Assembly: GCA_019347645.1 (NCBI GenBank)
Contig: JAHWKZ010000003.1
Span: 1 to 38,951, forward strand
Direction of reading: 5' to 3'
Length of the DNA stretch: 38,951 nt
DNA from: Gemmatimonadota bacterium
GTDB taxonomy: Bacteria > Gemmatimonadota > Gemmatimonadetes > JACCXV01 > JAHWKZ01
Position numbers and translations under genes: made by a program. Shown here in pieces: positions 1 to 38,951 of this stretch. The notes beneath the pieces are model-generated. The model ran no database searches and was not told the DNA's origin. It saw only the letters and a list, made by a program, of their open reading frames with translations. Every line of letters starts with the position of its first letter. The first letter of the stretch is position 1.

Positions 1-206
1 GCGGCCTCGGGCGATGTCTCGGCGAAGCGCGGCCGGACCGGCTCCCCGCGGCAGACCACCTCGTCGCTCCGGGAATCCACGGTGGCGGCCGGCTCGGTCA
101 CCACCCGACCGTTCACCCGCACCAGTCCGGCCGCGATCAGGTCCTCCGCCTTGCGGCGCGAGGCGATCCCGGCCTGGGCGAGGTAGCGCGACAGGCGCAC
201 CTCCAT
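1..206 (-). CDS. rluB: rRNA pseudouridine synthase (RluB/RsuA family), N-terminal S4 domain; runs off window edge
   Basis: Hand translation from ATG 206: MEVRLSRYLAQAGIASRRKAEDLIAAGLVRVNGRVVTEP, the typical S4 start; follows scpAB. Confidence 0.85.
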   Translation of the reverse strand, partial: MEVRLSRYLAQAGIASRRKAEDLIAAGLVRVNGRVVTEPAATVDSRSDEVVCRGEPVRPRFAETSPEA

Positions 207-213
207 CGGCCCC

Positions 214-834
214 TCACGCCCCGGGCTCGCCTCCGGCCTCCTCGTCCTCCAGCTCGAGCTCCGTCTGCCGCTCGCGATCGGCGAACAGCACTTCGAGCTC
301 GTCGGGCCTGGGCAGCGCGTCGAGGCCCGGCAGCCCGAAGTACTCGAGGAAATGATCGGTGGTGCCGTAGAGCAGCGGCCTCCCGATCCCCTCGGCCCGG
401 CCCGCGATCCGCACCAGCTCGCGCTCCACCAGCGTGCGCAGCACCCCGTCCACGCCGACGCCGCGGATCGACTCGAGCTCCGCCCGCGTGACCGGTTGCT
501 TGTAGGCCACGATCGCCAGCGTCTCCAGCGCGGCCTGCGACAGCCGCGGCGGCGATCCCGGTCCATGCAGGCTGGCGACCCATTCGGCCAGGTCGGGCCG
601 GGTCACGATCTGGTAACCTCCGGCGATCTCGCGGATCCGGAACGCCCGCCCCTCGCGCAGGTAGTCGGCGTCGAGATCGGCGATCAGGTCGACCACGAGC
701 GAGGGTGTGGCGTCGTCGAGGATCCCGGCGATCCGCCGCGCGGAGAGCGGCTCCTCCGCGGCGAACAGCAGCGCCTCGACGATCGTCTTCCTCCGGCCCG
801 CGTCCTGGTCGAAGAGCTCGTCCCGCTCGCCCAT
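214..834 (-). CDS. scpB: SMC-Scp complex subunit ScpB
   Basis: IVEALLFAAEEPLS, LSQAALETLAIVAYKQPVTRAELESIRGV, GRPLLYGTTDHFLEYFGL. Confidence 0.97.
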   Translation of the reverse strand: MGERDELFDQDAGRRKTIVEALLFAAEEPLSARRIAGILDDATPSLVVDLIADLDADYLREGRAFRIREIAGGYQIVTRPDLAEWVASLHGPGSPPRLSQAALETLAIVAYKQPVTRAELESIRGVGVDGVLRTLVERELVRIAGRAEGIGRPLLYGTTDHFLEYFGLPGLDALPRPDELEVLFADRERQTELELEDEEAGGEPGA

Positions 835-1580
835 CAGGCAACCTCCCGGGGGTAGACGTGGATCTGTCCGAACGTCTCTCCCTGCCGGAGCCGAATCTCC
901 CCTTCCCGAGCCATCTCCAGCAGCGCGACGAACGTCACGATCCAGTGGGTGCGCGGCTCGCCGGGGACGAAGAGCTCCTCGAACGTGGCCCGACCCTGGC
1001 GAGCGAGGAGCTCGCGGACGAACGCCGCCTTCTCCTCGATGGTGACCGGGATGGGCTCGAGCCGGTGGAGCCGCTCGCGAGCCTGGTCGCGCATGAGCTC
1101 GGCGAACGCCCGGAGGAGGTCCGAGAGCGACGCCCGCCGCTCCGGATCCGGCTCGGCCGGTCCGTCCTCGCCTCCCTCCATCGCCTCCCGGTACCCCTTC
1201 GAGAAGACCAGCCGGCGGTCCGACTCGTGCTCGCGGAGATGGTCGGCGATCTCGCGGAACTGCTGGTACTCGATGATCTTCAGGACCAGCTCCCGACGCG
1301 GGTCCTCGAGCTCCTCCTCGTCGATCTCGGGCCGCGGCAGCAGCATGCTCGACTTGATCCGCAACAGCGTCGCCGCCATCAGCAGGAACTCGCCGGCGCT
1401 CTCCAGACGCTCGGGCGTCATCGCCTGCACGTAGGCCATGAACTGCTCGGCGATCAGCGCGATCGGAATGTCCCAGATGTCGACCTCGTTCTTCTGGACG
1501 AGGTAGACCAGCAGCTCCAGCGGGCCCTCGAAATCGAGGGACTCGAGCCTTACGCTGTGTCCGGTCGATTCGCCTGCCAT
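834..1580 (-). CDS. scpA: Segregation/condensation protein ScpA
   Basis: FEGPLELLVYLVQKNEVDIWDIPI, FLLMAATLLRIKSSMLLP, TFVALLEM; adjacent to scpB. Confidence 0.97.
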   Translation of the reverse strand: MAGESTGHSVRLESLDFEGPLELLVYLVQKNEVDIWDIPIALIAEQFMAYVQAMTPERLESAGEFLLMAATLLRIKSSMLLPRPEIDEEELEDPRRELVLKIIEYQQFREIADHLREHESDRRLVFSKGYREAMEGGEDGPAEPDPERRASLSDLLRAFAELMRDQARERLHRLEPIPVTIEEKAAFVRELLARQGRATFEELFVPGEPRTHWIVTFVALLEMAREGEIRLRQGETFGQIHVYPREVA

Positions 1581-2617
1581 AGCCCGATCCTCTCGCGGAC
1601 CTCGTTCATCGTCTCGCGCGCCAGCTCGCTCGCGGCGTCGCGTCCCGCGGCCAGGATCTCGCGGATCCGGCCGGGTCGGGCACGAAGCTCGTCGGCGCGC
1701 TCACGCATCGGAGCGAGGTACTCGATCATGTTCTCGGCCAGCAGCATCTTGTCCTCGAAGCACCCGATCTCGGCCGCCCGGCACTCCCGATCCACCCGCG
1801 CGATCGTCCCCTCGTCGCTGAAGAGGTGGTGGAGCGAGAACACGTTGCACACCCACGGTCGACCGGGGTCCTCCCGGCGCTTCCGCTGCGGGTCGGTGAA
1901 GGCCGTCTTCATCCTCTCGCGAATCGTCTCGGGAGGGTCGAGCAGCCCGACGTGGTTGCCCTTCGACTTCGACATCTTGCTCCGCCCGTCCAGCCCGATG
2001 ACCCGCCGCGACCGGGTGAGCAGCGGTCGGGGCTCGGGGAACGTCTCGCCGAAGGCGTTGTTGAACCGCCGGGCCAGGACCCGCGAAAGCTCGAGGTGCT
2101 GGACCTGGTCCTCGCCGACCGGCACGCGGTCGGCCTTCAGGATCAGGATGTCGGCGGCCTGGAGGACGGGGTACATCAACAGCCCCGCGTTCACGCTCTC
2201 GCTCTCCTCCCCCGCCTTGTCCTTGAACTGCGTCATCCGCTGGAGGTTCCCGAGCGGCGCGATGGTGGTCAGGATCCACGCCAGCTCGGGGATCTCGGGG
2301 ATCTCCGATTGCACGAACAGACGGCACCGGTCGGGATCGAGACCCGCCGCCAGTAGCGAGATCGCCAGCTCCTCGACCGCGCTCGGGAGCTCGCCGGGCT
2401 CGTAGGGCACGGTAACGGCGTGGAGGTCGACGATCGAATAGAAGCACTCGTACTCGTCCTGCAGTCGGGCCCAGTTCTGGATCGCCCCGAAGTAGTTGCC
2501 GATGTGGATCGCGCCGGTCGGCTGGATCCCGCTCATGACGCGGCTGCCGCGCGGTCCCTCGTCCGTCGTCGCCTCACGGGGCGCCTCGGCGGTCTCCACG
2601 GGCGGCTGGCCGCTCAC
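1550..2617 (-). CDS. trpS: Tryptophan--tRNA ligase
   Basis: SGIQPTG, HIGN and KMSKS motifs, VPVGEDQ; GTG start at 2617 overlaps upstream stop (GTGA). Confidence 0.97.
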   Translation of the reverse strand: MSGQPPVETAEAPREATTDEGPRGSRVMSGIQPTGAIHIGNYFGAIQNWARLQDEYECFYSIVDLHAVTVPYEPGELPSAVEELAISLLAAGLDPDRCRLFVQSEIPEIPELAWILTTIAPLGNLQRMTQFKDKAGEESESVNAGLLMYPVLQAADILILKADRVPVGEDQVQHLELSRVLARRFNNAFGETFPEPRPLLTRSRRVIGLDGRSKMSKSKGNHVGLLDPPETIRERMKTAFTDPQRKRREDPGRPWVCNVFSLHHLFSDEGTIARVDRECRAAEIGCFEDKMLLAENMIEYLAPMRERADELRARPGRIREILAAGRDAASELARETMNEVRERIGLWQANRPDTA

Positions 2618-3258
2618 GTCAGCGCCGTCACCATCCCGAGGAGCGCGCCGGTCGCCACCTGAGCGGGCAGGAACACCCATCCCAGCGCCCCCGGCAGCAG
2701 GAAGAGCAGGCCGAGGACGATGAACAACCCGATCTGCCCCATCGACCGGTACGCGTACGCCGCCCGAGGGGGGAGCAGGTTCGCGACCACGTGCGATCCG
2801 TCGAGGGGGGGGATCGGGATCAAGTTGAAGACCGCCAGGATGAAGTTGAGGAAGATGCCGTAGGAGCCGACCATCCACACGATCCGCGGAATGTTCCCGC
2901 CGGTGAGCCAGCCCACGGCGACGAGGACGCCGGCCAGGCCCCCGGCCAGCGCCACGTTCGACGCCGGTCCGGCCAGGGACACCGTGATGTCGCCCCACTT
3001 CCGGTCGCGGTAGTTCTGCGGTGTCACGGGCACCGGCTTCGCCCATCCGAACAGGACGCCGGAGCCCGTCAGCAGCAGCAGCCCCGGGACCAGGATCGAC
3101 CCGAACAGGTCGATGTGGGGCAGCGGACTCAAGGTGATCCGGCCGAGCATCCGCGCGGTCGGGTCGCCCCACCACTCCGCCGCCACGCCGTGCGCGACCT
3201 CGTGCACGACGACCGACAGCAAAAGGAGCGGGAGGAGAAACAGAAGAGACTCGATCAT
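2614..3258 (-). CDS. Site-2 protease family (M50) membrane metalloprotease
   Basis: HEVAH, AGPASN, FNLIPIPPLDG motifs; multiple hydrophobic segments. Confidence 0.95.
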   Translation of the reverse strand: MIESLLFLLPLLLLSVVVHEVAHGVAAEWWGDPTARMLGRITLSPLPHIDLFGSILVPGLLLLTGSGVLFGWAKPVPVTPQNYRDRKWGDITVSLAGPASNVALAGGLAGVLVAVGWLTGGNIPRIVWMVGSYGIFLNFILAVFNLIPIPPLDGSHVVANLLPPRAAYAYRSMGQIGLFIVLGLLFLLPGALGWVFLPAQVATGALLGMVTALT

Positions 3259-3304
3259 GGCTTTCTGGAGTGTGGGGGTCGGGCTCGACGGCGAGCGACG
3301 CGAG

Positions 3305-3334
3305 AAGGTATCCCCCCGGCGCTGGCGGTGTCAA
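3305..3334 (-). promoter_or_regulatory. Candidate sigma-70 promoter for the S2P-trpS-scpAB-rluB operon
   Basis: TTGACA-18 nt-TACCTT on minus strand. Confidence 0.6.
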
Positions 3335-3359
3335 AACACTGTAGGAAGCGGTCCACTCG

Positions 3360-3388
3360 TTGTCGCGACGAGGCGCCGGCGGTATTTT
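3360..3388 (+). promoter_or_regulatory. Candidate sigma-70 promoter for rpsT
   Basis: TTGTCG-17 nt-TATTTT. Confidence 0.5.
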
Positions 3389-3436
3389 CAAGCTCGCTTT
3401 CGACGATCCAACCGAATCCCGAGCGAGGAAGATTCC

Positions 3437-3694
3437 GTGCCGAACATCAAGAGTGCCGAAAAGCGAGCCCGCACCAACCTCGAGCGTCGCGAGCGGAACC
3501 GTCGCGATCGCTCCCGGCTTCGCTCCGCCATCAAGAACGTCCGCCAGGCCGACTCGGCCGAGACCGCGCGGGGCGCGATGCGAAGAGCGGAGAGCCTGCT
3601 CGACCGGCTGGCGGGCAAGGGCGTGATCCACGACAATACCGCCGCCCGTCACAAGAGCCGGCTCCGGGCGCACCTCCAGAAGCTCGAGTCGTAG
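3437..3694 (+). CDS. rpsT: 30S ribosomal protein S20
   Basis: GTG start after GAGGA; PNIKSAEKRAR...KGVIHDNTAARHKSRL. Confidence 0.97.
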   Translation: MPNIKSAEKRARTNLERRERNRRDRSRLRSAIKNVRQADSAETARGAMRRAESLLDRLAGKGVIHDNTAARHKSRLRAHLQKLES

Positions 3695-3713
3695 GAGCCC
3701 GTCGCCGGCGCGA

Positions 3714-4589
3714 TCAGGCCGGCAGGCGCGACAGGGCCCGCGGCCACGCCGCCACCCCACACACGTCGAACCCGGTGTGGGCGCACAGCACAGGACCGAG
3801 GGGGGCCCGTCGCCAGACGGTCGCCTCCCCTCCTCTTCGCGACGCCACCCGTCGTTCGAGCATCCGCGCCGCGTCCTCACCGCGCGACCCGGCGTGGACG
3901 CAGACCGCCACCAGCGAATCGGTACCGAACCGCTCCGACAGCATCTCCGCTATCCGCTCCACCCGCGTCGTGTCCCCCGCCACCCGCTCGACGAGGGCGA
4001 GACCGCCGTCGCGCATCGTGAGGATGGGACGATCCTCGTGGCTGCCGGTCGGGCCGGCGCCCGGCGCCCGCCCCAACCTGCCGCCCAGGTACAGGAAGTC
4101 GAGCGTATAGACGGAGAAGTAGACTGCGGCCGCCTCGGGGATCCGCGCGAGGTCGCCGACGACCGCGTCGACCGCCGACCCTTCCCCGAGCCTCGCTTCG
4201 GCCTCGAGGCACAGCAATCCGACCGGGGCTCCCGCGAGCCGACTGTCGACCACCCGGATCCGCTCGGTCGCGCCCAGCGAAGCGGCCGCCTCTCGCGCAT
4301 GATCCACGGTCCGGCTCAACTCCCCCGATATGTGGATCGAGAGCACCTCGTCGTGGGATGCGAGCAACCGCCGGTACGTCTCGAGGAACGCCTCGGGAGC
4401 GGGCGGCAGGGTGGCGGGAACCGAGTTGATCCGTTGGAGGAGGTGGTGGAAGTCTCCGGCGGAGAGCTCGGGCCCCTCGCGATAGCGCTCTCCATCGATC
4501 TCGACCTCGAGCGGCACCACCGCCCACTCGGACCGCGGCGCCAGCGAGCGAATCTCCGCCGTGGAATCCGTGACCAGGGCGACGCTCAC
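3714..4589 (-). CDS. DegV/FakB family fatty-acid-binding protein
   Basis: VALVTDSTA, SIHISGELS, VVDSR, LDFLYLGGR, LGPVLCAHTG; GTG 4589 overlaps upstream stop. Confidence 0.92.
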   Translation of the reverse strand: MSVALVTDSTAEIRSLAPRSEWAVVPLEVEIDGERYREGPELSAGDFHHLLQRINSVPATLPPAPEAFLETYRRLLASHDEVLSIHISGELSRTVDHAREAAASLGATERIRVVDSRLAGAPVGLLCLEAEARLGEGSAVDAVVGDLARIPEAAAVYFSVYTLDFLYLGGRLGRAPGAGPTGSHEDRPILTMRDGGLALVERVAGDTTRVERIAEMLSERFGTDSLVAVCVHAGSRGEDAARMLERRVASRRGGEATVWRRAPLGPVLCAHTGFDVCGVAAWPRALSRLPA

Positions 4590-5389
4590 GCTCCGGTGCC
4601 CTCGAGGGCCTCCGATACGATCGCCGAGATCCGCTCCCGGAGCGCCCGGTCCTCCGGGCCGTGGACCTCTCCCGCGGGACCCCGTGCGGGCCGCTCGCCG
4701 AGCGGCTCGGGGTCGGTGATCGTGCAGCCGGGATTGCCCGGGGACACCCCGTAGGCGTCGAGCCCCATCAGCCGGTCGACCTCGTTGCGGGAGAGCCGCC
4801 GGACGCGCCCCAGGAGTCGCGCGATCAGGAGCGACCGCGCCGCCTGCTCGAGCGACTCCATCACGTCGATCGCCCGGGCCAGCGTGGCCGCGTACGTCAC
4901 CGCCCCGTGGTTGGCCAGCAGCAGCGCGTCGTGGGTCGGGACGTACGGGCCGATCCGCTCGGGGAGCTCCTCGGTCGACGGCGTCCCGTAGGGCACCAGC
5001 GGCACCCAGCCGAGGGTGGCGATCACCTCGGGCACGACGCACTCGTCGAGCGCCTCGCCCGCGATCGCGAAGCCGGTGGCCGTCGGAGGATGGGCGTGGA
5101 CCACGCCGTGGACGTCCCGCCTCAGGGCGTAGATCCGCACGTGCATCCTGAGCTCGCTGGAGGGGCGCCCCTCTCCGAGCGGCCGGCCGTCTAGATCGGT
5201 GACCACCAGATCCTCGGGCTCGAGGAACCCCTTGCACGCCCCGGAGGGCGTGGTGACGATCCGTCCGCTCTCTACGCGCGCGCTCACGTTCCCCTCACTT
5301 CCGGCCACCAGCCCGCGCTGCCAGAGCCGGCGGCCGACCGCGACGATCTCGCGCTTCGCACGATCGATGGACGGCCCCGTCGACGTCAT
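4586..5389 (-). CDS. Class II aldolase/adducin family protein
   Basis: GNVS, TPSG, PSSELRMH, VVHAHPP, LLANHG Zn-binding motifs; alternative TTG start 5398. Confidence 0.93.
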   Translation of the reverse strand: MTSTGPSIDRAKREIVAVGRRLWQRGLVAGSEGNVSARVESGRIVTTPSGACKGFLEPEDLVVTDLDGRPLGEGRPSSELRMHVRIYALRRDVHGVVHAHPPTATGFAIAGEALDECVVPEVIATLGWVPLVPYGTPSTEELPERIGPYVPTHDALLLANHGAVTYAATLARAIDVMESLEQAARSLLIARLLGRVRRLSRNEVDRLMGLDAYGVSPGNPGCTITDPEPLGERPARGPAGEVHGPEDRALRERISAIVSEALEGTGA

Positions 5390-5411
5390 GGCCGTCAATA
5401 TGGGAAAGGCC

Positions 5412-6863
5412 TCACCCTTTGACGACCCCGAGCGGAACGAGCCGGGCGACGCGACGACTGATCCCCGCCTCCTCCATCACGGCCACGACGTCGGCGACGT
5501 CCTTGTAGGCGTGGGACATCTCCTCGGCCACGGTTCGCATGCCCGTGGCACGGACGATCACGCCCTGCTCCTCCATCTCCTTCAGGAGGTCGCGTCCTCT
5601 GGACTCCTTCTTCGCCCGGGTGCGGCTCATCCGCCGCCCGGCGCCGTGACAGGTGGATCCGAACGTCTCCTTCATCGCCGCGGACTGCCCGGCGCAGACG
5701 TAGGAGTAGTTTCCCATGCTGCCGGGGACGAGGACCGGCTGTCCGGTCTCTCGATACGCGGCGGGGACCTCTTCATGGCCCGGCGGGAATGCGCGGGTGG
5801 CCCCCTTGCGATGGACGCAAACGCGCCTGCGCTCGCCGTCGATCTCGTGGTCCTCCACCTTCGCGATGTTGTGGCAGACGTCGTAGACGAGGTCCATGCG
5901 GAGATCGGCGGGGCCCGAGCCCAGGACCTTCTGGAACGTCTCCCGGGTTTTGTGGAGCATCACCTGGCGGTTGCACCACGCGTAGTTCGCCGCGCACCGC
6001 ATCGCGCCCAGATAGGCCTCGCCCTCCTCGGAGTCGAGCGGCGCGGCCGCCAGCTGCACGTCCGGCAGGTCGTAGCCGTAGACCGGGAGCTTCGACTTGA
6101 TGCGCTTGATGAAGTCGTCGCAGATCTGGTAGCCGAAGCCGCGCGATCCGGAGTGGATCATCACGACGACCTGGCCCTCGAACAGCCCGAACGCGCTCCC
6201 CAGCGACTCGTCGTAGATCTTCGAGACCTTCTGCACCTCGAGGAAGTGGTTGCCGCTCCCGAGGGTCCCCACCTGGGTGAGGCCGCGCTCCTTGGCACGA
6301 TCGGAGACGGCGTCGGGGTCGGCTCCCTCCATGCGTCCGCCCTCCTCGGTATGATCGAGGTCGGCCGGGGAACCGAAGCCCTCCTCGATCGCCCATCGCG
6401 CGCCTTGCCTCAGGAGCTTCCGCTCGTCGGCCGTCGAGAGCCTCTCGATCGCCCCCTCGCTGCCGACGCCGCTGGGGACGGCGTCGAAGAGCGCATCCAT
6501 GAGCGTTCGCAACCGCGGGGTCCCCAGCGAGTCGGCCTCCACCTCGCTGCGGGCGAGACGGACCCCGCAGTTGATGTCGTAGCCGACGCCGCCGGGGGAG
6601 ATCGCACCCGAGTCCGCCTCGGTGGCGGCGACGCCGCCGATGGGGAAGCCGTACCCCCAGTGGATGTCGGGCATCGCCAGCGAGGCGCCGAGGATCCCGG
6701 GCAGGCAGGCGACGTTCTTGACCTGCACGAGGCTCTCGTCCGCCCGGATGTCGTCGATCATCTCGTCGGAGGCGTACACCCGCCCGGGGACCCGCATCGG
6801 CCCCTCCTTCGGGATCTCCCAGACGTATGGAGCGATCTTCTCGATTCTGACGTCGGCTCCCAT
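5412..6863 (-). CDS. rtcB: RtcB RNA ligase (long, archaeal/eukaryal-like type)
   Basis: MPDIHWGYGFPIGG, GYDINCG, GSGNHF, HSGSRG, HNIAK, HRKGAT, HGAGR, YKD. Confidence 0.97.
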   Translation of the reverse strand: MGADVRIEKIAPYVWEIPKEGPMRVPGRVYASDEMIDDIRADESLVQVKNVACLPGILGASLAMPDIHWGYGFPIGGVAATEADSGAISPGGVGYDINCGVRLARSEVEADSLGTPRLRTLMDALFDAVPSGVGSEGAIERLSTADERKLLRQGARWAIEEGFGSPADLDHTEEGGRMEGADPDAVSDRAKERGLTQVGTLGSGNHFLEVQKVSKIYDESLGSAFGLFEGQVVVMIHSGSRGFGYQICDDFIKRIKSKLPVYGYDLPDVQLAAAPLDSEEGEAYLGAMRCAANYAWCNRQVMLHKTRETFQKVLGSGPADLRMDLVYDVCHNIAKVEDHEIDGERRRVCVHRKGATRAFPPGHEEVPAAYRETGQPVLVPGSMGNYSYVCAGQSAAMKETFGSTCHGAGRRMSRTRAKKESRGRDLLKEMEEQGVIVRATGMRTVAEEMSHAYKDVADVVAVMEEAGISRRVARLVPLGVVKG

Positions 6864-6872
6864 CCTCCCCCC

Positions 6873-7298
6873 TCAGACGTCGAAGATGACGCGGGCGCGC
6901 CACTCCCCGTCGGCTTCCGCGAACCGCAGCTGGTGCCAGGTCACCGCCTTCAGCTCGCTCGCCCGAGCGACCCGCGCCCGGGGCGGCCGGGCGCCCCGGA
7001 CCACCGCCCGCAACGTCCCCGGCCCGGAGGCCTCCACGTCGGCCTCGACCGCGACGAACCCGTCCTCTTCGAGGAGCCGGTAGATCGACTCGCACCACGC
7101 CTTCAGGAGCTCGGGATATCCCTCCTCCCGGAGCTCGACGCTCCGCTCCTCGCGCGGCTCCACGTCCGGGTCCTCGCCGAAGAGGACCCGGACGAGGCCC
7201 CGCAGGGCGGCTTCCAGGACGGCGGCCGGTGAAGAGCCCTCGAGTTCGAGCCCGAGGTCGGCGGTGTGTTCGATCTCGGCGAAGCGGCCGCGCTCCAC
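6873..7298 (-). CDS. Archease (RtcB cofactor)
   Basis: EHTAD near N-terminus, KAVTWH, C-terminal IFDV; directly upstream of rtcB. Confidence 0.93.
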   Translation of the reverse strand: MERGRFAEIEHTADLGLELEGSSPAAVLEAALRGLVRVLFGEDPDVEPREERSVELREEGYPELLKAWCESIYRLLEEDGFVAVEADVEASGPGTLRAVVRGARPPRARVARASELKAVTWHQLRFAEADGEWRARVIFDV

Positions 7299-7304
7299 GC
7301 CGGG

Positions 7305-7333
7305 AGAGTACGGGGCGTGTCACGCGGCCGCAA
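7305..7333 (-). promoter_or_regulatory. Candidate sigma-70 promoter giving a leaderless archease-rtcB transcript
   Basis: TTGCGG-17 nt-TACTCT, 6 nt before the GTG at 7298; no Shine-Dalgarno visible. Confidence 0.45.
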
Positions 7334-7382
7334 GAAAGGGTCGGTGAAGGTCGTAGGGGCGAATTGGCGCCCCGGCCGGGGT

Positions 7383-8438
7383 TCAGGCCACCGCGAAGCC
7401 CCGTTCCGCCTCGATCGGGAGGATCTCCCGGAGCTCTTCGATCCGGTTCAGGATCCGCTCCGCCTCCGAGGACGCGCCCAGCTCACGGTAGCACATCCGC
7501 GCGTGACGGTAGGTGTCGATGGCGCGAGGGGTGTCGTTCTGCGCGCAGTAGAGGCGCGCGATCGTCACCCACGTCTCCGCCTCGACGAGCGGGGCCTGTC
7601 GGTCGGAGCTGAGGTCGAGCGCCTGGCGAAGGAAGCGCGTCGCCCCGACGAAGTCGTTCAACTCGAGGCTCACCTCGCCCATCAGGCAGAGCGCGCTGGC
7701 GGCCGCCGGTTTGTAGTCGCGCTCCCGCGCGAGATCGAGCGCGGAGCGCGCCAGCGACAGCGCCAGGTGCGGCCGATCCCGGTCCAGCTCCAGCCGCGCC
7801 CGATTGATCGAGACGGTCGTCCCCAGGAACCGGTCCCCCTGGCGCTCGGCCTCCCGCAGGGCGTCCTGGAACGCGGACTCGGCTTCGATGAACCGCCGCT
7901 CGGCGGCGAGGACCAGGCCCAGGTTGTTCATGGTGCGGGCCGGCTCGAACAGCTGGGGGTCCAGGCCGACCTCCGCGAGCTTGCCGGCGACGTACTCCGC
8001 GGCCTCCCGCTCCCCCCGAGCGGCCAGCATGGCCCCTTCGTTGTTCTCGATCTGGGCCAGCAGACGCCGGTCGTCCGCCTCCCGGGCGTGTCGACGCGCC
8101 TCGCGGTACAGCTGGCGCGCGAAGAACCAGTCGCCGCGCTCGAACTCGACCGCGGCGAGGCCGTTGAACGCCTTGCCGATCAGGCTGTTGTCCCGGATCG
8201 CTTCGGCGGCCGCCAGGCTGGCCTCGTACGCCTCCTGCGCGCCGTCCCAGTCCGACATCGCCAGTCGGCAGATCCCCGCGCCCCGGAGCGCGTCGGCACG
8301 GACCGCTCCGGCCCGCGGGTCTCTCTCCGCCTGTCCGGCGATCTCCACGTAGGCCTTCAGCGCCTCTTCGAAACGGCCCTCCTGGCGCGCTGCGTCCGCG
8401 CGGGCCACGGAGAGCCGATCTGACCCGAGGCCCGCCAT
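7383..8438 (-). CDS. Stand-alone cytoplasmic TPR protein (module B); paralog of 11596-12642
   Basis: Helical repeats with FNGLA, ENNEGA, MNNLG, INRAR; start overlaps lipoprotein stop (TGATG). Confidence 0.85.
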   Translation of the reverse strand: MAGLGSDRLSVARADAARQEGRFEEALKAYVEIAGQAERDPRAGAVRADALRGAGICRLAMSDWDGAQEAYEASLAAAEAIRDNSLIGKAFNGLAAVEFERGDWFFARQLYREARRHAREADDRRLLAQIENNEGAMLAARGEREAAEYVAGKLAEVGLDPQLFEPARTMNNLGLVLAAERRFIEAESAFQDALREAERQGDRFLGTTVSINRARLELDRDRPHLALSLARSALDLARERDYKPAAASALCLMGEVSLELNDFVGATRFLRQALDLSSDRQAPLVEAETWVTIARLYCAQNDTPRAIDTYRHARMCYRELGASSEAERILNRIEELREILPIEAERGFAVA

Positions 8439-8965
8439 CAGTCGAGGCAGATGGCGTAGAGGGAGAAGTGCTCGATCGGGACGACGACCGCGCCCAGGCT
8501 TTCGTCGTACGCGCCGCCGATCACCGTCCAGTCGTTCCCCTCGTCGGAGGCCCCGGCGATCGCGAGGCGGGCCGGGTCCACGCCCAACGCCTCGGGATCC
8601 ACCTGGATCGTCAGCGTGGCGGCCGTGTCGAACGTCAGGCCGCTCGGGCCGAACTTGTACCTGAACTGGTCGGTCTCACGTCCCTTCATGGAGATGGAGA
8701 CCTCCTGGACAAGCGCCCCGCTGGGGACATCGAGGCGACCGCCGTCGACGGAGATCGAGCCCCCGTGCGGGCCGATCTTCTGGACCACCGTCTGGGAGGC
8801 GATCTTCAGCCCGCCGGGGACGACGAGCAGGTCGACGCCGTTGACGGTGACCGTCCGGGGTGCCGGCTGCGGGACCCCGGTCGGACCGGGATCGGACTCG
8901 CAGGCGGTGAAGACGAGCGCGAGGGCGAGCGCCGTGGCGCCGTGGATGATCGAACGTAGGGTCAT
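8438..8965 (-). CDS. ZU5-like lipoprotein 3, C-terminus HFSLYAICLD
   Basis: ATG 8965 after AGGAG; lipobox VFTA-C; IGPHGG..LDVPSGAL..FGPSGLTF..ATLTI..HFS pattern. Confidence 0.75.
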   Translation of the reverse strand: MTLRSIIHGATALALALVFTACESDPGPTGVPQPAPRTVTVNGVDLLVVPGGLKIASQTVVQKIGPHGGSISVDGGRLDVPSGALVQEVSISMKGRETDQFRYKFGPSGLTFDTAATLTIQVDPEALGVDPARLAIAGASDEGNDWTVIGGAYDESLGAVVVPIEHFSLYAICLD

Positions 8966-8987
8966 TTCGTTCTCCTGTTCTCCGGAT

Positions 8988-9539
8988 CTACCGGACGCAG
9001 AGGGCGTAGCGCGAGAAGTGCTGGATCTCGACGGACACCGAGTTGGCGGCCGCATCGTATGCGCCGCCGACCACCTGCCAGTCGTCCACGTCGTCGTGGG
9101 CGCCGGCGATCGCGAGCTGCGACGGGTCGATCCCGTCGAGATTCGCTTTGTCGGCCGAGATCGTGAGCACCGCCGCCGGGTCGAACTGCAACCCGTTGGG
9201 GCCGAACTTGAACGACACGTAGCCGTCGTTTTCGGCCTTCATGGTGATCGTCACGTCGTCCGGGATCGATCCCGGGACCACCTCCAGAGAGGCGTCCTTG
9301 TTGCTGATCGTGGCGCCGTCCTGCGCGTTCACCCGCTGCGCCGTCGCAGCATTGTTCGCGACGAACAGCCCGCGCTGGCTGGGGACCACGGTGACGAGTC
9401 GCACGCCGTTGACCTGTACGGTCGGAGAGGCGTCCGGTGGATTGGGAGTGACCGGCACATCGGTCGTCTCGCACGCGGCGAGACCGAGGATGGCCAGCCC
9501 GAGGACCGCCCGAGTGAAGGGCTTGAGGAAGTGGATCAT
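8988..9539 (-). CDS. ZU5-like lipoprotein 2, C-terminus HFSRYALCVR
   Basis: GGAGG RBS; lipobox LAA-C; FGPNGLQFDPAAVLTI..HFS. Confidence 0.8.
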   Translation of the reverse strand: MIHFLKPFTRAVLGLAILGLAACETTDVPVTPNPPDASPTVQVNGVRLVTVVPSQRGLFVANNAATAQRVNAQDGATISNKDASLEVVPGSIPDDVTITMKAENDGYVSFKFGPNGLQFDPAAVLTISADKANLDGIDPSQLAIAGAHDDVDDWQVVGGAYDAAANSVSVEIQHFSRYALCVR

Positions 9540-9540
9540 T

Positions 9541-9705
9541 GGCGACCTCCTCAGGTTTGGAACGATGTCCGCTCCGGCGAATTCCGGAGTCGGGACGATC
9601 GGTCGGGCGGCCCGGCCGTCCGTCCGGAAGACTTCTCCGGCGAGGACCCGTCGGCTTTGCGCCCCCCGCTCTCACGGGGTTTGCCCTTTTCCGAGGACGT
9701 CGTCG
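9541..9705. repeat. 165-bp direct repeat (leader plus riboswitch), copy at 13272-13436
   Basis: By-eye alignment: no indels, 9 substitutions. Confidence 0.95.
9603..9695 (-). ncRNA. c-di-GMP-I (GEMM-I) riboswitch, copy B
   Basis: GGGCAAACCCCGT-GAGA-GCGGGGGGCGCAAAGCCGACGGGTCCT...GGACGGCCGGGCCGCC: GCAAA motifs, GNRA-capped P2, P3, short P1 TCGG/CCGA. Confidence 0.9.
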
Positions 9706-9719
9706 CGCCCTATTAGCAA

Positions 9720-9735
9720 TGCAATCCACGTACCA
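9720..9735 (-). promoter_or_regulatory. Sigma-54 -24/-12 promoter, module B
   Basis: TGGTACG-TGGA-TTGCA versus consensus TGGCACG-N4-TTGCW; predicted +1 near 9709, just ahead of the riboswitch. Confidence 0.85.
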
Positions 9736-9823
9736 TAAATTTCAATAAACCTGTAAGTTATTATCATTGAATCGGATACATGGTGAAGCCTCGGGTCGGT
9801 TCTCGATCCCGAGCCGGAAGATC

Positions 9824-9874
9824 TGGAACGGGTCGTTACACCGCTACGTCTCGTGGCTGCCACGAATCGTTAGG
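9824..9874. promoter_or_regulatory. Three tandem ACG-N3-CGT boxes, putative activator binding sites
   Basis: TGGAACG-GGT-CGTTACA (9824), CGCTACG-TCT-CGTGGCT (9842), TGCCACG-AAT-CGTTAGG (9858); 89-139 bp upstream of the -24 element. Confidence 0.6.
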
Positions 9875-9921
9875 GGTCGGTCGTCGGGGGGTGGGCCGCG
9901 CGACGAGCCGCGCGAACGGGA

Positions 9922-11553
9922 TCAGGAGCGGGAGAGCTCCTCGTCGATCAAATCGGCGGAAACCTCGGGGAGCGAAGCGAACGTCTGGGCGAGCTCCTCC
10001 GGGCGCATGGCGCGCCCGGTGGCCGTCTTCTTCCCCACCCGATCCTTCCCGAACGACTCCCGGCGGGCGATCTCGACGAAGACGCCGGTGATCTCGGGAT
10101 CGGAGAGCGTCCCCCCGCTCATCTCGAGGTAGGTGAGGGTCTGCTCCCGGCTCCAGGGGTCGCGATAGGGACGGGCCGTACTCAGGGCGTCGAAGACGTC
10201 CGCGATCAGCAGGATCCGGGCCCCGAGGGGGATCCTCTCGCCCGCGAGGCCGTCGGGATAGCCCGTGCCGTCGTAGCGCTCGTGGTGGCCCCGGATCATC
10301 GACTCCACGTCCCACGGGAGTTCGAATCGCTTCAGGTGCTCGACCGCCAGCTCGGGGTGACGCTGGATCTCGGCCATCTCCCGCTCCGTCAACCGCCCTT
10401 CCTTGTTGAGGATCGCGGAATCGATCTCCAGCTTTCCGATGTCGTGGAGGTACCCGGCGACCAGGATCCCCTTCATCTGGTCGGGGCCGAACCCGAGGTC
10501 GCAGGCGATCGCCACCGCGTACTCGGCGACCCGGGCGCTGTGACCGTACAGGTAGGCCCCGCCGCGGGACTCCACCTGCCGCCCGAGCCGCTCGACGAGC
10601 TGCACGACCAGCGTCTCGAGGTCCCCGATCTTCTCCTCGAGGTCGGCCAGGTCGTGGGCCGCCTCCAGGAGCCGGAACAGCTTGAGGCTCCGGGCGAAGC
10701 TCTCCAGCGCGCTCCGATGCCTTCCTTTGGAGAGGTGGAGGTGGCCGAGCTCGCGCAGCGCCTCGGCCTCGGTGAGCGGAGCGTCCAGCTTCCTCCCCTG
10801 CCGGGCCGCCCGCTCGAAGTGCGCCCGGGCGAGTGCGATCTTGCCGCTCTTGCGAAAGATCTCGCCGTAGTGGCGGTACGCCTCCGCGATCCCCAGGGCG
10901 TCGTTCACCACCGTCAGCCGCTCGACCGCCTCGTCACAAGCGTCCCTCGCCTCGGACAGGCGCTCGGCTTCGATCTCGACCTCGGCGGCGTTCAGCGCGA
11001 TCAGTCCCACCAGCGCGTCATCGCCCGCCTCGATGGCGAGCCGGCGCGCCATGCGGTAGGAGCGGCTCGCCCCGCTCCAGCGCTTCTGGTCGGCGAGCAG
11101 GATCCCGAGGTTGTTCAGGGCCTGGGCCTCGCCGGCGAGGTCGCCGGCGCGATGGTGCGCGCGGCGCCCCTTCCAGTAGTACTCGAGGGCCCTCTCGAAG
11201 CGGCCGCGAACGTTGGCGACCGCTCCCAGGTTCAGCAGGGCGGCTCCCATCGCGGACGCGGAGTCGAGGGCGCGGGCGACTTCGAGCGCGTCCAGGAAGC
11301 GGCGTTCGGCGTCCCGGAGGTTGCCGCGCTCGAACTCCACGATCCCCAGCTCCGACAGGAACTCGGTGGTGGCGGACGCGGCTCCGTCAAGGACCGCCTG
11401 ACGCAGCCCGAGCACGGCACAGGCCTCGGCCTCGGACCAGCGGGCCTCGCGGCGGGCGGTGGAGGCCTTCTGCCGCAGGGCGGAAAGGGTCGGTCGGGGC
11501 GCTCCCCAGTGGTACGTCCGGAACGGCATCACCTTACCGGACGCAGAGCGCAT
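9922..11553 (-). CDS. TPR-repeat + HD-GYP cyclic-di-nucleotide phosphodiesterase
   Basis: N-terminal TPRs (LNLGA, LNNLG, LNAAE); GHSARV, LHDIGK, HHERYDGTGYP, ADVFDAL, RPYR all intact; start could be 11553, 11532 or 11529. Confidence 0.92.
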   Translation of the reverse strand: MRSASGKVMPFRTYHWGAPRPTLSALRQKASTARREARWSEAEACAVLGLRQAVLDGAASATTEFLSELGIVEFERGNLRDAERRFLDALEVARALDSASAMGAALLNLGAVANVRGRFERALEYYWKGRRAHHRAGDLAGEAQALNNLGILLADQKRWSGASRSYRMARRLAIEAGDDALVGLIALNAAEVEIEAERLSEARDACDEAVERLTVVNDALGIAEAYRHYGEIFRKSGKIALARAHFERAARQGRKLDAPLTEAEALRELGHLHLSKGRHRSALESFARSLKLFRLLEAAHDLADLEEKIGDLETLVVQLVERLGRQVESRGGAYLYGHSARVAEYAVAIACDLGFGPDQMKGILVAGYLHDIGKLEIDSAILNKEGRLTEREMAEIQRHPELAVEHLKRFELPWDVESMIRGHHERYDGTGYPDGLAGERIPLGARILLIADVFDALSTARPYRDPWSREQTLTYLEMSGGTLSDPEITGVFVEIARRESFGKDRVGKKTATGRAMRPEELAQTFASLPEVSADLIDEELSRS

Positions 11554-11596
11554 AGCGGATCGCCCGCGGCATCGTGTTCGGCCACAGAATCGACAT
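11534..11596 (-). CDS. Unannotated 20-aa micro-ORF MSILWPNTMPRAIRYALCVR
   Basis: GGAGG 7 nt upstream; ATG overlaps TPR stop (TGATG); last 7 aa identical to lipoprotein C-termini with synonymous codon differences. Confidence 0.65.
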   Translation of the reverse strand: MSILWPNTMPRAIRYALCVR

Positions 11597-12642
11597 CACG
11601 GCACCTCCATCGTGGGGGCTTCGAGCGCGGCCAGGCGCCTCTCGAGCCGCTCGGCTTCCGCCGTCGACCCGAGGGAGAGGTAGCATCGTCGAGATTGCCG
11701 CAATGCCCGTGCCGCTTCGTCGAACCGCTCCCGAGCGAGCTCGAGCTCCGCGAGCTCCGTCCAGGTCTCGGCCTCGGCCAGTGGCACGCGTCCGTCGGCG
11801 CTCCGTTCCAGCGCCTCTCGGAGGCAGGCGCGAGCCTCGTCCCAACGGCCTCCGGCGCGGGCGACCGCGCCCTGGAGGCAGACGGCGTCGGCGGCCAGCG
11901 GACCGTTCCCCAGCCGGGCGGCGATCTCGGCCGCCGTCGCCGCGACCGCGTGCGCCCGGATCGGCTCGTCGATGACGAGCGCGAGCCGGCCGCGGTTGAT
12001 CATCACCGTGGCGGCGAGCGTCAAGTCTCCGGTGCGCTTGCATTCCTCCAGCGCCCGGCCGTAGAACGCGTCCGCCTCGGCGACGCGGCCGTCCTCCATC
12101 AGGATCATTCCGAGGTTGTTCATGGCGCGCGCCCCGCACGGATGCCTCTCGAGCTCCTCGAAGTGTCGAAGGGCCCGGCGGAAGTGCTCCTCGGACCGCG
12201 CACGTTCGCCTCGGGCGGCCCACAGGGCGCCTTCGTTGTTCTCGATCTCCATCAGCAGGGAGAGATCCTCGACGCCTCCGGCGCTTTCGCGCGCGGCGCG
12301 GTAGCGGCGCTCGGCTTCCTCCCAGTTGCCGCGCTCGAACTCGAGCGCTCCCCGGGCGTTGTCGGCCAGCGCCAGCCGTCCGGCGTCTCCCATGCGCTCG
12401 GCGATCAGCCGACTCTCGGCCAGGTCGCGGAGCGCCTCCTGCCACTCGCCGAGGCGGATCCGGACGATCGCCGCGCCCCGAAGCGCGTCGGCTTCGGCGG
12501 CGGCCCCTTCCGGATGGAACCGGGCCGTCTCGACCGCGTCCTGGTAGGCGGTCAGGGCCTCTTCCCATCGCTCGCTCCGAGCGGCCGCCTCGGCGCGGGC
12601 GATCGCCGCGCGTGGCGTTTTGCTATCGTGTTCCTCGATCAT
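11596..12642 (-). CDS. Stand-alone cytoplasmic TPR protein (module A)
   Basis: DNARG, ENNEGA, MNNLG, INRGR repeats; collinear with 7383-8438. Confidence 0.87.
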   Translation of the reverse strand: MIEEHDSKTPRAAIARAEAAARSERWEEALTAYQDAVETARFHPEGAAAEADALRGAAIVRIRLGEWQEALRDLAESRLIAERMGDAGRLALADNARGALEFERGNWEEAERRYRAARESAGGVEDLSLLMEIENNEGALWAARGERARSEEHFRRALRHFEELERHPCGARAMNNLGMILMEDGRVAEADAFYGRALEECKRTGDLTLAATVMINRGRLALVIDEPIRAHAVAATAAEIAARLGNGPLAADAVCLQGAVARAGGRWDEARACLREALERSADGRVPLAEAETWTELAELELARERFDEAARALRQSRRCYLSLGSTAEAERLERRLAALEAPTMEVP

Positions 12643-12714
12643 CCGGCTGTCCCCTTCCTGGAGAGGGTCCTCGTTCCGTACTGCGACGGCTCGGAGAACG
12701 ATTCAGCGAAAGGT

Positions 12715-13269
12715 CTACCGGACACAGAGGGCGTAGCGCGAGAAGTGGAGGATCGGAACGGTAACGCTGTTGGTGAGCGGATCGTAGATCCCGCCGATCA
12801 CCTGCCAGTCGTCCACATCGTCCGAGGCCCCCGCGATCGCCAGCCTCGTCGGATCGATGTCGTCGAGGTCCGCCTTGTCGGCCGAGATGATCAGGGTCGC
12901 CGCCGGGTCGAACACCAGGCCGTTCGGGCCGAACTCGAAGCCCAGGATGTCGTCCTCGTCCTCCACCTCCATCCTGATAGTGGTGGCCTCGGGAATGGAG
13001 TTGGGCTGGACGATGAGCTGAGCGTCCTCGGCCGTCAGGGTCGCGCCTTCGGATACGTCCACCAGATCGACCTCCACCTCGTCATCGGCGAGGAACAGAC
13101 CGCGGGCCTCCGGCCGGACGGTGACGAGCTGCACGCCGTTGAAGGTCACGGTCGGTGGATCCGCCTCCGGCGCCGCGGGGGTGAAGCCCTGATCCTCGCA
13201 TGCGACGAGTCCGAGCACGGCCAGGGCGAGGATCGCCCGGCGGAAGGGCTTGATGAGGGAGCGGGTCAT
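12715..13269 (-). CDS. ZU5-like lipoprotein 1, C-terminus HFSRYALCVR
   Basis: GGAGG RBS; lipobox LVA-C; FGPNGLVFDPAATLII..HFS; close paralog of 8988-9539. Confidence 0.8.
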   Translation of the reverse strand: MTRSLIKPFRRAILALAVLGLVACEDQGFTPAAPEADPPTVTFNGVQLVTVRPEARGLFLADDEVEVDLVDVSEGATLTAEDAQLIVQPNSIPEATTIRMEVEDEDDILGFEFGPNGLVFDPAATLIISADKADLDDIDPTRLAIAGASDDVDDWQVIGGIYDPLTNSVTVPILHFSRYALCVR

Positions 13270-13271
13270 TT

Positions 13272-13436
13272 GGCGACCTCCTCAGGGTTGGAACGATGTC
13301 CGCCCCGGCGAGTTCCGGAGTCGGGACGATCGCTCGGGCGGCCCGGCCGTCCGTCCGGATGGCTTCTCCGGCGAGGACCCGTCGGCTTTGCGCCCCCCGC
13401 TCTCACGGGGTTTGCCCTTGACCGAGGATGTCGTCG
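13272..13436. repeat. 165-bp direct repeat, copy at 9541-9705
   Basis: By-eye alignment 156/165 identical. Confidence 0.95.
13333..13426 (-). ncRNA. c-di-GMP-I (GEMM-I) riboswitch, copy A
   Basis: Same aptamer core as copy B; P1 CTCGG/CCGAG. Confidence 0.9.
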
Positions 13437-13464
13437 GCCCCATGACGGGGCCGCCCTACTCTTC

Positions 13465-13480
13465 AGCAACCTTCGTACCA
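13465..13480 (-). promoter_or_regulatory. Sigma-54 -24/-12 promoter, module A
   Basis: TGGTACG-AAGG-TTGCT; predicted +1 near 13454. Confidence 0.85.
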
Positions 13481-13569
13481 GGTCCTTGCCGGCCCGTCGA
13501 AGCTGTTGGAAGACATAGACTTAGGCTTGCAGGGAAGATTTCATCGAGGCTCCCGAGCCGGGGCGGGAG

Positions 13570-13688
13570 TGTAACGCATCGTTCGACCCGGATCCCCGGG
13601 GGACCCGGCTAACCCGTTGATCGCCAGCAGGATGAGAGGAAAGCGGTGCGCCCGGAACGTTTCGTCGCAGTCGGAACGAAACGTGGAT
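13570..13688. promoter_or_regulatory. Three ACG-N3-CGT boxes, putative activator binding sites
   Basis: TGTAACG-CAT-CGTTCGA (13570), CGGAACG-TTT-CGTCGCA (13653), CGGAACG-AAA-CGTGGAT (13672); first box 90 bp from the -24 element. Confidence 0.6.
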
Positions 13689-15079
13689 CAGGAGGGGGTT
13701 TCGGCGGGCTCCAGGTCGTACTTGTCGATCTTCCGCAGCAGTCGGGGACGGCTGATCTCGAGCTCCCGCGCGGTCTGGGACTTGTTCCATTCGTTGCGCT
13801 CGAGCGCGTGGGCGATGACCTGGCGCTCGAACTCGTCGAACGGGAGCCCCTCCGGCGGGAGCTCGATGACCAGTCGGTCGACCTCGTCCCCCGCCGTGCG
13901 CCGGCTCCGGTCGGACCCGGCCACGTTGGGAAGCGTGATCCGGGGGCCCTCCCCGAGCAGCACCGCGCGCTCGATGGTGTTCTTGAGCTCGCGAATGTTT
14001 CCGGGCCATGAATAGGCGTGGAGGAACTCGCGGGACTCCTTCGATAGAGGCCGGTCGGGTTTGCCGTACTGTTCCGCGTAGCGCGCGGCGAAGTGCTCGG
14101 CGAGCAGCTCCACGTCGTCGCCTCGCTCCCTGAGGGGGGGCAGCTCCACCGCGACGACGTTGAGGCGGTAATAGAGGTCGCTACGGAAGAGCCCCTGTCC
14201 GATCGCCTGCTCCAGGTCGCGGCTCGTCGCCGCGATGATCCGCATGCTGACCGATACCTCTCGGGTGCCCCCGAGCCGACGGAAGCGCTTCTCCTCGATC
14301 GCCCGCAACAGCTTTCCCTGGAGGTTCAGCGACATGTCGCCGAGCTCGTCGAGGAACAACGTGCCGCCGTCGGCGAGCTGGAGGAGACCCGGCTTGGACG
14401 ACTTGGCGTCGGTGAAGGCGCCTTTCTCGTAGCCGAAGAGCTCCGCCTCGAGGAGGTTCTCGGGGATGGCGGTGCAGTTCACCTCGATGAACGGCTGGTC
14501 GTGCTGCGCCGACTGGTAGTGGATCGCCCGGGCTACGAGCTCCTTGCCGGTCCCGGTCTCGCCGCGGATGAGTACGGTCCTGGCACCCGACTCGATCACC
14601 TTGCGTACCACGCCGAGAACGCCCCGCATCGCCTCGCAGCGGGCGATCATGTCGGGGAATCCGAGCAGGGTGATCGGGCCCTCCCTGGACGTACCGTCCC
14701 CGTTGCCCCAGAGCTCGAGCTTCGTCTCGACCACCGCCTCCCCGATCCGTTCCCGGTCGCGTGGCAAAATGCAGTACTCGTCGGCGCCGGCGGTGAGAGC
14801 GTGGACGGCCGAATCGGTGGACGGATCGCGGGTCACGGCCACCACCCGCGGCCGCTCCGACAGCGCGTTCAGCTCGGCCAGGATCCGGTCGACCTCCTCC
14901 CCCACGTAGTCGAGGTCGAGGACTACGAAGCGCGGCAGCGGCGAGAGCTTGGGATCGCCGACGGAAGCCTCGCGGTGGACGAACACGCACTCGATCGATT
15001 CCTCGGACGGGACCAGGTCCACGTATTCGGCCGCGGGGCCGAAGACGGCCACGTGGAGAGGGATCGGCGATCGCGCCAT
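13688..15079 (-). CDS. Sigma-54-dependent transcriptional activator (degenerate REC-like + AAA+ + Fis HTH)
   Basis: GETGTGKE, ELFGYEKGAFTDA, FLDE, DLYYRL, WPGNIREL, NKSQTARELEISRPRL. Confidence 0.95.
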   Translation of the reverse strand: MARSPIPLHVAVFGPAAEYVDLVPSEESIECVFVHREASVGDPKLSPLPRFVVLDLDYVGEEVDRILAELNALSERPRVVAVTRDPSTDSAVHALTAGADEYCILPRDRERIGEAVVETKLELWGNGDGTSREGPITLLGFPDMIARCEAMRGVLGVVRKVIESGARTVLIRGETGTGKELVARAIHYQSAQHDQPFIEVNCTAIPENLLEAELFGYEKGAFTDAKSSKPGLLQLADGGTLFLDELGDMSLNLQGKLLRAIEEKRFRRLGGTREVSVSMRIIAATSRDLEQAIGQGLFRSDLYYRLNVVAVELPPLRERGDDVELLAEHFAARYAEQYGKPDRPLSKESREFLHAYSWPGNIRELKNTIERAVLLGEGPRITLPNVAGSDRSRRTAGDEVDRLVIELPPEGLPFDEFERQVIAHALERNEWNKSQTARELEISRPRLLRKIDKYDLEPAETPS

Positions 15080-15133
15080 GCGTACCTTCCGACAGGCTCG
15101 GGAGTCGAGGGTTCAGGGCCCGTCTCGTGCTGA

Positions 15134-15161
15134 TACAAGTTCCGAGCCACGAACCGTTACA
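15134..15161 (-). promoter_or_regulatory. Degenerate sigma-54-like promoter overlapped by an ACG-N3-CGT box, upstream of the activator
   Basis: TGGCTCG-GAAC-TTGTA (15134-15149); AGCCACG-AAC-CGTTACA (15145-15161). Confidence 0.4.
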
Positions 15162-15184
15162 GCCGAAGGTCGACGGCCGTGGGT

Positions 15185-16753
15185 TCATTCCGCTTCCGGC
15201 TCTCCCCAACCCCCGCCGCCCGGGGTCTCGACCACCAGCCGGTCCCCGACCTCGAGCCGGAACTCGGCCTTGCCGGGCAGCTCCTCGGCCCGCTCGCCTC
15301 GGAGCCTCCAATTCGCCCCCGGAGCGCCCGCGACCCCTCCGGCCAGGCCCCACGGGCCGCGTCTGCGGCGATCGGAGAGGATCGTCCCCTCCAGGGGCGA
15401 GAGCGCCTCGATCTCGCGCACCAGGCCGTCTCCGCCCGGTCGACGTCCGGCCCCACCGCTTCCCCGGCGATAGGCGTAGCGCCGGACCCGGACCGGCAGG
15501 GCGCGCTCGAGGGCCTCGATCGGCGAGTTGAGGCTGTTCGTCATGTGGGTGTGCAGGCCCGAAGCGCCGGGACCGTCCGGGTGGCCGCCGGCTCCGCCCG
15601 CCACCGTCTCGTAGTAGGTGAACGGGTGACCGTCGTCCTTCAGCCCGCCGAAGGCCAGGTTGTTCATCGTCCCCTGGCTCGCCCCCGGAATCCGGTCGGG
15701 GATCGCCCCGGCGAGGGCGCCGAGGAGCGCGTCGACGATCCGCTGGCTCGTCTCCACGTTGCCGGCGGCCACTGGTCGACCCCAGCCCGGCCGAAGCAGC
15801 GACCCCTCCGGGACCTCGATCACGAACGGGGCCAGCACCCCGTCGTTCGCCGGAGCGTCCTCCTCGAGGAGCGCCCGGACCACGTAGAACACCGCGCTTC
15901 GGACGATCGCCGGATTGGCGTTGAGGGGTCCCTCCACCGCGGGATCCGTGCCCCCGAAGTCGACCCGGGCCGTCTCCCCGTCGATCTCGACGGTGACCCG
16001 GATCGCCACGTCCCGGGCGCCCCGACCATCGTCGTCGAGCACGTCCTCGAAGTGGTAGGCGCCGTCGGGAATCCCCGCCAGCAGGCCCCGGACGAGGCGC
16101 GCGGCGTAGTCGACGAGCGCCTGGCCCATCGCCTCGATCCGGCCCTTGCCGTAGCGATCCACCAGCGCGCGGAGCCGCCGCTCGCCGGTGGCGAGGCTGG
16201 CCAGCTGCGCGGCGAGGTCGCCGGACCGCTCCTCCGGCGTCCGAACGTTCGCCAGCAGGTGGCGCCACGTAGGTTCGACCCGCGAGCCGCCACGCATCAA
16301 GCGGACGGGCGGAAGAACGACTCCCTCCTCGTACACGTCGCCGGTCAGCGGCATGGAGCCGGCGGTGCGTCCGCCCACGTCGGCGTGGTGGGCCCGGTTG
16401 GCGAGCCAGAAGGCGGGGGTCTCGTCCCCTTCGAGCCACACTCCCTGCACCAGCGTCAGGTCCGGCAGGTGGGTGCCACCCGCGCTCGGATCGTTCAGGA
16501 TCGCGACGTCGGCGGGCTGCAGCTCCATGGCACCGCGGGCCGCCGCGACCGAGAGGGGCATCGATCCCAGGTGGACCGGCATGTGGTCCCCCATCGCGAT
16601 CGTGGTCCCGTCGGCCCCGTAGAGCGCGCACGAGTAGTCCCGCCGCTCCACCACGTTGGGGCTGTGGGCGGTGCGCTGGAGGACGACACCCATCTCCTCC
16701 GTCAGCGCCACGAACAGGTCCCGGAAGACCCCCAGGTCGAGGGGCAGGCTCAC
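15185..16753 (-). CDS. Hydantoinase B/oxoprolinase family protein
   Basis: EEMG..RTAHSPNVVERRDYSCAL, PVHLGSM, GGTHLPD, HHADVGG, TPGGGGWG; GTGA overlap. Confidence 0.95.
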   Translation of the reverse strand: MSLPLDLGVFRDLFVALTEEMGVVLQRTAHSPNVVERRDYSCALYGADGTTIAMGDHMPVHLGSMPLSVAAARGAMELQPADVAILNDPSAGGTHLPDLTLVQGVWLEGDETPAFWLANRAHHADVGGRTAGSMPLTGDVYEEGVVLPPVRLMRGGSRVEPTWRHLLANVRTPEERSGDLAAQLASLATGERRLRALVDRYGKGRIEAMGQALVDYAARLVRGLLAGIPDGAYHFEDVLDDDGRGARDVAIRVTVEIDGETARVDFGGTDPAVEGPLNANPAIVRSAVFYVVRALLEEDAPANDGVLAPFVIEVPEGSLLRPGWGRPVAAGNVETSQRIVDALLGALAGAIPDRIPGASQGTMNNLAFGGLKDDGHPFTYYETVAGGAGGHPDGPGASGLHTHMTNSLNSPIEALERALPVRVRRYAYRRGSGGAGRRPGGDGLVREIEALSPLEGTILSDRRRRGPWGLAGGVAGAPGANWRLRGERAEELPGKAEFRLEVGDRLVVETPGGGGWGEPEAE

Positions 16754-18744
16754 GATCGCGCTTCCAGGACGAGGTCGCCGTGGCGGGTTACTCGCCACGC
16801 CCAGCCCGGGGGAACGACCGCGGTCGCGTGGTCGCCGAAGACCACGGCCGGCTCGTCGCTCGCGTGGCCGACGGGGAGGGCGGCCCACTCCCAGGCCGCC
16901 ACCTCGACCGACTCTCCCCGGCGAAGGCCAATCGCGCGCCGGTCCGGGCGGCCCGCCGCGGCGGGGGCGTGCTCGGGGAGCGCGGGCGCGGCGGTCGTCC
17001 CGACGGCCGCCACGCGCACGGCGACGATCTCGGCCGGCGCCTCGGGGCGAGCGTAGCCGTACCGCTCGCGGTGGTGCCGGTGGAAGGCCTCCACGGGGGC
17101 CGCGTCGGCTCGCCACGCGACGTCGGTCTCGTAGGCCTGACCGCGGTAGCGCATCGCCAGCGAGCGTACGGTCGTCCGCCGTCCGGGCGGCACCCGCTCG
17201 CGATCGAGCGCCTTTCCCGCTTCGGCCTCCAGCTCCTCGAAGGCCTCCTCCAGACGCTCGGGCGGCCACGCCTCAGCCGGCTCCAGCAGCGTGCGGGCGA
17301 AATCGAGGCGGGCGTCGGCGGCGAGGCACCCGAGCGCGGAGAGCACGCCGGCGGCGCGCGGGACCAGGACCCGGCCGCCGCCGAGGGCGCGCGCCAGGGT
17401 GGCGGCGTGGAGGCCTCCGGCGCCGCCGAACGCGACGAGCGTCGAGTCGGAGGGATCGTGGCCGCGCTCCAGAGTCACCCGCCGCACCGCCCGCTCGAGG
17501 TGCGAGCGGGCGAGCTCGAGGATGGCACCGGCCGTCTCCTCCAGGGAGGCGCCCAGGGGAGCCGCCAGGGACCGGATCGAGCGACGCGCGGCGGCGACGT
17601 CGAGGCGGCGCCGACCACCCAGGAAGAGATCGGGGTGGAGGTGGCCGAGGACCAGGTGGGCGTCGGTCACGGTCGGCCGCTCTCCCCCCGATCCGTAGCA
17701 GGCCGGGCCCGGAACCGCCCCGGCGCTCTCGGGTCCCACCGTCAGCGCTCCGGCGGCGTCGACCCGGGCGATCGAGCCGCCGCCCGAGCCGACGGTGTGG
17801 ATATCGACCATCGGCAGCCTGAGCGGCACCCCGTCGAGATCGGCCTCGGTCGTCCGCTCGATCTCCCCCGGCACGACCGCCACGTCGCACGAGGTCCCTC
17901 CCATGTCCAGGGTGACGAGTCGGTCGAACCCCGCGGCCCGGGCCACGACCCGGGCTCCGACCACGCCGGCGGCGGGGCCGGACAGGATCGTCCCGACCGG
18001 GCGAGACGCCGCTTCGGCGGCGCTCGCCATCCCGCCGTTCGAGAGCATGACCCGGAAGTCGTCGGCGGCCAGCTCCTCCTCGAGGGCGAGGAGGTATCCC
18101 TCGACCACCGGCGCGAGCCCGGCCGAGACGACGGCCGTCGCCCACCGCTCGTACTCCCGCGGTTCGGCCGTGACCGAGTGGCTGGCGACGACGGGGACGG
18201 GCGCCCCGCCGAGGGCCTTCACGACGCGGCGCTCGAGGTCGGGATGACGGGCCGAGTGGAGGAGCGCCACCACGACCGCCTCGGCGCCCGCCTGCAGGAG
18301 CGTCTCCAGCGCCGCCCGGGCATCGTCGGGATCGAGCGGGGCGACCTCCTTTCCGTCGGCCCCCACCCGCGCGGCGATCCCCCGCACCCGCTCGGGGGCC
18401 ACGAGCCGCCGGGCGGGCTCGGGGCGCAGGGTGTAGAGGCGGATCCGGGTCTGGCGAGCGATGGAGAGGACGTCCTCCAGACCCTCCTGGGTGACCATGC
18501 CGACGGCGGCGGTCCTTCCCTCGAGGAACGCGTTCGTGGCCACCGTGAAGCCGTGGACGACGCGGGTGACCCCTCGACCGCCGGCCAGCTCGCGCACCGC
18601 CTCGACCACCGCCCTCGACGGGCGGTCCGGAGTGGACGGGAGTTTGTGGAAGGCGAGGGAGCCGTCACGCCTTTCGGCGACGGCGTCGGTGAAGGTGCCG
18701 CCCGCGTCGACGCCGACGCGCAGGGCGCGGTGCGGATCAGGCAG
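16750..18744 (-). CDS. Hydantoinase A/oxoprolinase family protein (start uncertain)
   Basis: GVDAGGTFTD, SGPAAGV, DMGGTSCD, GSGGGS, PESAGA.PGPACYG, FGGAGGLH, RYRGQ. Confidence 0.93.
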   Translation of the reverse strand: MPDPHRALRVGVDAGGTFTDAVAERRDGSLAFHKLPSTPDRPSRAVVEAVRELAGGRGVTRVVHGFTVATNAFLEGRTAAVGMVTQEGLEDVLSIARQTRIRLYTLRPEPARRLVAPERVRGIAARVGADGKEVAPLDPDDARAALETLLQAGAEAVVVALLHSARHPDLERRVVKALGGAPVPVVASHSVTAEPREYERWATAVVSAGLAPVVEGYLLALEEELAADDFRVMLSNGGMASAAEAASRPVGTILSGPAAGVVGARVVARAAGFDRLVTLDMGGTSCDVAVVPGEIERTTEADLDGVPLRLPMVDIHTVGSGGGSIARVDAAGALTVGPESAGAVPGPACYGSGGERPTVTDAHLVLGHLHPDLFLGGRRRLDVAAARRSIRSLAAPLGASLEETAGAILELARSHLERAVRRVTLERGHDPSDSTLVAFGGAGGLHAATLARALGGGRVLVPRAAGVLSALGCLAADARLDFARTLLEPAEAWPPERLEEAFEELEAEAGKALDRERVPPGRRTTVRSLAMRYRGQAYETDVAWRADAAPVEAFHRHHRERYGYARPEAPAEIVAVRVAAVGTTAAPALPEHAPAAAGRPDRRAIGLRRGESVEVAAWEWAALPVGHASDEPAVVFGDHATAVVPPGWAWRVTRHGDLVLEARS

Positions 18745-18979
18745 GCTCGAGCTCGATCTCCGCGTCCGCGGGGACCTGCTCGCCGATCGCGCGGTCGGGC
18801 TCGAGCGGGCGCGGACCGTCCGCGCTCCGCCACACCAGCGCCACGGCGCTCTCGCCCGGTCCGCCGAAGTAGAGCGAGAGCAGCGCGGGAACCTGTGCCG
18901 CCGGCGTCGCCGGATCCACCGCGTGACACACCGCCCGCTCGCCACGGGCGAAGACGAGCGGGATCTCTCCCCCCGTCAC
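18737..18979 (-). CDS. Small hypothetical protein (80 aa), possibly beta-grasp fold
   Basis: GTG overlaps upstream stop (GTGA); fills the gap between YtxH-like gene and hydantoinase A exactly. Confidence 0.6.
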   Translation of the reverse strand: MTGGEIPLVFARGERAVCHAVDPATPAAQVPALLSLYFGGPGESAVALVWRSADGPRPLEPDRAIGEQVPADAEIELEPA

Positions 18980-19230
18980 TCGATCGTCTCGTCCTCGAGT
19001 GGATGCTCGGCGAGCGACTCGCCGGTCTCGGGCCACTCGCCGACCGGCTCGCGCCGGGCATGGCGCCGCGTCTCGAGCTCGCCCTCGAGCGCCTCGAGCC
19101 GCCTCTCGCCCATGTCGAAGAACTCGTTGATCCTCTCCATCAGGAGCTGCCTCGAGGCCCGGCCGGAGCGCGGCGCCACGAAGATTCCGAGGACGAACCC
19201 TGCCACGAGCGCCTTCAGCTTGCCGATCAT
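18976..19230 (-). CDS. YtxH-domain protein
   Basis: AGFVLGIFVAPRSGRASRQLL followed by a coiled coil. Confidence 0.8.
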   Translation of the reverse strand: MIGKLKALVAGFVLGIFVAPRSGRASRQLLMERINEFFDMGERRLEALEGELETRRHARREPVGEWPETGESLAEHPLEDETIE

Positions 19231-19319
19231 GGATCCCCCTTCGGATGCGGATTCGAACAGGTTGTCGCGGCCCGGGACAAAGATGCTGGCCGGGCGGAGC
19301 ACACGTCAACCAGTGCCGG

Positions 19320-20027
19320 CTATCGGGAACCTCTCCTGCGGCGGTGCCGGTCGGGCTTGCCGAGCTTCAGCGCCGCCATCAGGACCATCCCCGCGGCGAA
19401 GCCGCCGATGTGCGCCCACCACGCCACCCCTCCGGCGGATATCTGGGTCGTGGAGATCGCCGCCACACCACTCAGCATCTGGAGCGCGAACCACAGTCCG
19501 AGCAGCAGCCACGCCGGCAGCTCCACGATGTGGATGAACACGAAGACCGGGATCCCGGTCAGCACCTTCACCCGTGGATAGGTGACCAGGTAGGCTCCCA
19601 GCACACCCGCGATGGCCCCGCTGGCGCCGACGATGGGAATCTCCGACCCCGGATTCGCCCATATGTGAGCGAGAGTGCCGACCGCTCCGCTGGCGAGATA
19701 CAGGAAGAGATAGCGAACGCGGCCGATCCGATCCTCCACGTTGTCGCCGAAGACCCACAGGTACCACATGTTCAGGATCAGGTGGAGCCAGCCGCCGTGG
19801 AGGAACATCGAGACCAGGGTCGGCTCGGCGGCGGCCAGCCAGGCGGCGGGGTCGGCCCACGGGAGGTCCGAGAAACGCGCCGGCACGACCGCGTGACGGG
19901 CCATGAAATCCGGCAGCGCGCGCCCGAGGGAGAGTTCGTACACGAAAACGGCGACGTTGACCGCCACGATCGCCCAGGTGAGCCAGGGGACGGTCCTCGA
20001 GCGGATCCGGTCGCGGAACGGGAGCAT
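19320..20027 (-). CDS. Rhomboid intramembrane serine protease
   Basis: MFLHGGWLHLILNMWYL, GASGA, AWWAHIGGF. Confidence 0.96.
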   Translation of the reverse strand: MLPFRDRIRSRTVPWLTWAIVAVNVAVFVYELSLGRALPDFMARHAVVPARFSDLPWADPAAWLAAAEPTLVSMFLHGGWLHLILNMWYLWVFGDNVEDRIGRVRYLFLYLASGAVGTLAHIWANPGSEIPIVGASGAIAGVLGAYLVTYPRVKVLTGIPVFVFIHIVELPAWLLLGLWFALQMLSGVAAISTTQISAGGVAWWAHIGGFAAGMVLMAALKLGKPDRHRRRRGSR

Positions 20028-20177
20028 TCGACCGCGCAAGGTAACGCGGCCGTGGGGCCGAAGCGACGCTCGCGGGATGTCAGATTTCGACTATCGGCGG
20101 AGTGAGCGAACGATTTTACTTAGTCGGGGCTCGCGGTACCGGTTTGGCATGTGTCAATCGTCAGAAACGGAGGAGAG

Positions 20178-20309
20178 ATGATCTGGACGATCATCGTGAT
20201 CTTGCTGATCCTGTGGCTTCTGGGCGGGTTCGTCCGCCCGGTCGGAGGATTCATCCACCTGTTGCTCGTGATCATCCTGATCCTGGTGATCATCCAACTG
20301 GTCGCCTGA
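20178..20309 (+). CDS. lmo0937-family small membrane protein (43 aa; absent from ORF track)
   Basis: GGAGGAG RBS; MIWTIIVILLILWLLGGFVRPVGGFIHLLLVIILILVIIQLVA. Confidence 0.88.
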   Translation: MIWTIIVILLILWLLGGFVRPVGGFIHLLLVIILILVIIQLVA

Positions 20310-20360
20310 CCCCCTCTCCACGACGCGGGCGAAAGCCGCCAGCCCGCGTCCGCGAGAAAC

Positions 20361-20392
20361 GAGAACGGGTCGCCCGCGGGCGACCCGTTCTC
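20361..20392. terminator. Perfect 32-bp palindrome, probable bidirectional terminator
   Basis: GAGAACGGGTCGCCCG/CGGGCGACCCGTTCTC between convergent genes. Confidence 0.7.
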
Positions 20393-20407
20393 TTCACGAC
20401 ATCGTTG

Positions 20408-20494
20408 TGGTGCCCAAGGGGAGATTCGAACTCCCACGCCCTTTCGGGCACTGCCCCCTCAAGACAGCGTGTCTACCAATTCCACCACTTGGGC
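20408..20494 (-). tRNA. tRNA-Leu(GAG)
   Basis: GCCCAAG acceptor stem, anticodon arm CTGTC-TTGAGGG-GGCAG, long variable arm, GTTCGAA T-loop, encoded CCA; downstream of secG. Confidence 0.97.
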
Positions 20495-20521
20495 ACTCGA
20501 GATCCCCGGAACGGGGGTCGT

Positions 20522-20929
20522 CTACTGCTGGGCCTCGCCCGGCTCCGTCCCTGCGCCCGGCGCGGCTTCACCGTCCTCGGAGCCTTCCAGGATGTCCTGG
20601 AGGTCGCTCGGCGGGCCGACGGGCGCGCCTTCTTCGGCCGGCGCCTGCTGCTGCTGACGCTGCATCTCGGTCTCGATCAGGCTCCGGGGACCGGTGCTGC
20701 GGACCGTGATGAGGGACATGGCGAAGGCGATCACGAGGAACGCGCCTCCCAGCCACCGGGTGGCGGAATGGAGGAAGGTCGCCGTCTGCCGGCTTCCCAT
20801 CGTCTCCATGCCGGTTCCGGCGCCGCCGAATCCCGCGGCCAGGCCGCCCCCCTTCCCCGATTGGAGGAGGACGACGAGCATCAGCGCGAGACAGTCCGCG
20901 ATCAACAGGATCAGAAGAAGCGTATACAT
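20522..20929 (-). CDS. secG: Preprotein translocase subunit SecG
   Basis: VLLQSGKGGGLAAGFGG, two TM segments; follows tpiA. Confidence 0.95.
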   Translation of the reverse strand: MYTLLLILLIADCLALMLVVLLQSGKGGGLAAGFGGAGTGMETMGSRQTATFLHSATRWLGGAFLVIAFAMSLITVRSTGPRSLIETEMQRQQQQAPAEEGAPVGPPSDLQDILEGSEDGEAAPGAGTEPGEAQQ

Positions 20930-21011
20930 ATCCGACCATTGAATTTAGCCCGCATCCAGGTACCGTCAAGAACCGCCGATCGGTCTCCACGCGCCGGAGG
21001 GCCCGCTGGCC

Positions 21012-21797
21012 CTACCCGGGCCTCTCGTGCGCCGCCCGGAGGATCGACGCGAAATCGGCCGGAGCGAGACTCGCCCCGCCGACCAGCGCGCCGTCGACGT
21101 CGGGCCGGGCGAGCAGGTCGGCGGCGTTGCCAGGCTTCACGCTTCCCCCGTAGAGGACCGCGATCTCGGCGGCCAGCTCGGGGGTGGCGAGCGACGCGAG
21201 GGCGCCACGGATCGCCTCGTGCATCTCCTGGGCGTCCTCGGGACTCGCGGTCCTTCCCGTCCCGATCGCCCAGACCGGCTCGTAGGCGATCGACAGCCGC
21301 CGGTATTCCGCCCGGGCGAGGTCGTCGATCGCCTTCGAAAGCTGGGACAGGACCACCGAGCGCGCCCTGCCCGCGTCTCGCTCCTCCAGCGTCTCGCCGA
21401 CGCAGAGCATCGGGGACAGTCCCGCCGCCAGCGCGGCGCGAAGCTTCCGCCTGCACCTCTCGTCGGTCTCGCCGAAGTGGAGCCGGCGCTCGCTGTGGCC
21501 GATCAGGACCCGCTCGGCGCCGGTGGCGGCGATCATCGGCGCGGAGACCTCGCCCGTCCAGGGCCCCTCGTCCTCCCAATGGCAGTCCTGCCCGCCCGTC
21601 GAGGCGTCGGCGCGGTGAGCGACCGCGCCGACCACCACGGAGAGAAGCGGGAACGGCGGAAAGAAAGCCACCTCTATCCCCCCGGCGGGGGCCGGAGCCT
21701 CGCGGTCGAACGCCTGGAAGAAGGGGCCCACGTCCTCCGCGGTCTTGTGCATCTTCCAGTTGGCGGCGATCACCAGCGGTCGCGGTCGCTCGCTCAT
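21012..21797 (-). CDS. tpiA: Triose-phosphate isomerase
   Basis: ANWKMHK, GHSERR, AYEPVWAIGTG, LYGGSV, LVGGASL. Confidence 0.98.
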   Translation of the reverse strand: MSERPRPLVIAANWKMHKTAEDVGPFFQAFDREAPAPAGGIEVAFFPPFPLLSVVVGAVAHRADASTGGQDCHWEDEGPWTGEVSAPMIAATGAERVLIGHSERRLHFGETDERCRRKLRAALAAGLSPMLCVGETLEERDAGRARSVVLSQLSKAIDDLARAEYRRLSIAYEPVWAIGTGRTASPEDAQEMHEAIRGALASLATPELAAEIAVLYGGSVKPGNAADLLARPDVDGALVGGASLAPADFASILRAAHERPG

Positions 21798-23086
21798 GGA
21801 CTGCCCTGGTGCTCCCCCGAGGCCCTGCCCCCGCCCCTCGAGATCGGCGGGTCGAGCGCCTCGATCCCCGGAAGCGAAGCGCCGCTCACCAGCTCCAGGG
21901 CGGCCCCGCCGCCGGTCGAGGCGTGGCCGACGGCGTCCACCAGACCCGCTTGCTCGAGGGCGGCCAGGGAGTCCCCGCCGCCGGTCACGGTATAGGCCCC
22001 GCGATCGGTCGCCCGCGCCAGCCGCTCGGCGAGCGCGCGGGTGCCGGCGTCGAACGGCGGCGTCTCGAAGACCCCCAGGGGGCCGTTCCAGAAGATCGTC
22101 CTCGCCCGGTCGATGGCCGCGGTGAATCGCTCCACCGTCCGGGGTCCCACGTCGAGGATCTTCCAGCCGGGCTCGACACCCGCCGAGCCGGCGGTCCCGA
22201 TCTCGATCGTTCTCGTCTCCGCGTCCGGGGCGATCTCGCGAGCGACCACCGCGTCCACCGGCAGCGTCAGCGCCTCCCCGTGGCGCTCCAGGAGGTCGCG
22301 CGCCTCGTCCACGAGGTCGTCCTCGACGAGCGAGTCGCCGACGTCCACGCCGCTCGCCCGCAGGAACGTGTTGGCCAGGCCCCCGCCCAGGCACACGGTA
22401 TCGGCGCGGTCGAGAAGCGCCCCGACCGTCTCGAGCTTGCCCGCGATCTTCGCGCCACCCAGCACGGCCAGGAACGGGGGCTCGGGGTCGAGGAGTCGCC
22501 GGAACGCGGCCAGCTCGGCCGCGACCAGGCGGCCGGCCACGCACGGCGTCAGGTGCTCGGTCACCCCCACCGTCGAGGCGTGGGCGCGATGGCAGGTCCC
22601 GAAGGCGTCCTGAACGAAGAACTCGCCGTACGCGGCGAGCGTTTCGGCGAAGCCCGCGTCGTTCGCCTTCTCGCCCGGATGGAAGCGCAGGTTCTCGAGC
22701 AGGTAGATCTCCCCACCCTCGGAATCGCGGACGAGCTTCAAGGAGCGCTCGTCGAACGGCTCGGGCAGGAAGATGATCGGCCGACCGAGCAGCTCCTCGA
22801 CCCGGCGGGCGACGGGCTTCAGCGAGAGCGCCCGATCGGCCGCGCCTCCCGGACGTCCCAGGTGGCTCGCCAGCACGATCGTGACGCTCCGGCCGAGCAG
22901 CGCCTCCACGGTGGGCAGGGTGGCGCGGACCCGCGCGTCGCTCGCCACCGCGCGGGTCTCCCCTTCTCCCGTCAGCGGGACGTTGAAGTCGACGCGAACG
23001 AGGGCGCGACGACCGTTGGCCTCGTCGTCCGTCAGGTCGTCGAGGATCCGCCGCGAGAGCGTCGGTTCGGGTCGCCCGGTTCCCAC
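21794..23086 (-). CDS. pgk: Phosphoglycerate kinase
   Basis: RVDFNVP, SHLGRP, LLENLRF, WNGPLGVFE, GGGDS, STGGGA. Confidence 0.98.
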   Translation of the reverse strand: MGTGRPEPTLSRRILDDLTDDEANGRRALVRVDFNVPLTGEGETRAVASDARVRATLPTVEALLGRSVTIVLASHLGRPGGAADRALSLKPVARRVEELLGRPIIFLPEPFDERSLKLVRDSEGGEIYLLENLRFHPGEKANDAGFAETLAAYGEFFVQDAFGTCHRAHASTVGVTEHLTPCVAGRLVAAELAAFRRLLDPEPPFLAVLGGAKIAGKLETVGALLDRADTVCLGGGLANTFLRASGVDVGDSLVEDDLVDEARDLLERHGEALTLPVDAVVAREIAPDAETRTIEIGTAGSAGVEPGWKILDVGPRTVERFTAAIDRARTIFWNGPLGVFETPPFDAGTRALAERLARATDRGAYTVTGGGDSLAALEQAGLVDAVGHASTGGGAALELVSGASLPGIEALDPPISRGGGRASGEHQGSP

Positions 23087-23090
23087 CGGC

Positions 23091-24092
23091 CTACAGGTAT
23101 CGACCCAGGTACTCGGCCAGGTCGAGCAGCCGGGTCGAGAAGCCCATCTCGTTGTCGTACCAGGAGAGGACCTTGACCAGCGTGCCGTCGAGCACCGCGG
23201 TCGAGAGCGCGTCGACGGTAGAGGAATGGGTCGTCGACATGTAGTCGACGGAGACCAGCGGCTCGTCGCTGACCGCCAGGATTCCCTTCATCCCTCCGGC
23301 CGCGGCGGCTCGGAAGGCGTCGTTGACGGCCGCGGCGTCGGTCGACCGCTCGACCTCCACGGTCAGATCGACCAGCGAGACGTTCGGCGTCGGCACGCGG
23401 ATCGCCATGCCGTCGATCCTGCCGTCCAGCTCGGGAAGGGCCTTTCCGGTCGCCTTGGCCGCCCCCGTCGTGGTGGGGATCAGGGAGACGGCCGCGGCGC
23501 GGGCCCGGCGGAGGTCCTTGTCGGGCGAGTCCACGACGTGCTGGCTGGAGGTGTAGGAGTGCGTGGTGGTCATCAGCCCGTGGACCCAGCCGAACTCGTC
23601 CAGGATCACCCGGGCGACCGGCGCCAGGCAGTTAGTGGTGCACGAGGCGTTGGACACCACGTCGTCGCCGGCCTCCAGCCGATCGTGGTTCACCCCCATC
23701 ACCACGGTGGCGTCGACCTCGTCCTTGGCGGGGGCGGAGATCACCACCTTCCGGGCGCCGGCCTCGAGGTGCTTGGCGGCGTCGGCCCGGGTGCGGAAGA
23801 TGCCGGTCGACTCGATGACCACGTCCACCCCGAGCTCGCCCCACGGGAGCCGCGTGGGGTCCTTCTCCTGGAGGACCCGGAACGAGTCGTTCCCGACGGT
23901 GATCTTCCCGTCGCCGGCCGAGACGTCGACGCGCAGCTGGCCGTGGACGGAGTCGTACTTGAGCAGATGTGCGAGCGTCCGGGCATCCGTCAGGTCGTTC
24001 ACGGCCACGAGGTCGAGGTCTCGATCCGATTCGACGAGCGAGCGATACGTCAGGCGGCCGATCCGGCCGAACCCGTTGATCCCGATCTTCAT
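23091..24092 (-). CDS. gap: Type I glyceraldehyde-3-phosphate dehydrogenase
   Basis: GINGFGRIGR, ASCTTNCL, WYDNE. Confidence 0.98.
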   Translation of the reverse strand: MKIGINGFGRIGRLTYRSLVESDRDLDLVAVNDLTDARTLAHLLKYDSVHGQLRVDVSAGDGKITVGNDSFRVLQEKDPTRLPWGELGVDVVIESTGIFRTRADAAKHLEAGARKVVISAPAKDEVDATVVMGVNHDRLEAGDDVVSNASCTTNCLAPVARVILDEFGWVHGLMTTTHSYTSSQHVVDSPDKDLRRARAAAVSLIPTTTGAAKATGKALPELDGRIDGMAIRVPTPNVSLVDLTVEVERSTDAAAVNDAFRAAAAGGMKGILAVSDEPLVSVDYMSTTHSSTVDALSTAVLDGTLVKVLSWYDNEMGFSTRLLDLAEYLGRYL

Positions 24093-24158
24093 CGATCCTC
24101 CTCTGGAATGATTGCGTCGAAAACGATCGGACTACCATGGCGGAATACCGCCGCGAAG

Positions 24159-24881
24159 TTACCGGTAGGCGAACTCGAACGCGAGGGCGAAGGTGGCCCC
24201 GACGACCGCCCTCGCGCCGGACTCGAGAAGGGGCTCGGCGGCCGCCGCCAGGGTGGCGCCGCTGGTCGCCACGTCGTCGACCAGCCCGACGACGGCCCCG
24301 GCCGCTCGCCGGGCCGGGGGCGCCGGAAGGAAGGCCCCCGCGACGTTCGCTCTCCGCGCCGCGCGACCGAGCCCTACCTGGCTGGTCGTCGGCCGTTCAC
24401 GGACGAGCGCGTCCTCGACCGGAAGGTCGAGCCGGCGCCCGAGCGCGTCCGCGATCGCGCGCGACTGGTTGAAGCCCCGCTCCCTCCGCCGGGCGGGGTG
24501 GAGAGGCACGGGGACGAGGAGCTCGATGCGGGCGGGCCCCGTCAGGGCGTCGGCCATCGTCACCGCGCACGGCTCGGCCAGGTGACGCCATCCCGAGTAC
24601 TTGAGCCCCGCCACCAGCGTCCGGGCCACCCCTCGATAGCGGGTGCCGGCGACCGCCGAGAGGCCCTCCGGCCACCCCCCGCAGCGACCGCACGAGTCCG
24701 GAGACCCGGGCCGCGGAAGCCCGCACCGACGGCAGGCGACAGGCGAGAGCGGGGCCAGCGTGGCCAGGCAGCCTGGACAGAATCCCGGTCGGGCGCCGCT
24801 CAGCGCGGCGCCGCAGTGCAGGCACAGGGGCGGCAGGAGGAGGTCCACCAGCCGGGCTCCCAGGCTCGCGATACGATCCAT
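24159..24881 (-). CDS. comF: ComF family protein (Zn ribbon + PRTase)
   Basis: CxxC pairs, VPVPLH, RGFNQS, LVDDVATSGATL. Confidence 0.92.
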   Translation of the reverse strand: MDRIASLGARLVDLLLPPLCLHCGAALSGARPGFCPGCLATLAPLSPVACRRCGLPRPGSPDSCGRCGGWPEGLSAVAGTRYRGVARTLVAGLKYSGWRHLAEPCAVTMADALTGPARIELLVPVPLHPARRRERGFNQSRAIADALGRRLDLPVEDALVRERPTTSQVGLGRAARRANVAGAFLPAPPARRAAGAVVGLVDDVATSGATLAAAAEPLLESGARAVVGATFALAFEFAYR

Positions 24882-24919
24882 CGCACTCGAACGGAGGGAA
24901 GACGGGCCGGTGGAGGAAA

Positions 24920-24953
24920 CGAAACGGGCGGACCAGCCGGTCCGCCCGTTTCG
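24920..24953 (-). terminator. Hairpin, probable intrinsic terminator of the secreted TPR gene
   Basis: CGAAACGGGCGGACC-AGCC-GGTCCGCCCGTTTCG, followed by TTT on the minus strand. Confidence 0.65.
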
Positions 24954-24998
24954 CTGCAGATCGCGGGCCGCCGGGTGGGTCGGCCCCTCGTTCGGGAG

Positions 24999-25484
24999 TC
25001 AGCTCCCGCCGGCGGTCAGCTGGAGGAGGGGGAACTGATCGGCGATGGTGGCCAGGTACCTCTCGCGCTCCTCGCCCGTCAGGATCGGGATCATCCGATT
25101 CACCCAGCCGCGGGCATCCTCGACGCGCTCGGTCAGGTAGTTCGCCGCGACCAGCCCGAGGTAGGCGAGCTTGATGCCTTCGTCCAGCTCGAGCGCCCGC
25201 TCGAAGGCGCCGATCGCCCGCGGGTAGTCGCCCAGCTGCAGATAGGATCCGCCCAGGAGCGCGTACGCGTTGCCGTGCCGGGGAGCGAGCTCGACCACGT
25301 GCCGGAACAGCGGGATCGCCTCCCGGTAGCGCTGTTCCGCGTAGAGGTCACCGGCGGTGGAATAGAGCGTCTCGACGGTATCGGTGGGTGCCGCGGGGGT
25401 CGTCGCCGTCGCCTTCTCCACGCCCGGCAGGGCGGAGGCGGCGGCCACGAGGGCGACGGTCAGTAGCCATCTGCGAACTCGCAT
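24999..25484 (-). CDS. Secreted TPR-repeat protein
   Basis: Signal peptide MRVRRWLLTVALVAAASA; about three TPRs (AYALLGGSYLQLGDYPRAIGAFERALELD). Confidence 0.8.
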   Translation of the reverse strand: MRVRRWLLTVALVAAASALPGVEKATATTPAAPTDTVETLYSTAGDLYAEQRYREAIPLFRHVVELAPRHGNAYALLGGSYLQLGDYPRAIGAFERALELDEGIKLAYLGLVAANYLTERVEDARGWVNRMIPILTGEERERYLATIADQFPLLQLTAGGS

Positions 25485-25548
25485 GCGCCCGATCGTTCTC
25501 CTTCTGAAGGGTCCACGGAGGGGCGGCGATCTCGAGAAAGAAGGCCCC

Positions 25549-25577
25549 ATTGTAAGGAATCGAACGGAGGACGTCAA
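25549..25577 (-). promoter_or_regulatory. Sigma-70 promoter candidate for the secreted TPR gene
   Basis: TTGACG-17 nt-TACAAT. Confidence 0.65.
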
Positions 25578-25613
25578 CCTTTTGACTATATATAGAGTCG
25601 ACGGACCGTGGGA

Positions 25614-26093
25614 TCAGCGATGGACCGAGGAGTCCGAGCGCGTCTCCACGAACGCCTCGAGCGCTTCGCGGAGCTCGTCGAACACCTCTTCGTAGATCTC
25701 GCGATCCCAGCCGATCGGATCGAGGACTCCGTCGGGAGAGCCCTCCGGCAGGAACTCGGTCACCACGTGGACGTCCACGGTGGAGTCGAGGTCGCGGACG
25801 ATCCGGGCATGGCTCGGCTGCATCGCCAGGACGGTGTCCGCCCATGCCAGGAGCTCCTCGCTCAGCGGTCGAGCCACATGACTCGAGAGATCCAGACCCC
25901 GCGCCGCGGCGGTTTGGAGCGAGTGCGGGTGGGCCGGACCGCCGGTAACCGCGGCGGTTCCCGCCGAGATCACCTCCGCCTCGACGCCGGCCCGGACGAA
26001 GAGCCGGCGCAGGAGCGCCTCGGCCATGGGGCTGCGACAGGTGTTCCCCGTGCAGACCACGAGGACGCGATAGGGTCGGCTGGAGCGGTTCAT
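25614..26093 (-). CDS. Low-molecular-weight phosphatase, YwlE-like (protein-arginine phosphatase type)
   Basis: VCTGNTCRSPMAE P-loop, SAGT, DP motif. Confidence 0.9.
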   Translation of the reverse strand: MNRSSRPYRVLVVCTGNTCRSPMAEALLRRLFVRAGVEAEVISAGTAAVTGGPAHPHSLQTAAARGLDLSSHVARPLSEELLAWADTVLAMQPSHARIVRDLDSTVDVHVVTEFLPEGSPDGVLDPIGWDREIYEEVFDELREALEAFVETRSDSSVHR

Positions 26094-26189
26094 ACGGCCG
26101 AAGATCGACTCGCTCGCGGCGTCACGCAATCCCGACGGGTCCGGATCACCCCCTTCCGGCGGATCGGCTCCGCGACGGCGGCGGCGGTT

Positions 26190-26849
26190 TCAGTCTCCCG
26201 CGAGCCCGATCACCCGGCGGATCTCGTCGAGCGAAACGGCGCCGAGGCGGACGACCCGGGGCGGAGTGGTCGAGACGTCGACGATCGTCGAAGGCTCCCC
26301 CGCCGCCGCGGGCTCCCCGTCGGCGCTCCGTGGCTCGAGCAGGCCCAGCGCGACGGCCTCGCCACCCGGCGCCGGTGCCAGCGCCCGGGCGGCCTCCGAC
26401 ACGCGCAGCGAGGGCAGCTTCCCCTTCAGGTTCGCGCTGGTCGAGAACAGCGGTCCCCGCCAGGCCGCCAGCAGCCGCCTCGAGACCTCGTCGCTGGCCG
26501 GCCGCAGCGCGAGTCGACCGGCATCGACCACCGGGGCGGGCGCTTCGCTCGTCGCGGGAACGATCAGGGTCAAAGGTCCCGGCCAGAAGGCCGCGGAGAG
26601 GCGCCGGGCGCCCTGGGTCCACTCCGCCGCCATGCCGCGCGCCGCCTCGGCGTCCGATACCAGGCACAGGAACGGGCGCGGGGTGTCGTATCCCTTGAGG
26701 AGCCGGGCGGCCTCGACGGCTTCTTCGCGGTAGGGATCGCCGGTGAGGCTGACCACCGTCTCGGTGGGGTGCAGGACGAGCCGGCCGGCGGCGAGGGCTT
26801 CGGCGGCCGCCTCGATCCCCTCCGGATCGGGCGGGACGAGGGGGATCAG
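26190..26849 (-). CDS. tsaC: L-threonylcarbamoyladenylate synthase (TsaC/Sua5 family; start uncertain)
   Basis: HPTETV, FWPGPLTLI, STSANL, PSTIVD, RLGA. Confidence 0.9.
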   Translation of the reverse strand: MIPLVPPDPEGIEAAAEALAAGRLVLHPTETVVSLTGDPYREEAVEAARLLKGYDTPRPFLCLVSDAEAARGMAAEWTQGARRLSAAFWPGPLTLIVPATSEAPAPVVDAGRLALRPASDEVSRRLLAAWRGPLFSTSANLKGKLPSLRVSEAARALAPAPGGEAVALGLLEPRSADGEPAAAGEPSTIVDVSTTPPRVVRLGAVSLDEIRRVIGLAGD

Positions 26850-28294
26850 ACCCGGACCTCGCCGGTCATCGTCAGGTCGCCTTCCCACGCCTCCAGCCGC
26901 GGCCGAACCACGCGCTGGAGGTACGCTCGCGCCTGCTCGGGCGCGCGCCCCACGTAGGAGCGCGGATCCCGCGCCCGCCGCCACGTCTCCTCGGAGAGGG
27001 CGGCGAACTCCTCCTCCTCCGCCAGCCGGTCGAGCAGGTCGTGGTCCTCTCCCGATTCGACCCTCTGGGCGGCCTCGCGGGCCCGCACCCGGATCCGCTC
27101 GTGGAGCGACTGACGGTCGCCGCCCGCCTCCACCGCCTCCATCAGCAGGGTCTCGGTCACCATCGCCGGCAGCTCTTTCTCGAGCCGCCGTCGGACGACC
27201 TCCTCGCGCACCTCGAGACCCGAGGCGATATCGTGCCACAGCACCAGCAGCGCGTCGACGGTGAGGAACAGCTCCGGAAGCGAGATCCGCTTGTTGGACG
27301 AGTCGTCGAGCGAGCGCTCGAGCCACTGGGTGGCCGCCGTCCAGTCGAGGTTTCCGGCGGTCTGTATGGCGAAGCGGGCGAGCCCGCACATCCGTTCGGC
27401 GCGCATGGGGTTGCGCTTGTAGGGCATCGCCGAGGAGCCGACCTGCCGGCGGCCGAACGGCTCGAGCACCTCGCCGAGGTGCTGCAGCAGCCGCAGATCG
27501 TGACCGAACGTGCTCGCCGAGACGGCGACCCCAGCCAGCGAGCTCCCCCACGCGGCATCGACCTTCCGCGGGGCCGTCTGCCCCGTCACCGGGAACGCCC
27601 CCGTCGCCCCCAGCTTCTCCACGACCCGCTCTTCCAACGCCTCGACCTTCGCGTGGTCGCCGTCCGCCAGGGCGAGGAAGGAAGCTTGCGTGCCGGTGGT
27701 CCCCTTGAGACCCCGCAGCCGGAACCGGTCGAGCCGGAACTCGATCTCGTCGAGGTCGAGCAGCAGGTCCTGGATCCACAGGCAGGCCCGCTTCCCGACC
27801 GTGGTCGGCTGGGCGGGCTGGAAATGGGTCCAGCCGAGTGTCGGCAGGCCCGACCACTGCTCGGCGAAGTCCGCCAGGGCCGCCACCACGCACAGCGCCT
27901 TGCGCTCCACGACCCGCATCGCACGGCGCATGATCAGCAGATCGGCGTTGTCGACCACGAACGCGCTGGTGGCGCCCAGGTGGAGGATCGGTCGGGCCGA
28001 GGGGGCCGCCTCGGCGAAGGCGTGGACGTGCGCCATCACGTCGTGGCGCAATTCGCGCTCGAGCTCCTCGGCGCGATCGAAGTCGATCCGGGAAGCCCCC
28101 GCCCGGAGGGCCTCCACCTGCTCGGGCTCGACCCCCCCGAGCCCGAGCTCGGCCTGCGCCTCGGCGAGCGCGATCCAGATCCGGCGCCACGTGGAGATCC
28201 TCTCGCGGGCCCCGAAGAGCCGTGCCATCTCCTCGCTCGCGTAGCGGTCCACCAGGGGGTGCTCGAAACGGTCGTGGCGGTCGGAGGCCCTCAT
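26846..28294 (-). CDS. purB: Adenylosuccinate lyase
   Basis: RHDVMAH, HLGATS, THFQPAQPTTVGKR, GSSAMPYKRNP. Confidence 0.97.
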   Translation of the reverse strand: MRASDRHDRFEHPLVDRYASEEMARLFGARERISTWRRIWIALAEAQAELGLGGVEPEQVEALRAGASRIDFDRAEELERELRHDVMAHVHAFAEAAPSARPILHLGATSAFVVDNADLLIMRRAMRVVERKALCVVAALADFAEQWSGLPTLGWTHFQPAQPTTVGKRACLWIQDLLLDLDEIEFRLDRFRLRGLKGTTGTQASFLALADGDHAKVEALEERVVEKLGATGAFPVTGQTAPRKVDAAWGSSLAGVAVSASTFGHDLRLLQHLGEVLEPFGRRQVGSSAMPYKRNPMRAERMCGLARFAIQTAGNLDWTAATQWLERSLDDSSNKRISLPELFLTVDALLVLWHDIASGLEVREEVVRRRLEKELPAMVTETLLMEAVEAGGDRQSLHERIRVRAREAAQRVESGEDHDLLDRLAEEEEFAALSEETWRRARDPRSYVGRAPEQARAYLQRVVRPRLEAWEGDLTMTGEVRV

Positions 28295-28313
28295 CGTCTC
28301 GTCCCCTCTCGCG

Positions 28314-28724
28314 TCAGGCCTTCCCCAGGATCCGGAGCGCGAGGTGCGCCGCGTTCCTCCCGTTGTCGATCCCCACGGCGGCGACCGGGACGCCGGGTGG
28401 CATCTGGGCGATGGCGAGCAGGGCGTCGACGCCCCTGAGGGCCCCGGCGCCGACCGGCAGGCCGATCACCGGCAACTTCGTGTGCGCCGCCACCACGCCC
28501 GGCAGCGCCGCCGCCAGCCCCGCCGCCGCGATCACCACCCCGTACCCCTTCTCCTCCGCCGTCCGGGCCAGCTCCGCCACCCGGTCCGGGTCCCGGTGCG
28601 CCGAGGCGACCTGGAACTCGTACTCCACTCCTGCCTCCTCCAGGACCCTCAACCCCTTCTCCACCACCGGCCGATCCGACTCCGACCCCGCCAGGACCAA
28701 CACCTTCGAACCGGATCGAATCAC
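28314..28724 (-). CDS. purE: AIR carboxylase / N5-CAIR mutase, short form
   Basis: GSESD, SAHR, AGLAAALPG, PVIGLP, QMPPGVPVAAVGID. Confidence 0.95.
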   Translation of the reverse strand: MIRSGSKVLVLAGSESDRPVVEKGLRVLEEAGVEYEFQVASAHRDPDRVAELARTAEEKGYGVVIAAAGLAAALPGVVAAHTKLPVIGLPVGAGALRGVDALLAIAQMPPGVPVAAVGIDNGRNAAHLALRILGKA

Positions 28725-28888
28725 CTGGACCTCTTCCCAAAAACCGAAGCTATGGGCGACACGAACGTGGGCGAATCAAAACGGTGTAGATCGTGGCGAT
28801 CGTGAGGAGGGATTCCGAGGCGTGGTAAAAACCACGCCGCAGGAAGCCCGACGAGGGATCGCCGCGAGATGCGCCGTTTTCATTCGCC

Positions 28889-29776
28889 CTAGATCCACTC
28901 TCGGAAGTCGTCTGGGATCAGTCCTCTCCTCTTATACCTCAACATCGAGTCCTCGCACGAGCACGCCGGCGTCGTGGTAGGAAGAAGCTCCAGGAAATTC
29001 CAGGTGATCTCGGGAAGGAGCTCGAGGGCCTCGTCGATCCAGACCTCGCGCCGCTCCTCGTCGATCTCCGCGACCCCTTCGGCGTAGTTCGTCACGTAGG
29101 CGACCGGATGGTAGCAGATCTCCAGCTCGCGAGCGAGGAACGCCTCGGGGGCGAGGGTCATGCCGACCAGATCGGCCCCCAGGACCCTCAGCATCCGCAC
29201 TTCGGCCGGAGTCTCCAGCCGAGGTCCCTCGTTGACGGCGTACACCGCGTCCCGGCGGGGCGTGAGCGCCATCTCGTCCATCACCTGCCCGAGAGCGTTC
29301 TCCAGAGTCGAGCAGAACGGCGGGCTCTGGCGGAGGATCCCGAAGCCCTTGTCCTCGAAGTAGGTGGAGGCGCGCCCCTTGGTGAAGTCGAGCAGGTCGG
29401 CCGGCAGGACGAACTCGCCAATCCGGAAGTCGGTCGACAGCGCCCCCGGGCCGCTCCACGCCACGATGCGGCGCACGCCCAGCTCCTTGAGCGCCCAGAC
29501 GTTCGCCCGGTAGTTGACGAACGGCGCGGTGACCCGGTACTCGCGCTCTCCGTGTCGCGGCAGGACGTAGAAGCGCCGCTCGCCGTGCTTCATGAACAGG
29601 ACGGGTGTGGAGCAGCCGAACGGTGTCTCCTTGACCAGCACGTCGACCACGGTGCCCAGCCGCTCGCGTGCCAGGCGGTACACCTTGCCGCCGGTGATGA
29701 ACGCGACCTCGGAGAACCTCTCGTCATAGGGGATCGACAGCGCCTTCGGGAGGACCTCGGTCCGAGGCTCGGTCAC
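28889..29776 (-). CDS. MTAP-family purine nucleoside phosphorylase
   Basis: TPFG, LPRHG, NYRANVWAL, EGPRLETPAE, VGMT..PEAFLARE, VTNYAEG; GTGA overlap with rnc. Confidence 0.92.
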   Translation of the reverse strand: MTEPRTEVLPKALSIPYDERFSEVAFITGGKVYRLARERLGTVVDVLVKETPFGCSTPVLFMKHGERRFYVLPRHGEREYRVTAPFVNYRANVWALKELGVRRIVAWSGPGALSTDFRIGEFVLPADLLDFTKGRASTYFEDKGFGILRQSPPFCSTLENALGQVMDEMALTPRRDAVYAVNEGPRLETPAEVRMLRVLGADLVGMTLAPEAFLARELEICYHPVAYVTNYAEGVAEIDEERREVWIDEALELLPEITWNFLELLPTTTPACSCEDSMLRYKRRGLIPDDFREWI

Positions 29777-30567
29777 GTTCGTTTGCCGCGCCGGTGCTCC
29801 GGGATCGACGCCTGCACCCTGTCGAGGCGCTCGAGCGCATCCATCGCCGCCTCCTTCTCGGCCTCCTTCTTCGTCCGCCCCCAACCGGAGCCCAGCGGCT
29901 CCCCCTCGAGCCACACCTGGCACTCGAAGTTTATGTTGTCTCGGTCGCCGTCGGGGGCGCTGGAGGCTCGATGCGTCCGATAGGTGAGCTGCCCGCGTCC
30001 GAGCTCGTGGATCGTCTCCTGGAGCCGGTTCTTGGCGGTGTGGAAGCCCTCCTCCCGCTCCAGGTCGCGCGAGAGGACGGTGCGCTCGATGAACCGCCGG
30101 GCGACCTCGAATCCGCCGTCCACGTAGAGCGCCCCGATCACGCCTTCGAGGGCGTCGGCCGCGATCTTCTGGCGGCCACCACCGGAGAGGAGATTGGGGT
30201 CCTCGCCGGTCTGGATCTCGTCGGGCAGACCGATCGCCTCGGAAGCCCCCGCCAGGAAGCGGCGGCTGATGATGTGCGCCCGCATCTGGGAGAGGACTCC
30301 CTCCTGCGAGTCGGGATGGCGCTCGAAGAGCCAGTTGCTCACGACCAGGTTGAGCACGCTGTCCCCCAGAAACTCCAGCCGCTCGTAGGACTCGCCGCGA
30401 CTGTGGGATTGGTCGAGGTAGGAGGGATGGGTGACGGCGCGACCGAGAAGCTCGTGGGAGGAGAAGCGGTGACCGAGGATCCGCTCCAAACGTCGGATCC
30501 TCTGCCCCCCTTCTTCCTTCGCCGCCTCTCCGTCTCCCATCCGGCGGCGGAACCACTCGAGGATCAT
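29773..30567 (-). CDS. rnc: Ribonuclease III
   Basis: ERLEFLGDSVL, ADALEGVIGALYVDGG, dsRBD G.GRTKKEAEKEAA. Confidence 0.97.
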   Translation of the reverse strand: MILEWFRRRMGDGEAAKEEGGQRIRRLERILGHRFSSHELLGRAVTHPSYLDQSHSRGESYERLEFLGDSVLNLVVSNWLFERHPDSQEGVLSQMRAHIISRRFLAGASEAIGLPDEIQTGEDPNLLSGGGRQKIAADALEGVIGALYVDGGFEVARRFIERTVLSRDLEREEGFHTAKNRLQETIHELGRGQLTYRTHRASSAPDGDRDNINFECQVWLEGEPLGSGWGRTKKEAEKEAAMDALERLDRVQASIPEHRRGKRT

Positions 30568-30583
30568 GCGCGTCGCTTCTCCG

Positions 30584-31828
30584 TCACTCCTCGAACCGCT
30601 TCACGGCCAGCACCGCGTTGTGGCCTCCGAAGCCGAACGAGTTCGTCAGCGCGGCTCCCACCTCCGCCTCCCGCATCGTGTTGGGGACGTAGTCGAGGTC
30701 GCACTGCGGGTCGGGGTTCTCGAGATTGATGGTGGGAGGCACTTTCCCCTCGGCCAGCACCATCGAGGTGATGACGAACTCCAGCCCTCCGGCGCCGCCG
30801 AGCAGGTGACCGGTCATCGACTTGGTGGATCCCACCATCATGTCGTGGGCGTGGTCGCCGAAGACCGATTTGATCGCCATCGTCTCGTACTCGTCGTTGA
30901 ACGGGGTCGAGGTGCCGTGGGCGTTCACGTAGTCGTAGGCCTCGGGCTCGAGACCGCTCTCCTCCACCGCCAGTCGCATGGCCCGGGCGGCACCCTCGCC
31001 GTTGGGGGCAGGGGCGGTGATGTGATAGGCGTCGGCGGTCATTCCCACCCCGACGATCTCGGCGTAGATGCGCTCGGCGCCGCGCGCCTTCGCGTGATCG
31101 AGCTCCTCGAGCACCACCATGCCGGCTCCCTCGCCGAGGACGAAGCCGTCGCGCTCCGCGTCGAAGGGACGGCTGGCTCGCTCGGGCTCGTCGTTGCGCG
31201 TCGACATCGCCTTCATCGCCGCGAATCCGCCGATGGACATCGGGGTGACGGCCGCCTCGGTGCCGCCGCAGACGATGGCGTCGGCGTCACCGTGCTCGAT
31301 CAGCCGGAACGCATCGCCGATCGCGTGGGCGCTCGACGCGCAGGCGGATACGGTGCAGTAGTTGGGACCCTTGGCGCCGTGACGCATGGATACGATCCCG
31401 GCGGCGATGTCCGGGATCATCATGGGGATGTAGAACGGGCTGATCTTGGAGGGACCGCCCTCGAGGAAGCGCGAGGTCTGGATCTCGTGGGTGCCGATGC
31501 CGCCGATCCCGGAGCCGATGATGACCCCCACCCGGGTCGCCTCCTCGGTCTCCATGTCGAGACCCGAGTCGGCCATCGCCATCGCGGAGGCGGCGACGGC
31601 GAACTGCGTGAACAGATCCTGCCGTCGGGCCTCCTTCCGGTCCATCCACGCGTCCGGATCGAACCCGTCGACTTCGGCCGCGATCTTCGTCGCGAACCCC
31701 GACGGGTCGAAGCGGGTGATGGTGCGGACGCCGGAGACACCCTTCAGAAGGTTTTCCCACGTCGTCGCCAGGTCGTTCCCCAACCCGGTGAGGCATCCCA
31801 TCCCGGTGACGACGACGCGGCGACCCAC
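30584..31828 (-). CDS. fabF: Beta-ketoacyl-ACP synthase II
   Basis: RRVVVTGMG, SACAS, NAHGTST, KSMTGHLLG, NSFGFGGHN. Confidence 0.97.
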   Translation of the reverse strand: MGRRVVVTGMGCLTGLGNDLATTWENLLKGVSGVRTITRFDPSGFATKIAAEVDGFDPDAWMDRKEARRQDLFTQFAVAASAMAMADSGLDMETEEATRVGVIIGSGIGGIGTHEIQTSRFLEGGPSKISPFYIPMMIPDIAAGIVSMRHGAKGPNYCTVSACASSAHAIGDAFRLIEHGDADAIVCGGTEAAVTPMSIGGFAAMKAMSTRNDEPERASRPFDAERDGFVLGEGAGMVVLEELDHAKARGAERIYAEIVGVGMTADAYHITAPAPNGEGAARAMRLAVEESGLEPEAYDYVNAHGTSTPFNDEYETMAIKSVFGDHAHDMMVGSTKSMTGHLLGGAGGLEFVITSMVLAEGKVPPTINLENPDPQCDLDYVPNTMREAEVGAALTNSFGFGGHNAVLAVKRFEE

Positions 31829-31833
31829 CGAGC

Positions 31834-32070
<237 letters not shown>

Positions 32071-32108
32071 TCGCTCTCCTCCCGCACCGCGAGTCTACCG
32101 GAGCGCGC

Positions 32109-32858
32109 TCACCGGGTGAGCCCGCCGTCCACACAGATGACTTGGCCGGTAATATAGCCCGCGAGCGGGGAGGCGATAAACACCGCCAGGTTCGCGACGT
32201 CCCGTGGATCCCCCAGCCGGCCGGCCGGGATCCGGCTCGCGTAGTCCGCCTTCGCCGCCTCGCCGATCGCGCCGGTCATCTCCGTCTCGATGTATCCCGG
32301 AGCGATCGCGTTCGCGGTGACGCCGCGGGCCGCGACCTCGGCGGCGAGCGATTTGGTGAAGCCGATCAGGCCGGCCTTGCTGGCCGCGTAGTTCGATTGG
32401 CCCGGATTGCCGGTGAGGCCCACGACCGAGCTGACGTTGAGGATCCTCCCGTAGCGCTGGCGGATCATCGAGCGGACGGCCAGGCGGCACCAGTGGAACG
32501 CCCCGGACAGGTTGACCGCGAGGACGTCCTCCCACTCCTCGTCCTTCATCCTCAGCAGCAGGTTGTCGCGGGTCATGCCCGCGTTGTTGACCAGGATGTC
32601 GAGACCCTCCCAGGCCTCCGTCACATCGTCCCACGCACGACCCACGTCGGTGGCGCTCGAGACGTCACCGACCAGCGCCAGCGAACGGACCCCCCTGCCG
32701 ACGATCGCTTCGGCGGCCTCCCGGACCGACCCCTCGCTCCGCGCGAACACGGCCACGTCCGCCCCCGACTCCGCCAGGGCCTCGGCGATCGCACGGCCGA
32801 TCCCGCGATTGCCACCGGTGACCAGCGCGCGCTTCTCGGAGAGATCGATCCCGATCAC
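32109..32858 (-). CDS. fabG: 3-oxoacyl-ACP reductase
   Basis: TGGNRGIG, NNAGMTRD, YAASKAG, APGYIET. Confidence 0.97.
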   Translation of the reverse strand: MIGIDLSEKRALVTGGNRGIGRAIAEALAESGADVAVFARSEGSVREAAEAIVGRGVRSLALVGDVSSATDVGRAWDDVTEAWEGLDILVNNAGMTRDNLLLRMKDEEWEDVLAVNLSGAFHWCRLAVRSMIRQRYGRILNVSSVVGLTGNPGQSNYAASKAGLIGFTKSLAAEVAARGVTANAIAPGYIETEMTGAIGEAAKADYASRIPAGRLGDPRDVANLAVFIASPLAGYITGQVICVDGGLTR

Positions 32859-33778
32859 CGCGCGGCCAGCTCTTCCAGGTCCGCGGGTCCACCGACCGCG
32901 GATCCCTCCAGGTCGCGATCGATCCGCTTGAGCAGGCCCGTCAGCACGCTGCCCGCTCCCGGTTCGTAGAACGTCGTGGCGCCCGACTCCCTGAGCTCCA
33001 TCACGCACTCCACCCATCGAACCGGCGCGGTGAGCTGGCGGAGCAGTCGATCGGAGATCGCGTCGGGGTCGACGACCGGCCGGGCGTCCACGTTGGCCAC
33101 CACCGGAATCCGCGGGGTCCCCACCTCGACCTCGTCGAGCGCGGCCGCCAGCCGCTCCGCGGCCGGGGCCATCAGGGGCGAATGGAACGCGCCCGAGACC
33201 TGGAGCTCGATCGCCCGCCGTGCACCGTGGTCCCGCGCCACCTCGACGGCGCGGCGGACGGCGGCGGTCGAGCCCGAGATCACGATCTGTCCCGGGGCGT
33301 TGTAGTTGGCGGGTTCGAGCACCTCGTCGCCCTCGCGGACGGCCGCGCAGAGCTCCTCCACCGCGGCGGGCTCCATCCCGAAGACGGCGGCCATGGTCCC
33401 CGGCCGGGCGCGGCCGGCGTCGGCCATCGCCTCGCCGCGGGTCCGGACAAGGCCCAGCGCTTCATCGAACGCCAGGCTCCCCGCCGCCACGTGGGCGCTG
33501 AACTCGCCCAGCGAGTGGCCCGCCGCCACCGTGGGATGGATCCCTCGCGCCGCGAGCACCCGGACGGCCGCGACCGAATGTGTCAACAGGGCCGGCTGGG
33601 CGTTCTGGGTGGCGGTCAGCTCCTCCTCCGGCCCGTTCCAGCAAAGCTCCGAGAGCGCGAAGCCCAGGACCTCGTCGGCTTCCTCGAACGTCCGACGCGC
33701 CTCGGGGAAGGCCTCCGCCAGCTCGCGCCCCATCCCCACCACCTGGCTCCCCTGCCCCGGCATCTGGAAGGCGATCAC
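32855..33778 (-). CDS. fabD: ACP S-malonyltransferase
   Basis: PGQGSQ, GHSLGE, SGAFHS, PVRW. Confidence 0.97.
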   Translation of the reverse strand: MIAFQMPGQGSQVVGMGRELAEAFPEARRTFEEADEVLGFALSELCWNGPEEELTATQNAQPALLTHSVAAVRVLAARGIHPTVAAGHSLGEFSAHVAAGSLAFDEALGLVRTRGEAMADAGRARPGTMAAVFGMEPAAVEELCAAVREGDEVLEPANYNAPGQIVISGSTAAVRRAVEVARDHGARRAIELQVSGAFHSPLMAPAAERLAAALDEVEVGTPRIPVVANVDARPVVDPDAISDRLLRQLTAPVRWVECVMELRESGATTFYEPGAGSVLTGLLKRIDRDLEGSAVGGPADLEELAAR

Positions 33779-34770
33779 AGGCGGAACACCATGCTGCCCC
33801 AGGCGAGACCGCCGCCGAAGGCGGTCATCAGGATGGTGGCGCCCTCGCCGACCAGCTCCCGCTTTCGGACCTCGTCGAGGCCGATCGGAATCGATGCGCT
33901 GGAGGTGTTGCCGTAGCGGTCGATGTTCACGTAGACCCGGTCCATCTCCACGCCCAGGCGCTTGGCCACGCCCTCGATGATCCGGATGTTCGCCTGGTGG
34001 GGGACGACGAGGTCGATGTCGTCGATGGTGAGGCCCGCTCGATGGAGCGCGATCCGGCTGGAGGTGTCCATCTGGAGGACCGCGTTCTTGAATACCTCGC
34101 GACCCTCCTGTCGGACGTACTCCATCCGCTCGGCGCGGGTCTCCTCGGTGGAGGGCCGCGCCGCCCCGCCGGCGGGGCGCCAGAGCAGCTCGGCCAGCCG
34201 CCCGTCGGTCTGCATGTGGGTGGAGAGGATGCTCGAGCCGTTCTCCCCCGACCTGCCGAACAACGCCGCGCCGGCGCCGTCGCCGAACAAGACGCAGGTG
34301 GTGCGGTCGGTGTAGTCGATGATGGCGCTCATCTTCTCGGCGCCGATCACCAGAATCGTCTCGAACCCGTCGGAGCGGAGGAACCCGTCGGCGATCTTCA
34401 CTCCGTAGAGCCATCCCGCGCAGGCGGCCGAGACGTCGAAGGCGACGGCGTTGTGGGCCCCCATCAGGGCCTGGGCCTCGCACGACGTGGAAGGGAGCAG
34501 GTGATCGGGCGTGGCCGTGGAGAGCACGATCACGTCGAGGTCCAGCGGGTCGATCCCCGCCTCCTCAAGCGCCCTCGTCCCCGCGCCGGCGGCGAGATCG
34601 GCGGTATTCTGCCCCTCCTCGCACATCCGCCGCTCCTTGATGCCGGTGCGGGTCGTGATCCATTCGTCGGTGGTGTCGATGAACTTTTCGAAGTCGGCGT
34701 TGGTGACCACCTTCTCCGGAACCTCCAGGCCGGTTCCCCGGAGCGTCGCCCCGATCCCGCCGCGGCTCAT
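33775..34770 (-). CDS. fabH: Beta-ketoacyl-ACP synthase III
   Basis: AACAG, FGDGAGA, PHQAN, YGNTS, FGGGL. Confidence 0.97.
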   Translation of the reverse strand: MSRGGIGATLRGTGLEVPEKVVTNADFEKFIDTTDEWITTRTGIKERRMCEEGQNTADLAAGAGTRALEEAGIDPLDLDVIVLSTATPDHLLPSTSCEAQALMGAHNAVAFDVSAACAGWLYGVKIADGFLRSDGFETILVIGAEKMSAIIDYTDRTTCVLFGDGAGAALFGRSGENGSSILSTHMQTDGRLAELLWRPAGGAARPSTEETRAERMEYVRQEGREVFKNAVLQMDTSSRIALHRAGLTIDDIDLVVPHQANIRIIEGVAKRLGVEMDRVYVNIDRYGNTSSASIPIGLDEVRKRELVGEGATILMTAFGGGLAWGSMVFRL

Positions 34771-35837
34771 CCGGCTCCCCCGCTCTTCCCGGCCCCGACG
34801 CCGGTCGGCGTCTCGTCCGCGCCGGCGGGCGTCCCCGAACCCGCCTCCTCGCGGACCGCCCGTTCGATGCTGCGGTGCAGAGCGCGCTCGGAGGCCACTT
34901 TGGCGACCCGGATGGCGTTGCCCATCGCCTTCACGCTGGAGCCGCCGTGGCCGATGATCACCACGCCGTCGATGCCCAGGAGCGGCGCCCCGCCGTGCTC
35001 GGCGTAGTCGAGACGGCGCTCGAGCGAGGCGAAGGCCGGCTCCATCAGAGCCGCGCCCATTCGCGAACGCAGGCTTCGATCCACCGCCTCCCGGATGGCG
35101 TCGGTGAAGAAGTCGATCATCGACTCGCCGAACTTGAGCAGGATGTTGCCGACGAAGCCGTCGCAGACCACGACGTCGACCGAGCCCTCGAGGACGTCCC
35201 TCCCCTCGACGTTGCCCACGAACTCCAGCCGGCTCCCCGCCAGGAGCGCGTGCGCCGCCACCGTCAGCTCGTTCCCCTTCGTCGGCTCCTCGCCGATCGA
35301 GAGGAGGCCGACCTTCGGCCGCTCTCGGCCCAGGATCTCGCGGGCGTAGAGGTGTCCCATGAGGCCGAACTGGAGGAGGTGCCGGGGCCGGGCGTCGACG
35401 TTGGCCCCGACGTCCAGGACGAGGCACGGCTCGCGTCGGGTGGGCCAGACGGTGACGATCGCCGGCCGGCTGATGGTCTCGACCCGTCCCAGCGTGGCCA
35501 GCGCGGCCGCCATGACCGCTCCGGTGTTGCCCGCCGACACGAACGCGTGAGCCTTGCCGCTCTTCTGCAGCTCGAGACCCACCCGGATCGACGATTCGCG
35601 CTTGCTCCGCACCGCCGCCACCGGAGGCTCGTCCATCCCCACCACCTGGGGCGCGTGGACCAGCCGCAATCCACTCCCGAAGCCGCGGCCGATCAGCGGC
35701 CGAACCCGCGACTCGTCGCCCACCAGCAGGATCTCGAGGTCGCTCCCCGCCTCGCGCAGCGCGGCGATCGCCCCGCGGACCGGCGTCTCAGGCGCGTGAT
35801 CGCCCCCCATGGCATCGACGGCGATCGTCATGGCCAC
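34767..35837 (-). CDS. plsX: Phosphate acyltransferase PlsX
   Basis: AVDAMGGDHAP, SAGNTGA, LDVGAN, GNVEG, DGFVGN, HGGS. Confidence 0.97.
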   Translation of the reverse strand: MAMTIAVDAMGGDHAPETPVRGAIAALREAGSDLEILLVGDESRVRPLIGRGFGSGLRLVHAPQVVGMDEPPVAAVRSKRESSIRVGLELQKSGKAHAFVSAGNTGAVMAAALATLGRVETISRPAIVTVWPTRREPCLVLDVGANVDARPRHLLQFGLMGHLYAREILGRERPKVGLLSIGEEPTKGNELTVAAHALLAGSRLEFVGNVEGRDVLEGSVDVVVCDGFVGNILLKFGESMIDFFTDAIREAVDRSLRSRMGAALMEPAFASLERRLDYAEHGGAPLLGIDGVVIIGHGGSSVKAMGNAIRVAKVASERALHRSIERAVREEAGSGTPAGADETPTGVGAGKSGGAG

Positions 35838-35935
35838 GCGGGTTCCTCCGGGTTGGTGGCTCGGGCGGCGGTCGGTGATGAAGAGCGGTCCTCGCAGCGG
35901 AATCCTCCGACCGCGGCCTCACGCCGGGAAGCGCC

Positions 35936-36118
35936 CTAGAACTCCTCGACGTCGATGACCTGACGCCCCGCGTAATGCCCGCAGTGGGGGCAAACGCGGT
36001 GCGGGATCTTCGGCTGCAGGCACTTGTCGCACTTCACGACCGTCGGCGCGGTCGCCTTCTTGTGAGTCCGGCGCTTCCGCTGCCGGGACTTGCTGATCTT
36101 CCTCTTCGGTACGGCCAT
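35936..36118 (-). CDS. rpmF: 50S ribosomal protein L32 (Zn-ribbon type)
   Basis: MAVPKRKISKSR, CDKC, HRVCPHCG. Confidence 0.98.
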   Translation of the reverse strand: MAVPKRKISKSRQRKRRTHKKATAPTVVKCDKCLQPKIPHRVCPHCGHYAGRQVIDVEEF

Positions 36119-36181
36119 CGTGTCACCTCGTTTTGTTGATATCCTATGTTACTGCGGCACATTGGATTGCCGCCGATCGAC

Positions 36182-36709
36182 TCAACCTTTTTCTCCGAGG
36201 TCGAGCTTCTCCAGCTCGCCCCATCGCGAGTCCACCGTCTCCACGGTGCAACTGCATTCCTTCTCGTTGCGGTTCGTGCCGCAGACGGGGCAGATGCCCT
36301 TGCACTCCTCCCGGCAGACGGGATACCGCTCGGTCTCGAGGAACAGCCGGTCGCGAACCTGGCGGTCGATCTCGATCCCCGCCGCGCCGCGATCGATCCA
36401 CACGATGTCGTCGTCGCCCGGCTCGTCGGACTCCTCGGCGTCCCGCCCGGGCTCCTGGAACACCGTCCGGAACGTCTCGTCGATCTCGACGGCGGTCGGC
36501 ACCAGGCACCGGCGGCACGGCTCCAACGCCGTTCCCCGAATGCGGGCGGTCATCACGAACGTCCGCTGCGCCGGGTGGACGAGCTCGACGTCGACCCCGA
36601 TCGGCTCGCGGATCTCGAAGTCGTATCCTTCGAGGACCGGATGGTCGGGACCGATCTCGAAGCGCTCCTCGAGCCGCCCCTCCCGGAGTTTGGTCAGGTC
36701 TAGTCGCAT
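36182..36709 (-). CDS. DUF177/YceD family protein
   Basis: CRRCL, CREECKGICPVCG, DSRWGEL; upstream of rpmF. Confidence 0.93.
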   Translation of the reverse strand: MRLDLTKLREGRLEERFEIGPDHPVLEGYDFEIREPIGVDVELVHPAQRTFVMTARIRGTALEPCRRCLVPTAVEIDETFRTVFQEPGRDAEESDEPGDDDIVWIDRGAAGIEIDRQVRDRLFLETERYPVCREECKGICPVCGTNRNEKECSCTVETVDSRWGELEKLDLGEKG

Positions 36710-36759
36710 GAACGGTCGAAAATACCGCTCCGCCGAGGCGGCATCAAACCGAACGGACG

Positions 36760-37224
36760 CTACGGCAGGACCTCCCGCTCGCCCACGTCCCGCGAACCCG
36801 CCCCGCCCGCAGGCGCCGATCGCCCGAAGAAGAAGTCGATCTCGCGCGCGGCGTTCTCGGGGGAGTCGGAAGCGTGGATGGCGTTGCGCTCCACCGATTC
36901 GGCGTAGAGCCGGCGCACGGTGCCCTCCTCCGCCTCCTCCGGGTCCGTCGCGCCGATCGTCTCGCGGAGCGCCGAGATCGCGTCCTCGCGCTCCAGGACC
37001 ATCGGCACGCAGGGACCGCTCGTCATGAACTCCACCAGGGAGCCGTAGAACGGCCGCCCGGCGTGGACCTCGTAGAAGCGACGCGCCTCGGCCGTGGAGA
37101 GTCGCTCCATTCGCATCTCCTTCACCTCGAAACCGGCGCCCTCGAGATGTGCGAGGACCTTGCCGATCCGGCTCCTCGACACCACGTCCGGCTTGATGAT
37201 CGCGAGGGTTCGCTCCACGGCCAT
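36760..37224 (-). CDS. ndk: Nucleoside diphosphate kinase
   Basis: ERTLAIIKPD, FMTSGP, GATDP, NAIHASDS. Confidence 0.98.
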   Translation of the reverse strand: MAVERTLAIIKPDVVSRSRIGKVLAHLEGAGFEVKEMRMERLSTAEARRFYEVHAGRPFYGSLVEFMTSGPCVPMVLEREDAISALRETIGATDPEEAEEGTVRRLYAESVERNAIHASDSPENAAREIDFFFGRSAPAGGAGSRDVGEREVLP

Positions 37225-37269
37225 GCAGGGACTCCTTTCGAGGGATTCGGTGCGACCGCCGGGGCCGGA

Positions 37270-38163
37270 TCAGAACTGGAGCAGTTTCCGGATCAGCGAG
37301 CGCCGGGAGATCAGTCCGACCCACCGGCCGTCCTTGGTGAGCGGGAGCGGGTCGACGTTCTTGTTCACGATGATCGACGCAGCCTCGGAGATCGACGCGT
37401 CGGTGGGAAGGCACATGACCGCCTTGCTCATCACGTCCTTCACCGACTTTCCCTCACCGGGCTGATCGATGTCGCCGTCCCCCTCGAAGGCGCGGAGGTA
37501 GCCCGGCAGGAAGGAGCGGATCAGGTCCTTCTCGCTGATCATCCCGAGGATCTCGTCGCGCTTGTTGACCACGGGGAGGCCGGAGTGGCGGCCGCGGGCC
37601 ATGATCCGCGCCGCGTCGCGAAGGTCCATGTCGGGATAGACCCGCGCCGACGCGGGATCCATCACGTCCACCACGCTCAGCTTCTGGATCCGCTGGGCCC
37701 CCGCAATGGCCTCGAGGTCGGCGATCTCCTCGGCGGTCCTCGCGGCCTCGATCGCTTCGATCACGCCTTCGGTCCGGAGCATGTGCGCGGTGGTGGCGAC
37801 CTCCTCCAGATAACCGCTGCCGGCCCCCTTCGAGGCGGCCACCAGCGCGAAGACGCGACCGCGGGTCTCCTCGCCCTCGGTGGGAACCCGGAGTGGCTTC
37901 TCGGTCACCCCGAGCACGACGAGCGTTCCGTCCACGGCCTCCGACCGCAGGTGCGGCAGGAACGCCCCTCCGCCCAGGGCCAGCGTGTCGTCCCCGCCCA
38001 GTCCCGAGATCTCCTTCAGGAGCCGCTCGCGGTCCACCACGTTCGGCTGCGCCGCCGCGAACTCGCCCAGCTCGTCCAGCAGCTCGGCGTACGAGGTCGC
38101 CTCGAGCCGGGGCACGATCCGCGAGGCATCGAGCGTCGGCCGCGATGGCCTACGCGCGGGCAA
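37270..38163 (-). CDS. PTS EIIA(Fru/Ntr)-like domain + tandem CBS domain protein (start uncertain)
   Basis: N-terminal [15 protein letters not shown]; C-terminal [16 protein letters not shown] and [13 protein letters not shown]. Confidence 0.8.
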
Positions 38164-38737
38164 GGGCCCCCTCCACCAATCCGACGATCTCGGCCGGCCG
38201 CTCGGCCACCTCTATCCCGTGCTCGCGGAAGGCGGCGATCTTCTCCGCGGCCGTCCCCTCGCTGCCGGAGATGATCGCTCCGGCATGTCCCATCCGGCGT
38301 CCCGGCGGCGCGGTCCGGCCGGCGATGAAGCCGACCACCGGGATCGACATCTCGGAGTCGACCCAGGCGGCGGCCTCCTGCTCGTCGGTGCCGCCGATCT
38401 CGCCGATCATCACCACCGCGTCGGTGTCGGGATCGCCCTCGAAGAGCTCGAGGGCGTCGATGAAGGTGGTGCCGATGATCGGGTCGCCGCCGATCCCGAT
38501 GCAGGTCGACTGGCCGAGATCGGCGCCGGTCAGGTGGTGGATCACCTCGTAGGTCAGCGTGCCGCTCCTCGAGACCAGACCGATCCGGCCGGGCTTCACG
38601 ATCTGGCCCGGCAGGATCCCCACCTTGCACTTGCCCGGGCTGATCAACCCGGGGCAGTTCGGACCCACCAGCCGCGCGCCCCGGTCGCGCACGAAGGCCA
38701 TCGCCTTCGTCATGTCGAGGACCGGGATCCCCTCGGT
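38150..38737 (-). CDS. sucD: Succinate--CoA ligase alpha subunit, C-terminal two-thirds only
   Basis: [42 protein letters not shown]. Confidence 0.93.
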
Positions 38738-38951
38738 GAGCAGCGAGGCGAAGGCCAGCGCCTCGGCGTGGGCCCAGTCGATCCCGCCCTCCGGGCCCAC
38801 GGCCTCGCGGCGGCGCTCGAGCTGCTTGACCAGCTTGGGGTGGATCGTGAAGCCCTCGGGGACCTGCAGCAGCTCCTCGTTGATGCTGCGCAGCCGGTCG
38901 CCCGAGACGGCGGTCTTCACATCGGGGCTGGGGGAGCGGTCGAGCTGGTAC
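38720..38951 (-). other. sucA: Internal fragment of 2-oxoglutarate dehydrogenase E1 joined in frame to sucD (probable chimera)
   Basis: [40 protein letters not shown]. Confidence 0.8.

Follow-up and report, generated by a model that had tools for sequence, protein, structure and literature searches.

A divergent lipoprotein and its TPR neighbor in an undescribed cyclic-di-GMP signalling module of the Gemmatimonadota

The 38,951-nucleotide stretch of Gemmatimonadota DNA analyzed here (the window) encodes three small lipoproteins, LipoA, LipoB and LipoC, alongside several TPR proteins (Table 1). A first-pass annotation had singled out LipoC, proposing that it is a divergent third copy with a tail of opposite charge, that it is coupled to the TPR protein encoded next to it (TPR-C), and that the arrangement resembles ligand–receptor pairs diversified as pherotypes after duplication. 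The question raised by the locus is whether LipoC and TPR-C are such a newly split pair or something older, and what the tail of LipoC might do. LipoC and TPR-C belong to a cyclic-di-GMP (c-di-GMP) signalling module of the Gemmatimonadota of which a literature search returned no description; nor did that search return a paper in which a riboswitch, a sigma54 promoter, a self-cleaving lipoprotein and a TPR-HD-GYP protein occur in one unit. Specifically, we favor a reading, whose chances we judge to be about even, in which LipoA, LipoB and LipoC are self-cleaving lipoproteins, their tails are read by TPR sensors within a c-di-GMP module that includes an HD-GYP protein and a riboswitch, and LipoC and TPR-C form an old second pair.

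Table 1. Features of the LipoC locus and of its sister operon, with positions in the window
Feature	Position	Strand	Description
LipoC	8438..8965	(-)	gene under study; signal peptide, lipobox FTAC (Cys22), predicted ZU5/GAIN-like beta-sandwich, H166-F167-S168, tail SLYAICLD
TPR-C	7383..8438	(-)	351-aa all-TPR protein without signal peptide; Pfam TPR_12 1.8e-27
LipoB	8988..9539	(-)	paralogous lipoprotein, ends HFSRYALCVR; first gene of the LipoC operon
c-di-GMP-I riboswitch aptamer	9603..9695	(-)	LipoB-LipoC-TPR-C 5′ leader; Rfam RF01051, 52.9 bits
sigma54-type -24/-12 element	9720..9735	(-)	TGGTACGTGGATTGCA; 5′ of first riboswitch
TPR-HD-GYP	9922..11553	(-)	predicted c-di-GMP phosphodiesterase; N-terminal TPR sensor; Pfam HD_5 1.3e-34, TPR_12 2.8e-23
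20-codon ORF	11534..11596	(-)	MSILWPNTMPRAIRYALCVR; ATG overlaps TPR-A stop (TGATG); without signal peptide, without HFS
TPR-A	11596..12642	(-)	348-aa all-TPR paralog of TPR-C, next after LipoA; orthologs 72–78% identity
LipoA	12715..13269	(-)	paralogous lipoprotein, ends HFSRYALCVR; first gene of the sister operon
Second c-di-GMP-I riboswitch aptamer	13334..13426	(-)	LipoA leader; Rfam RF01051, 47.9 bits
Second sigma54-type -24/-12 element	13465..13480	(-)	TGGTACGAAGGTTGCT; motif match
sigma54-dependent activator	13688..15079	(-)	receiver-like N-terminus, AAA+, Fis HTH; Pfam Sigma54_activat 9.6e-67, HTH_8 7.8e-13; directly upstream

Coding and operon context of LipoC

Judged from its sequence, LipoC is the third copy in the window of a small exported lipoprotein, paralogous to LipoA and LipoB. 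Its stop-free reading frame of 175 residues (MTLRS...HFSLYAICLD) starts at an ATG at position 8965 with an AGGAGA-type ribosome site on its 5′ side, the start site is identical in seven orthologs, and the profile E-value of 1.6e-60 indicates that the family match is not due to chance. The divergence pointed out earlier is real, as LipoC is 44% identical to LipoB and 43% identical to LipoA, which share 59% with one another. So is the opposite charge of the tails: by their letters, SLYAICLD has a side-chain charge of −1, and the SRYALCVR that LipoA and LipoB have in common one of +2. In all three proteins a hydrophobic signal peptide, read by eye, ends in a lipobox Cys (LVFTAC22 in LipoC, LGLAAC in LipoB and LGLVAC in LipoA), and this Cys is kept in at least 90% of 71 aligned sequences; from the lipobox pattern we take the three to be signal peptidase II substrates and hence predicted lipoproteins.

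The minus strand at the junction of LipoC and TPR-C reads ...CTCGACTGATGGCG, in which the TGA of LipoC (8440-8438) and the ATG of TPR-C have base 8438 in common, and the overlap noticed in the first-pass annotation therefore amounts to this one base. With an alternative database start of TPR-C, ten codons downstream (P0096, 341 aa), the overlap would be gone; the longer start is backed by its N-terminal residues, which are kept in five orthologs.

The operon of LipoC comprises a sigma54-type promoter, a c-di-GMP-I riboswitch, LipoB, LipoC as its second gene, and TPR-C, and a sister operon carries LipoA, TPR-A and the TPR-HD-GYP c-di-GMP phosphodiesterase. Both aptamers score above the RF01051 gathering score of 35, over model positions 1–87, and they are the only RF01051 matches in this 55%-complete genome; the riboswitch is also found in nine distinct related operons elsewhere. 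The leaders of the two operons are 93% identical over 172 nt, and their coding regions 68%. Likewise, the sigma54-type element has two matches in the window versus none in 100 shuffles, and 10 of the 11 distinct operons with a riboswitch have a similar one; the adjacent sigma54-dependent activator is, on adjacency alone, a candidate for driving both promoters. Scanning for intrinsic terminators gave none between the genes on the minus strand; the two terminator-like sites that it picked up (3.0 expected) are both on the plus strand. LipoB, LipoC and TPR-C are predicted to be co-transcribed via the c-di-GMP-I riboswitch. The TPR-HD-GYP protein, whose true start may be the ATG at 11529, matches PF13487 at 1.3e-34 and has intact HDIGK and HHERYDGTGYP motifs in its sequence. 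The locus resembles known c-di-GMP-I (GEMM-I) riboswitch operons and HD-GYP phosphodiesterases, in that the aptamers pass the Rfam threshold and the HD and GYP motifs are preserved.

The association of these genes extends well beyond the window. Of the 401 genomes searched, 218 contain the module, and throughout the phylum its lipoprotein and TPR genes lie on the same strand, tightly linked and often overlapping. Of 159 intact lipoprotein genes, 119 are directly followed by a gene for a TPR or TPR-HD-GYP protein and 26 by a further lipoprotein gene, and a TPR-HD-GYP gene is found in 14 of 16 extended loci; a locus search with 27 closer sequences yielded seven loci. Hence the coupling of lipoprotein to TPR, first noted for LipoC and TPR-C, is a phylum-wide feature, and it occurs in an abundant yet poorly studied phylum of the soil.

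Fold of LipoC and the HFS motif

The AF2 model of LipoC (pLDDT 87.6) has the beta-sandwich of the ZU5 and GAIN-B domains. In a Foldseek search of the PDB it scores best against the ZU5 domains of ankyrin (3f59, E 1.3e-5), ZO-1, UNC5b and NLRP1, with GAIN domains after them; 14 matches reach E <= 0.001, and the listed ones come from the ZU5 domain of ankyrin or of ZO-1. Searches by sequence gave little: the three window lipoproteins match neither Pfam ZU5 (PF00791) nor any other Pfam family at E <= 1, Pfam and NCBIfam searches of the lipoproteins returned nothing usable, and the lipoprotein sequence profile run against the PDB likewise gave no ZU5 match and nothing usable. Of the 164 members of a related Gemmatimonadota cluster in the ESM Atlas, 50% carry PF00791.

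Only seven columns are invariant in the 71 aligned sequences, and H166, F167 and S168 account for three of them. The HFS triplet is present in all 71, as well as in 154 of 159 lipoprotein genes from other loci; the His is absent in four of those 159 copies, which read AFS, NFS, GFS and GFT. In the model the triplet lies between predicted strands 159–166 and 169–174, which is the His-hydrophobic-Ser/Thr motif that the superfamily has before its last strand. On the model, the sole domain of LipoC is a ZU5/GAIN-like ("MAIN"-type) beta-sandwich that is putatively self-cleaving. The likeness to the MAIN/ZU5/GAIN superfamily (PIDD, the FIIND of NLRP1/CARD8, Nup98, the GAIN domain of adhesion GPCRs) extends to the beta-sandwich, to the placement of H-F-S in the turn that leads into the last strand, and to a location that is exported and envelope-tethered. 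ZU5, GPS and Nup98 autopeptidases are treated as one superfamily that is also noted in bacterial surface proteins (Zhang et al. 2012, PMC3482391), and cleavage at HF/S is shown for bacterial MAIN domains, the products of which stay associated (preprint 10.64898/2026.05.12.724683).

The proteins that carry these domains are built differently. As described in the preprint, MAIN proteins average 158 kDa, combine a signal peptide, ectodomains and the MAIN domain with a C-terminal wall anchor, and come mostly from Bacillota; according to it, their C-terminal fragment has no known signalling role. In contrast, LipoC-type proteins have about 180 residues, an N-terminal lipid anchor, only 7–8 residues past the cleavage site, and a TPR or TPR-HD-GYP gene next door. 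LipoC itself departs from the MAIN surface-protein architecture (Brogan and Rudner preprint) in its 175 residues, its N-terminal lipobox and the eight residues that follow its HF/S site.

These eight residues are probably cut off by self-cleavage, if the motif and the modelled fold are a guide. After export and lipidation, the LipoC domain would cut itself between F167 and S168, and the tail would then remain in place as the last beta-strand until a trigger (force, unfolding or turnover) released it. It is worth considering that the tail may never do more than this. According to this alternative, which we consider unlikely though it deserves to be taken seriously, the tail, whether cut or uncut, is merely the last beta-strand, the TPR proteins work in the c-di-GMP pathway without contacting it, and SLYAICLD and SRYALCVR are the outcome of fold-compatible drift between old paralogs. 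Indeed, the tail is modelled with high confidence as strand 169–174, Y170 is more than 90% conserved in the 71-sequence alignment and hydrophobic residues alternate along the tail, and the preprint has the MAIN cleavage products remaining associated (10.64898/2026.05.12.724683). Against a role confined to the fold, the tail persists on lipoproteins from which the whole domain has been lost: "tail-only" proteins of 104–115 residues, found in three arrays, end in CYALCIE or CYSLCIE. Likewise, the last seven residues of the 20-codon ORF that follows TPR-A are those of the LipoA and LipoB tail; this ORF would be a relic or else encode a tail peptide that is leaderless.

The tail could also be a C-terminal sorting or quality-control signal that is read in the envelope, in the manner of the aromatic signal of outer-membrane proteins, while the TPR proteins respond to something else. 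Most tails in the phylum do end in an aromatic residue and have alternating hydrophobics (among 159 tails, RYAVAW is found 33 times and RYAVAY 22 times), and they may resemble outer-membrane beta-signals. However, the terminal residue in the clade of the window lipoproteins is E, D or R, differing between clades, rather than aromatic, and such a signal explains neither the invariant HFS nor the charge pattern shared with a TPR column that is described below, so that we regard this explanation as improbable.

Age of the LipoC/TPR-C pair

If three lipoproteins and three TPR proteins had recently been duplicated and diversified as pherotypes, with LipoC and TPR-C the newest pair, closely related copies with fast-changing tails would be expected. 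In keeping with this idea, the tail charges differ, LipoC and TPR-C are translationally coupled, and LipoC-type and TPR-C-type proteins each form a clade of their own. The identities run the other way. LipoC, at 43–44% to LipoA and LipoB, is closer to orthologs elsewhere, which were found on Logan/ENA contigs at 53–68% identity, and TPR-C is 40% identical to TPR-A versus 66–74% to its orthologs. Searches for closer LipoC relatives gave none above 47% identity in 401 genomes of the class and none above 41% in JGI metagenome contigs. In the trees, the LipoC clade consists of seven rows with a support of 98, and TPR-C groups (support 97) with the TPR proteins encoded next after lipoproteins that end in SQYALC[MI]E. 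Equal sizes of the longest contigs (P0030/P0098, 2586; P0048/P0099, 2083; P0044/P0100, 4997, with three contigs each), the one basis for this comparison, suggest that the LipoC-type and TPR-C-type orthologs lie on the same contigs. Since orthologs at 55–73% identity apparently travel on common contigs, LipoC and TPR-C are best regarded as an old conserved pair and not as a recent pherotype split.

The tails tell the same story. They belong to the best-conserved stretches of the lipoprotein family and are almost fixed within each lineage; all seven LipoC-type orthologs follow one pattern, S[LI][YF][GA][LI]C[LV]D, instead of the fast peptide diversification among close relatives that marks pherotypes. 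The odd tail of LipoC is, by this comparison, a conserved trait of its lineage. Furthermore, LipoA and LipoB have the same tail yet different TPR proteins downstream, and the ratio of lipoprotein to TPR genes varies among genomes and departs from 1:1 in relatives (5:2 in the arrays of G323 and G413, 3:2 in G019); in G323 and G413, V/I-type tails arise while the TPR clade stays unchanged. Taken with the Glu100 that TPR-C retains (see below), these observations leave a recent pherotype split very improbable. What endures of the original proposal is the coupling and a charge-complementary association of tail and TPR; the old paralogs, conserved tails and uneven copy ratios do not fit it.

The tail as a candidate ligand of TPR sensors

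If the tail is read by TPR sensors, as in the favored reading, tail and TPR groove residues would be expected to covary. Among 118 lipoprotein–TPR pairs, the TPR column with the highest information is that of Glu100 (Glu103 in TPR-A), which by the repeat register is position 13 of a TPR and which we take to be a ligand position on the concave face. An Arg follows the cleavage Ser in 98 of 159 tails, and where the tail has this R the TPR column holds Glu or Asp in 67 of 69 pairs; tails with D or E face Arg or Lys in 8 of 17 pairs and an acidic residue in none of the 17, and tails with H face Q in all five pairs. This charge-complementary link fits a ligand–receptor contact, and it lies at a position that normally faces ligands, a further point against the tail as a mere strand, as is the same-strand, often overlapping linkage of the genes throughout the phylum. 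Nonetheless, the covariation rests on few independent events, as the last-strand alternative would have it: the change from R to non-R tails is essentially that of one clade of 38 TPR-HD-GYP proteins, and an underpowered test on independent pairs, with tail charge set against the TPR column, had only three supported pairs and a median p of 0.5. For the terminal residue (R versus E/D) there is one complementary column (Glu50 in TPR-A versus Arg), about as many columns flip the "wrong" way, and a single clade is involved. Glu100 is kept by TPR-C and its five orthologs, though the tails there have L or I at the matched site; therefore the one covarying site gives no sign that TPR-C has been re-tuned to LipoC. 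Because a hydrophobic residue replaces the family Arg, the LipoC tail is probably a ligand of its own or a competitor, and not a new pherotype.

The AF2 model of TPR-C (pLDDT 90.9, 17 helices) bears on what such a receptor might look like. Over its full length it resembles, by Foldseek, the peptide-bound RapF (4i9c) and RapJ (4gyo) at TM 0.65–0.67 and 10–11% identity, with LGN–peptide complexes at the top. In the RRNPP systems (Rap-Phr, NprR-NprX, PlcR-PapR), a cytoplasmic TPR sensor is encoded beside a precursor that is exported and carries the signal at its C-terminus, and this adjacency of sensor and precursor genes recurs here. The differences are just as clear: the precursor here is a folded, putatively self-cleaving lipoprotein instead of a short pro-peptide, the phylum is Gram-negative, and in place of an HTH or a phosphatase/anti-activator output TPR-A and TPR-C consist of TPRs only and the third protein is an HD-GYP. 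By sequence, the best PDB matches of TPR-C are kinesin light chain and LGN, and no RRNPP protein is among the best 60 of its 64 PDB matches at 1e-5. Kinesin light chain and LGN, which bind cargo peptides, belong with Hop (EEVD) and PEX5 (PTS1) to the TPR domains that recognize extreme C-terminal peptides; none of the solved relatives is fused to HD-GYP or has a lipoprotein partner. A predicted complex of TPR-C with LipoC residues 146–175, run without controls, had a score of 0.02 and a mark of 0.32, which counts neither for nor against binding.

Cytoplasmic TPR-C may read the LipoC tail. Because the lipoprotein is exported and TPR-A, TPR-C and TPR-HD-GYP lack a signal peptide, a route across the inner membrane would be needed, and the separate compartments count in favor of the tail being a strand only; no oligopeptide permease was found with Pfam among the 30 window proteins scanned. 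In the mechanism that we propose, the tail would bind the concave groove of partner TPR proteins, either after uptake or on unexported precursor, its binding would tune c-di-GMP breakdown in the HD-GYP fusions, and the riboswitch would return the c-di-GMP level onto expression.

One can imagine a bolder version of this scheme, which we offer tentatively and do not expect to hold in full: a Gram-negative peptide circuit in which a GAIN/ZU5 lipoprotein domain excises a free "Stachel-like" peptide of 7–8 residues, TPR proteins read it by charge-matched contacts and gate the HD-GYP output, and the riboswitch closes the loop, with LipoC and TPR-C as a partly orthogonal channel or competitor and the tail-only lipoproteins and the 20-codon ORF as extra sources of ligand. 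The tail S-R-Y-A-V-A-W is like the Stachel consensus, and as in Stachel signalling a GAIN-type cleavage would leave a short hydrophobic strand that is a possible ligand on release; in contrast to it, the tail is not tethered to a receptor, and its candidate receptor, a separate TPR protein, is soluble and lies in a different compartment. Such logic is known from RRNPP quorum sensing in Firmicutes and from the adhesion GPCRs of animals, but is not known from Gram-negative bacteria. The favored reading, if correct, would give the newly recognized bacterial GAIN-like (MAIN) self-cleaving domains a role in signalling and connect events in the envelope with c-di-GMP turnover by way of a TPR sensor that binds peptides. 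The charge swap, in which tail Arg goes with TPR Glu and tail Asp or Glu with TPR Arg or Lys, offers a simple and falsifiable rule of specificity.

A minor observation concerns the window copy of TPR-C, in which a near-invariant motif is replaced at residues 149–167. A hidden frameshift was considered and rejected, as the conserved motif is encoded in no other frame; because other contigs differ from the window by indels in this stretch, damage to this copy or an assembly error is possible.

Fold and probable cleavage motif of the lipoproteins

LipoC, the gene under study, is one of three paralogous small lipoproteins of the window; it is 44% identical to LipoB and 43% to LipoA, which are themselves 59% identical to each other. 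It has a ribosome-binding site at its start, a position common to seven orthologs, and its stop shares one base with the start of the reading frame that follows (TGATG), which encodes the TPR protein TPR-C. The first-pass annotation had described LipoC as a divergent third lipoprotein with a tail of opposite charge and a stop overlapping this TPR frame, all of which was reproduced. Searches of Pfam and NCBIfam gave no match for any of the three lipoproteins. The AlphaFold2 model of LipoC, built with 71 homologs, is all-beta (pLDDT 87.6), and its top PDB matches are the ZU5 domains of ankyrin (3f59, E 1.3e-5), ZO-1, UNC5b and NLRP1, with the GAIN domains of adhesion GPCRs ranking after them. 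A related cluster in the ESM Atlas carries Pfam ZU5 on 50% of its 164 members.

Only seven columns are invariant in the 71-sequence alignment, and three of these are H166, F167 and S168, which the model places in the turn joining the last two strands; the lipobox Cys is conserved in at least 90% of the same sequences. HFS is the motif at which PIDD and Nup98 cleave themselves. According to a 2026 preprint, bacterial GAIN-like "MAIN" domains are cut between the F and S of HFS, both products remain associated, and the authors know of no signalling role for the C-terminal fragment (10.64898/2026.05.12.724683). The MAIN proteins described there are large, with ectodomains preceding the domain and a wall anchor following it, whereas the Gemmatimonadota lipoproteins are reversed and minimal: an N-terminal lipobox, the domain, and then only the 7–8 residues that we call the tail. 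Related literature includes Zhang et al. 2012 (PMC3482391) and D'Osualdo et al. 2011 (PMC3210808).

Features of the module in the window and of related genes in fetched loci (L handles)
Feature	Position	Strand	Remarks
LipoC	8438-8965	-	175 residues, MTLRS...IEHFSLYAICLD
LipoB	8988-9539	-	paralog, ends HFSRYALCVR
LipoA	12715-13269	-	paralog, ends HFSRYALCVR
TPR-C	7383-8438	-	TPR_12, 1.8e-27
TPR-C residues 149-167	7938-7994	-	YVAGKLAEVGLDPQLFEP, in place of near-invariant ECFRRAL..F..L..HPC motif
TPR-A	11596-12642	-	paralog of TPR-C, after LipoA
20-codon ORF	11534-11596	-	MSILWPNTMPRAIRYALCVR; starts on TPR-A stop (TGATG)
TPR-HD-GYP, unit 1	9922-11553	-	HD_5, 1.3e-34; HDIGK and GYP motifs present
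Sigma54-type -24/-12 element, unit 1	13465-13480	-
c-di-GMP-I riboswitch, unit 1	13334-13426	-	47.9 bits
Leader, unit 1	13270-13441	-	riboswitch and expression platform
Sigma54-type element, unit 2	9720-9735	-
c-di-GMP-I riboswitch, unit 2	9603-9695	-	52.9 bits
Leader, unit 2	9540-9710	-	riboswitch and expression platform
Sigma54-dependent activator gene	13688-15079	-	receiver-like N-terminus
Archease and RtcB RNA ligase genes	5412-7298	-
Tail-only lipoprotein, L040	7915-8250
Tail-only lipoprotein, L073	4684-5031
Tail-only lipoprotein, L057	6861-7175
Second lipoprotein type and its TPR protein, L069	5245-5865, 4246-5229
Second lipoprotein type and its TPR protein, L072	2286-2960, 3018-3986
Array members without His or without tail	L057 7208-7858; L038 1474-2130; L007 7283-7876

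The tail as a module

The lipoprotein family is present in 218 of 401 Gemmatimonadota genomes, a tally that includes three flagged as unpublished (G182, G057 and G097), which no other claim uses. Loci were fetched from the best matches and scanned with profiles built in this analysis, and they represent top-scoring matches, not a random sample. Within them, 14 of 16 extended loci have one to five lipoproteins, then an optional TPR protein (~350 aa), then TPR-HD-GYP (~540 aa), a predicted c-di-GMP phosphodiesterase with an N-terminal TPR sensor. Leaving the window aside, the fetched loci together contain 159 lipoprotein genes whose tail is intact. In 119 of these, the gene that comes next on that strand encodes a TPR protein or TPR-HD-GYP, and in 26 another lipoprotein; in 14, some of them at contig ends, nothing was recognised next.

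The tail ranks among the best conserved regions of these proteins. Of the 159 genes, 154 have HFS and 98 have R directly after the Ser, with RYAVAW (33) and RYAVAY (22) as the most frequent tails; in SRYALCVR, one of the two positive charges is a terminal R peculiar to its clade, and relatives mostly end in E or D. The His is lost in some array members (NFSRYALCIE, AFSDYVIAW) and one copy has no tail; therefore, non-cleaving or decayed copies exist. Two loci (L069 and L072), whose genomes also have the main module, encode a second, distant lipoprotein type, each time followed by a TPR protein of ~320 aa; these lipoproteins end in GFSRYALAY or GFTRYAIAY and are without the catalytic His.

Three five-gene lipoprotein arrays (genomes G323 and G413 and a JGI contig) contain "tail-only" lipoproteins of 104–115 aa that consist of a signal peptide, a lipobox and a low-complexity S/T/P-rich linker, with the ZU5-like domain absent in all three. 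They end in ...RDCYALCIE or ...RDDCYSLCIE, with Cys at the position that normally follows the cleavage Ser. Their middle parts differ while the tail is kept. In the window itself, a 20-codon ORF without signal peptide or HFS ends in RYALCVR, the tail of LipoA and LipoB, 4 nt ahead of ATG 11529, an alternative start for the TPR-HD-GYP gene. Its seven tail codons differ from those of LipoB by two synonymous and no non-synonymous changes. It may be the relic of a deleted lipoprotein gene, because the corresponding position in a relative (L005) is occupied by a complete lipoprotein gene, or it may be a leaderless tail peptide; whichever its origin, the tail behaves as a separate module. Rivals to the mechanism proposed below are that the tail is purely structural, that it is an envelope sorting signal, and the pherotype model of the first-pass annotation.

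Tail, TPR groove and age of the pair

Across 118 adjacent lipoprotein–TPR pairs, no TPR column carries more information on the charge of the amino acid that follows Ser than Glu100 of TPR-C (Glu103 of TPR-A; motif EFERG). With R after Ser (69 pairs) this column holds E in 66 and D, V and Q once each; with D or E (17 pairs) it holds R in seven, K in one, a neutral residue in nine and an acidic one in none; with H it is Q in all five. Glu100 lies at the end of helix 84–101, at position 13 of the third repeat (register F4, L7, A8, A20, Y24, A27), a position that normally lies on the concave, ligand-facing side. Loss of R after Ser falls on a single clade (38 TPR-HD-GYPs), two of whose sub-clades, each with acidic tails, gained a basic TPR residue, and an independent-pairs test of tail charge against the column has only three supported pairs (median p 0.5). 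For these reasons the charge covariation read from these sequences is suggestive, not proven: the co-variation of tail and groove that the first-pass annotation named as a check has a charge-matched column, but few independent events. Glu100 is also kept in TPR-C and its five orthologs, though the tails there have L or I, and by the Glu100 rule alone the R-tail of LipoB would fit TPR-C at least as well as LipoC.

The same annotation had likened LipoC and TPR-C to ligand–receptor pairs (pherotypes) that diversified after duplication. In a lipoprotein tree built with the tail columns left out, LipoC falls in a seven-protein clade (support 98; tails S[LI][YF][GA][LI]C[LV]D) that adjoins proteins with Q after Ser, and LipoA and LipoB fall in another, with tails mostly ending in R. 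The TPRs with which TPR-C groups (support 97) come after SQYALC[MI]E lipoproteins, in two genomes belonging to the same family; those grouping with TPR-A come after SRYALC[IV]E lipoproteins. TPR-C has five orthologs (identity 66–74%), and for three TPR-C/LipoC ortholog pairs the longest contig is equal (P0098/P0030, 2586; P0099/P0048, 2083; P0100/P0044, 4997, this last pair with three contigs each), which suggests, indirectly, that the members of each pair share contigs. By these trees LipoC and TPR-C are old paralogs, and copy ratios vary (five lipoproteins between two TPR genes in G323 and G413); a freshly diversified pair is not supported. The more general idea of a ligand and its receptor remains plausible and gained further evidence here.

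TPR-C is an all-TPR protein whose database gene call starts ten codons downstream, although the longer N-terminus is conserved in orthologs. Its model is similar to peptide-bound RapF and RapJ (TM 0.65–0.67) and to LGN–peptide complexes; among the PDB sequence matches listed for it there are no RRNPP proteins. At residues 149–167, where the family motif is replaced, pLDDT falls, none of the other reading frames restores the motif, and two contigs show clustered indels relative to the window, one of 8476 nt from a different run and one of 462 nt from the run that is the probable source. Strain variation, a compensated frameshift or an error of assembly could account for this segment.

Regulation and proposed mechanism

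All parts of the module lie on the minus strand in two units, ordered sigma54-type element, riboswitch, LipoA, TPR-A, 20-codon ORF and TPR-HD-GYP in the first, and sigma54-type element, riboswitch, LipoB, LipoC and TPR-C in the second; LipoC itself has neither promoter nor riboswitch. The sigma54-type pattern has two matches in the window and none in 100 shuffles, and the two riboswitches are the only c-di-GMP-I riboswitches found in this 55%-complete genome. Over 172 nt the leaders share 93% identity, compared with 68% for the coding regions behind them and ~50% for the DNA further upstream, which points to gene conversion or to strong constraint across the entire leader. Elsewhere in the clade to which the window belongs, nine distinct loci have a riboswitch (RF01051 or the GGC variant RF03167) ahead of the operon, and none was found in the remaining scanned loci (14 of 20 in one set, 10 of 14 in another). 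A TGG-N9/10-TGC element lies 40–66 nt upstream of the aptamer in 10 of 11 distinct riboswitch operons, the window's two included, with L009 and L043, identical upstream of the aptamer, counted once.

The best-supported reading is self-cleavage with tail retention and TPR recognition. Following export, the lipoprotein would cleave itself at HF|S, and the tail would be held as the last strand until a trigger releases it; the TPR groove would then recognise the tail and modulate HD-GYP activity, with the riboswitch feeding back on expression. Topology is the weak point, as the TPR proteins are without signal peptide; no permease gene is present in the window. Searches of open-access papers and bioRxiv (GGC riboswitch variant, bacterial ZU5/HFS, HD-GYP/TPR/lipoprotein, Gemmatimonadota c-di-GMP riboswitches) found no description of the module, which is thus undescribed in the literature searched and open to experiment.

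The genes flanking the module are housekeeping genes. The sigma54-dependent activator gene is directly upstream of the LipoA operon, and 84 nt beyond TPR-C, in the same orientation, come the archease and RtcB genes. In one sub-clade (L007, L009, L010 and L057) the leader is a c-di-GMP-I-GGC aptamer (RF03167, 65–74 bits), followed by a stand-alone TPR gene and then a lipoprotein array, a gene order unlike that of the window.
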